A stretch of 63,947 bases of DNA, counting the filler, from Ministeria vibrans ATCC 50519 (taxonomy: Eukaryota; Protista; Filasterea), in assembly GCA_943704425.1 (NCBI GenBank). It is 7 parts of 7 records of this genome, joined end to end, with 100 filler letters (N's around TTAATTAATTAA, not from the genome) between each part and the next. Parts side by side here need not be neighbours in the genome. Positions count along the whole stretch, not along the records: positions 33,004 to 50,130 come from CALSCP010001959.1; 6 more parts are not named here. The stretch is one strand, 5' to 3'. The position numbers and the translations under genes are program-made. The notes below the pieces were generated by a model. It was not told the DNA's origin and made no database searches. It saw only the letters and a list, made by a program, of their open reading frames with translations. Positions 1-63,947 of the stretch are shown here, one piece after another. How positions within the stretch are numbered: position 1 is the first letter of the stretch; each line of letters begins with the position of its first letter.

Positions 1-395
1 CCCGCAAAAAAAAAAAAAAAAACAAAACACACACACTCACAGAAGAAAGAAAACCGAATAAGAAAGAAAATGTTTGTTAAATCAGACGTGAATACACCGC
101 ACTGACCCTCAATGGTGTGTCTTATGTGCGAATCCGTATACACGCGGAACGTTCCAAGGTCGATTACAATTCAGAAGAAAGGAACACATCTGCAGTCGTG
201 ACCTTTTCTTGCAATTATTATTATGCCATCATTAACATAGCTACTATTATTATTATTATTATTATCATTTTAATATTTTTTTATCAATAATATTATTAAT
301 AATAATTATTATTATTGTTGTTGCGCAACTATGAAAAATATTATATTATTTTAATATTGGTACTGAAAATATATCCAACTTTTTTTGCTCTGCAG

Positions 396-2380
396 CTCCT
401 CGATGCATTTACCCAGCGCTGGATTTTTCTTCGGCAGGATCGTCACGTCTCCCATCTGTTACGGGTTCGGATACAACTGCATCTGCCGAAGGGTTTCCTC
501 CCGCCGAGTCCGCTTCAGCCATTCTGGCGCGTGAGCAAAAGGCGGAGATTGAGCGTCTCAAGGCTGAGCTGGCCGCTCGATCAAAGCCTGGCGATGGAAT
601 GGATGTTGGCGAGTCACCTTCGGCAAAACTTCTGCGAGATCAACGAGAGCAAATTGAATCTATGCATGCTGCACGCGCGTCTATGTCAACTGGTTTACCC
701 GCTGTTGGTGGTGGTGTTGCAGGGGGCTCCCTATCTGAGACGATGTCTCGAGTGCATATTGGAGACCACTCTACACACCCTGAAGCGCATCCGCGGCGCC
801 GCTTGGAGTCGCCCACACGCCAGGCAATGCGGGAGCACCAGATGGCCATGATCGCCGAGCTCAACGGCACCGTGCCACCTCCTGCTGGCGGAATGCCTAT
901 TGAAGAGTCCCAGTCGGAGAGGTGCATCCGTGAGCAGGGCGAGTACATTGACCAGCTCTTGGCAAAGCGCAACTTGACGCAGCGTCAGTACGCCCACTCC
1001 CCCCATGTCCACGCCGATCCTCGCTATGCTCCAAGTTACGGTGCTCCGTACGCTGGAGCCAGTGCGTACCCTGCAGGCGGTGGCTACCCTGTGCAGCACA
1101 CTCCGTCGGAGCTGGAGCTGCAGGAGACAGAGCGCGAGTTAAGGGAGCACCTGCAACGCCGGGCAACCGCGGATGGCGTTTCGTATGCCACTGCAGCGGC
1201 TCAGTATGCCGCCGGCTCTGGTGACGCTGCAGTTCCTGGAGCCTACGGCTATGGTGCACGTGATGCCGAGCCTAGGCCTGCGCACGCGCCAATGCCGCGC
1301 ACGTACGAGCGCCCGAGCACGGGATACGCTCCCCCATATACCTCGAGCTCAGCCGCGGCGGACATCGTCTCGTCAACAGCCACGCTCCAGAGCCGACGCC
1401 GCGCCAAAATGCGTGCTGAGATTGAAAAGAGGAACCTTCTTTACAAGCGATTTCAGGAGGAGGGCAATGGCGACATGGAGGCGGCGCACAAGAGTCTGCA
1501 GGAGATGCGTTCCAAACTGGCGTCGTCCACGTACGGCATTGACATTGTCATCATGCTCGACATCACAGGGAGCATGACTTCTTGGCTCGAAATGTGCAAG
1601 GAGAAAATCAAGGAGGTGGTCGACTCGGTCATGGAAGGAAACATTGCTGCGACCCACAGCGGCGCTGTCTTTCGCTTTGGTACGAATACGAACGTCAAAA
1701 AAAACTATAATAATAGCACGGCTTTAAATTTATTAATTTGATTATGTTTGTCTTTCTTATTAATAATTATTAGCATTCATCGGCTATCGTGACTACCATC
1801 CCGACGATCTTACACGCGACATGAACACTTTTGTCTGGACCAAATTTGTCACTTCAGATGAAATTGATACGCTGAAGGAAACAGTGGATCGGTGTGTGGC
1901 GACGGGTGGCCATGACGCAGCCGAGGACATTGCGGGCGCGTTGGAAATTGCCATTCAAGAGCTTGACTGGCAGTCGTCCACCAAGCTCATTGTGCACTTT
2001 GGCGATGCACCCTGTCACGGTGTTGAGTACCACTTAATGGGCGATCGTCGTGGCATGGATAACTCTCCCCAAGGAGACAAGTGGGGCCTGGATCCTCGGG
2101 AGCAGATGAGATGGGTATGGAATTTGTTGTTAGTTTTGTTTTTCCGCATCGTTTGAAAACTCTCCTTATTTTATTGCAGCTCTCGGAGCATAAGATTGAC
2201 TACTACTTTGCGCACATCAACAAAGCTGTAACGGATAGAATGGTTGATGTGTTCAAGAAGGCGTACGGGAGCTGCAATGGTCTCGGCAAGATGCGCGCGA
2301 TCGAAGTGGGCGACAACCCCGCACTTTTCTTGCCCACTGTTCTCGACAGCGTTCGCGCCTCTCACGGAGGAGAGCTTTAA
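396..2380 (+). CDS. von Willebrand factor A (vWA) domain protein of VwkA/alpha-kinase-associated type, with long disordered/coiled N-terminus; 5' end uncertain
   Basis: MIDAS-like IDIVIMLDITGSM, FAFIGYRDY (across intron 1680-1773), TGGHDAAEDIAGAL, VHFGDAPCHG; second intron 2115-2179; stop 2378-2380. The frame is open upstream of ATG 599 back to an AG acceptor near 395. Confidence 0.85.
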
Positions 2381-2919
2381 GGATATTTTTAATCTGCAAT
2401 TAGTAACCTTCAAATGCCTCAGGCAATGGTCACCGACGTGGAATCGTGATAAGACAGAGTGAAAAAAAAAATTATTTTGGAAAGTGGAATTCACACACAC
2501 ACACACACAAATTGAAGAGCATCAAAATAGTGCGAAAGGGTAGAGAACAGATAAGAAAATAAATAGAGATTCAAGAGCTGTACTCAAATCTCAATGCCAA
2601 AACAATTGCAAGACAACATAATGCAAAGCATAGAGCAGTATGAGATCTAAACAATCAGTTCTATAAGCTTATACTTTAATAATCAATAATCAATAATAAT
2701 AATAATAATAATAATTATTATTATTATAATTATTTTATTATTATTATTAATTTAGAAGGGCGCCCCATCTTTTTGGAGTTAGTCTGTGGCGGAAGCATTG
2801 TATTACTCTCTTTTATATGTGTATTAATATTTCTCTCTCTCTCTCTCCTTTTGAGTAAACTTTTCTATTCCTATTAATTTAGAATTATTTTAGAATTATT
2901 TTTCACCTGTCACTCTCAT

Positions 2920-4918
2920 ATGTTGTGGACTGTGCTCTCTTGTGTGCTGGCTGCGGCAGCGGCGGTGTCGTCGGCGCCTGTGCGGGAGGTGGGCAGTGAA
3001 ATGGTCTGCATCAACAATCGCCTGTACGCCCACTCGTGGAGTGCCCAGCTCCCGCCCGACTCGTCCATCTCTCGCATTGACCAAGCCGATGGAATTCGAG
3101 GCGTCGACTGCGACGTTGACCAGTAAGATGACAGTTTTTCAGTCACTTTTTCAAAAAAGTGATTCCAAAATGTGCAAACTTTTTTTTTCTGTCCCTCTGT
3201 TTTCTTTTTTGGAACACTGAGTCGTTTCGTCCCCCAATGGCGCGTGTATACTACACATACACGATGTTTTTGTCGTTCTCGCGCACTGCAAAGAGGCCTG
3301 GAGACCTCTTTCCGTCTCAATTTTCGTGTCACAAGTGAGAGATCTGCTGACGACTGACGTTTCGTCTCTTTTCGCTCTCCTTCCTTTCTGCAAGGTCTAC
3401 GCTGCGCCTGACCTTCGACAGCGAAGTGAATGCACTCAAATGGACTGCGTCTGTGACTTTTGGCGAAGGGTTCATTACATCGAACAATAAGTTTCTGTGC
3501 AACGGAACTCTCATCATTCGGTAAGATACAGTATAAGTGTACTATTGTGTCCTGTGGCATCATACTGACAGGCCGTTGACACAGCCGAGCGGTGTCGCAC
3601 ATTGGAATGTCATCGGGCGAAAACGGGGACCATCACGTTGAAATGCGCGCACCCCGAGCCCGCTACGACGAAGTGTGGGAGGACGCAGTGGTAAGATGGG
3701 TGCACACTTTAGTTGCAACACTTCTGACCTTGGTTCTCTTTCAGATTTCTTTGCTGCCGATGAATAAGCCTTGCTCTGCAGTGGACTCGGTTGCGATTGA
3801 CCGTCACATCTGCCTTGGAGTCAATGCAGACGCGTCGTGCACCGCAGCTGCTGCGCCCTATGTGCTCTACCAGAACGAGCTCATCACTGTGACTTGCCAG
3901 AATTGCTTTATGGCCTTCTCGTCGGACATTATGTTCTCCCTTGAGATTCACGGCTTCAAAATGACCACGTTTCAAGCGGGTTACGCCAACTCGACGCTCG
4001 CGGGCGAACTCCTTCTGAAGATTGTCGCCACCAAAGACTGGTCGGTGGGCGTCGACAAGACACTTCCGCTCATTCAGCCCAAGAATGTCATTGACCTCTT
4101 CACTGCCGGTCTACCCCTCCGTCTGTGGTTTGAGATCCCTGTCGAGCTGCAGGCGTCCGCCCAGGCCACTGCCACTGCTGAGGCCCAGAGTAAAATTGAC
4201 TTTCCCGCAAAAGTCTATAATTATTATTGTAATTTACCTATTGTTTTTTTTTTTTTTTTTTTTTTGTAGTTGGCGCCAAGTTTGATTGGTTCTTGGGTGA
4301 CAACTTGCTCAAATGGACACCCGACACCCACTGGACTCACATCACTCCCAAGCCCAGTTTCAACTGGACCACCGTATGATCCACAAACACCTTAATGACT
4401 GCTCCTTACACGAATACTGGTCTTGTCGTTAGATTGCGCCCACTGGCGACGCTTCCTTCGACGCAACCACCACCGTGTCCATTCGTCCGTCATTCATCTT
4501 CCATGCCGACAACTTTTGGAACACCGCAGTGACGGTAACATCAAAACAAAACAAACCGACGCAAGTCACCCACATACTTGCACACACTCACGCTCTCACT
4601 TGTTGTTCTTCTTTTCTTTCTCTCTCTCCCCCCTCCCCCTCTTCTTTGTACTAGATGCTTCCCACTGTTTCGTACGTTGCACATGCCGACACGACCACCA
4701 AGAAGCTCTGTGTCAAGGGCACCTTTGATGCCATTCTTCTGCTTGAGTCGAAGTATCAAACGCTTACATTAAATAACATTGAATTGACTGCGCTGTACTT
4801 CCTCTTTTACAGACTCGAGGTGAACATCCCGTGGCTCAATGTGAACATTGACAAGACGTACGGACCAAAGACATACTATGACTCGGGAACACTCGACATT
4901 GGCGACTGGTGCTCGTAA
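2920..4918 (+). CDS. Secreted protein of unknown function, about 8 exons, beta-rich with paired Cys
   Basis: Signal peptide MLWTVLSCVLAAAAAVSSAP; GT-AG introns at about 3124-3393, 3521-3571, 3691-3743, 4190-4269, 4374-4432, 4535-4655, 4752-4812 link the ORF-track pieces; ends DIGDWCS*. Confidence 0.65.
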
Positions 4919-5092
4919 AACACAAATACAAATCGTCTTTTGGATTTTATATTTTCAATTTGATGTGAACACTGAGGCGGAAAACGCATTGGTCTCCATT
5001 TCTCTTCCTCAAACAGACTTCAATTTCTATACTTCAATCAAACAGACTTTCTTTGCACACACACAAAAACAAACGCACAACAAAAAAAAAAA

Positions 5093-8000
5093 TCAGATGA
5101 TGACTTTCGACGATCGCTTTGCCTCGGTTCGTGGCGGAAGCACGCACACTCCCGTCCGAGCGGCAGTAGATGTAGCAGCGCTTGACGATAACCCTGCCTC
5201 CAGTATGGCCATGCGGTCGCGGATCAGTCCTCCAAGAGCGGGCGGCTTCCGCTCCGCCAGCGCCTCCTTAATTTCCTCCTTCTCCGGCGACCCACTAAAG
5301 CGCCTCATAAGCCGACGCTTGAGTGCGCTACGCAGGCCAGGCGACTTTGAGGGGCTTCCTTCGCCAGTGCTATCGCTACGAGGACGCGCGGTGGGCTCAC
5401 GATCGCTCGAATCAGAGGAGGCTTCCGCTGCGACGCTGTCGCTCGAGGGAACCGACAGGCGGTGTTTCTTTGGCAATGTTTTCGGCGGAACTTTTTTTGG
5501 TGTCGTTTTCTTCTCCGCAACCTCGGGAATCAACGGCTCATCCTCACCAACAGCCTCGCTCGTACCAAGTGCTCTTTCTGGCGCCGTCTTCAGCAACTCG
5601 CACAGCAGAACTCTTGGCTCGTCCAGCTTTTTCTTCAATTCTTCCGCCCTCTTCATCAATTCTTCCGCCTTCTTCTTCAACACGTCTTTCTCCTCCTTCT
5701 CTTTTGCCACCTCTTCGGCCTTCTTCTTTGCCTCTTNNNNNNTCTTCTTTGCCTCCTCCTCATCCTTCTTCTTCATCTCTTCGACAGCCTCCCGCAAAGC
5801 CACCGACATTAAAGGGTCGAAAGGGGACACCCGGGTGCGCGATTCCGTCTCCTTCACGTCCGTCGAAGCAGTGGCATCCGTGCTCAACGACTCCTCTTCA
5901 TAATCATCGCTGTCTTCATCCTCGTCACAGGCATCATCCTCTTCGCTCTCCGTGCTGCTCTTCGATGGCCCTTCGGTCGTCGACGCCATCTCCTCATGAG
6001 CATCGCTGTCGTCATCCTCATCATAGGCACCATCCTCTTTGCTCTCCGTCCCACTCTTTGCCGGCCCTTCCGTCGTTGATGCCTTTTCTTTTCCTTCCGG
6101 TTTTGGCACTTCAAAGCGCACCGTATCCAAACCTAATTTCTGACACAAATCCCCACACTCGTGCCCGGCAAAGAAGCCGGCAAAGCCCCTCTGGTGCAGA
6201 TTCGTATCACCAAGCTGTGCCGTTTTCGCCGCCGTATGAACAGCGGGATCAGTCAGACGGTAGGCTTCAGTCTCCTATCAAACAAAAACAGAAAAACAAA
6301 AACAAACGAAATCAACAAGGGTGTAGTAAACAAACCAGGCGATTGAATTTTCACACACACGACACGATTCCGCAAGTACCCCCCGTCAATGTGATACCTT
6401 GCAGTAGACACCCTGCAGATCAACAATAAGCTGCTTCTGCTGAGAATGCACAAACGAGAAGTGCGACAGTGCATTCGGCACAATCGCCCGCTTGAACACC
6501 TTCGAGTCGTTGTTGTTGTACTTCACATACTCCCCTGAAAAACACACAAAACCATAACAAAAATTAATAAAATTAATTAAAAATGATAAAAATAAAAATA
6601 AAAATAATAACAATTATTACTATTATTATTGTTGTTGTTATTTCTTGTCCGTTAACATACCGTCAAGAAGTGCTTCGAGGGCAAAGTAAAGCGTTCCCTC
6701 CGTTTCGGTCTCGCGCCAAATAAGCTCAGTCTCAATCATCTCCACACTCTGAGTGCATTCCGGTGCCTTCTCCTTCAGTACCTCCCGAAATTGGTCCGTA
6801 AACTCCTTTGCAAGCATCTGCGCTCGACAATCACGCACCGCCAACTCGCGTCGCTTCTACTCGCAAAAAATAAAAAATATAATTATTAATAAATAAAAAG
6901 ACGTAAAAATTAATTACTATAAATCTACTCAGTCAGGCGTCTTACACTCGGAATAGGGGTCAGTGTAATCTGCTTGGCAACAAACCGCTCATTGTTTGCA
7001 TTCAGAGCAAAATGTGCACTGCGAGAGACCCCTCGGCTAAAAGGATTCCTCATCACACGCAATTCAACGGGCTATGAAATGAATTGACACAACACAATTA
7101 TGAGTCTTTTTTTTTTAAAAATTGCTTCTGTTTTTCAAATTACCTCTTGTTCCGTCTCTTCAAATGACTCTCCCATGTTCACGCTTGAGATTTTCAAGCG
7201 TTTGTAGGAGACAACTTCGCCAAACGACTCGGGATCGCTCCAGTCGACTTTGCCGCAAAAGTCAAGTTCGCCCGTCTCATGCATTCGCGCCATACGGTTC
7301 GTGGTCTGTCGCACCTCCAACACCTTTCGCATGTGTTCTTCGCGTTTCTCAATATCCGCCAACTCCCGTTGAAGTTCTTCCTCCTCTTCAAGTTCGCGCG
7401 CAATTCGTAGCTGTTCCTCCTGCTGCGCCAGTCTCACTCGGTCCGCTTCAAAAGCCTGCAAACAAACATTCGAACAAAATAAGCAGAGATACACAAACAC
7501 TATTACATGTTTTTTCCCCATACCTCAACCCTGCGCTGCTGTTCCTGGGCCGCCTAAGGAGAAGGACAAAAACGTTCATCATATAATAATATCACAACAC
7601 ACAACATTCTATACAATCATACAATAATACACAATAATCACACGTTGTCTGTTGTGTCGTACTAAAAAACGTTGGATTTCTTGAATACGAAGCTGGCGAG
7701 CGGCCATCTGTCTCTGCTGCAGGTTCTCCTGCTCCAGTTGACGAATGATCTCTCGGTTGTGCTCAATCTGAATGCGCCGCAAACGACTCTGCTCCATCTC
7801 GGCGGGCGTCTTTAGCTTTGGGCGCGCAGCGGGGAGGGGCGAGACAGGCGGCGCGGCGCCGAAGAAGGCTGGGAGCGTCGCGGGGAGGGTGGGATGACTT
7901 CCGTCCATCACAGATTGATACGACGGCGCGCCAAAGGACACAGGTAGCGTCACGGGGACCGTAGGATGGCTGCCGTCCACCACAGCTTGATAGGCCGGGG

Positions 8001-8793
8001 CAGGGCCGGGCGACGGAGCGACGCTCGGCGGAAGCGAATCCGTTCCTGAGTCGTCGTCTGCCGGATACACCGGTCGCCCCCTCCGCTCCCCGTTGATTCC
8101 AACATACTGGATCAAAAATGCCCATCCTGCGTGTGGAGTAGCCTACTCATACAGAAAACAATAAAATAAATCATAAGGAAATATTTGCTTACCTGAAAAT
8201 CTTTCATTTCAACTCGACGCAACTCGGTTTCGTCAAGAACTTGATCTATGAGAACATGATCATTGACTGACTGAGCGCTGGCGTCTGAGCCCAGCCAGGA
8301 GATGTGCGTGCGCGTGTGCGGGTCGGCGGTGATTTGCGTAAAAATGTGGAAGGCAACGTTGTGGAGCAACAGCCGGTTGACAATCTCACTGGACCCGCCT
8401 TCTCCCGTCTCTAAAATGTCAATATGGCCGCTATCGTCATCTCGGCCGACAGCAAACCTAGAAAAACAAGCAAAAAAAAAAAAAAAAACACATTTTTGTC
8501 TTATTCAAAGTCGACGTTCGACCCGCATTTTTTGTTGGAAATGAAAAAAACGACACATTTTGGCCACAAAAGCAGTGAAGAACTCAAGGCCATCTGAAGT
8601 AGCAACACAAAACAGCAAACCCTCTGGGCTCTTTCCAGTATTAAAGAATGGGAACTGCAAGCGAGGGAAAAAGTTCGTCCGCAGACGATAAATACATTTT
8701 TTTTGCATATTATTACCAATGATCTGGTTTCAGCGCCAGCACCGTTTTCATGAACTTGTTGACCACTTCTCTCTGTATTAGAGCATTCGACAT
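5093..8793 (-). CDS. Alpha-type protein kinase (eEF2K/MHCK family) with coiled-coil N-region and acidic/charged C-tail
   Basis: Spliced motifs PFSRGSLRSAH, FVAK, EALLDGEYVKYNNN, PNALSHFSF, LIVDLQGV, LTDPAVH, GDTNLHQRG, FFAGHECGDLCQKLGL; about 9 exons; start ATG 8793 is tentative. Confidence 0.9.
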
Positions 8794-9081
8794 CCTTGGC
8801 AGGGAGACGATTGTCACGATTCCCGCCAAAGACGAAGAATTAAGAAAAGAATGACTAATTTTATTTTACTCAGCACTCCCCGAAAGATCACTTTCATTCT
8901 TATTGAGCACCATGTTTGTGACAGACCCACACACCCCACAGCAAGATCAACATCATCGTGAAAGGTCACTGGCCCTGGCCAGTGGTGCATATTGCTTGGT
9001 ACGGTGATGAGATGGAGATGAGATGCACAAAAAAAAAAAGTCCCGTTCGTCTGACCAAAAAGTGAAAATCCCCACTGCTCA

Positions 9082-11647
9082 ATGTCCTTGATTGTCTTCG
9101 GCGATGTTGCCTTACTCTTTGTTTCTACATTAATTATTGAACTTGCTTCACAGTCTTTGAAAGGCACACAACCTCCACACTCTTCAGGTGAGAGAAAAAC
9201 AAGAAAACGACTCACTTTTACCGACCTCGTCTCGAATATTTTTTTTTTATTCACTCTCAAAAAACAATCCTCAAAAGTTCTCTCTTCTGTCTTATTCGTT
9301 CAGACTCCTCTCCCATCAGCGACGAGCCGTCTCCAGTGCCACCTGGGATTGTTGACTATGGGGACCGTGGCGATGGCGATGGTGCTGTTTCCCGTGCCGT
9401 CGCAAGATACCCCGTTGAGCCGCCATGCGACCCGTGTGTAAGTTTTTCTAAAGAGGACGTTGCCGAAAACGAATGGGCTCTTGATTCTGCCCGCAAGGCC
9501 TACGAGGCGGAGCAGAGCCGCCTCAATCGTCGTCTTGTCATGCAGCAAAAGCACTTTCACGCGTTTGTGACGGAGAATCACTTTTCCGACACCCGCATCA
9601 AATTGCGCTGCACGCGCACCGTGACACAGAGCGTCATGGAGCTGCTGGCACAAGGTGACCCCAATACACGAACATCTGCGCGGCGCTTGTCATCCCACTC
9701 ACTCTCCTTGCTCTCTGTATCTCTCCTATCTGCGTAGCGGATCGGACAAAGTTGCATGTCAATGTTAACGACTTTCTCTTTACCTTTCGACGTGTCTACA
9801 ACGGCAACCGCGCTGGAAGACCTGTCCAGACTATGATTCACACCCTCCTTGAAAGCGTTCCCGGCCCCGCCATCCTCGGGCATTTGTACCGCGACATTGC
9901 GTTGGAGCAAAAGGAAGACGTCTTGACACTGCGCCACGGCACTGCCTCACCCGCACCGCACACGGAACACTGTGCGCCGCAAACCCTCCTTGAGTGCATT
10001 GTTGAGTCGGTGGCGCACGGCCAGGCGCTGGCACACGACAATTTGGAGCTAATCATGACGGGTAATCCGGTGCATGTGGTTTCGCCAATGGCGCTCGAGC
10101 GAGTTGCGTGCCACATTCGCGCACTGCTCTACTCTTATCTATTTCGCATCCCGTTGGTGGCGGGCCACCATATGATTGTTGCCCTGTTTATTCGCAGCTG
10201 CCAGAACGACTTTTTGGATGTGAGCAGGGGACGTCAGCTGCCGGTCGTTTACCTCGGTTGCGCCCACCAGCGCACCCTTTCATACGCCCAGCGTCGCCCA
10301 CTGAAGCAACTCTCGACGCACGCACGTCTGCGCTTTGGTCCTCTGCGCTGCGACAAAGACATCGACCTGTTTGCCGGGCCGCGTTTGTGCCGCCACCCGT
10401 GGATCTGCGACTACCCCCTGGTGGTGGAAGCCCTCGCCATCGACGCCAACGGTGCTTGTCGCAAGTCTCTCTGGACCAGCCGCAAACTCATGAACGCCCT
10501 TATGTCCCGCATTATAAAGGCTAGGCACTGCTTTCTTAACGCTCGCTGTCCTTCCGTGGACGTGCTTGAGTCGCTGCGTGCACTCACAGCCATGGCAGCG
10601 TGGGTGTACGACATTGAGAGTGACGAGACAGCCCTGGAATTGGCCTATATTCTTGGCAGTGATCATGGCCACCATGTGCTCGAGCACGTTGTCGCACTGC
10701 TTACCGCCGCCTGTGGTCGTCTTCCGGCTCTCACCAACACTGCGCTCAAGCTCTTCCAGCGATTGCTCCCCGTTCAGTTTCCTCTGGCGTCTACGCGTCT
10801 CATTGGTGCCCACCTGCTCCACGACCACTCCCACCTGGTCGAGAAGTTCCTTCCTGCGCTGTACAAGGCTGCGCAGGAGACGCTCTTGAACAATGACGTG
10901 CCCATCGAACAGCGCCTTTCCATGCGCAGTCAGACGGCACATTTGGTGCGTCTGCTGCTCGACAGCGACTGCCTTCAGGCGACGGGCAAGCGTCAGGCGC
11001 TAGCGTGTCTGCAGGTGCTTCGTCAAGACGAAAGCCGCTCTGTGTTGAATGGCGTTGCGCTGCGCAACCAACAATTGGCCAAGCGTGCCCTGGAAGAGGA
11101 ACGGGTTCTCCTGGCCAAAGTTGATGAGGTGCGCCAGAGACGTGAAGAGGAGGCATATCGTCAGCGTGTAATTCAGCACCAGCAGAACGTCGAGAAGAAG
11201 AAACAGTTGGAGCAGGACCGCATTTTACTGCTCAGAGCTCCCCGTGCGCCTCACTTTAGCAGTCTTGCCGCATCTATTCCTTCATTATTTCCGCAGCCTC
11301 CATATGATCAGTATGATTACGGGGAGTATTGCGGCATCTCCCGAAGGGGCGCTCCGAGCCCTCCTCCCTTGAGACATCGGGGCTTACCTTCGGGCAACAC
11401 CAACGCGAAACGCCGTCGTAGCCTTTCTTGGGCCCCGAACGGAGTGGACAATACCAATTCAACAACATGCTCGAGCGTGGGCCGTGCGGGAAGGAGCGGT
11501 GCGCCTGAAGAGCCGCCCAACGCCGTCTCTCTTGCACCAGAACCCGCGCAACACACACATATCGGTTTGCAGGATCCCTATGAAGCCGTCGAAATCGACA
11601 CCTTAATGGACAAAATAAGTGATCCGAAAGATCCCTATTGGTTATAG
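9082..11647 (+). CDS. Hypothetical protein (helical core, C-terminal coiled coil and disordered tail); 5' exons uncertain
   Basis: 631-codon ORF 9752-11647 joined in frame to exon ~9304-9653 by intron 9654-9737; no motif recognised. Confidence 0.6.
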
Positions 11648-11864
11648 TCCGAAACAGAGATATTTTATGGAAAATTGAATAAAAGAGGAAAACCCAATAC
11701 AACCCCACATTGATAATACATGCACTACGATGTACGATCAAAAGACACAGCCAGTCCTGACTCCTGTGACCTGTCTGTCAGAATGGTTTTCAGCACAACA
11801 CTAACAATTTATTTTGATACAAACAAACAAGATCTTACTTCTTACTTATCTACTTATTTTCCGT

Positions 11865-14800
11865 ATGTCAGACTCTCAAGATGCCGCGGCGGCTCTTCGG
11901 CGCGAGGAGCGCCAAGCACGCCGCGAGCGTCTTCAGGCCGAGCTGCAGGCGGAAGAAGAACGCATGAAAAAGGCGCGGGAAGAGCGTCGGCGTCGTCGGG
12001 AGGAGCGCGACAGTGCGCGTCCGGCCACTCTCACTGCTGCCGACCCCCACCCGGCATCGTCGGCGTCCCCGACGGCCGCCACATCCACCTCGCCGTCCTC
12101 CTCCAAGCCAGGCAGCCGCAAAGCATCGCTTGACCGCGAAACTCGCCGCAAACGCAGCGCCGATTCGGCAGCCGCCCTTCACCGTCTCAACGCCTCCGAC
12201 GCGAGCGCGCACGCAGCAGAAGCGGCGGCGGCAGCTGCATCGGCGCCACCCTCGACGACCCCGGCCCCTGCCCCTCCCGGCGGCGCGGTGTCGTCCCGCA
12301 CTGCGACGACAGCGCCCTCCAACGGCCGTCGCAGCAGTGTGGTTATCCTCGATGAAATCGAGCTCGATCGAAAGCGCGCCGTCGACAAGCGCAAGTCAGA
12401 CTTGGAAGAGCGTCGTCTCAAACTCGATCAGGATCTCAAGAAGACCGAAGAGGTTCGGTTTTCAACGAAACCTCATTTTTTATTATTGTTCTATAATAAT
12501 AATTATTACTATGATTTTTTTTTCTCGTGTCGCTGTTTTTCTTGTGTTTGTCTAATTGGCCGTATTTTGTAGGAACGTGAACGTCGACAGCGCGAACGAG
12601 AAGAACGCATTCGAAAGCGTCGCGAAGAGGCTGAAGATGAAGAGAAGGCCACCGAAGCACTCCTAGAGAAGCAGGTAAGCAGTGACAAAGGAACACACAC
12701 AGACGCACAATTATGTGTGTACAGAACATATGTAGACATACCCTCGTATGATTGTTTGATTGAATATCTGATATACATTTTTCATAGCGTCACCGTCGTG
12801 AGACGGAACGGGAGGAGGAGAGGCGCCGTGAGGAGGAATCGCGACTCAAAGCGGAGCGGGAGGCGTCGGAACGCGAGGAAAAGCTCAAGGCTGAACGAGT
12901 GCGACGACAGGCGGAGCGCGAGGCTCGTCAACGCAAGATCCAAGAGGAGGCCGATCGTGAGATGGAGGCGTTGCAGAAGCGTCGGGATGAACGCGAGGCG
13001 GCACGCAAGGCAAAGGAGGCTGAGCGTCTAAAGGCGGAGGAGGAGCGAGAGGCGGAGCGTCTGGCGAAACGGCGGGCAGCGGAAGAGGCGCGTGCCAAGG
13101 AGGAGGAGGAAAGACGTGTCAAGGAGGAGGAGAAGCAACGCGTGTTCGCCGAAGAATCGGCACGTCGCAAACAAGAGCTGGAGGCGATGCAAGCCAATGC
13201 CATCAAGACATCCGTTGAGCGACGATCAAGTCAGGAGGTTGAGGCGCGGAAGGCGGCGGAGGCGGAGACGCAAGGCAAGGAGAAGGAGCGCACAGCGGCA
13301 CTGGTGCGACGCATGAGTCAAGAAGATGCCAAGTGGGAGAGACGACGCTCGCAGGATTTGGTCGAGCGACAGCGGTCGCAGTTCATGGAGGAAGGATTGA
13401 ACTCACACAAGGTTATGGAAGAGGGGAAGGAGGAGGCAAAGAAGAATAAGAAGAAGAAGAAAGAAGAGGAGGAGAAGGAGGAAGAGGACCCATTGAAGAA
13501 ACTGGAGCGGGAACGGGCCGAGCGACGAGCCAAACGCGATAGGGAGCTGGTAGAACAGGCGGAACGGGCGGCGGCGGAACGCAAGACTCGCTTGGAGAAG
13601 GAACGAGCGGAGTCAGAGCGACGTCAAAAGGAACTCGAGGCGGAGCGAGAGAAGCGAGCAGCCGAGCGGAAGATGGAGATTGAGCGAGAGCGGATGAAAG
13701 GCGAAGCAGAGCGAAAGCGACGGGAAGAAGAGGAGGTGGAGCGTGAAAGGGCGCGACAGCGAGCGCGGGAGGAGCGCGAGGCTGAGCGACGGGCCGCACG
13801 TGAACGACAGCAAAGCGGTAGTGGACAGCACAAGCGACCGTCGGTCGATGCAAACGTGTTGCCGTCCACGCTCAAGAAGCAGTTGTCGATGCCTCGTGAG
13901 GAGAAGAAGAAGGAGGAACGGAAAGTCGTGTCGCGGAAAGCCAGCGAAGTCAAGGCGATGTTTGAGCCCAAGGCGGTGACCAAGAGCACCGAGAGTTCCG
14001 TGGCAGCGAATACCACTCGTGGTGAAGATGGTGAGGATGGTGAGCTGTTTGCGGCATTGGAAAAGGAATTGGCGTCCGCTTCATTGGCTGAGAAGGACGA
14101 GGTTATTAGCCAACTGCTTGATTCCAAGAACGCCCCGTCATCATCATCATCATCATCGTCCTCGTCGCGCCCTCCTGCCCGCAAGGGCTCGACCACCACT
14201 GTTTCGGGAAAGGCCGCACCATCAAAGACGACAGCGACGAAGACGACGGTGATTCGTTCGCCACCACGAATGCGTCGATCGACCACGGCGTCTGCACTGG
14301 GCACAAACAGCAGCAAGGCCATGACAACGACACGCATTTCATCGCCTCCCAGCCATCGTCGTGGCTCCTCATCCACATCACAGGCGGCGAAGACCCATGA
14401 GGATGCCAGTGCGACCGTCGCGCGTATGACCCGCCGTAACACCGACGTGGACGTCGCGTCGCCCCGGTCGTCTGAGACTACCCGTGCCGCGGCTAAGCGG
14501 ATGCCGTCATCTCTGTCGCCGTCTGCTTCGGCTGCTCAGAGTGCCTTGGACAAGCGCAACCAAGAGCTTGAGCGCATCGCCATGTTGCGCAAGAAGACGC
14601 GGGACGAAGAGCACACCAAAGTGGAGCGACGCACTAGTGGTGGTCGATTTGAAGGCGTTGTGGCGGCCGCATCGGCATTTACACCGCTGGCGGGTCGCGT
14701 TGCGTCGATCAAGCAGCAAGTAGAGCCCAAGGGCACGACCGAGGAGAAACACGCCAAGCGTGAACTCGAGCGACTCGCCAAGGAGCGCGAGAGTGCGCGT

Positions 14801-17800
14801 CTTGCTGACGATGCACACGAGCGTGAAGAACTACGCCGCGTCCAGCAGGAGCAGGAGACGGCGACTCGTGCGAGACGCGAGCGCGAGCGAGAAATTGAAC
14901 GTCTTGCGCAGGAACGCGAGAAGGCGCGTCTCCGGGAGGAACAGGAGGAACGCAAGCAGCGCGATCAGCGTGATCAGGCGATTCGCGAACGTGAACGCGA
15001 GCTCAATCGGATTGCAGACGAGCGTGAGGCAGCGCGCCTCAGGGCCGCAGGCTCGACGACTAGCCCCGTCAAACGCAAGACAAGCAGCGGTGGCATGGCG
15101 AGCGTCGCGCCCGGTGGTGGTGCCGCCGAGAGTGGTGGTACACTGGAACGCATTGCGGCGGAACGTGAGCGTCGCCAGAAGGTGGAAGCGGAGCGTGAGC
15201 GAGAGCGCAAGGCACATCTGATGCAGGAACGTCAGCGAAGTCTGGGACAGCGCGAGATAAAGGCGGCTCTGGGTGCGACACCCGTGACTGCGGTCAATGA
15301 CACGGCGGTCAAGCGAGGAGAGGAGCTGGAGACGACAAAGAAGGCGGCTCGCGATAAGCTGCAGGCGGAGGAAGCGGAGCGAGCGAGTCGTCTAGAGGAG
15401 AAGAGCAAGGAGCGCGAGGCGACCCGGCTGGCTGCGTTGCAGGTTGTTGAATCTGCACGGCAGGCAGAAGTCGAAAAAAAGCAACGCGATGAGCAGGAGA
15501 CCAAGGTTAAGGTTGAGAAGACGGCCGCGTCTGTGTCGGCTGCGGTGGCCGCCGAGACTGCCAAGACGGAAGAGTTGTTGGCGGAGCGCGCGGCAAAGCG
15601 GGTGGCGGCGCGCCGTCTCTCGTCTGAAAAGTCAGCAGCTGACCGTGCTGCCATGCGTGCGGCTGTGCGGAGCCTCTCGCGTGAACGCACCGTGGAGGAA
15701 GAGGAAGGCAAGGGAACGGAGACGAAGAATCATGACGAGAGTGTACCGGCAAAGGCAACGTCGTTGGCGCGCGCTATGTCGGTAGACACGGAGACGAAGG
15801 GTGACGAGGAGTCAATCGCGCCCATGTCACCGGGTCGTCTTGACGGACGAAAACTCTCCGAAGTTGCCGCGCCCCCACCCATGCTGCAGGAAGTGCCCGT
15901 CGTGGAGGTGACGCTGGACGAAACACCTACACCATCCCGACTCATCCACGCCACGCGCAGCCGACCCAAAAGTGTGTCGTCTCGTCGCCAGACGCAAGGC
16001 AACCCCGTGCGACGAACTATGCGATTGGGACAGTCTACGAGCGAACTGTTGTCGTCACAGGAGGAGGCAGGTGGCAGTGGCAGTGATGACAACGGCGACG
16101 ACAAGCTGCCGCGCGCAAGTCGGAGTGTGAGCTCGTCCTCGGCGATGGACGGGAGTCTTGAGGTGATGGGCGCGCCCGAGCCCAACAACGAGGACGGACT
16201 TGGTGAAGAGCCCTCGTCGTCACGACCCACAAGGGGTCGTCTGCCTACGAGCCCGCCCTGGTCACCGCCGGCGGGCGTGCGCTCATCACCGCGCATTCGT
16301 CCGTTGAGCGAGTCGGCTGTGGGGAGCGCCCGTTCGTACCGCACGCCCCATGGCGTGTCCAAGGAAGACGTGGGTGGAGGACGCGATGGGAAGCGACGAG
16401 TGATGCTGCGCGACTCGTCGTTGCCCGTGAAGGAGTTTGAGCCACGCATGTACCTGTGCAAGGGCAAGCGCAAGGTGTATGTGCAGGTGGTACCGGCGGC
16501 CATGTCGTCATTGTGCGCCACCGACGTGTTTGTGTACGACGCGCGCGAGTCAGTCTTTGTCTGGTACGGCAAGAAGGCGTCGCGTGTGATGCGTGCCAAG
16601 GGACTTGACCTGAGCACGCGCATCAAGGACCGCGAGCGTGGCGGCAAGGTACCCGTCATTTCCTTTGATCAGGATCAAACGGGGGGCAAGCCACGCGACA
16701 AGTTGCGCTTCTACAGCGAACTCAGTGGTTCGGTTGACGAAATTCGTGGCGCCGACAACAGCATGGACGATTCGGCGTATGAGAAGGCGCTTGCGCCGCG
16801 TGTGCGCTTGTACACGCTCAGCGAGACGAGCATGACGACGGACGATGCGAGTGATGCCGTGGGTGATTGGCAGCATGTTGCGTCGGGCAAGGAGCTCAAG
16901 ACGACGCTACTCGACTCGTCGCGTGTGTACGTGCTCGACGCGTGGTGCGCCATCTTTGCCTGGCTTGGGGCACGCGCCGAGGGATCCTGCCGCACCAAGG
17001 CGAAGAACTATGCGACGGCTCTGGTGAGTCAGAAGGAGTCGCCGGGCGAGGCGGAAGTTGCGGCGGCCGAGCGTGCTTCGCGACCCGACACGGCCTACTA
17101 CGAGATTGTCCGTGACAAGTCGGAGCCGTCCATTTTCAAGGAGCAGTTTGTCGATTGGGCCGAGGGCATGACGTTGCATGTGCGTCCCGTTAGCAACATT
17201 GAGCGCAAGGAGAAGACGCCGTATGTCACGGGTGCCGACGTGGTTCATGTGGGCACGGCGGAGATGGCACGGCAGATCAGTGAAGAGGAAGGAGACGCGC
17301 TGCCGGACGAGCGGTGGATGCAGGAGGTGCGCGGCGACGATGGCAAGGGCAAAGTGACGGTGTACGCAGTGGATGTGGGTGGCAAGGCTGTGGAGGTGGA
17401 TCGCAAGGAGCACGGCATCTTCTACTCCGCCGAGGCCTATGTGATTCTGTACGAGTTGAGTGTACGCGCTGACGCGCACATTCTTTATGTGTGGCGCGGC
17501 GATGACACGCCCAAGAAGCGCGTTGGCAATGTGGTGCCGGTTGCAATGGATCTGGGCAAGCGGTTCTCGGCGTCACACGTAAACATTGAGCAAGGACGTG
17601 AGCCGGTGCACTTTGCAAGTATGTTTGGCGGTCGCATTGTGGTGTCGCGGGGTGCGCGCGTGGACGCAGGCAAGGCATCGCTACAGCTGTACCAGGTGCG
17701 GGGTGACGCAGAACGTGTACATGCTGTCGAGTGCGACACGGCCCACGCCGACCGGCTCGTCTCCGACTCGTCCTTTGTTGTGCTCGCCGGTGGTGATGCC

Positions 17801-18718
17801 TTTGCCTTTGTCTGGCACGGCAGTCGCTCGACGCCCGCTCAGCGCGAGGCGGCCCTAAGCAGCGCGACACTTCTGACAGGAATTGCGTCTCCCGAGAGTG
17901 CTAAGCAGGGTGCTGAGCCACCGGCGCTCGTGTCGTTGCTCAAGATGGATACGAGTGTCGCACGCAATGCAGGTGGTGGTCCAATGGGACGTGCGCGTGC
18001 CTGGCAAGTGAGTAGTGTTGAGGGTGCCGGTATGGATGGCAAGGTGACGACGCAGCGTATTCATTTTCTGAAGCAGGTACCAAGTGAAGCAGAGAAATAA
18101 TGATGGTGTGTGTATGTATTTTGGTGTTGACATCGGATGTATTTTTTTTTTTTTTTGTGTGTGTAGGCTGACTTTGATGACGAGTCGTGTCTGCTGGTGG
18201 ATGGTGGTGCGATTGTGTATGCGTGGGCGGGACCCTCTGCGCGCCAGAGCGATGTGAAGGTTTTGCTTTTATTGGCACACGAGTATGGGCAGCGGGTGAC
18301 GGGTGCGCGCGAGAAGGACGGGGTTTTGGATGGGTATGAGCATGCGGCGGATGCCGTGGTGGCGGTGAGTGCGGGCGAGGAGCCTGTGGGACTGCAGTCG
18401 CTGGTGTGTGGGTGGAGTCGTCGGTCGTCAAGGGATCAGCACAAGCGACGCACTGCGCAACACGCACGACACTCGATAGTGTCGACGGGCAATGTGGCAG
18501 CACTGCTCGAGTTAACACAGCAGGAGACGGTGCTGTCACTTGACGCACTGCGCACCACTCCACGCGACCAACTGCCCCCAACCGTCGACAAGGCGCGTCT
18601 CGAGCAGCATCTCAGTGCCTCAGACTTCCTCCAGACCTTCGCAATAGACCGCTCCGCCTTCAATAAGCTCCCTCTGTGGAAACAGGTCGTCTTGCGCAAG
18701 AAGGCCGGCCTTTTCTAA
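11865..18718 (+). CDS. Giant villin/supervillin-like protein: long E/R/K-rich helical N-terminus, gelsolin repeats, villin headpiece
   Basis: Gelsolin-repeat motifs RMYLCKGKRKV, DVFVYD..VFVWYG, HGIFYSAEAYVILY, QGREPVHF; headpiece VDKARLEQHLS..F..LPLWKQVVLRKKAGLF; introns about 12453-12572, 12675-12787, 18077-18166. Confidence 0.92.
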
Positions 18719-18862
18719 GTAAAAACTCTTCTATTTATTCGTAACGCAAAAAAAAAAAAGTTGGCGAAAAGTTGAAAAGGACCCAAAATCAAAAAAGAAG
18801 AAAAAGACATTATATTGAGTGGTCTGTACAAATAATAGAGAGTGAGAGCGAGTTTGAGTCGG

Positions 18863-19879
18863 TCAGACAGTGCGTTCCATATTTTCACGCACTCGCGCAT
18901 AGTCCGCCTGGACGTCATCATCGTCGTCGTCGAACTCTAGATCCTCCAGGGTATTCTACACAAACACAAGAAAGATTATTCAAAGTGGACCATGCAATGA
19001 CAAGAATTGAATCGTTTCCTTCTTCTTCTTTCTTTTCTCTTGAATTCTATCTTGTTTGCATTGTGCAAATCTATTTACCTGGTTGCTGAGTCGGTTGTAG
19101 TTGTTGCTGCCCGGGCGAAGTCTAAAGGTATGCGTTGTGTCGTCGACGACATCCTTCAACTGGAACACATCGCGAAGCGTGTGGCCAATGGGCAGTTTGG
19201 AGCAGTTGGGCATGTCCTCGTACTCGCGCGACGGGAAGGCGTACGCGTGGAGAAGAGCCGCAAAGAACATTTCGATGCAAATGAGGAAGTCTTGAAGGCC
19301 CGACGAAACGTCGTCGGCGGTGTAGGTGCCGACATCGTGAACGACGTTGAGGGCACTGAGACCCGCAATGACCATGCTCTGCCAGAAGGAGAAGAAGATG
19401 ACCACCTTGACGCAGAGGAACTTCCAGACGGGCCGAAAGGGCGCCAAGTCGGTGTGGGTGGCGCGATAGAAGACGAGAAGACCGTAGAAGGCAATGGTGA
19501 TGGAGACATTGTCAACAATGACGAGATAGGTGAAGGCACGGTCGAGACGCCACTCGCCACGGCCGTACGTGTGTGTTGCCTGGAAGATGATGGTGAGCAG
19601 TGCCACGACGGGCTTGAGCACGACAAACTGCATGAGCGACTGTTTGACACGCAGCAAAAAGTTAGGGTGGGCCACGGAAATGGGACGGATGCACTTGTCC
19701 AAGGGCCAACTGTGCGGCAGAGGGGTTTTGCGGGCGAGCGTGCGCTGGAGCTCCTGCTCGCCGTCGAGCGCACACACAAGAAGGGCAAAGAACTGGTAGA
19801 GGACGTACGCTTCGTAGACGTTGCGGACGGTGTTGAGGTAGAGTGAAGCCTGCACAAAGCGAAGGGAAAACCAGGAGTC
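18863..19879 (-). CDS. TMEM184/organic solute transporter alpha family membrane protein, 5'-truncated at contig end
   Basis: SWFSLRF..VRNVYEAYVLYQF, QFVVLKP, KFLCVKVVIFFSFWQ, LQDFLICIEMF..LHAYAF; last exon ends RENMERTV*. Confidence 0.9.
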
Positions 19880-20129
19880 TACAGAGAGAGCAGCAGCAGC
19901 GGTGAGCGAGCGAGCGAGTGAGAGGGAGAGAGAGAGCGAGAGAGCGAGCGGCAAACGAGCGCCGCAAGCACACACAGCGCGGCCCCGTTGACTCGCAGCG
20001 CCGCATGGGTGGTTCGCTGGTGGACGTTGCGTGCTGCGGGGAGTGGAAAAACGAAGCGAAACGCCCGCATTGCGAGGGAATGACGTTGGAGGTTCACGGG
20101 ACTTTTTCTTTCGTGTCTTTCGTTTGTTC

Positions 20130-20163
<34 letters not shown>

Positions 20164-20263
20164 NNNNNNNNNNNNNNNNNNNNNNNNNNNNNNNNNNNNN
20201 NNNNNNNTTAATTAATTAANNNNNNNNNNNNNNNNNNNNNNNNNNNNNNNNNNNNNNNNNNNN
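20164..20263. other. Artificial contig linker N44-TTAATTAATTAA-N44
   Basis: Exactly 100 bp, stop codons in all six frames, identical copies elsewhere in the window. Confidence 0.98.
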
Positions 20264-20606
20264 CAGATCGTTGGAGAGAGTGCGTACGTTGGCCCTTGAC
20301 GGGGGTAGGCGGGTCCAGAGAGAACTACAAGAGCAATAGAGAGCGAGAAGGTGAGAATGCGATTTTTTTTTCTTCTTTTTTTGTTTCTAATCTTGTGACT
20401 TACCGCCGTGATGTGGAGGTGATCGGAGGGCTGACCTAAAGGGATGCAGAGGGAGTGTGTGAGGGATGTGGTGGGGCCGGGAGCGGGCGCTGCGTACCGC
20501 AGTTGGTGATGGGAGCGTCAAGAGCCGACTCGACGATCGAGACGGGCTTAGCCGAGCACATGCCGACGGCCGCGACAAGCAGCATCATCATCACAATCTT
20601 CATCAT
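20264..20606 (-). CDS. ML-domain (NPC2/MD-2/PG-PI transfer) secreted lipid-binding protein, N-terminal exons only
   Basis: Signal peptide MMKIVMMMLLVAAVGMCSA, then spliced ITNCG-QPSDHLHITA-FSLDPPTPVKGQ, a typical ML-domain N-terminus; cut by contig end. Confidence 0.7.
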
Positions 20607-20928
20607 TATCGAAACTGAAAAAAATGAATGAGTCAATTGCCAAAGAGATCGAAAGTTTTAAATAATGTTTTGGGATGATCAATGATGTTTGACTCACAGA
20701 TGACAGACGAACTAACCACAGCAAACTGCAAAGATATTGAAAGAGTATGCAGTATGCAGTATATACTATATACTACATACTTGTACTTTATTCTTAATTT
20801 ATTATAATTACGTCTTCTTATTTATTTTTAATACGAATTGATGTTGGTTGAAGAGAAAAGCAATGATCAAAATATATAAGACAGGTACAGAAAGATAGAC
20901 ATTTGTACATTTTGCACATTGTGAGGAT

Positions 20929-22237
20929 TTAGGCCTCAGCAACAACCACAATGGCGCCAATGACAATGATCACGCCAATGGCCATGAGCAGACGGGCCTT
21001 GCGTCGGGTGCCCTTCCACTCGCCCAGCACGACGCCCGCAATGTTGGCCGTGAGGATTTGCGCTGAGAGGTACACGGGCCATCCAAGCACAAGACCCAAC
21101 TGCGAGCCCAGCAGATAGGTCCCAACGCCATAGATCACATTGGACTCAAACCACAGTACGGCCATGAGGAAGCACATAAAGTGATTCCACAAGACGTGAG
21201 GGCCGCGCCAGAGAAAGTGCCACGAACGCGCTTTGGTGATCTTCCATCCACTGTACGGCAGATTCATCACTACCCCTCCGCACACGGCCAGTGGCCACAG
21301 TGCATTTTGCGAAACACTAAAATCACAAAGCATTATTGGTTTAGATCATTCAGTTGCTCCAGCTCGGCTCATTGGGTACGTTACCTCCGACTGGAGCACT
21401 GAGCGCTCTTGGTGATGACTGCGCCATACGACAGTGCCAAGTTGAGACACGCCGAGAAGACGCCCGCAAACACCGCAACAGTGATGCCTCGCACAAACCG
21501 GCGCTTGGGCGGAGGGCCCGGCATTTGGAGGGTGGGGTCGTGGGTCACTTCGATTTCGCTGATGAGCAGTCTCGTCTTCTCCTCGAGTGCCCGCATCTGG
21601 TCGCGTTCCTTAAAGTAGCCGGCCAACCCAAGAAACACAAGGCCCAGTGCCACCATTGCAAGCGAAATCCAAATAAAGATACCAACTTTTTGAGTTGCTT
21701 CGTCCATATGAAAGATGAGGAGGGGCATTGCAGAGCCCAGCGACGACCCAATGCCCAAAATCACCGCAAAGGCGACCGAGTTCCCAACGTACTTGACCGC
21801 CAGACCAAACAGCACAGTGCCAATGCCCCACAGCAGCGATAAGCCAAGCACTGAGGCGAAGAAGAGAGGGAGAGGGAAGAGAGTGTGTGAGCGACATTCA
21901 AAAGTCGATTCTGCCGCATTGTACCTGCACCAATGACTTTGGGATCCACGGAAGTGTAGACACTCCAGGTGTCGGGACACACGGCAAAGGCATTGATCCA
22001 AGGGAGGATCCCACCGCCCCACAGGGCATAGACAAGCCAGGTGTGTTCTTGCTTCCATCCGTTCTATCGACAAAGGGCGGAAAATGAACACCCTTGCAAG
22101 CGCCGTACCACGCGCCACAGACACACGCTGCACGGAAGAAGACAATGGGCACATACCACAAAGCGCATTGGCGTGGTGTACGAGCCGGACAAGAGACCGG
22201 CTGCGGCTGTGACGAGCACCGCTGTGGCACTGCCCAT
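20929..22237 (-). CDS. RhaT-like (L-rhamnose/H+ symporter family, DMT superfamily) sugar permease
   Basis: GLLSGSYTTPMR, GWKQEHTWLVYALWGGGILPW, LWGIGTVLFGLAVKYVG, LGWPVY..LTANIAGVVLGEWKG resemble bacterial RhaT; at least 3 spliceosomal introns. Confidence 0.85.
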
Positions 22238-22522
22238 CCCGGGACGAGCAGAGGAAAATTTAAAAAAGAGACTGTGTGTGTGTGTGAGAGAGAGAGAGGA
22301 AACCCCGCACAGCCCAATAGAGTCAACAGGCTCCACAGCGACCGGTCAAACAGGTAGGAGGACTACAAGAAATCTGAATATCTGATAAGTTTTCTTATTT
22401 GACCATTTGACACGCGGCTTTCTTTTTCGAGTAAATAATAGTAAAGGACAGGTACTTTTTGACGTTGCATTAAGACAGGGGGAAAAAGACACATATTCAG
22501 AGAGAGAAACCCTCCTCCTCGT

Positions 22523-23201
22523 TTAAAAGGTGGTGCGCTTGCCCTGGAAGCCACCGCGACCGCCGCCACGGCCGCCGCCGAAACCACCGCCACGGCCACC
22601 GCCGCCACGGCCGCCACCGAAACCACCACCACCACCACGGCCGCCGCCGAAGCCACCGCCACGGCCACCACCGCCACGGCCGCCGCCAAACCCTCCACGG
22701 CCACCGCCGCGTCCACCAGCACTGCCGGGAGTCTGCTCGCGGTTCTCAGAGGGGTCCAGACGCACGGCACGGCCGTCGAGGTCTGCGCCGTTCATGTTCT
22801 CAAACGCGCCCTTGGCGTCGCTGTGCGTCTCGAAGGTAACGTGGCCAAAGCCGCGAGGTCGCTCTGTCTCGCGGTCCGTCGCAATGCGCGCCGACACAGC
22901 GTTGTACTCGTGGAAAAAGTCACGAAGTGTGTCACGGTCAACGTTCCACGACAGGTTGCCGCAGAAGAGTGTCGTGTAGCCATCGCCGGCCGACGGTGTC
23001 TTGGGCGTCTCGGGCGCCTTCTTGGCTGGTGTCTTGACGTCGTCGTCCGACGAGTCGGAGTCGGAGTCGGAGTCTGACGAGTCAGCCTTCTTCTTCGATG
23101 CCTTTGCCTTCTTGTCCGAGTCAGAGTCCGAGTCCGAGTCCGAGTCCGAGTCCGAGTCCGAGTCCGACGATTCGTCCTTCTTCTTCTCAGCGACCTTGGC
23201 C
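22523..23201 (-). CDS. Nucleolin/Nsr1/Gar2-like protein, 3' part (acidic SD repeats, RRM, RGG tail)
   Basis: (SD)n tracts, RNP2 TLFCGNLSW, RNP1 RGFGHVTF, RGGF repeats, terminal FQGKRTTF; 5' part lost at linker. Confidence 0.88.
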
Positions 23202-23239
23202 TAATAAGAGAGAGAGGAAAAAAAAAAAAAAAAAAAGAG

Positions 23240-23339
23240 NNNNNNNNNNNNNNNNNNNNNNNNNNNNNNNNNNNNNNNNNNNNTTAATTAATTAANNNNN
23301 NNNNNNNNNNNNNNNNNNNNNNNNNNNNNNNNNNNNNNN
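23240..23339. other. Artificial contig linker
   Basis: N44-TTAATTAATTAA-N44. Confidence 0.98.
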
Positions 23340-23427
<88 letters not shown>

Positions 23428-23622
23428 CTCTCAAACTCTCAAACTCTCTCTCTCAAGCTCTCTCTCTCAAACTCTCAAACTCTCTCTCTCTCAAACTCTC
23501 TCTCTCTCTCAAGCTCTCTCTCTCTCAAACTCTCTCTCTCAAACTCTCTCTCTCTCAAACTCTCTCTCTCAAACTCTCTCTCTCAAACTCTCTCTCTCAA
23601 ACTCTCTCAAACTCTCTCTCTC
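23340..23622. repeat. (CT)n microsatellite grading into CAAA(CT)n compound repeat (intronic)
   Basis: Read directly from sequence. Confidence 0.95.
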
Positions 23623-23632
23623 TATTTTTATT

Positions 23633-24482
23633 ACTGTGATGGACTCGGTGCTTCCTGTGGTAAAGTCCCAGGCGAGCTGAAGGTCTGATTGATCAACGCC
23701 CACTTTGGTGAGAGCCGCGAAAATCTCTTTGAATTCGGTGCGTCGCCCCTCAATGTCGTAGTCGCTCGTCGGTGTGCCGTCACGGAGCTCCTTGAACGCC
23801 TTGCTCGGCTCGTACGTCGCCCCATTGGTGTCCTTCAGGGTGCGGTAGGCTACGGCATAGCGGGTGTTGTCGTCGAGACGCGCCGCAGGCCACATGATGA
23901 GCGAGCGCTTCTCGGTGTTCTTTGTGGTGTGATCCAGCTCGAGCCAGTGCGCCACACGCTCGCCCGTCTTCATGTTGAGCAGGACCGACGGCGACGTCGA
24001 CTCGAGAGACAGCGCAATGTTGAACTGGCGCGACAGACGCGCGTCCAAGAGGTTCAGCTTGCGAAAGAAACAAAGAATCGAAGGAAACGGCGAGAATCCG
24101 TCGAGCTGGTTCCATCCTGCGTCGGGGTTGATTGGAGATCCCTCAATGGGCTTGGGCATTGCTTCGGGCGACAGGAGCAGTCGCAGGCCGGTGGGAGTCG
24201 ACGAATCTGCGCAAAGGAGAGAAGAATGAGCATATGACCTTGTGACGTGCGCTGCCCGTGAGAGAACACGAACCGGGGCGAGCAAAGAAGTTGTTGGGGA
24301 AGGGGAAGGGGCAGTAGGAGGGGTCGAGAGGGTCGCATGGACCAAAGGTGTCTGAGAAAAGAGAAAGAGAGAGAAGAGAGATCAACACAAAGCAGCGTCG
24401 GAATTGTTGGTGTACCATTTGAGACGCTTTCGGCCAGGCCAGACAGCGCAAGGGCTACCAAGAGGGTGAGAGCCAGTTGCAT
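23633..24482 (-). CDS. Secreted bacterial-type protein resembling the N-terminus of actinobacterial/myxobacterial lipase-like alpha/beta hydrolases; 3'-truncated
   Basis: Signal peptide MQLALTLLVALALSGLA; spliced CDPLDPSYCPFPFPNNFF..DSSTPTGLRL..WNQLDGFSP..PAARLDDNTRYAVA..LQLAWDFTTGS. Confidence 0.65.
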
Positions 24483-24805
24483 TGAAAACAAGACAGAAGA
24501 AAGTGAACTTTGAAGTGATATTGAACTCATTGTTTCACTATCTCGAGTGGTCGTTAGTCCGTGCTCCTAGTGACTAGGGAGTGAGTTACTAAGTGTCCCA
24601 CTTAGTCTAGTCTTTACGGAGTACGAAGGTGGTACGAAGGGGCTAAATACTCCACACATACTCCACTTGGATCCGCAGGCAGAAACACCGCTCTTCACAG
24701 TTCGACTTATTTATTTCAACTTTTTAATGTCTGTTTGACGCCGTCTCCTTTTCTCACGGGGACGTCTTCTAACTTCTTCCGCTCGGTTCCCTGCGCGTGA
24801 CTGCC

Positions 24806-25874
24806 ATGGCGTTCCTTTACTCGGAGCAAACTTGTTATCTCAAAAAAATTGCAGACCTAGTGAAAAAAAGCGGAGGTGCATACCAGCGCACGAGCATAAA
24901 CGAGCTTTTCTTTGACGTAAGATATCAGCCACGGTGAATTGGTGAACTCAGCTACAGACACATTAAAAAAAAAGAAAAAAAAAAGAAGAAAAAAAAAATG
25001 AACTTGTCGTTCACCTGTCGAATGTCGTACTGCTCGCCCCGCCTCGCTATCGATGCATTTGATGGTGTCATGTTACTCATGTAATAGCGATGGCTCTCAG
25101 TGTACCTTCCCATTCAACAAATCAGCCAAACGAGCACGGCAATTGCTCAAACCCTATAAAAAAAAAAAAAGAAAAAAAATTTTGCGCGAATTGAATGACG
25201 CCACCCAGCCACCTTTTTAATTTTACGATTTGCGGTTCTATTTTCAGAAAATTGTCCAGATGTACCAGATCAATGAGCTCTTCCCCTACGTACTCGCGCG
25301 CGCCGTCCTCTCGGAAACGTATATGGAGAGGGTTTTGAATCGCCGCACGACAGCCAGGGTCGTTGTGTATGCTTTGCTCGGAGCAGCGACGTCTTGTTGG
25401 ATCATTCAGCCTGAGCGCCCTGATGCGGTAACCAGAGCCTTTGGCGCCTTCGTCGACTACGGGGTGCTCGCGGTGAACGAACAAGGATATGAGTGCTCTA
25501 CATGCCGTTCGGATCTGCCTCCAAACACCGATATCGACAAACGGCGTGTCATCTTCGAGCATCTGATGGGATGCCTGCCTGACATCCTCTCGTGCGCCCC
25601 GAACCTCTCTCACGAAGAAATGGCCGCTTATTGCTCTGGTGACCCACTTTCAGTTCTGGGATATATCAGCGAGGGTGAGTTCGAAGGCCCTCTCGAGCGG
25701 ATGAACGGCGAAAGTACAGAAGGCCTTCTCGACGTGGACATGTACGACCCTGCTGTACCCTCTGACGATCTTATTGGACATCAGGCGGCGGTGAAGGAGA
25801 TCCCACTGTGTCTGCAGAGGGAGATGGACTCTTCATGTCGGGAGGCGGAGACGAAGGGAAAGGAGGGTTTGTGA
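24806..25874 (+). CDS. Hypothetical protein with possible C2HC zinc finger
   Basis: Exon 1 MAFLYSEQ..INELFFD, intron ~24917-25247, exon 2 contains YECSTC..FEHLMGC. Confidence 0.55.
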
Positions 25875-26605
25875 GAGAGAGTGTGTGTTGTGTTTGTGTG
25901 AATAAAGTTGCAAGGAAAATCAAAAAAAATCACTTTGTTTAGAGCTCGTTTATAGTCAGTTCTTTCATTTGGAAATGTCTTCTTCTTCTTCTTCTTCTTC
26001 TTCTTCTTCTTCTTCTTCTTCAGTTCTTTCATTTGTTCACAATTCGCTTTTTTGCTCATATAAATCTGTTTCTGCGACTTCTGTCCGGGCAGTAGTAAGA
26101 AGCGAGATTGGGGTCGAGACGTGTTTTGTCGTGTAAAATAATAGAATAGAATACATCCCATTCACATCCCATTATTATAAAAATAGAAGAAGAATACAAC
26201 CCATTTATTATAAGTTACCTCTAGAGTTTCGGTCGAGTAAATAAAATAAGAAGAAGAAGAATACAACCCATATTAATGATACAGTCACCAGGCGAAGACA
26301 CAGCCAGACCGCCTTGCAAACTCAACCGAAACTCTAGAGGTAACATGGGAGAACAGTGGCAGGTCAGAGTGCTGTGTCGTCGCTATCCAATAGAAGAAGA
26401 AATAAAATAATACCCAACTGCCAGAGAGTGACTGATGAATGACGCATAAGAAAAAAAATATCATTATTATTAATTTATAGAAGAATACAACCTATTTATT
26501 AATGATACACACAACCAGACCGCCTTATTATTATAAAATCACCAAACAACAAAAAAAAAAGTTAACAAAAATAATAAAAATATAACATTATTATACTCCG
26601 AAAAC

Positions 26606-26615
26606 AAAAAAAAAA
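26606..26615 (-). terminator. RNA polymerase III oligo-T terminator of the 5S gene
   Basis: A10 on the + strand directly after the 5S 3' end. Confidence 0.75.
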
Positions 26616-26709
26616 GGTGTGCGACACCCCCCGTTCACATCTGGTCTCCCACGATATTACTTGCGAAGGCTTGCACGAGCTTAACTTGAGTGTTCGGAAG
26701 AGAACTCGT
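26616..26709 (-). rRNA. 5S rRNA gene, 5'-truncated by contig end
   Basis: Minus strand reads ..CCGAACACTCAAGTTAAGC..GCAAGTAATATCGTGGGAGACC..GTGAAC..GTGTCGCACACC followed by a T-run; matches the 5S landmarks CCGAAC, AGTTAAGC (box A) and TGGGAGACC (box C). Confidence 0.85.
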
Positions 26710-26809
26710 NNNNNNNNNNNNNNNNNNNNNNNNNNNNNNNNNNNNNNNNNNNNTTAATTAATTAANNNNNNNNNNNNNNNNNNNNNNNNNNNNNNNNNNN
26801 NNNNNNNNN
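26710..26809. other. Artificial contig linker
   Basis: N44-TTAATTAATTAA-N44. Confidence 0.98.
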
Positions 26810-26894
26810 TTGTTTCTCTCTCTATCACATTGTTTCTCTCTCTATCACTTTGTTTCTCTCTCTATCACTTTGTTTCTCTCTCTATCACTTTGTT

Positions 26895-26988
<94 letters not shown>
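26810..26988. repeat. 20-bp minisatellite (TTGTTTCTCTCTCTATCACT) x~4.5 followed by (CT)n
   Basis: Read directly from sequence. Confidence 0.92.
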
Positions 26989-26992
<4 letters not shown>

Positions 26993-26994
26993 GT

Positions 26995-27109
26995 TCGTAC
27001 CATATGGCTCTCAGTGATTTCGACAGAGTCGCAGTGGCGCAGTTCGGGAAGGACAACTTCAACCAAATTCCAATTGTCGTGAATGCTCAATCTCTACATC
27101 CAGCGATAC

Positions 27110-27154
<45 letters not shown>

Positions 27155-28632
27155 GATTCATTGCACATGATTTTTTCTTGATACCAATTCGACCCTGTCG
27201 AGGACAGGAAAGGAAACATTCCGCAGGTTGGAGTTTGATTGGATGGTGAGTGCGTTGACGCGATTGAGCGCTGGAAATTCAATCTGACAAATTATTGGTG
27301 TGAGCGTTTTTGTTTGTGGGTGTGTGCGGTCTCTTAAAACGTTTCCACGCCCTTTTCAATGTACCTGACGCAAATTAGGACAGTTTGTGATGGAGAGGGC
27401 TCCTTGGACAACTTCCAAGCGAGAGAAGACAATTCTCGTGACGTTGGGAAGAGCGTCAATGGTCAGCTGACCTGCAATGGTGACCACTGAGTCCACCGAG
27501 AAGGTCTCCAAGTCCGCGAATCCTGTACCGCCACCCCCTGTACTACTACTGTTATTGTTGTTGTTCCCACTGCTTGAAGATGGGCTTGATTGTTGTGCTG
27601 ATGTGATCAATAAACCACCAACCCTAAAACAATAATTATTCATAATAATATCAAAAGTAATAATAAATTAAGCAAGTCAAGTTAAGATTCTGGTGGGTCG
27701 ATCTTACTCTTGGCACTGGTTGTGGTCAAATTGAGCTTGAGACGAAACATTAAACTCGGCTGTGCAGGGATCAATGGCATTGGTATTGTTCTGGGCGGCC
27801 ATGTGGAGGAGCACGACCACCAGTGCGACGCAGCAGGCGAGCAGCAGCAAGAGGAGCGCACCGCAGAGGCGGAGCTGGCGGCGCGACGCACCCGTCTTGT
27901 ACGTGAACGCATCCTCCAGGTTGCGGATGCGATCTGCAAGCGTCTTCTTCTCCTCGTCCTCCTCCATTTCCGCCTTGTCGCCCACTGTGAAGAGGGAACG
28001 ACCGAAATCCGTGTAAGTTCACGTCATCGCAACAGCGACAGCCGCGTCTTACTGTTGTTTCCAAAGCGCAGGAAGCTCGCATGTTCAGTGGCGTGGCGTT
28101 GGTCAAGGGCAGCTACAAAATGCTGCCGCCACGCCGAGTGGAGCGAAAGTGGTTTTTGCTGTCAAAGTGAACAGGAAGTTTTTTTGGAATTAGAAAAACG
28201 AATGGTGGTGAGAACGGACAGAATAAGAGCATGAACACAGAGCATGCGACTCGCAGCGGGCGCGGAATGACTACGATCGGCAAAGAGGAGGCCAATGGGC
28301 AACACGCGCAGGGCAATGGAAACACGGCGGGGGCGCAAGGGGGAAAAGAGGGCTTGCTAGCACAGCATCTGTGGCGAAGTAATGATAAAGGCACTCACTG
28401 AGGTCTCTTCGTGCTGATGTGGGCCCGGCCAGAAACGGTAAAACCTGGAATGGGTGGGTTGGCGCTTGATGCCAAGGCGAAGCGACTCGTTGGCCTGCTC
28501 GTGGGCGGGTGCCGTGTCGAAGGCGCGACTGTCCTTTGTGGTGCCAAGTGCGCCCGGCATCGACACCAGCGACCAGTCCTGCGTGACAGACGTCGAGCCT
28601 GATGACCCAGCGTAGTCACTGCCTTCCCGCAT
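26995..28632 (-). CDS. Type II membrane protein with extracellular receptor-L-domain/Ecm33-like leucine-rich repeats; 3'-truncated
   Basis: Exons 28632-28400, ~28159-28052 and 27984-27709 join in frame; TM LCGALLLLLLACCVALVVVLL; repeats IAGQLTIDALPNVTRIVFSRLEVVQGALSITNCPNL, IEFPALNRV, VSFPVLDRV, VVLPELRHC. Confidence 0.7.
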
Positions 28633-28937
28633 ATACACGTTTGAAGAAAATAATGTGAAAATATATAAGATTTGAGACTCCATTCCGACAGCCTCCTCCA
28701 TACCACGTGAAAGCCTAGAGAAGACAAAGGACACTCGAACAGCCGATGGGCACGTTTGGCAAAGAATTCACTCTTGATTACTGCATGTCAACAACAGACA
28801 TACTTGTGAGTTGTGACGGGACTTGTAGCAACAAAATACAACGGTACCACCGAGTACACTACTATGATACAAAACCATACACCTCAAAGAGCGGCCCCCA
28901 AAACAAGCAGGGAGAGCAGTCAAGTCGAGTCGACTGC

Positions 28938-29613
<676 letters not shown>

Positions 29614-29786
29614 GCCACCGGAAAATACTAAAATTAATAATAAATTTTTGTAATTTATTCACTTTTCAGTTTTCCCTATGTCGTAATGAGTTCACAATGA
29701 GTTATTTCCATTGGAGTTTGAACATTTTCCATTTTTCGGTTTTCCATTTTTTTATATATCTTACGCTATTTCACATCGTACGATCT

Positions 29787-30306
29787 ATGTCGAGCGCCTC
29801 GGCTGCCGCTGCTTCCGCCACACGAACGTCGCGTCAGGTAATCAAACTGAGTTCACTTTCTCGAGTGAATTGCTCACGAATTACTCGTTTCACAGCGTCC
29901 GTTTGACAACACCCGCTGGTCCAAGAGCTTGAGTCAGATTCTACGACATGGCGCGCACGATGCAGGTTAGGGGGAGTGGCGACCTTTTTTTTTTATGTGT
30001 GTGTTTTGTGTTGTGATGCAAAGAAGACGTAATCGTGTTATGTAATCAACAATTGATCGTGTTGTATGCAGGAATCCCAATCACAACGGACGGCTACGTC
30101 TACGTCGACGACATCTTGAGCCACCCCCGCTTCCGCGGTCTCACCGAAGCGACGGTGCGCACCATTGTGGCCGACTGTCGCAAACAGCGATTCGCCTTAC
30201 TCAACCGCGATGGTCGATTGGTGATCAAAGCGAACCAGGGCCACTCTCTCCAGGTTCTGACACACACACATGCACATATAGACAGACACACGCATGTACA
30301 CTATGT

Positions 30307-30367
<61 letters not shown>

Positions 30368-30711
30368 GATGGTTCTGGTTTCAGATTGACGACAAGACCC
30401 TGACGCCCGTCACTCTTGCCGACGTCGACCAGTACCCGACAGTAGTGCACGGCACGACACGCGAAGCCTTAGCACTCATTCGCACATCGGGCTTGCAACG
30501 CATGGGCCGTCTCCACATCCACATGGCAGTGGGTCTGCCGGGCGGCACCGGCGTCATCTCGGGCATGCGCTTCCGATGTGCCGTCCACATCTACGTTGAT
30601 CTCCCGCGTGCACTCGCCGCTGGAATTCCCTTCTTCATCTCTCTCAATCGTGTCATTCTCTCTCCCGGCCCCATTCCTCCCGAGTTTTTTGCTCGCGTCG
30701 ACGAGACATAA
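29787..30711 (+). CDS. TPT1: tRNA 2'-phosphotransferase (Tpt1/TRPT1/KptA)
   Basis: SKSLSQILRHGA, DGYV, KQRF, IKANQGHS, VHGT, MGRLHIH, ISGMR, SLNRVILSPG; 4 exons. Confidence 0.95.
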
Positions 30712-30773
30712 GAGAGACGGAAGGAAGCTGAAAAAAGAAGTGTAAATTGCTATATGAGTTGTACAAATTTGAA

Positions 30774-32234
30774 TCATTTCGTGATGGAGCGTGGTTGTCT
30801 GAGGGCAGAGGAGGTTGAAGTGGTGGCAGAGCGTGGCGAGGCACTGGACGGTGTGGAAGGAAGGCGACGGGGCGCTGGGATGCCCGAGGCAAAGCCAGGG
30901 GCGCGCATGGTGCGTTTTTTGATAGGGTTAGGGTTAGGGTTAGGGCTGGCGTTTGCGTTTCGGGTAGGAGTGCCGTTGTCGGATGAAAGGGGCGCTGAGG
31001 TTGTGTCGTCTGGTAGAGTGTCGTTGTCGCTGACGGTGGCGAGCGACGGCGCCTTGCGCGAGGGTGCAGTGGTTGCCTCCACAACGCCGCCCTCGGAGCC
31101 GCGGCGGATCCAGCCCGTCTCGGGCAGTGCAACCGTTTCGGCTGTGCTTGTCGTTGTGACGGCAATCTCTTTGGTCGCCTGTTCGTCGACGGAACTGTCG
31201 AGAAAGTGCGAAAGCTCCGTAGACTGTTTAAGGCGTTCGGTGCGTTTGCTGGGCGACGCACGAGTGGGAGAGGAGACGCGTGGAGGAGACGAAGCGGATG
31301 GAAGGGCAGTGGGGGAGGCAGTGGAGGAGCGACGGACTGGTGAGGAAGTTGCAGACCGCGACGATCCCTTGCTTGCGGTGGTGCTGGTATGTGTTGTCGC
31401 TGTTGCTGCTCGCGGTGCCTTGTCGATCTTTTTGAACATCGCCATGGGTTTTTTGGGTCGCGTTCGTGTTGGCACAGGTGCTACAATGGATTTCACGGCT
31501 GGAACGGCCGTTTGAGGAGGTTCTGATGCTACTACTGCAGGTGCTGTTGGGGGCGGAGAGATGGTTTCAGTGGCAGCTGCAGTAGCGTCAGTGGCAGTTT
31601 CAGTCGGTTCAGTGGCAGTTGCAGTAGCGTCAATGGCGGAAGCAGTTGCTGTAGCGTCAATGGCGGGAGCAGTTGCTGTAGTGACGGGAGCAGTTGCTGT
31701 AGCGACGGGATCAGTCGCTGCAGTGGCTGTCAACTCGCTTCCTTCTGCTTCGTCTTCGTCTTCGTCTTCTTCGTTGGCAAACAACTGGCGACGAACGTCG
31801 GCGGGCGGCGGTGCGTTAAATTCAACCAACTGAGCATCAGCCTTGGGGGTGGCAGCGAGAGCCGCGCGGAAGCCGCTGCTGACCCTCCGAGCGGCGGCAA
31901 CATTCAACACAGGCACGTAGTCGTCGACGCCGCCAGACGCGCTTGCTGCCGCCGCAACCGTGTCCGACGCAAGCCAATTGAGAACATCAGCTTCTTCGCT
32001 GCCGTCCCGGCCGTCGTCGTCGGCCAACGGACGTCCAGAAGGCAAACGCTTCGACGGCGAAAGCCTATTGGAAATATTAGTATCCTTCAAAAAAAGACCC
32101 AAAAAATCAAGAGGTCATAAATTATACCAAGAGTCTGTTGTTCCATCGACAATGTCCCATTCATCGCCTTTTAGTACAGGCGAGTCGTCGTGGGCAAGTT
32201 CGCGGAGGATCTCAGCGCGTCCAAGGGTCGTCAT
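30774..32234 (-). CDS. Low-complexity Ala/Thr/Ser/Pro-rich hypothetical protein
   Basis: Exon 1 from ATG 32234 spliced (TG|gtataat..ccaatag|G) into the 442-codon ORF; internal TATA(P/S)AIDA repeats. Confidence 0.65.
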
Positions 32235-32464
32235 GGTGCAAGAAGAGAGAGTGATGAATATGACTGTGTGAATAAGTTATCAGACTGACTGATGGGTTCA
32301 GATGAAAATTGAAACTTGAAAGTTTTACGGCGTTGGTCAAGGCGGTCGTAAAAAAAGCTTGGTTTCACTGATTTAAGATATTATGTGCCTGTAATAGTAA
32401 GTGGGCAACCTGATTATTGAAAAAGAAAGGATAAGAAGAATAAAAAAAAGTTGTATTCACATTG

Positions 32465-32718
32465 TCAGAGCTCAGAGAAAAGAACAATAACAATAATGAG
32501 AGTGATAATCAAAATACAGATACAGCACGTCTGCTTCTTGTCTACAGAAAACGAAACACGCACACACACAGAAAGAGAGATAACGTGTCAGTGAGTGAAA
32601 GAGAACGGGGTCAAAGATTTTACCTTTTGAGAGCTCGAGTACTCTGTCGACCTTTTTGATAGCGGCGGTGAGTCGCGACTGAGTGTTCTCCACAGCCGAG
32701 TCAAGATCGTCTAACAAT
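32465..32718 (-). CDS. Qc-SNARE (syntaxin-6/Tlg1/SYP61-like), last two exons
   Basis: LLDDLDSAVENTQSRL..KKVDRVL-SKDKKQTCCICILIITLIIVIVLF: end of SNARE motif plus tail anchor. Confidence 0.8.
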
Positions 32719-32801
32719 CTGCACCCACAAGACCAAAAAAACCCCCGTCAATCAAACCACACACACAAGTCTCCCTCTCACTCTCACACACACAGACACA
32801 C

Positions 32802-32903
<102 letters not shown>

Positions 32904-33003
32904 NNNNNNNNNNNNNNNNNNNNNNNNNNNNNNNNNNNNNNNNNNNNTTAATTAATTAANNNNNNNNNNNNNNNNNNNNNNNNNNNNNNNNNNNNNNNNN
33001 NNN
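32904..33003. other. Artificial contig linker
   Basis: N44-TTAATTAATTAA-N44. Confidence 0.98.
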
Positions 33004-33690
33004 CATCCACGGAGTGTGTTCCGTGTGAACTGTGTGCTTTGCAAGAAGGATGTGTCTCCCATTAAATTCAAGGCGCATTTAATTCGGTATCACCCTCTGC
33101 AGTTTCCTTCTGGTGTTGGCGACTGGCTGAGTGTGTACTCTTCTCATGTGCGAGTGGAACTGGAGCAGAGGGGCGACCCGCATGAGAATATTGAACGTGA
33201 GATGGGACTGTTGCGGGTCTTTGAACGTGCTCCTTCGCCTTTCCAGGAGTGGCTGCTGCAGGCAGAGAGAGTGCGTGGCAGAGTGGACGAGACTGATCTT
33301 GATGTGGCCTTTGAGCGTTGTGCCGATGGTCGATTCAAATGTCGGATGGAACGACCCGTGTTGGGAGTGCAGTGTAATACGGCGCCATTTGCAAAGGGGA
33401 GCATAGGCACACACTTTGCAGCGTATCATCTTCTGAGTGTGCATCGCACAAAGTGTGTCATTTGTGGCCAATCTCTGAGTCAGGCAAATACTCTCCCTCG
33501 CCACCTTCGTCGATGTCACAGTGATCTATTCGCGTCGGAGGAAAGTCAATGGCGATCTGTGTACGAGAAGGCAGTGCGGAGTGCCTTGGAGAGAGACGGA
33601 GTGGAGGGGAGTGAGATTGAGAGTGAGTTGATGATGTTGTATGAGCATGAGAAAGTGCCCGCTCAATTTCGCCACTGGGTCGCACAATAA
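33004..33690 (+). CDS. C2H2 zinc-finger repeat protein, 5'-truncated
   Basis: CVLC..HLIRYH, CRM..C..HFAAYH, CVIC..HLRRCH. Confidence 0.7.
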   Translation, partial: HPRSVFRVNCVLCKKDVSPIKFKAHLIRYHPLQFPSGVGDWLSVYSSHVRVELEQRGDPHENIEREMGLLRVFERAPSPFQEWLLQAERVRGRVDETDLDVAFERCADGRFKCRMERPVLGVQCNTAPFAKGSIGTHFAAYHLLSVHRTKCVICGQSLSQANTLPRHLRRCHSDLFASEESQWRSVYEKAVRSALERDGVEGSEIESELMMLYEHEKVPAQFRHWVAQ

Positions 33691-33830
33691 ACGCAGTATT
33701 TCTTCTTTAAGAGTGCCTTATTTTTTCCTGTACGCTGATAATTCAAAACATATGCTCCCAAATCAACCACAACAAATCTGTATTAAAAACTGAACCTCAC
33801 ACACAAAAAAATGAAATTTCCTGTTCTTTC

Positions 33831-36800
33831 TTACACAGCAGTGCCTGTGCTTTTCTTTCCCAAACGATCAGCAATATCAAACTGCTGCGTGATTGCTACG
33901 CACTTTGTAAAATGCTCGTGCGACACCGGAACTCCCTGACTGGATGCGAGAGTCTACATAAACAAACATAGTTGGGTCAACATTCAAAGAGACAGTCTGT
34001 TTGTTTTTATCTCACCTGAGCGAGTCTGATTGTCGATTTGATCTGTCGTCCATTAAGACTGGTCTCAGCCAGTCGAGCAGGATCAAGACCAGTACATGAC
34101 AAACCGGCGGCTTCCAACAGATTCCCAAACACCTTAAAAGGAAAACAGCATCAGAATTGTGTATTTTTTATTCTTCTTTGCTGTACCTTTGCGCGTGCGC
34201 TTTGGTCAAGTTCATCGTACTCGAGTGCAACACTCACGCGACTATATTATTATAATTATAATGATTGTTATTATTTTTCTCACATTTTAGAGCTGTTTCT
34301 TTGTTTGTGTGTCGCTCTACCTTGAAAATGCTTTGTCAAAATCAGTCAGTCGATTGGTAGTGAGGAAGAGCACGCCAGAGAAGAACTCAGAGAGACGAAG
34401 GAAGACCGAAGTCATTGCGTTCTTTTCAATGTTGTCACCGCGCTCAGAGAGGAACCTAAAAACATTAACATAATTATGTTTTAATGCTCAACGTTCACAG
34501 ACACTGTCACAGAGAAACGCACGTTGCCAATTTACACAAACTGACACGCGCAACAAAATAAAATAGTAATGATATAACAATTATTATGTCTCATCAGTGT
34601 GCGCTTACACATCCGCTTCATCCACCAACAAAACTGCGTTCCACACTTCAGACAGGTCCAAAATGTTTGCCAGTTTCTCTTCCAACAGCGCTGGAGTGGT
34701 ACCCAAATCGCCAACAGAGACCTACATTTGTATAAGCAAGAAATTAGAAAAAAACTACAATCCAACTGCATTGCAGTGTTTTAGGATACTGTGTAGAGTG
34801 GACGACGCAGAAGATCCGCAATTGCCTCGGCAGTCAGTGTTTTTCCAGTTCCTATACAAAATTCATCAGTTTTTCTTCTCTTCTCTTTCCTTTCCCCTCA
34901 CTCTCAGTCCCACAATCTCTTTCACACACACACACACACACACATCCTCATCCTGTGTCTCTTTTTTTTCTTAATTATTATTCATCCGCAATCGAAAGAT
35001 AAATAATTATATGTTTCATCATACCTGGTGGTCCATGCAGCAGAATAATACATCCCGCTCCCTTTCCCTTGATCACATCCGTAAATGCTGCTCCATGATG
35101 CTCCACAAGAGCTAAAATCACAAAATATTATCAATTAGTGTCAAGATACAACAACCTTTCTAACAAACTAATTAACAATAATTTACCTTTCACAAGAGAT
35201 TTTTTCTCGGGGTCCATCACCAGCTGATCAAACGCACGCGAGTCAAAATCAATGTCCGAAATGGCCTCCACACGAAACTAATAATAAAAATGTTATTATT
35301 ATTATTAGTACTATTATATTAATAATTGCAAAAAAGATTACAACAGAAGTATAATGATGAATGGGCAAAAAGAAACACATGAAACACAAAAATCAAGGTA
35401 TTATCTCAACGAACCTGTCCCCAGCGCTTGTTCTTGAGTGAAAAGCCGTGAATGAAGGGCCAAGTGGTCGCAAGACGCTCTCGCGAAATCGTCATCAAAT
35501 TGCCCTGAGCAGGAACCTAGACGAAAAGAAACGAGTTTCAGGATGGATGACCACTATAACAATAATAATAAAAATACAATAATAATAATAAAATAATAAT
35601 AAAAATATTATAATAATAAAATAATAATATTATTAATTTTTTATTATTATGATTGTATTGTTGGTTGTTCTTACTGGGTTTCCATTCGAATCGTACATCT
35701 GATGTTGAGACGTTCCCACTGAGGAGAAATCCGATGAATTTGGGTTGACCCGCTTGAAGTTCTGCGGGTCGATCATGCACCGACCCTGTGCGGGAATTAG
35801 ACGGTGTGCGGAGTAGCCTGATGTCACAAGCATGTTTCCTATTCAGAAGAAAAGACATTGAAGGAGAAAAATAACACACTCAGTACACATTTCAAAAAAG
35901 ATTGGAAAAAACATGGGAAAAAACAAAAGAATAAACTAGTACCAGAGTATTGCTTGTAGTGAGCTCCCGTCGCAATCGTCTGGAAAATGCGCCCACGTTG
36001 AATCAGACGACGACGAATCGGCTTGCTATATATCAAAAAAAAGTCACAACAAGAAATTATTCCAATTATTCTTATTATTTATGTATTTTTACCTCATGAG
36101 CTGAACTTCGAGTGAGGAAATGTTCTGAACATCATCAAAACTGTAAATCCGAAACGACGTGTTGCAAATGTGGAGTTGCGATCCGTCAGATTTCACCACC
36201 TTTGAGTGAGCCAAACACAAAACAAAACATAACATGATGAGAAAAGTCGCGGGAAATACAATAACGTAATTTATTGTTATTATTGAATACCTCTCCTTCA
36301 ATGGTAAAGACAGAGCCAAAAGGACTGAAAGAGTATCCAACCTACTCAGATAAAATAAATCACCAAACAATGATATAATAAAATATAATATTTTTATTAT
36401 TATAATAATAATAAAAATAATTGTTATTATAATTATTATTATTACCTTTGAGATGCGACTGCCAACGGGCTCATTCTGCTCAAAGCCAACGACAAAGCGA
36501 CCGGGGGCAAAGAGCCACCAAAGGTACTCAAAGGAAATCTGTTTGTCATTGACAAGCGCCTTAATTTTGCGCTGTTCCGACTCAAACTGATGTTCAAGCT
36601 GATGGACCAACAAGAGCACTTCGGGAGTGTGCGAGTACTGGCGCAGCTGCTCCATGTACAGGTAGAGTGAGGACAGAGGGCAGCTGGGGTCTCGCTCGTA
36701 AAACAGTGCGCTGTTGGTAATGTTGCGCAGAGTCTATTAAAATAATAACAATAAAATAATAATAATAAAAAAATATGTTAATTATTGTCATTAATTTAAA

Positions 36801-37346
36801 AGGGTGCTTACATTTGCGAGTACTGGCGACTTTTTCGAGAGAATAGTGATCATTGTGATTGACGGCAGCTCTTCGTTGATAAAGTTCTTGCGCTTCTTGA
36901 GCCAAATCTAACGAAAAACAAACAAACCATGTCAGTCTTCTGTGGATCTTCTGTTGTCGCCCAAAACTCCGAATCGCCTTTGCCAGCTTTACAGTCGACG
37001 CATATACACATGTAGTTTTGAAACACACAAGCAATACCTTGAAAGGCGGGTTGCGGGGCTTTGCGCGCGCTGCAGGAATCTGCAGATCAATGGAGAGCTC
37101 GGCAAGATTGGTGCCGTCGCTGTAGAGCTCTTCGTCGCTGTCCGAGTCGAAGCCGTCGTCGTAGTCCTTCAGCGGCTTGGTCGGCATCGTCATCGCGGCG
37201 TCCACCTCGTCCATCTCGAGCATGCCCGTGGCCCTGCCGGCGCCCTGGTGGTCGTCCCGCACCAGCCGCGCCACCTGCGGGCCAGGGCGCGTCGAGCAGA
37301 TGATCGCCGGCTCCTCCTCTTCAACCGTGGAACAGCAGAAAGGCAT
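33831..37346 (-). CDS. AAA+ ATPase of the fungal/protist family with long N-terminal region (DUF7025-type), many exons
   Basis: Walker A LLHGPPGTGKTLTAE, Walker B VLLVDEADVF, sensor LFLTTNR, FDKAFSSRV; upstream ISFEYLWWLF, IHGFSLKNKRWG, FDQLVMD. Confidence 0.9.
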
Positions 37347-37544
37347 TGGTGTTGGTTTCTGGACGCGCGAGGTGCAGGGAGAAAGGAAAATAGAGAGAGA
37401 GAGAAAAAAAGAGTGTTTACTGGTTGAGTGATCGCTGAATAATTACTGACAACACATTTTGCTCGACCACAAACCCAAAAATAAGATCTCTTTCAATCTT
37501 TACCTTCTGTGCCGCTTGAACGCGTTCTGTTTGCGCCATACCGC

Positions 37545-39510
37545 ATGTACGAGGAATTCGATCGTGTCCTGCTGGTGGCCGAGGCGCAGCAACGCGCGCA
37601 GGGCGAGACGCAGCACAATCCACAAACAACGACTGCTCGCGTCGCCTCTCTGCTGCTCCTCTGCCGCTCCGGCACTCTGACTGCACCGCAATGTCGCGCA
37701 CGGGCCGGCCCGCAGCACCAGGCGCTGCTGGAGGCCCTTGCTCGCCTCGATCCATTCCTCCACTGTCAATTCCATCCCACTGTCAACAACAACAGCCACA
37801 ACAACAGCCCCACCAGCCGTGTCGACGACCCCCGTACACCGCCCCGACGCCCACTCCCCTTGCCGCCCACTGCCCTGTCTGTCTTCGATCGGACTCTCAA
37901 GGCCCATCACGAAAACGACCTCTCAACCATCATCGACTTATCGCCACGCCTTTCCGCCGAGGAATGGACTGCCGTTGCTCGGCAACGCCATGCCGAGTGC
38001 CTTGTCGACCCCAACGCCCTCGTGTTTGCGCTCAATGCGTTTGTGGAGGAAAATGCGCAGGACTTTGTTGACCAAGTCGCTCCGTTGGTTCTCACTGCTC
38101 CCTTGGACGCGCTCCGTCGCCTTGTGCAGGCCGCAGGCGAACACCCGACGCACGCGTGTGCTGTAGTGACGCTCCTCAATCGCCATGGTGGTCTAGCCCG
38201 CCTGCCTGTCGAAGGTGGCGAGCAGCACACAGGCTGGTTTCTGACAGAACATGTCGTTGGACAACTGCTCGACAGTTGGGACGACGAACAGCGCTCACTT
38301 CACCTTCTCTCGCTCCTCCGTCTACTCCACGAACACCATCACATCGACGCCGAACGCATATTCCTCGACTGTGTTGCTTCCGTCGTGTCGGGTGCGCTCG
38401 ACTCCCTCGCCGACGTCGAGTCTGTCTACGAGGCACCGCTTCGCACCGCTCTTGGCTGTGCCTCAGTCCTCTTCCAACTCCCCCAACTCGACACCACCAG
38501 CAAACCACCCGTTCTCACGCCAACACCGCTCCCCTGGCTCCCCACAAACCCCCACATAGCCCAATTTCTTGTCGACACAGCGCGCCTCATCTCTCGCCTT
38601 AGTCCTTTCGCTGTCTCCGACGCACTCATCGACACAGCAGATGCACTTCTGAATCACCTCCAACAACAACTGTCCCTTCTTCTTCTCGAACCACACTCCT
38701 TTTCTCTTCTGTCCGTTGTGCCTCCCATCGACTCGTGTGAACGTTCTGTCACAATCCGCCTGTCCATTCTCTACTCGCCGTCAGACTCTCTACTTCGCTC
38801 CGACTCGCTCAGTCCCTCTCACTTTCTCCGTCTCACTTCGCTCTCTGATCATTTTAACAACACCTCTCTCTTTGTCGATCCCACTGCCATTCCGGAGTTT
38901 TCTCGTTCCAATCTCACTCGCGCACTTGCTGAGACTCTTCCGACTCTCACTCCCACTCAATGGACTCGAATCACACTTTCTGTTCTCCCCTTTTTCTCCA
39001 CTCACTCTCACTACTCCATTCCACTCCTCAGTACTTCAACTCACTCCTTGTCCGAACACAATTGCTACTTGGTCACTGCCCATTTGCTCCTCAGAGTCCT
39101 TTTGGCTCTTCAACTGGATGAAACATCAGAATCCATCACCGTCGCATACTGCATTCAGCGCTTTGTCCCCACTTTTGAAGTACAAGCGGAGAAAAAGTGT
39201 ACCATTTTCGTGCTCAACTCTCTGTGTTTCTCTTTTTTTTTAGGCACTTTTGAAGAAATCGGCTGAATTGGAAGAGCGACTGACCATTGAATCACTCTCA
39301 ATTATGTTTCAGTCCATTTGCACTCTATTGGGTCTCATTGAGCTGTCAGACGATTTGTTTGTCGCAGCACTCGCTCTTACTGGGCTGATCAGAACTCAGG
39401 CTGAGGTCAGATCGGATTCACAGTGGAGTGAGACGTTGCGGGGATTTGTGCAGTGTGTGCGGAATCCGTTGCATAAAACTGCTCTGGAGCGGAAATTATC
39501 ATCAATGTAA
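37545..39510 (+). CDS. Leu-rich alpha-helical hypothetical protein
   Basis: Long ORF from ATG 37545; intron ~39180-39244 joins the 39250-39510 ORF; no motif recognised. Confidence 0.65.
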
Positions 39511-39737
39511 ATAATTTATCTTGTATAAAAAGTATAATAACATATGTGTCTATATATAATGCAAATTACACCACATTCACAAATCACAGCCCGCAGGAGG
39601 CACAAGAAAGTTCTGAAGCAAAAAAAAAATCGAACTGATCGAGAATAGAAAAAATATAATTAATACTGATCGAATATAAATTTTCTCGAATAAGATCACT
39701 CAAAAGTCAAAAAAAGAAACACAGTCAAACACTTCAC

Positions 39738-41740
39738 ATGGACTACAAGGGCTCAAGTGAACGCACACCACTGATACGAGACGCCAAGTTGCCGTCGGCG
39801 GCTGTCGACATCGATTGGACGAGCGAGGATGACTTCGGACCCTCGACGCACAAACCGGCGTCAGCGCGCCTTGTGCGCCGCCGTCGGCTCGTCAAGCCGT
39901 CGAGCCGGGTCCAGGCGCTCTCGCACCTGGCTCTCTCCGGCGACGACAGCGACCGGCACCGCGCGCAGGGCTCAGCAGCAAAAGGCCCCAGCCTCAGCAT
40001 CAACAGCATCCACGACGACGCTTTCCCTGTCCTTCCTACGCGCTTGGGCCGCGTCTCCTGCTACTGCATCGCCGAGCAGTTTGACAAAGAAGGTCTCGCC
40101 GCACACTTGGACGAGCGTCGAGTCGCTCGCGCTCTCGAACTGCCCAACGGAATGGAAATTGTCGAATGGGATTTTGAAGTGCGTCCAGAAGCATTATTTT
40201 TCGTCATGTCAACGTTATGTATAACGCATCCTTTGTGTAGGTGCTTTATATTCCATTTTGGATGAATCGCACAATTTCATTGTCGGCTGGTGTCCCTCAG
40301 CGGTCCGTCTGGCCGCGCGAAGTACTCTACTTCAACTACGGTGCAGTGGTAGCGAACCCATACCTTATACCCACTCATGGCATTCACTCAAACTCACACT
40401 TCTCTTTTAAGGTGATGTGGAATCTCACAGAGCAAGAGGAGGAGTATGTTCTCAAAGACCTAGAACCATTTGAAATCAACAGTCTAAGCGATTCGGAACG
40501 AGAATTGGACGAATTTCGCGTGCGCTGTTCCCCTCAGTCGATTCCCCATCTTGAAAATGACACAGTTGTACTTTCCGCAACCGATTCGTTTCGTGACAAA
40601 ATTGCATTCTCACATGCGCTCGCTCAATCAACGAAACTCTCCGTCATCGAAGGTATAAAAAAAGGTTTTAAAAACCGTCACTTGTTAAGATAACAATTTA
40701 TTGTGTTGCCTGTCGCTCACTTCTGTCACTTGCACTGTTTTTCACGTGTTGCCTGTCGCTCACTCCTGTCACTTGCACTGTTTTTCACGTGTTGCCTGTC
40801 GCTCACTCCTGTCACTTGCACTGTTTTTCACGTATTGCCCCGTCATTTACTGTTTTCAATTTACTGTCACTTGTACTGCTATTTTTCTCATTGTTCCGTC
40901 ACTTGAATTGTCTTTTTCTCTCACTTTCAGAAAGCGTCAACCGCACAGCAGATGATACCCGGTCCATTCCAATGACTCTTGCGCGAACGGGACGTGTTGA
41001 AATGACCCACAAACGCATATCACAGACCATTGGCCGTATTTTAGTTTCCAAAACAGCTGTGAATGCTCTTCCGGACGTGTTAGATAAACCCGAAGTAAGT
41101 TTTGTGTGCCTCTAATTTGGTATAATGAGCAAAGAATATCTAAATAATAATAATTATTATTATATTTTGGTCTGTATTTATTATAATGTCTATCGTACAT
41201 TTAATTGAGTATCAATTTTGTTTTGTGTGTTTGTTCTTGATGTTTATGTTGAATCACTGTGAACATTTGTTTTGGCAAGGATGTCTGATGTCTGCATGCT
41301 TTGTAGTATTTTTGGTCACGAGACGATCACGAGTCACAAGTGTATGACGCAACATACAACTATATGGAGATGAAGAACCGACTGCTGTGTCTGAATACGA
41401 AGATCACGACCATTACGGATGTGCTGGAGGTGTTGAAGGTGCGAGGGAGAGAGCAAAAGAGACGCCCATTGGCAATGAGTGGCTGATTGAGAGTGAGGGA
41501 CTGGTAGAGAGCGATTTTTATTGAGAGTAACATTGTGAGAGGGATTGATTGATGGAAATTGACTGTGTCAATGTGACTGAGAGTGGCACTCGTGGAGAGT
41601 GACTTTTTTAACCCCATCATTAATAGGAACAACGGAACGTGGAAAGCAGTGAGAAGCTTGAAGTGACAGTGATTCTTCTCATTGTCGTTGAGTTGGTCGT
41701 GGGTGTGGCTGGCTGCATCATTGATTATTATCGCACCTAA
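39738..41740 (+). CDS. Rmd1/RMND1 (DUF155) family protein
   Basis: RVSCYCIAEQFD, EVLYFNYGAV-VMWNLT, KIAFSHALAQSTKLSVIE, IPMTLARTG, VLDKPE-YFW, YMEMKNR..LN, C-terminal TM KLEVTVILLIVVE. Confidence 0.9.
40703..40838. repeat. 43-bp tandem repeat x~3 in an Rmd1 intron
   Basis: Unit GTGTTGCCTGTCGCTCACT(C/T)CTGTCACTTGCACTGTTTTTCAC. Confidence 0.92.
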
Positions 41741-42197
41741 CTCAATTCATCCCGAATTCCCTGAACCTAAGCTGTTTTGATGTTTTATTGTTGTTGTTGT
41801 ATGATTCTTTTTATACAGATATAATGTTACTTGGTAAAGGGGATAAGAAGAAGAATGAAGAACTTGCGACGAAAAGAGAGTTTACAGCCAATGTTGACGT
41901 GGAACAGGGCACTTTCTCATACATAATCATCAGTGCACTCTCAATCTCACTCTCACCCTTTCACTCAAGTGCACTCTACACTAACTGAGAAAAGCTCGTA
42001 AACACAAGTCCCTGTGACGCTGTTGAAGCTGGACAGGGGAAGGTGCATGTACAAGAAGGCACGTGTGTGACAACACACACATTGTGCGATGAATGTAATA
42101 AAAAATGATGATTTGCAAAGGGGCGCCATGTCGCAACACCAAACACGGACCGTTCCATCAAACACTCTTTATCTTGTATCTTTGACTAATGATAGAA

Positions 42198-43109
42198 CTA
42201 CGAAAATACATTGGATACTGTCTCACTCAAACCCGCCAGCAGATTTTTGCTCAGAAGTTTTGTCTCGGACTCTTTCCAACCAAGTCGCTCGATCATCGCA
42301 TTGACGTCGCGCATCATTGGTTTGGTGCCCACAACGAGAAAACGCGCGTGGATCGTTTCGCGCTGCTGTTGCCAGTCGCCAAAGACGGTGGAGAGGAGTG
42401 CGTCGCTGGCACGGCCGTGGTGTGCGCCATCAACATGCGTGCGCGAGTAGCTCTTGTGGAAGTCGAACTTGTGGGGGTACTGGAGGGCAAGGCGGTCGAG
42501 CGTCTCGTGGAGGACGGCGTCACTGGGTGTCCGGTTGATGTGCAGCACTCGCACCTGCTGTACGTCGTCGCGGGCGAGCTCGGCCTGCGCCACGTGAACC
42601 ACTTCGGTGATGCCAATGCCCAGGGCAACCATGCCGATGTGGGTGCCGCCGGGCAGTCGCTGCATCTGCTTGAACGGCGGAAAGGGAGCACTCGCGCGAA
42701 TCGACTCGCCAATCTCAAGCGAATCCAAGTAGCGCGAGCAGATGCCGTGCTCATACACCTTGACAGTCAGCTCAAAGGACCCCTTGCGCCCCGCCTCGGA
42801 CGTGGGCGAGTACGACCGCGGCTTGCGCCCCTTCGTGGCGTCCGGCGGGACCTGCCACGTCAGCGGAAGCATCACCTTGACCCGCTCGCCACGCGCCAAA
42901 TCCACGTCCAGCGCCTCGTCCGGCGGCAGCGCGAACGTCAGCTGGATCGTGGGCTCGCCACTCGATCCATTCGTGAGCACTGTCTTGCGCATCAGACTAA
43001 ACGGCCGAAACACCATTGGCAGCGCCTTGCCCGCCGTCTGGCTCAGCATCAGGTAGGCCGAAGTGATCCCAACAACAAATATCAGTAGCCAGGTAAGCCA
43101 GGAGAACAT
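42198..43109 (-). CDS. NADH-cytochrome b5 reductase-like (FNR-fold) oxidoreductase with N-terminal membrane anchor, intronless
   Basis: RSYSPTS, FELTVKVYEHGICSRYL, IGMVALGIGITE, LHINRT, FLVVGTKPM. Confidence 0.85.
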   Translation of the reverse strand: MFSWLTWLLIFVVGITSAYLMLSQTAGKALPMVFRPFSLMRKTVLTNGSSGEPTIQLTFALPPDEALDVDLARGERVKVMLPLTWQVPPDATKGRKPRSYSPTSEAGRKGSFELTVKVYEHGICSRYLDSLEIGESIRASAPFPPFKQMQRLPGGTHIGMVALGIGITEVVHVAQAELARDDVQQVRVLHINRTPSDAVLHETLDRLALQYPHKFDFHKSYSRTHVDGAHHGRASDALLSTVFGDWQQQRETIHARFLVVGTKPMMRDVNAMIERLGWKESETKLLSKNLLAGLSETVSNVFS

Positions 43110-43215
43110 GCAAGAGCGACAGCAAAGGCGTTGTCGCATGCACAAAAAAAAAAAGAGTATTCAAACTAATGATCGGAATTCTTTTCAATCTCGACTCAAT
43201 CTTATTGAATATATT

Positions 43216-43800
43216 ATGGCTGAAGCGTCATCCTCAGCAGACTGCGAACAGGGCGGCGTGGTGGAAATTGACGGATCCACCATGGAGGGCGGAGGCCAAG
43301 GTGACTAAAAAAGCGTTTTCCAAGGTCGATCATTGTGCAATCGGTTTGTCTTGGGGTGTTTTGCGGGGGCGACAGCCGCTCCCGTGCCTCCTCCCATGCG
43401 TCCCTTGGATGATGCGTTGGAATGCGTGCCAGCGACGCAGGGGCAGTCGCGCAGAGATGCTCTTTTGGTGTCGTTTATGATTTTTTTCCTTCCTCTCCTG
43501 AACCATCACACACTCTCTCCTTCCAGTGCTGCGCCAGAGTGCAGCGCTGGCGTGTCTCTTCCAGCGCACCATCCACGTGACCAACATCCGTGCCAAGCGC
43601 TCCAAGCCCGGCCTGCGTGCCCAGCACCTTGCGGGTCTGCAGCTCGTCACTCGGATGGCTGCGGGCTCGCTCACGGGCGGGCACGTCGAGTCGTGCGAGA
43701 TCACCCTCGCCGCACGCGACCTTACACACGGCTCCTTCTCTGCCGATCCCGGAACCGGTGCGAATATCTTGAAAGTTATATCACATCTGATTTTGTGTCG

Positions 43801-43835
<35 letters not shown>

Positions 43836-44696
43836 CAGCCGGAAGTATAATGCTTCTCGTCCAAGTGAGTCTCCCATGCCTTCTCTTTTCGCCGGGCTTC
43901 TCGGAAATCACTCTTCAGGGCGGTACAAATGCCGCAATGGCGCCTCAATACGACTACACAGAACAGGTAAACACACTAATTGATCATTTCCTTCCTCTTA
44001 ACAACACGACGGAAATAGGTTCTTTTGCCCACGCTCAGTCAACGCTTCAACATCACACCCGAAAACATCTCGATTGAGCTTGTGCGCAGAGGGTTTTTTC
44101 CGCGCGGCGGTGGAAAAGTCATTTTGCGATGTAAAAAGCCCGTGCGGTCCCTTCGTCCCGCTCGAATGATCGACCGTGGGACACTTGTCAAGGTATATGC
44201 AATGTTCTTCAGCTTGTTGCAATTTCGTTGAAGTGTGCCTTGGATCGAGTCTGATGGATTTTTCTTTTGTGTTTTCGTAGGTGACTGGTCGATGTTTTGT
44301 GGCCGGGCGAATTCCCGTTGCAGTTGCCATCCGAATGAAAGAAAGTGCAGAGCGCACACTCAGACGGTTTATGCCTGCGAGTGAAAGAGATGTTCCTATT
44401 GATATTCAGGTACAGAATCCCTAACCCTATTGAACCCTCTTACCCAAATCCTAATCCTTACCTTTGCAGATTGTCACCGAACCGTCGTCCATTGCGGTGG
44501 GTGATGGCACGGGAATTTTTCTTGTTGCGCACACTTCCACTGGTTGTCTGATTGCATCTTCTGGTTTGGGTGAAAAGAAAACCAAAGCGGAGCAGGTACA
44601 ATGAACACACAATAATAAAAATAATGTAATATTAGTCATAATAATAATAATAAATTATTATTATTATTACGATTATTATTATTATTACGATTATTA

Positions 44697-44737
<41 letters not shown>

Positions 44738-45319
44738 ATTATTATTATTATTCTGCGTATTACACTTAAAACATTGATACCAACGTGAATGTACAACAAT
44801 GTCGCTTCTGTCCAACCCCTTTTCATTTTTCACTGTCACTCAATGACCGTCTCGCGTATTGTGAATAAGAAGACGATGTATTAATTTGGCAATCTCACTG
44901 GCTTTCAGTCACTTTTCTATTTTGTGACTATGGTTGTCACTGAGTGTCACTCTGACTATCCAAAATACTTAATCATAATTATTATTACTAGGTTGGTGAT
45001 GAGGCAGGCCGTTCGCTCGCCCGTGAACTCTCGCATTCGGGCTGTGTGGATGAGTATTTGGCTGACCAACTCGTTATCTTTATGGCACTTGCTGATGGAA
45101 CATCCCTCATTCGAACAGGTAGCCCTAACCGTGACCTCAACGCGAACTCTAACACGTCATTTTTTGTCCCTAGGTCCTCTTTCGCTTCACACTCAGACTG
45201 CTATTTACTTTGCTGAAAAGATGACCAGTGCGCGGTTTACTGTGACTCCGGTAGAGGGGTCTGACAGTGCGTTTTACATTGAGTGTGTTGGTGCGGCTCT
45301 GTTTAATAAACATCTGTAA
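43216..45319 (+). CDS. RTCA: RNA 3'-terminal phosphate cyclase
   Basis: [52 protein letters not shown], catalytic SLHTQT; about 8 exons. Confidence 0.95.
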
Positions 45320-45486
45320 CAAGTATATTTGTGTTTTTTTATCTGTTCTACTTGAAATGAAGATGAAAAAAGTGTAATTAAGACAAACTCGAGCGCTGTT
45401 TCTTTTGAGTACAAATTTGATATAATATACAAGTTGATTGTTTCGCATCCAAGTCAGACAGACAGACAATGGTCACTGGTCAGTAA

Positions 45487-45750
<264 letters not shown>

Positions 45751-45922
45751 TCACGCACACTCACATAGACCAAGTGAGAACTTGCGCGGAGACCAATCAA
45801 CTCACGAGTGAGATTCAAAGTGATCAACATAAACGACAAACAAAAACATTTTATTTTCTTCTTTTTTTGCCTTCTACCCAATTCAATACCACTCCCCTCT
45901 ACTCGTTTTCTGCTCCATTCCC

Positions 45923-48900
45923 ATGGCGGATCAAGAAGACGACAGCCGTGAAGACGAAATGGTTCGCGTTGACTTTGGGCCGTCGGTTGAACTTGATCGG
46001 GTCGCCTCAGCCGATCCCACGGGCACCTTTGCCTCCCGCCGCGCCCAGCAGCACCCTGTTGTCATGTTTTCCAAGCGCCACTGCCCGTACGTGTTCCCTT
46101 TTTTATAAGACTGTTTGATCTGAAAGTGAAATACACTGATCGCATTGCAGTCACTGCGCACACGCCAAAAGTGTGCTTGCGCGGCACACTGACCACGTCG
46201 AGTGGATTGAGATGGACACACTGACCGCCAGCCAGCAGCACGCCGCCCTGGCTGAGCTCCAGACCCTCCCGTCCCTCTGGATTGGCGGACGGCGTGTCAC
46301 GGGCGATATGGCGCCACTCGACGCGTCGGGCCGTCTGCGGCGCCTCCTCGTCGCCCAATGCGCCGATCAGGTCTACTCCGAGCCTGCCGACGTGCTCCAG
46401 CATGCACCCTTGCCGCCCTTTCTCTTTCCGCTTCACGAGCGCAAGTAAGCAATTCACTCGTGATTAGTCAAATGTCAAACTTGATCGAAATATTTTCACT
46501 TCAGTATTCATTCACACTTTCTTTTTCGCCGTCGTAGGTTTGTTCTCCGTCTTGTCTCTCTCCAAGTTGCAATCGTGTGTATCTTTGGCATTATCTTTCG
46601 CTTCAATGACGTTATGCGCTGGTAATTCACTCACTCACATCTCAAAACAATTCATTCACACACACACACACACACATTTAGGATCATTTGCGCACAAACA
46701 GTCGATTACTTTTTGCGTCTCTTTGCGGGTTCTTCCGGTTCCATTCAGGGCTCACTTGCTAATCTTGTCCTCTCTCCATTTCCTGATTTCCCGTCCAATC
46801 GGCTCATTTGCTCTTGCCACATTCAATTCGCGTCACTATTCGGTCTCCTTTTCACTCTTCTCTCCACTTTGGGTCTCTTTTTCCTCCCAAACTCACTCAA
46901 CGTGCTCTCTGCAATTCTTTTGGGTCTTCTCTCACTGGTCTCTCTGGCCCATTTCGCCTTTGATCTGTCCATTGGCCATTTTCTCTTTTCACTTCTCTTT
47001 CGTTTCCATTGGATCTCGCCCGATCTGTACAATCAGTCCATTGAGACTCTAAAGTCCGCCCAATCCCAACAAACAAAACTCCCGCGTCCCACGTACATCG
47101 AAAATCACGTAAAGAAATTTTTGGAACTCACTTTCTGTACTTACACACAACCACAAACAAATCTTAGACACAACAAAACGAAAACAACCCTCAAACCAAA
47201 TTCAAAGCCAAAAGCAAATTGTACAGACTGAGTGATTTCCATCTGATCCGGCACATTCAGTCAAGCTACTTTACTCCCACAATGGGAATTTTGGGCTTGT
47301 CTTCTGCTTTTAAATCTGCTGGTAATATAATAATAATAATAATTATGATATTTTATTCTTATTATTATTGTTTTTAATATATTTTGATACGATTGGTGTT
47401 AAACTTTTACAAAATAATTAACACTCTTTGCTCTCTTTTTTTCGTTTTTTTTTAGCGAATCAGCCATTTTCACTGATTAGTCCGATTGTCTTTCGCGTTT
47501 GCGCAATTCTTTCGTCCATTGTCTTTCTGCTTCTGCTCACGTTGTACATTCTCAAATGTGTCATTTACCCTCAAAAAGTCAAAAAAGAAGTACCACCTTG
47601 AACAAAAACAAACTTTAAAAAGTGGCTGAGAGTGATTTGTTTTAACATGCGTTTCAACTGTAGATTATGCGTTTGAATGATTTTCACGGATTCGGAACAC
47701 TGTTCATCTCATTTGCGCATCTTTCCGCACTGTCACATAACGAAGTTGCCATTTTGCCCTTTATCTGTTTTGTACGAACTCCCTTAACACTAATTCGATA
47801 TAAACACTACGACGTTTTGTAGTGGATTTCTGTCGGTGGAATGGGAATTGTCAGTTGGGTCACAGTAACTCGGTAAATTTTTCAATCTCTTCTTTCCACT
47901 TACTTACGCACATCTTTTTTTTTCTCTTTTTCTCTCTCTCTCTCTCTTTCTCAGTTGGATCAACAGTGAACACACTCGACACTCACTCGATGTCGCTTGG
48001 ATGATTCCTGTTGTGGGAAACATCGTCCTTTCTTCCTACGCCTCCCAATTCAACTACGATCAGTTGGGCAATTTCCTAATGGCTTTTGCTATGTTTTATT
48101 ACTTGGTTCTCTTTGTCCAAACGTTTGATAAAATGGTCTTTTCGGCCAATTTACGGTTTGACCAGAGACCGCAAATTGCGATTTGGTTGGTTGCTCCATC
48201 ACTCTTTTCAGTCGCAGAGAACAATTTGACGGGAACTTACGATCGAATGGGTAACCAACTACTGTTTTTGTCTTTGACTATGTGTCCAATGTCCTTCTCT
48301 CTCTCTCTCTCCTCTCTCTCTCTATTGCTTTGTATTTTTTTCTCTAACCATTTTCTCTTTTTTCTTTTTACTTCTCTCGTTTAGCACTTCTTTCGTTCTA
48401 TTTCAGTCTCTCTTTGGCTCTCCTTTTCCTGTCTCTTCTCTTTCCTGCCAAATACCTTCTCCTGCCCAATTATCCCCTTCCTATTATCTCCCGCTGGTCT
48501 TTTCTCTTTCCCTTTGTCGCCTTTGCACGCTCCACCCTCAATTTCCACCTCTTTTTTGACACATCATTTTCATACTCTCTCTTTGTCATTTCCTATTCAA
48601 TTACCTCCCTCACTGCCGTACTTCTCCTTTCCCTTTCCCTTACCTCTCTCTTTTCCCGCAAATCCCTTTTCCTCCCACAACAAAAGTTTCTTCCTCTCTC
48701 CGATTTCTCTCTCTCCCTTTCCGGTAACAACAACCCTAACCCCTCAAAATCAACAAAAAACAATTAATTACTGCGACTTTTTTAACACTATAACATAATT
48801 GTGTTAGCACTCGAAATCTCTCTTTTGAATATGAAAGAATATCTTTTGGAATTGGACCAATCTTCAATCAATCGACTTTTCGCGTCGGATCTCACAAAAG

Positions 48901-49619
48901 CTGTCCGGGATTTCACTCAAATTTACTCTGTAAGTCAATAGAATAGAACAAAAAACAAAGTGGAATCTTACCAAACCATATTTTTAGAATGTGGTTGAGA
49001 TTCGAACGGAAATTCTTTTTCCCACTCTGAGTCTGTATTTTGAGACGGAGACAGTTCAAAAGGAACACAAAAGTGCTCTTTTGTTGCTCAATCAAAATTT
49101 CACTGCGCTCTCTCACTTTTCATTTGATTCCGTAACGCCAAAAAAAGTTCTGTAAAAAAAATTCTGATTGTTTCTGTTTAGGATTTGAGTGAGATCCGAA
49201 ATGGATTGAAAAACGCGTTTGAATTGGTCGAGAAATCCCTCACAACTGAACAATTAATCATTGATAATCTGATCAGGAAGTTAGTCCCAACAGACTTACA
49301 ACTAAGAGTAAGATCAAAATAATAGAATGAATGATAGTAATAATTATTAGTATTATAATAATTAAATTTTATTTCGTTTCGTTTGTAGTTGATTGAGAAG
49401 TCGTTTGAAAGGTTCCCCACGGAATTTATTGATGGAATTATTCCGTTCACCGTTTCACAGTTGCACTCGGATGGGGATAGTGTGCGATTTTTACGGTCGT
49501 TTTCCGACTCGCTCTCACCAAAGCAGTCTAAAGTGATTATAAGTGCGCTGAAGAACCCACGCACTCAGTTTAGGGTGAGAAGTGCTCAGTTGACAAGGCT
49601 CCTTCAATTTGAACTGTAA
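45923..49619 (+). CDS. Multidomain fusion: glutaredoxin + DUF4395-like membrane domain + TDT/SLAC1 (TehA-like) anion channel + degenerate hemerythrin-like domain; about 14 exons
   Basis: VVMFSKRHCPHCAHAK (across intron 46087-46150), TLPSLWIGG; FLFP..LRLVSLQV..DYFLRLFAG..IQFASLFG; YFTPTMGILGLSSAF, LYILKCVIYPQKVKKE, WMIPVVGN, IWLVAPS, WSFLFP; EILFPTL..QKEH. Confidence 0.78.
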
Positions 49620-50077
49620 CTTAAATTGTAATAATCTAGTACTATAAAAAAGAAAGAAAGACAAGCGCCCTTATACAATTATGAATAGGCACTCTCTCAT
49701 GCCCATACACAATCAATAATCCACTCGCTCACTCTTTCCATTTCAATATTGCACTCCGCACACAACAACTGTACGCACTCATCCCATTTGAAGTCGAAGC
49801 AGTCCCATTAGCACACAGGTAACAATGCAGACATGAAGTTGATACACACTCTACACGTTGATTAAACTACTGCACCTCCCCTTTGTAAACAACGCCTGTC
49901 ACACACTCGTCTCGTTGCCGGTCGCGCCATTCCGCATTTAATAAACAAACACAAAAGTTAACAAAGAAATATAAATATTATTTTTCACTAGAAGTCCTTC
50001 TCGCACTGACACTCGCTCAATCTCTCTCAATCACTCACTCGCACACACAATTCAGCTCTCTATCACTTTGTTTCTCC

Positions 50078-50119
<42 letters not shown>

Positions 50120-50130
50120 GCACACTCACA

Positions 50131-50230
50131 NNNNNNNNNNNNNNNNNNNNNNNNNNNNNNNNNNNNNNNNNNNNTTAATTAATTAANNNNNNNNNNNNNN
50201 NNNNNNNNNNNNNNNNNNNNNNNNNNNNNN
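50131..50230. other. Artificial contig linker
   Basis: N44-TTAATTAATTAA-N44. Confidence 0.98.
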
Positions 50231-50278
<48 letters not shown>

Positions 50279-50401
50279 TGAGAAGGATACAAAGTGATAG
50301 AGAGAAAGAGAGGGAAAGATACAAAGTGGTAGAGGGAGAAAGATACAAAGTGATGAGAGGGTTGCAAGAGAGAGTGATAGTAATGTCCTCCTCCTCTGCA
50401 G

Positions 50402-51454
50402 GTGACTTTGAGCCTCTTGCGCGTGCTCTGGCCGCAGCCCCAGGCTCCCGTCGATTTCGGGTTATTGCAGTGGACGTGCCTGGCCGTGGCCGCAGCGAGT
50501 GGCTCTCTGATGCAAACTTGTACTCGTACACGACTTACCCGGTGATGCTGGGGCAAGTTTTGGACGTAAACAAACACACGAACAACACGACGAAGACTAA
50601 GACGAAGGCCTTTCAACCCGTGTGTTTCTTGAGTAGCATGTCAACCCCGAGAAGCAACCGTTCAGCTGGATTGGCACATCCATGGGCGGCATCATTGGGC
50701 TGACCCTCTCGCCCTATGTGCCTCACATGCGAACGCTGATTCTCAACGACATTGGGCCGTATTTGTACAAGGATCCTATCAACGGCATTGTTGACAAAGT
50801 GAAATTGATGAGCTCAGTGCGATTCAGCGGTCTCGACGAAGCAGCGACATTCTTTAAAACGAACTACGCGGCAGTGGGCAAGGACGTTACAGAGGAGCAG
50901 TGGTTAGGAATGGCCCGTCATTCAACAATGCCAGACGGTGAAAAGACACTCAAGGTATGAGGGGAGGGGGAGGAAATATGAAACAGAGAGAAACAAAAAA
51001 GTGATCGAGAGAGACAAGGGATAGGGTCTACTTCTTTAATCTGCATCTCGTTCTAAAACTCTCAATGTCGCACTTGTGTGTGTGCCTTTCTTAATTTAGC
51101 TTGCGTTTGATCCAGCTATTGCCGTTGGGCATAAGATGCAAGAGTACTTGAAAGACGACATTGACTTGTGGGAGTCACTGTGGGAGAAGGTCACCACCAA
51201 GAACGTAAGAGGATAGTTTTATAGAGGATGCGCAAGCAAGTGAAACTTTGAAATTTTAGATTCTGATTGTGCGTGGAGTGGAATCAGAGGTTCTTCCATC
51301 GAATCTGGCAAATGAAATGCTGACACGAAGGACAGGAGGGGAAGGGCCAGAGCAGAGACGGCTGTATGTGGTGCCCAACGCGGGACATGCACCTGGGCTG
51401 ATGGGCCCTGTCGATGCCAGTGTCATCTGTGCCTTTATCAAGAGTGTAGTCTGA
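50402..51454 (+). CDS. Alpha/beta hydrolase of proteobacterial type, 5'-truncated
   Basis: DFEPLARAL..VDVPGRGRSEWL, nucleophile elbow WIGTSMGG, LILNDIGP, FDPAI, IVRGVESEVL, AGHAP; 4 exons visible. Confidence 0.88.
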
Positions 51455-51653
51455 ATTGTGTACGCAGTTTGGTTTGTTCGATTGTGAATGCCTTTGTCAT
51501 TGGTAAACTCATATTTTTTTTGGTTCTGATTGTGTGGTGGGAGTGCACTTTGAGACGTGCTTTCCTCTTGTCGATGTTTTCAATTGATGAGAGTCAGAAA
51601 AAAGGGAATTTAGTACATGTTTTAAAAAGAAGGGAGGGAAGATCGATTGGTGG

Positions 51654-53641
51654 TTAGCGACGACCAATGCCCTTTGAGGGAGGTTGCTTGGTGACTTCGG
51701 CCTGCTCCACGGCATGGACAAAGATCTGGTTAGGAGTCTGCGTGGGGTTGTATGACTGGTGGCCACGCGACCAGTCGTAGCTGAATGGGAACACAAGCGT
51801 GAGTGAGTGAGAAAGAACACAGAAACAGTAAGATGGGTGAGATCACAGTGAAAACAGAGTGCGTGGGTGGGTCCACGACGAGAATACGGTACGCATTTGG
51901 GTGAGATCAATGAGCACAAGAGAAAAAAACGAGAGGGGGCAAATTAAACAAACTAACTCACAATAATAAAATTCATACAGAGTTGACTCGCATAAATTAT
52001 TAAAGATTGGTACCTGACAGCATAGGCAAAGCCAGTGCCACTCGAGTTGAATGCACTGGCACTGATGCTTGTGTGCTTCTGAGGGAACGTCTTGAGGCGC
52101 TGCTTCTCCTCCTTGTCCCAATAGCAGAAGGTCCCGTCAGCCCCACAGGTCGCAAACGTACCATTGGGATGGAAACAGATGTTGTTGACAGCGAACACGC
52201 GTGTTTCGCTCACTCGATGGCACTTAAACGAGAAGTCCTTCCTATACAGGCACACAGGCACACACGCACATCAATGATGAACACTGGCCATCCCACATAT
52301 GCTTTGTCGTACTTTTGTGAGCCCTGTGCGACATGGTTGATGGCCACACGACCCTCAATGGAGCCCATCGCGAATCCATCTTTGGTGGGGAAACACGTGA
52401 TGCACCGCGTCTGTTGTTTTAGAGTGGAATCCATTGACTAAGTAAGATACACACATACAGACACAAGTGCGAAAGAAGAGCGAAAGAAGAGAAATGAGCA
52501 ACACGCACTCTTTATCTTCTCTTTCTCTCTCACTTTAAAGGGTGTGGAGGGATTGCGAAGGTCAAACACGTGGATGCCTCGGTTCGCCATTGCAACAACG
52601 GCCATTTCATCACTGCAGCAAATAAAAGCAGTGAGTAACTCTTTTGTCTATTTCGTCGCACAGCTTTTTTTTGTCTTACATCGCATCTGCGGCGTACACT
52701 CGTTCGTTTAGCGGCACTTGCAATGCCATTGTAGAGGATCTCTGGTCCCAGTACTGCACATGAAAGCAAACAAACAACATGGTTTCATTTCTGCTGCTGA
52801 CTCGACCGTTCCTTCGTACTCTGACCGTCTTGTCCCAGCTTGCGCTCATGACAAGATTGAAATTGGGCAGATGTCGCACCACTTTGACAGGAGCATCATG
52901 CTAAGTCAAAAAAAAAAAAAAAAAACAAAAACACGCAGTGGTGGTGTCAATAAACAAACTGAGCAAAGAAGAAGGGATTTCACCTGTCCGACAGGAATGC
53001 CCTGGCTCGTTTCCAAGTCCCAGCCGCGCACCGTCTTGTCGCAGCCAGCGCTGTACACGTGCTTTCCATCGTTCATCCAACACACATCGAGCACAGGCAT
53101 GGTGTGATCAAACATGGCTACACAAGAGACAAAAAAAAAAAAAGAGAGGGAGGGGGTTTGTACGTGTGAGGAGAGACAAACGAAATGTGACGTGCCATGT
53201 ACCTTTGCCAACAGACCCTTGCGACGTGATGTCGTACACCCGCACACTGTTATCCCACGAGCCACACAGCAGATGGTTTGCACCGGCAATGGGCGTGAAC
53301 TTGAGCGACGAGATGCCGTCCGTGGGCGGATCAGAGACCTACAGGTGAAGCAGAAGGAGAGAGAGAGAGAGAGAGTCAGAGGAAAAAAAAAAGACGAGCA
53401 GCGACGTTTTCAGCGTTGTGTGTCTTTTCTCGCAATTCTCCTGCATCCAAGGGGCGACGATATTGACCCATAGAGTGGTTGGAGGGCTCTTGCAACACTC
53501 CCGCCCACAAACACCCTCATCCTGAGCTGTGGTTGGCGCAACAGAAATCCAAGCACAACTTTCGACGGAAATACACGAGAGAACAGCCATTTTGGTGACG
53601 CGCCGCGAGCTTACCAGCAGGTCATTGCTTGCAGCAGCCAT
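51654..53641 (-). CDS. RAE1: mRNA export factor Rae1/Gle2 (WD40)
   Basis: PPTDGISSL, GSWDNSVR, SASWDKT, STLKQQTRC, GSIEGRVAI, FSFKCHR, FATCGADG..WDK, SYDWSRGH. Bub3 is the paralog, but YDWS.GH favours Rae1. Confidence 0.9.
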
Positions 53642-53736
53642 TTGAACGAACAACACACAAGTAAAAGAAATAAAGAATGACGAATTTTCAATTAATCAAT
53701 TTTGATTTTCGAATAAATATATTATTCTGAAACGAT

Positions 53737-54667
53737 TTATAACAGTGCGCCAAGCTGGTCGACCGAGGTGGCTAGAAGCACACGTGTCACATTCTGGTCG
53801 TACTGCAATTCAAGTGCGCCTTTCAAGCCTCGGCAGAAGAAGGTCGAGCCAAACAAAATGACTTTGGTCATCTGAGCTTCAGCGCATTGCGTCGCGACAA
53901 CCGACATGGTAGGATCAACATACTCTTCGCCGCACAAGATCACCTTGACGTGCGGATTGGCGCGCACACGGTCGGTGATTGTGGGATGATTGATCGGTGC
54001 AATCACCCGAAATCTCACAATAGGTGATGAATATTTCAGCGCCTCCACAAGCTCCAAAGGCTTCTTTTCTGCATCGAAAACCACTGCGTACTGCTGCTAC
54101 ACAAAAGAAGGGCAATCAGTCCGGTCAACAAGTGTGCTGCAGATGGGTCCGCGCGTTGTGTTCGTCTGCAACCACAGCAGCTTCNNNNNNNNNNAAAAAA
54201 AAAAAGAGAGAGAGATCAGAAGAGAGACTGTTGAGATAAGGAGTTTACTGCGTTTGCGTCCACTGCGGCTGGAACGCGGCTGCGCTTGGGAGATCTCTCA
54301 TGGGGATAGTCGACGCCGTGCTCCTGACAGAAGAAGACAGAAGGACACATGCGTTGGGGCTCAGTTGCAGATGGGGTTGATTGAAAACGACTTTCTTAGT
54401 TGATGGATATTATTATCTTACGATAATACGTTTCATCGGTGACGGGCTGGGCTGTCTCTCGCCCCGAGCAGCAAAAGCACAGCCTGCTGCAGACTGCTCG
54501 GCGTCCACCTTCCTGGGGCCGGTGCCGGTGAATTCACCCCACGGGACAGTCACTGTTGATTTCCACACCGGCGTATGGTCTGCCCCTTCAGGATTTCGGT
54601 CTGTGCCGTACACCGGGGCACACATGTGCACCTTTACACAGTACTCTTGCAATTCATTTTTACTCAT
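53737..54667 (-). CDS. dsRNA-binding-motif protein with C-terminal degenerate NYN/PIN-like domain
   Basis: dsRBD KNELQEYC..PVY..DHTPVWKSTV..GTGPRKVDAEQSAA; exons about 54667-54423, 54324-54250, 54096-53737; C-domain AVVFDAEK..EYVD..VILFGS. Confidence 0.75.
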
Positions 54668-54969
54668 CGTGTGAACTGTGGGAAAAGATAAAAATTTGTG
54701 AAAACTAAAATTCAATTTATTTATCCAAATGACCTTTCCAGAAATGATCAGGACTTTTAAAAAAGACATGCTGACTGCTTATAAGTGGCGTGAGACAGCC
54801 GTGACTCGACAGTTGAGTGAGTTGACACCACTGACACGAGGAGGGTGTGCGAGTTCCTGGCTCCAAAATTTCGGAGGGAGAGAAAAAGCAATAATAATAT
54901 TATTATTATAACCTCCTTCTTGTATTCCTGGTATCATAAAAAATGGGTTGTATTCTTCTTCTACTTATT

Positions 54970-56289
54970 CTAATCTCTCAAGTGATCAGCAACAAAGGTG
55001 GCATCATCAACCATACCACAAAGATTGGCAGACATGAGAGAACGCAACCAAGGGTGACCCACAAAGAAGAGGCCGGGGCAGTCGGGCACAGTGCACTCGA
55101 GGGGACGCCCGAGCTTGCCAAAGTGCTCTTCTTTCACGTGTGGCACGTCGAGCCAGGAGAAGTCTGCGTCCCAGCCAGTTGCCCAGACCACAGTGTGAAT
55201 GTTGTTGGCAGCTAGATCAAGTTGTGATGGAGATGGGTACACCGTGTCGCTCCCTTGCCACTCGGGCTCAGGCACAAACGGCGGGAAGGCGTCATCGCCC
55301 CCATGCGCCGTAACGTACTCTTCCACCGCGCCAACGAGCCCATCATACGACTGCTTTGCGTGCGCCAGGTTCACGGCGAGCGACTCGCTGTCCACCTCGA
55401 CAACCCCTTGGTCCGTCGTGCCCGTCAGTCGCCCCAGCAGCGTCACACCCTGACGCGCCAGCGAATGGTGCGACACGGCGTGGTCGTTCCCAGTGATGGG
55501 CAGCGCATTGTAGCGCGCCGACTGGTCCGGCATGGATTTCGAGGGCATTGTAAGCATGCCCATTCGTTCGAACCACTCGAAGATATCCGCTTGACGATGC
55601 ATGCGAAAGCAACCGGCAACTTTGCTTGTCGCCCACCACACTTTGTGCTTTGCTCCGTTCACCAGATCCTCAACAAGCTGGATTCCCGCCTGCGCACCCC
55701 CCACAACAAGCACACCGCCTCCATCTTGCACATCCTCTGGACTGGTGTATGTGCCAATGCCCAGCTGAGTGATGCTTCCTACGCGATGAGTTCAAGCTCG
55801 CCCGTCCTGTTGTGCCGCACATCTCACACACGACCTACCTGGCAATTGAGCGGCCCATTCGGGTGTTTTCGGCGTCTGAAAGTCGCCGACACAGCTGACA
55901 ACGTTCCGAGCGGTGTAGCGCACCTCCTCGCCCGTGTCAGCGCACTTGGCGACAATCTCAAACACATCGGCAACTTTGCGGACCGACACAACATTGACGT
56001 GTTCGCGAATGGGCAGCGCTTGCGCCGCAATCGCCCGATCCCAACGCTCGAGCGTGTCGGCCAGGGTCATTCCCGGCATATCGCCGTGGAATTCGCCCAG
56101 GAGGTCGCCAAACAAGGCGTTCAACTTGGTCGGCGTGTTCATCTTGAACGCCGCCCAGCGCCGCGAACGCCACTGCTGCAAGGTGCGGCCTTTCTCAAGG
56201 ACAACATGGCTCACGTTGCGTTGCGATAGAACGCCCGACATACAAAGTCCGGCGTGTCCCGCACCGACAATGACGGTGTTGACAAGCAT
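54970..56289 (-). CDS. Flavin-dependent oxidoreductase/monooxygenase of bacterial CzcO/MSMEG_0569 type
   Basis: VIVGAGHAGL, WRSRRW..MNTP, VLVVGGAQAGIQLVEDL, VVWATGW, GLFFVGHPWL; one intron ~55779-55838. Confidence 0.88.
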
Positions 56290-56570
56290 CACAGAACAAT
56301 AATAATCATAACAATACGATAACAACAAGCATATCAACAATCATAACTAATAATAATAATTATTATTATTAGTATTATAATTATAATTATAATTATAAAT
56401 CGTGATCCGCACCGACAATGACGGTGTTGACATTTGACAAGCATCACAGAAGAATCATAATCATAATGACAATCATCACAATATTAAAAATTCAAGTTAC
56501 ACGAGGTATTTTTTTTACTGTCTCTGAAAAGATAATATGTCTCTCCTGTCACACCACACATCTCAATGAA

Positions 56571-58277
56571 TCATTCTTGGTACTCCTTGTAGCGCATCGT
56601 CTCGGGGTCGAAGCCAGGCATGGGGAAGGTCTTGGCAAACGCCTCGACGTCGGCACGGAGAGTCGTGACTGCCTCGTTGGCAGCCAAGGCTTTCTTGAAG
56701 TCGACGAGCTTGGGCCCTGACGCCTTCTGGACGTCCAGCGCAATGGCAACGGCACGGTCGAGGAACTCAGCGACCTTGTCGAAGTCGGCGGCGCCAAAGC
56801 CACGGCTGGTGAGGGAGCCCGAGCCGAGACGCACACCGCCGGGGTTCATCGCTGACTTGTCGCCCTGCACGCTGTTCTTGTTGACGCTAATCTTGGCGGC
56901 GTCGCACACTGCCTCGACCTTACTGCCCGTCACGCCCTTGTCCTTGAGATCCCACAGCAGCGTGTGGTTGTCCGTGCCACCCGTGACCAGCTTATACCCC
57001 TTGGCAACAAGAGCAGCGCCCAGTGAACGCGCGTTGTCGCGCACCTGCGTCGCGTACGCGATGAACTCGGGCGATGCGGCCTGCTTCATGGCGACGGCCA
57101 CGGCCGCAATGGCGTGGTTGTGGGGGCCACCCTGGTTGCCCGGGAAGATGGAGAAGTTGATGCGCGCCTCGAGGTCGTTGAGGGGCGCGCCGGCGGGCGC
57201 ACGGCGGAAGAAGACGACACCCGCACGGGGTCCGCGCAGCGTCTTGTGCGTCGTCGTCGTGACAACGTCGCACAGCTCAAAGGGAGTGTTGACGACGCCG
57301 GCCGCGACCAGACCCGAAATGTGCGCCATGTCCATCATAAGGTAGGCACCGTGCTCGTCGGCAATCTTGCGCATGCGCGCGTAGTCCCATTCGCGCACGT
57401 AGGCCGAGCCGCCCGCAATGAGAACATTGGGGCGGAACAGACGGGCGTTCTCCTCGAGGCGGTCGTAGTCAATGAGACCCGTCTCCTGGTCCAGCTGGTA
57501 GGCCATCGACTCGAAGAAAATGGACGTGGCGCTGATCTTGCGCTTGGCCGTGCGGTAGCCATGCGTCAGATGGCCCCCAGAGGGCAGGTCCAGCCCCATG
57601 ATGCGGTCATGAGGCTTCAGAAGCGCCGCGAGCGTCGCCCAGTTGGCAGTCGAGCCCGAGTAGGGCTGCACGTTGACTCCCCACTTCTCGCTGTCGAGCT
57701 TGAATGCGGCGAGTGCGCGTGTGCGGCACAGGTTCTCAATCTGGTCAATGACCTCGTTGCCGCCGTAGTAGCGCGAGCCGGGAAGACCTACAAAAATGGA
57801 ACACTGTTGATCAGAGGAGATCGCTTCACGCCGTTGTGGGTTTACCTTCGGAGTATTTGTTGGTAAGACACGAGCCGTTGGCCTCAAAGACAGCGCGAGA
57901 AGTGAAGTTCTAGAAAGAGAAAAACCACGATCAGTCACAAAATTTTAATACCAATGTAGAATGAATAATAATCTTACCTCACTGGCGATCAACTCGAGTC
58001 CGCTCCACTGGCGGAACTTCTCCTTCTCAATCAGATCGTAAAGCTCGGGATCTTCCTCATCGAGGGGGCGGCGCATCATAGGGTCCTGGCAGAGAGTGAA
58101 AGTCAGATCGAGTGACAAAACATTTTTGTGCCCACACACACACACACACACCACACACGCCATTTCGAGCGGGCCACGTCGTATGCGCAACAGATAGCAC
58201 GCCATTTCGGCGGACACGCAACAGTCGCAAAATATTCCCGTTAATATGTCTGATTTGTGCGTTTCGATCAAATTGTG

Positions 58278-58312
<35 letters not shown>

Positions 58313-58523
58313 CTGAGTCTTCTTTTCAGCCACGAAAACTCTTCTAGGTGCTCAGGCGCCCCCCCGAGCCCGGGTGGATGTCACCCACCAAGCACGGCTG
58401 CGACTCGGCCCGCAGCAGCAGCGCAAGAGGGCCGTATAGGCGCGCTGTGCCCTGCGACACGTGAGGGCGCAAACAGACGCCAAATAGACGCCCATGCGCC
58501 AAGCTGCACACCGCGCTTACCAT
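56571..58523 (-). CDS. SHMT: Serine hydroxymethyltransferase (cytosolic type)
   Basis: [43 protein letters not shown]-lysine [12 protein letters not shown]; first coding exon is probably the ATG alone (58523-58521, then GTAAG), intron 58520-58086. Confidence 0.96.
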
Positions 58524-58671
58524 GGTTGAAGATGATATTTGGATAGTGCAAAAAAGGAGTACTAACTGGCGAAGATAAATCTGTTCGTTCTGTGCATGAT
58601 GAATAAAGATCAAAAGTCAGACTTCATTCACAAAAATCTCTTTTCAACCCACGCCAACAAGAGCACGTACC

Positions 58672-61215
58672 ATGTCGGGAGAAGGAAGTCGCCAATCGGG
58701 AATCGACGAGGGTGACGAGACGCTCGTCTTTGAGACAGTATGCGATTTTTTTTCTTGTGTCTCTTTTTGACGAATTTGCGTGTGGATTGCGTGCAATACT
58801 GCGCCTGTGATGTGTATGCTTGTCGTGTGAATGTGCCCATGCAACTCGGTGTGGTCGCTGGGAGAGGCGCACGACTCCCATTGCCCAAAATGAAACGTTT
58901 TTAAGGCGAACGGTGCGCTCCAGCGGCCTGCACGCCACCCCCCGCCGCCACGCACGCTGCCGGGATACCCCATGGATGAGTAGTGCTCGCCCGAGAGCCA
59001 GCGGCCCCTTCTGGCGTCGGCAATGGGGCACAAAATGTGGGAATGATGTTTGATCAGACGAAACGCCTGTCGTGTCGGCGCTCGTCGTCTGCGAAGCGCC
59101 ACGCGGAGCACTGCTCTGCCAGCCCCACGGTGGCTGCTGGCGAGTCGGCTGGGGTTGGTGTTGATAGGGTGGCGGAACGTTGTCTCACAGTTGTCGCATT
59201 AATATTATTATTCTTTTTTTCCTTCTTTGTGACTGTGTGCTGTTTTGTAGAGTGATGGAGTCGACGTGGTCAAGTCGTTTGACCAGCTTGGTCTGCGCGA
59301 GACGCTGGTGCGTGGCATCTTTGCGTATGGCTTTGAGAAGCCATCGGCGATTCAACAGCGCGCCATCAAGCCGATTCTGCGGGGACGCGACGTGATTGCG
59401 CAGGCACAGTCAGGCACGGGCAAGACGGCGACCATTGGCATTACGACGCTTCAGTGCGTCAACACACAGTTGCGTGAGACACAAGCGCTTGTGCTGAGCC
59501 CCACGCGAGAGCTCGCTCAACAAATCCAAAAGACAGTGCTGGCCCTTGGCAACTTTATGAGCATTCAGGTGAGCCAGAGAGTCTGTGTCACACAGAGTGT
59601 ATACAACTCACGGGAAGTAATAATTTGGATTAATATTTATTGTTTGTCATTATGATGTAGTGCCACGCGTCGATTGGCGGCACATCGGTGGGCGAAGACA
59701 TCAAGAAGCTTGACTACGGTCAGCACATTGTGTCGGGCACGCCGGGCCGTGTGTACGACATGATCAAGCGCCGCAACCTGCGCACGCGCTCCATCAAGAT
59801 GCTCGTGCTCGACGAGGCCGACGAGATGCTCTCGCGCGGCTTCAAGGAGCAGATTTACAATGTGTACCGCTACTTGCCCCCCGCCACGCAGGTTGTCCTG
59901 CTCAGTGCCACTCTTCCTCATGATGTCCTTGAAGTACGCAAACAACAAAGTTATAGAAAGGAGGGAGCAAGAAACAAAGTGATAGTAGTGAGAGAGAGTG
60001 GGGGAGTGGAGTGAAAAAAAAAAAAAAAACAAAAACAAAGTGATTGTGAGTGTGAGAGAGAGGAGGGAGAAAGAAACCAAGTGAGAGTCTGACTTTCTAT
60101 CCATCGTGTAGATGACAACCAAGTTCATGACGGACCCCATTCGAATTCTGGTCAAGCGCGATGAGCTGACGCTGGAAGGGATCAAGCAGTTCTTTGTCGC
60201 AGTGGACAAGGAAGAGTGGAAGTTTGACACACTGTGCGATCTGTACGATACGCTCATTATCACGCAGGCGGTCATCTTTTGCAACACAAAGCGCAAGGTC
60301 GACTGGCTGGCGGAGAAGATGGCCGAGGCCAACTTCACCATCTCATCAATGGTACTGCGCTGATTGGGTGTGCGAGTGTCAGTGAATGTGTGTCTGTGTG
60401 TCTCATTGTGAATATTTTCAGTGTGGTACTGAAAGTCAGCAGGATGTTTGACTGATGGCTGTCGCATTGTTCTCTTTGCATAACATATCACACAACACTC
60501 ACTCTCTTATATGATCTTAGCATGGTGATATGCCGCAAAAGGAGCGTGATGAGATTATGAGTGAGTTCCGTGCCGGTAAATCGCGTGTGCTCATCACGAC
60601 GGACGTGTGGGCGCGTGGCATTGATGTCCAGCAGGTCTCTCTTGTCATTAACTACGGTACACCATATTAATACTAATAATGTTTCCCTATTGGGTCTATC
60701 TTCTCTTGACTGTTTTGTTGCGTTGGTGAATTGTTTCTTTTGATACTCTTTTTTTTTTTTTCTTTTGTAGACCTTCCTAACAGTCGTGAGCTCTATCTCC
60801 ATCGTATTGGCCGTTCTGGCCGGTTCGGGCGCAAAGGCGGTATGTGACTTTGGCAAACGTTTATTATAATTAATCATTTTTTTTGTTTTGTTGCTACTCA
60901 ATGACTGACACGTCTTCTCTTTTTTTATTTCAGTCGCCATTTCGTTTGTGTGCACTGATGACATTCGCATTCTGCGTGACATTGAACAGGTCAGTTACCT
61001 TGATGATCTTTTTTATTTCTTCTTACCCTTCCCTCCTTTGTCTTTTCATCTGTTTCTGTCTGTTTTGTTTTGATGTTACTTGGTTTGTAGTACTATGCAA
61101 CGCAAATCGACGAGATGCCCATGAACGGTACACCCACTTTTGTTTTGTGCATCCCCCATTTCGTGTTTTGTTTTAAACCATTCTTTATTATTGTTTAGTG
61201 GCCGATCTTGTCTAA
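58672..61215 (+). CDS. EIF4A3: DEAD-box helicase eIF4A-III (exon junction complex core)
   Basis: [82 protein letters not shown]; about 9 exons. Confidence 0.96.
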
Positions 61216-61512
61216 GTTGGCACAGGAACCGACCTTCCACTCACCTCCACCTCTCTCTCCCACATTTTACCTTCTTTTTCTTGCAATACAAAAGTCAACA
61301 CTTACATAGCACAAAAATAGTTGGACCTGTCGCACCACTTGTCTCAACCTGTCTTTTCTCCATTTTTTTTAACACACTTCGCCTCCTGTAGCTCAAAAGC
61401 GGTTTGTGTGATTGCTATGTTGATCGTTTCAATCTAATTTCAATTTTTATTTCATCATTATTATTTTTCGCTTTGATCCGTTTGACATTAGTCTCCGGTA
61501 CAGTGTAGTGCA

Positions 61513-62633
61513 ATGGTACACGCACTCGTTGCCCTGACTGCGCTTCTGTCGGTGTGGACTGGCTGCGGTCGAGCGGCACAGTCGACGGCCGCTCTGAACG
61601 TGTTTAGCAACAGACTCCCCGAATTCCTGGGTCCCGCGCCTCGCGTGTTCACGCAGCCCGTCTCTATGACCATTGGCGGCGTTGAGGTCATGGTGGTGTA
61701 TGGGGGTCTGCAGAGTGACGTGTTCGACGATATGTTCTACTTTTTTTTCCTGACCAACACTTGGATTCGCGCTCTGTTTGACATCTCCGCGCCCTACCCA
61801 GGTCCACGCTATGCGTACGGCGCTGCCCCTATGAACGCCACGCACATCCTGTACTTTGGCGGCCTGAACGGGCGGCAGCAGACGCAATCGGATCTGTGGA
61901 CGTACAATATCGCAACGCATGTCTGGACGGAGATCCTGCCCATCGACACCAGTGGCACCTGGCCCACACAGGGTGGTACTACACGCGCCGCGGCACTGTT
62001 TGGTGGTGAAATCATCTACTTCACGGGCATGACACTCTATCCCTTCGTCTCGTTCAACACCACCTCGTTCACCTGGGGCACAGTGCCCCACCGCCCCTTT
62101 GGAACGCTTGCGTACACTCGCTCATGCATCACCACACTTGGGAACGACACCATTCTTTTGGTAGGTTCGAGTGCAGAGGCAGAGTCTAATGTCTACATGT
62201 ACTCTCCGCTGTTACCTGCCGACTCTGCGTGGTACGGCTTCTTTGACGCCGATCTTGCAGTTCCCTTCATGACGACCGTTGATGGTTGCAGTACCATGTT
62301 ACCAGCGGGCCATTTGCCGGACGAATCCGGAGTGGACAATATTCAAGGTGCCACTGTTCTTGTCTACTCCAGCTCCGTCTATGTGTCGACCATTCCCGCG
62401 GGCGCTGGCAATGTCATTGCCATTACTCTGCAAGGCCTTCAACTCTCCTGGAAGTTCGCCCTTGTCGTCACTCAGGCTCCCACACCTCTAAAGGCGACCG
62501 GTTACATTACAGATCAAACTGGATCGTTGATTCTCTTTGGTGGTGCCGTATCATTGGGCATTGAAAACGACGTCTACCGCATGACCTACTCGCAGAAGGA
62601 CAACTACGTCACCTGGTCCGACCTGGATCCAAG
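61513..62633 (+). CDS. Secreted/surface kelch-repeat protein, first exon, 3'-truncated
   Basis: Signal peptide; kelch motifs VVYGG..DDM, PGPRYAY..LYFGG..SDLWTYNIATHVW, LILFGG..NDVY. Confidence 0.75.
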
Positions 62634-62726
62634 GTAGCGCATTCAAAAGTGTGTGTGTGTGTGTGTGTGAGGGGGGGGCGAAATCGGCTTGTCAGACTCG
62701 TACGAAGACACCGGCGCGACGGACTC

Positions 62727-62826
62727 NNNNNNNNNNNNNNNNNNNNNNNNNNNNNNNNNNNNNNNNNNNNTTAATTAATTAANNNNNNNNNNNNNNNNNN
62801 NNNNNNNNNNNNNNNNNNNNNNNNNN
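62727..62826. other. Artificial contig linker
   Basis: N44-TTAATTAATTAA-N44. Confidence 0.98.
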
Positions 62827-62933
<107 letters not shown>

Positions 62934-62981
62934 TAAACTTTAAGCGGCACATTGCTCACTATGTTGCTCCATCTCTTTCAG

Positions 62982-63295
62982 TACAACCCGTACTATAGTC
63001 GCTCGTCTTGCTACACCTGCCCTGCAGGTCGCTACCGCGGTTCGACGAGCGCTAAGTCAATCAGCCAGTGTGCCTATTGCCCAACTGGTCGCTATCAGGG
63101 ATCAACTGGGCAGGCTTCCTGTGCCTATTGCCCCGCTGGTCGTTACGCTGCCGGGTACGGCTACTCGAGCTGCACTGTTTGCCCAACCGGCCGCTACAAC
63201 GCCCAAACAGGCTCTACATCTTCATCCTACTGGTAAGCAGCGCGGTGAAAAAAAAAGAACGAAGTACCAAATTATAATAATAATAGTTATTATAA

Positions 63296-63365
<70 letters not shown>

Positions 63366-63947
63366 AAAATAATAAGTTATTTTTGTATAATTATTATTAT
63401 TATTAATTATTTATGTTGTTTCAATTCATAGTCGATACTGTCCTGCTGGTCGCTACAACCAGTACACCGCTCGCTCTTCGTGTACTTACTGTGGCACTGG
63501 ACGTTACAACCCCAGCACAGGCAGTACATCGTCCGGCTACTGTCGTACGTGTCCGACCGGAAGGGTACCAAACCAGCGCAAAACAACACCACCTCAATTA
63601 ATGTTTACACTTGGGCTTTGCAGTATGGTCCGTCTTCGGGCGCCTCGTCGTGCCCCTACTGCCCTGCTGGACGCTACCAGAACACCTATGCTCAAACATC
63701 TTGTCGCGCTTGTTCCGCTGGCTATTACGCTCCGAGCACCGGCTACTCATCGTATGGATAGATTATTTTGACTAAAAATATTATTATTATTATTATTATT
63801 ATTTTTATTTTTATTATAATCATTGCAATGTTTTTTACCGTTCTTCCCTTACAGATGTCCACGATGCCCCTGGGGCAAGCGTACCGTTCAGACGTACCCG
63901 ACTACTTGCTACTTCTGCCCCGCCGGCTACTACACCGTCTCGGCAAC
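62982..63947 (+). CDS. Cys-rich GCC2/GCC3 (ephrin-receptor-like) repeat surface protein, internal exons
   Basis: About 17-aa repeats C..CP(A/T)GRY....G.SSC across at least 4 exons; both ends missing. Confidence 0.8.

Follow-up and report, generated by a model that had tools for sequence, protein, structure and literature searches.

A fourteen-exon gene of Ministeria vibrans probably encodes a strongly diverged member of the conserved glutaredoxin-DUF4395-SLAC1-hemerythrin family

The stretch of Ministeria vibrans DNA analyzed here (the window) comprises 63,947 nucleotides in seven joined parts, and the locus of interest lies at positions 45923-49619, in the part taken from record CALSCP010001959.1. 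On our reading of exons and introns, 14 exons of the plus strand are spliced into a single frame of 890 codons (Table 1), the summed exon length of 2673 nt corresponding to these codons plus the stop. The frame opens with the ATG at 45923, the earliest methionine past an in-frame stop at 45830. All 13 introns are of the GT-AG type, each of them starting with GTA and ending with YAG; they are 50-134 nt long and their GC content (0.16-0.38) is to be compared with that of the exons (0.37-0.66). The removal of every intron is required for an open frame, since 12 of them carry an in-frame stop and the remaining one, intron 4, shifts the frame. The assembly of ORF fragments through GT-AG introns into one frame, already proposed in a preliminary description of this DNA, is thereby borne out, as are two details of its glutaredoxin (Grx). 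The dithiol motif CPHC, described there as a product of the removal of intron 46087-46150 (donor GTACGT), exists only after this splice, which joins TGC CC at 46082-46086 to T CAC TGC at 46151-46157, and the TLP..IGG motif was located in exon 2.

Table 1. Exon reading of the M. vibrans locus, with the similarity found for each exon taken singly (positions count along the window; profile, the 939-position family profile)
Exon	Position	Strand	Content	Similarity or basis
1	45923-46086	+	acidic N-terminus; Grx beta-1 'HPVVMFSKRHC'; first two bases of the CPHC Pro codon	profile 13-48, E=0.0074
2	46151-46444	+	completes CPHC (H 46152-46154, C 46155-46157); remaining Grx fold with TLP cis-Pro and IGG; 'FLFP', the motif opening the DUF4395 domain in the family	profile 43-130, E=5e-5
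3	46538-46621	+	first DUF4395 membrane helix	profile 163-190, E=3e-4
4	46682-47108	+	DUF4395 core	Pfam DUF4395 1.3e-6; profile 2e-20
5	47168-47321	+	family-specific linker 'KFKAKS..SDFHLIRH'; SLAC1 TM1 'MGILGLSSAF'	profile 342-391, E=5e-9
6	47456-47589	+	SLAC1 TM2, 'YPQKVKKE' at end	Pfam SLAC1 5.6e-5; profile 2e-9
7	47664-47771	+	SLAC1 TM3 and start of TM4; opens with 'MRLNDF' (family 'lRsNsF')	frame, GT-AG sites and motif against the family alignment; own profile match not significant
8	47823-47872	+	50 nt; 'WISVGG..' (family TM4 'WIGA')	phase, splice sites and motif reading; least certain exon
9	47955-48250	+	SLAC1 TM5-TM7: 'VAWMIPVVGN', 'RPQIAIWLVAPS'	Pfam SLAC1 2.2e-9; profile 5e-16
10	48385-48723	+	SLAC1 TM8-TM10; gate motif 'RWSFLFP'; post-channel family motif 'LFLPQQKFLPLS'	profile 605-710, E=6.5e-10
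11	48808-48929	+	helical tail, first part	phase and splice sites
12	48988-49131	+	'VVEIRTEILFP...KEH' (family 'HsqHEDxviFP...H')	aligns where the profile expects, yet E=1.8 alone
13	49182-49307	+	'EKSLTTEQLIIDNLIRKLVP' (family 'eHlxxEEdxLxxixRKyxP')	profile 815-856, E=0.0068
14	49389-49619	+	tail end and stop	profile 857-894, E=0.014, following on immediately from the exon 13 match

The encoded domains were investigated with Pfam and with a family profile built from 29 full-length relatives, which was run over the complete set of 619 stop-to-stop ORFs in the piece. For the M. vibrans gene both kinds of score refer to single exons, and the structure models discussed below are those of database relatives. 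An E-value below 0.02 was obtained only for ten exons of this gene, all on the plus strand and strictly colinear with the profile, of which they together span positions 13-894; no other ORF fell below E=0.9. This matching is more than chance would produce. Pfam and the colinear profile confirm the domain order given in the preliminary description, from Grx through DUF4395 and the TDT/SLAC1 channel to a hemerythrin-derived tail. The profile searches proposed there for the four domains, run here with Pfam, gave scores above the cut-off for two of them: exon 4 reaches 29.1 bits against DUF4395 (PF14340, cut-off 24.5) and exon 9 reaches 37.3 bits against SLAC1 (PF03595, cut-off 27.9). The match to Glutaredoxin (PF00462) is weak, exon 2 remaining at 16.2 bits (E=0.012) below the cut-off of 22.9 for a domain that is intron-split and partial, and Hemerythrin (PF01814) gave no match at E<=10 in any of the four tail exons. 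Against the PDB, exon 2 retrieves glutaredoxins at E 0.2-1; the leucine-rich-repeat Roco proteins that head this list were rejected as a repeat artefact in which many weak repeats are summed. Exons 7, 8, 11 and 12 give individually no significant homology signal with the family profile, and exon 11 is without a match to either the profile or Pfam; its span between the flanking family motifs fits (59 residues vs 61).

The same region could be read as two or three adjacent genes (Grx-DUF4395, SLAC1 and a helical protein) for which the splicing into one frame would be only apparent. The reading frame of exon 4 continues to a stop at 47229 and that of exon 10 to one at 48765, and the ATG at 48831, in exon 11, could start a gene for the tail. 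The channel part, however, would be left without a start of its own, since an in-frame stop (47165-47167) stands directly upstream of exon 5 and the first ATG found there (47282) lies inside SLAC1 TM1. The end of Grx and the start of DUF4395 are both contained in the uninterrupted ORF of exon 2. Moreover, each junction is flanked on both sides by family-specific linker motifs (YKxKTDD..DFxxIRH and KWGPLS in the family, present here as 'KFKAKS..DFHLIRH' and 'QKFLPLS'), and the relatives, complete transcript-derived ORFs included, show the same order in one chain. Separate genes are consequently very improbable at this locus.

These relatives carry Grx, DUF4395, SLAC1 and Hemerythrin as a single chain, in some cases as complete transcriptome ORFs, and all four Pfam domains were found in a complete MMETSP transcript ORF (P0003) and in the Chlamydomonas reinhardtii protein (P0042). 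The family is real and is expressed as a single chain. Among its members are C. reinhardtii CHLRE_13g584200v5 (A8HU96; Cre13.g584200), Edaphochlamys HYH03_004784, Gonium GPECTOR_36g72, Epithemia ACA910_004342, Mesostigma Mv09251 and Capsaspora CAOG_07723; the fusion is conserved in diatoms, in green algae, in one streptophyte alga and in Capsaspora, which is unicellular and closely related to animals. One member has a Rdx/selenoprotein-type domain in place of Grx; in others, GST_N domains are added. The AF2 model of the C. reinhardtii protein P0042 (pLDDT 85.7, pTM 0.82) matches SLAH1 (Z 39.6) and TehA (Z 38.4; 304 residues, 2.0 Å) as well as GrxC5 (Z 17.9) and the DcrH hemerythrin (Z 12.2). 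The suggestion that such architectures might exist unstudied in algae and other protists was correct: we infer channel activity, substrate and sensing in this family from domain homology, since a literature search returned no paper on the Grx-DUF4395-SLAC1-hemerythrin family and no experiment on any member. In the light of these relatives, the M. vibrans locus is probably (with a probability of roughly 0.7) one nuclear gene of 14 exons, encoding a membrane protein of 890 residues that belongs to this conserved four-domain family as a very divergent member.

In the channel domain the hydrophobic pattern of ten helices is maintained. In plant guard cells, SLAC1-type channels act as anion valves gated by phosphorylation; in bacteria they are represented by TehA. 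The pore-occluding Phe of TM9 (F262 in TehA, F450 in SLAC1) can be followed through the alignments: the family aligns to TehA (3m72) at 'WAFSFP', in which the Phe before Pro is F262, and the family 'WavsFP' corresponds to 'WSFLFP' in exon 10, which keeps the gate Phe at 48507-48509. These pore hallmarks being kept, anion conduction or transport most likely persists in the M. vibrans copy. In the Grx domain, 'VVMFSKRHC-P-HC' shares its alignment column with the CPFC of the family, the dithiol CxxC following strand beta-1, and the cis-Pro is present; the family 'GGCDD' reads 'TG-DM', and glutathione binding is doubtful because of this degenerate GG/CDD motif.

In the family, the DUF4395 domain forms a bundle of four membrane helices, and the CxGC that it invariably carries lies at the membrane surface. 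The FCxGC and GPPK[QR]FA motifs are invariant in 31 eukaryotic and 45 bacterial sequences, the bacterial ones having been retrieved by the FCxGC pattern, so that their FCxGC invariance arises partly by construction. In exon 4 the family D-F-C-x-G-C reads D-L-S-I-G-H (S 46968-46970, H 46977-46979), the CxGC being thereby turned into S..H, and GPPKQFA reads CSCHIQFA.

The tail called pseudo-hemerythrin in the preliminary description merits this name. The family di-iron ligands (H725, H769, E773, H796, H837 and E841, in the arrangement H-HxxxE-H-HxxxE) correspond in M. vibrans to L?, V, R, H, S and E; just two of the ligands, those matching H796 and E841, are kept. The position of the first hemerythrin His ('LTHEAFR' in the family) is not recognizable in exon 11; in exon 12 the HxxxE ligands are replaced by V and R and the following His is retained; in exon 13 the ligand His has become Ser, and of the two Glu the first is retained and the second is a Gln. 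The helix spacing is maintained, the last two ligand positions being 40 residues apart vs 41 in P0003. With two of six ligands left, the tail cannot, judging from its residues, bind a di-iron centre.

Identity to the family relatives is only 25-40%. The copy keeps 20 of 53 family-conserved columns; among the 36 that can be aligned 16 are changed, and 17 more are unalignable. The C-terminal block 'WAMPERAQ..PEIIPRG..RYY' is absent from exon 14, which leaves 13 conserved C-terminal columns unaligned. In a tree of the DUF4395 exon the M. vibrans end branch measures 2.67 against a family median of 0.29 (9 times), its amino-acid composition is skewed, and no placement of the copy was obtained. The top tblastn match of the fusion is Capsaspora CAOG_07723, at about 30% identity. 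With phmmer, exon 4 matched only two of 1.84 billion representatives, namely the Mesostigma relative and P0002, the latter being dismissed as a spurious repeat protein. A database profile search that included the exon rows did not return the M. vibrans protein itself, and two scans of metagenome contigs yielded no close relative. A reductase gene that neighbours the locus is recorded only on an ENA metagenome contig of 1.6 kb, and the nearest named relative of this reductase shares 43% identity. By its sequence, the M. vibrans copy is a degenerate, fast-evolving outlier of the family.

Low column conservation, together with a long branch and a skewed composition, would fit a decaying copy too. 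The locus would then be a decaying paralogue, the relic of a canonical member whose original function is no longer selected and which is perhaps unexpressed. The altered and unalignable columns, the end branch with its deviant composition and the disappearance of the CxGC, of GPPKQFA, of four hemerythrin ligands and of the entire C-terminal conserved block all speak for such a relic, as does the juxtaposition of GC-rich exons 1-2 (GC3 0.65-0.77) with pyrimidine-rich, low-GC exons 3-14 (GC3 0.38-0.51). A neutral relic so divergent would nevertheless be expected to have gained stops. Here, 890 codons are open across 14 exons with no frameshift, all 13 introns have canonical splice sites, and the protein retains its gate Phe and linker motifs as well as the hydrophobic pattern of ten helices and the spacing of the hemerythrin helices. 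Decay is given only a small chance, and the reading as a divergent family member is followed below.

For the canonical proteins, the following mechanism can be proposed. In the fixed domain order, a thioredoxin-fold domain (usually a CPFC Grx) is followed by DUF4395, the ten-helix SLAC1/TehA domain and the hemerythrin four-helix bundle. The predicted topology has 14 membrane helices and places on the cytosolic side Grx, the hemerythrin tail and the linker between DUF4395 and SLAC1. The pore, in which the conserved Phe presumably acts as a plug as it does in TehA and SLAC1, would conduct a small anion. A first sensor would be the di-iron hemerythrin fused directly to TM10, for O2, iron or an oxidant, and a second one the thiol couple formed by the Grx CxxC and the DUF4395 CxGC, the latter being the likeliest partner of the Grx dithiol. 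That both cytosolic sensors set the opening of the SLAC1 pore is a tentative mechanism for the family, to which we grant somewhat less than even odds. A redox-gated channel is plausible for the family and weaker for the M. vibrans copy, because CxGC has become S..H, the Grx GG/CDD motif is degenerate and so few conserved columns are kept. Any remaining sensing in this copy would proceed via the Grx CPHC alone, and the hemerythrin-like tail would then be a structural or docking remnant. The broader proposition appears unlikely: the family would constitute a new class of sensor-gated anion channels, in which an O2/iron-sensing di-iron hemerythrin joined to TM10 and a thiol relay at the membrane surface (Grx CxxC to DUF4395 CxGC) control the SLAC1 pore from within one chain, and the M. 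vibrans variant, having shed its metal site and CxGC, would respond either to the Grx dithiol only or to no signal at all.

The thiols might instead serve the transported substrate. TehA, known from tellurite resistance, and Ssu1, which pumps sulfite, both belong to the TDT family, and the Grx/DUF4395 thiols could reduce or pass on a thiol-reactive oxyanion (sulfite, selenite or tellurite) moved by the TDT domain rather than gate it. The replacement of Grx by a Rdx/selenoprotein-type domain and the additional GST_N domains noted above agree with this role, and some bacterial DUF4395 genes adjoin gamma-glutamyltranspeptidase, CysM-like or ThiS-ThiF-rhodanese genes. This last association is weak, however, each of these neighbours occurring in just 5-6 of 80 bacterial loci, among which no neighbour family was seen in more than 11. 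Substrate handling would also leave the hemerythrin unexplained, and the M. vibrans copy is without the CxGC; we consider it quite improbable.

We know of no description of a SLAC1-type channel whose gating depends on a redox, oxygen or iron sensor of its own, and the conserved channel-sensor fusion has an orthologue in the tractable Chlamydomonas (Cre13.g584200). The family also provides a first functional context for DUF4395, a thioredoxin-fold CxxC domain always standing before it in eukaryotes or a second CxxC after it in bacteria. The M. vibrans copy is of interest chiefly as a naturally "ligand-less" counterpart with which the canonical proteins can be compared.

With the plant S-type channels SLAC1/SLAH and Haemophilus influenzae TehA (PDB 7wnq, 9m7s, 3m71), the fusions share the ten-helix TDT fold, and both the family and the M. 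vibrans copy retain the pore-plugging Phe of TehA. The plant channels have disordered termini and are gated by phosphorylation, whereas in the fusion family the termini are folded: Grx and a four-helix membrane domain precede the channel, and a hemerythrin bundle follows it. The stand-alone DUF4395 proteins of bacteria (Chloroflexota, Actinomycetota, Leptospira) possess the same four-helix membrane domain and the F-P, GPPK[QR]FA and E..GFCxGC motifs. They measure about 160 residues and have at their end a second CxxC, likewise invariant ('P..VCxxC'), which is absent from the eukaryotic fusions, these having the N-terminal Grx CxxC instead; the M. vibrans copy has neither the CxGC nor this second pair. 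The AF2 model of the Leptospira protein (pLDDT 84.4) matched generic four-helix bundles (Foldseek best E 0.83, VIA best Z 9.0) and no specific solved relative of the fold in either search; a DsbB/VKOR-like oxidoreductase, considered with this model, was neither supported nor excluded. The tail of the family carries the H-HxxxE-H-HxxxE ligand set of FBXL5, DcrH-Hr and the bacterial HHE-domain proteins (PF01814), and as a model it matches the DcrH, NMB1532 and FBXL5 hemerythrins at Z 10-12; compared with these sensors, only a single His and a single Glu from the set of six are left in the M. vibrans tail. Finally, the M. vibrans copy has the domain order, the linker motifs and the gate Phe in common with the uncharacterized algal and protist fusions, and differs from them by CPHC in place of CPFC and by the loss of the CxGC, of GPPKQFA, of four of the six di-iron ligands and of the PEIIPRG..RYY block.

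The fusion gene was analysed exon by exon: Pfam scans and searches were run on single exons, and structures are those of database relatives only. Its 14 exons add up to 2673 nt, or 890 codons and a stop, as read from the sequence and checked by script. All 13 introns (50-134 nt) start with GTA and end with YAG, with a GC content of 0.16-0.38 versus 0.37-0.66 in the exons. Twelve of them contain a stop codon in frame and intron 4 causes a frameshift, so that the removal of all 13 is obligatory. The preliminary description, which joined fragmentary ORFs through GT-AG introns into one frame, is thus borne out; its coordinates and its motifs TLP..IGG and EILFP..EH were all found in the sequence. 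It was also right that CPHC exists only after removal of intron 1: the first splice joins TGC CC to T CAC TGC, and a retained intron gives CPYV, then a stop seven codons later. The four domains it had named fared unequally against Pfam. DUF4395 and SLAC1 exceeded their cut-offs, the latter confirming the TDT/SLAC1 channel; Glutaredoxin was weak, and Hemerythrin was not detected.

Exons of the fusion gene and their matches to the family profile and to Pfam
Exon	Position	Strand	Family profile	Pfam or motif
E1	45923-46086	+	13-48, E=0.0074	
E2	46151-46444	+	43-130, E=5e-5	Glutaredoxin E=0.012, domain split by intron 1
E3	46538-46621	+	163-190, E=3e-4	
E4	46682-47108	+	185-320, E=2e-20	DUF4395 29.1 bits (cut-off 24.5)
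E5	47168-47321	+	342-391, E=5e-9	
E6	47456-47589	+	398-436, E=2e-9	SLAC1 E=5.6e-5
E7	47664-47771	+	not significant alone	'MRLNDF', family 'lRsNsF'
E8	47823-47872	+	not significant alone	'WISVGG', family 'WIGA'
E9	47955-48250	+	478-625, E=5e-16	SLAC1 37.3 bits (cut-off 27.9)
E10	48385-48723	+	605-710, E=6.5e-10	
E11	48808-48929	+	not significant alone	no match at E<=10
E12	48988-49131	+	not significant alone	no match at E<=10
E13	49182-49307	+	815-856, E=0.0068	no match at E<=10
E14	49389-49619	+	857-894, E=0.014	no match at E<=10

A phmmer search of 1.84 billion representatives with E4 retrieved one real relative, a Mesostigma protein of 829 residues (P0001) in which Pfam recognizes DUF4395, SLAC1 and Hemerythrin. 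With P0001 as the first seed and a family alignment as the next, word-index searches yielded some 40 proteins, 700-1100 residues long, most of which combine Glutaredoxin, DUF4395, SLAC1 and Hemerythrin in a single chain. They occur in green algae (Chlamydomonas reinhardtii CHLRE_13g584200v5, C. incerta, C. schloesseri, Chlamydomonas sp. UWO241, Gonium, Tetrabaena, Edaphochlamys, Micractinium, Nannochloris), the diatom Epithemia, Mesostigma and the filasterean Capsaspora. Transcriptome assemblies (MMETSP, Trinity) contain several of them as complete ORFs, so in these relatives one transcript encodes the whole fusion. Variants retain an N-terminal thioredoxin-fold domain, one with an Rdx-type in place of Grx and three with an extra GST_N. 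Automatic database names exist among them. The literature search turned up no publication on what DUF4395 does, on a combination of SLAC1 with hemerythrin or of TehA with glutaredoxin and hemerythrin, or on the gene of Chlamydomonas, as the preliminary description had surmised for algae and other protists. The window locus is chiefly of value as a pointer to this family, which is conserved, open to experiment and represented in Chlamydomonas by an orthologue.

In a one-gene test, a profile of 29 full-length family members was compared with every one of the 619 stop-to-stop ORFs in the piece 33004-50130. Ten exons only were matched, all on the plus strand and in profile order, every remaining ORF having an E of at least 0.9; E7, E8, E11 and E12 occupy the expected gaps, with motifs and lengths that fit the family. 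A single uninterrupted ORF in E2 covers the end of Grx as well as 'FLFP', the motif with which DUF4395 begins in the family, and family-specific linkers lie ahead of the channel ('KFKAKS..DFHLIRH') and behind it ('QKFLPLS'). An in-frame stop (47165-47167) lies immediately 5' of E5, whose first ATG falls inside TM1; separate adjacent genes are very improbable. The locus is a single gene with established domain identities, and the probability of its architecture and family assignment is put at about 0.9.

The neighbouring genes are eukaryotic. They comprise a multi-exon RMND1/DUF155 gene (39738-41112, +; Pfam matches in two separate ORFs) and an ORF with DUF7025 (36092-36655, -). At 42201-43109 (-) there is a single-exon, cytochrome b5 reductase-like FAD_binding_6/NAD_binding_1 reductase of 303 residues. 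The only record of an identical reductase is a 1.6-kb contig from an ENA metagenome (ERZ23497376 SCHR19-1_SAMN09406036); among its named relatives the nearest has 43% identity, and the source organism therefore appears poorly sampled. A 585-residue ORF (37509-39263) has no Pfam match. Long microsatellites flank the fusion gene: (CA)n, (ACA)n/(ACAAC)n and (CT)n runs just 5' of the start codon (45470-45770), an (AAT/ATT)n tract farther upstream (44640-44830) and a (CT)n run at the edge of the piece (50070-50125).

Each of the 29 family members keeps 45-53 of the 53 columns with a conservation of at least 90%, versus 20 in the window copy, where 16 are changed and 17 not alignable. The invariant FCxGC of DUF4395 has become LSIGH, GPPKQFA has become CSCHIQFA, GGCDD of Grx has become TG-DM, and the C-terminal 'PEIIPRG..RYY' block is lost. 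The gate Phe of SLAC1 is kept ('WSFLFP', codon 48507-48509), aligned via the family to F262 of TehA. The tree built on the exon-4 region gives the window copy an end branch of 2.67 versus a median of 0.29 and a placement without support; its amino-acid composition is deviant, and bacterial DUF4395 forms a separate clade (100/100). Judged by its sequence, this copy is a strongly divergent variant, a degenerate outlier of the family; a decaying paralogue is unlikely, given that all 890 codons are open and the splice sites of the 13 introns intact. Composition also breaks within the gene: the Grx exons E1-E2 (GC 0.61-0.66, GC3 0.65-0.77) match the GC richness of other genes of the piece, and E3-E14 are pyrimidine-rich (GC 0.37-0.48, GC3 0.38-0.51). 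The Grx exons could have been acquired later, or the remaining gene could be under a different pressure.

The family tail carries a full set of hemerythrin ligands (H725, H769-x3-E773, H796 and H837-x3-E841 in P0003, a complete MMETSP transcript ORF). With 'VVEIRTEILFP..KEH' of E12 aligned to the family 'HsqHEDxviFP..H' and 'KSLTTEQ' of E13 to 'eHlxxEE', the six positions read L?, V, R, H, S and E in the window copy, and two of six are therefore left. Helix spacing is kept: 'PLS' and 'iFP' are 59 versus 61 residues apart, and the final two ligand positions 40 versus 41; "pseudo-hemerythrin" was thus a fair term. From this alignment, the tail reads as a hemerythrin-derived helical bundle unable to hold a di-iron centre.

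In prokaryotic genomes, a pattern scan recovered 157 DUF4395 relatives that stand alone, most of them from Chloroflexota, Actinomycetota and Leptospira. In an alignment of 45, fetched with the FCxGC pattern, F-P, GPPKRFAQ and E..GFCxGC are invariant, and a second C-terminal pair (P..VCxxC, 17 residues after CxGC) brings the invariant Cys to four. The eukaryotic fusions, in contrast, lack this second pair and have gained the CxxC of the N-terminal Grx. In both AF2 models (the Chlamydomonas protein and a Leptospira DUF4395), CxGC lies in the turn following the fourth long helix, which puts it and the N-terminus on one side of the membrane; a thiol relay would fit this arrangement, as would a four-Cys metal site to which a soluble CxxC contributes. 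Structure comparison found no specific solved relative of the DUF4395 fold. The neighbourhoods of 80 bacterial loci showed no conservation, with a weak thiol/sulfur flavour in 5-6 of them; a ThiS-ThiF-rhodanese gene adjoins the DUF4395 start in five loci. Five of the 45 bacterial proteins weakly match (E=0.056) the YgaP-like transmembrane domain of membrane rhodaneses. An uninterrupted 869-residue ORF on a 3459-nt contig of a 'Myxococcales' MAG (locus L002, JAAEPE010000667.1, 581-3187) combines a partial Grx, DUF4395, SLAC1 and a tail, with 31% identity to the Chlamydomonas protein across residues 40-939; it is either a true intron-less bacterial fusion or a mis-binned eukaryotic contig. Grx and DUF4395 also occur without the channel, in two proteins of about 490 residues (P0014, P0018) and fused to a CRAL_TRIO lipid-binding domain (P0017). 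The pair therefore looks like a conserved module, of which the channel would be one among several partners.

Since DUF4395 contributes four helices and SLAC1 ten, and both termini are cytosolic in solved SLAC1-type channels, 14 membrane helices with all soluble parts in the cytosol are predicted. The SLAC1 domain would be the anion conduit, with the hemerythrin and the Grx/CxGC couple as putative gating sensors in the family. In the window copy the pore plug is conserved and four of the six ligands are lost; sensing there would be by Grx only, or absent. Sensor-gated anion conduction by the family is a tentative reading, at somewhat below even odds, and the thiol-gated channel first proposed is doubtful for the window copy specifically. 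That the thiols handle a substrate instead (sulfite, selenite or tellurite) is unlikely. The TDT/SLAC1 kind of channel is known; the four-domain fusion, present in databases, is undescribed in the literature searched. As modelled by AF2 (pLDDT 85.7, pTM 0.82), the Chlamydomonas protein resembles SLAH1 (Z 39.6) and TehA (Z 38.4) as well as GrxC5 (Z 17.9) and, among solved hemerythrins, DcrH (Z 12.2) and FBXL5 (Z 10.1).
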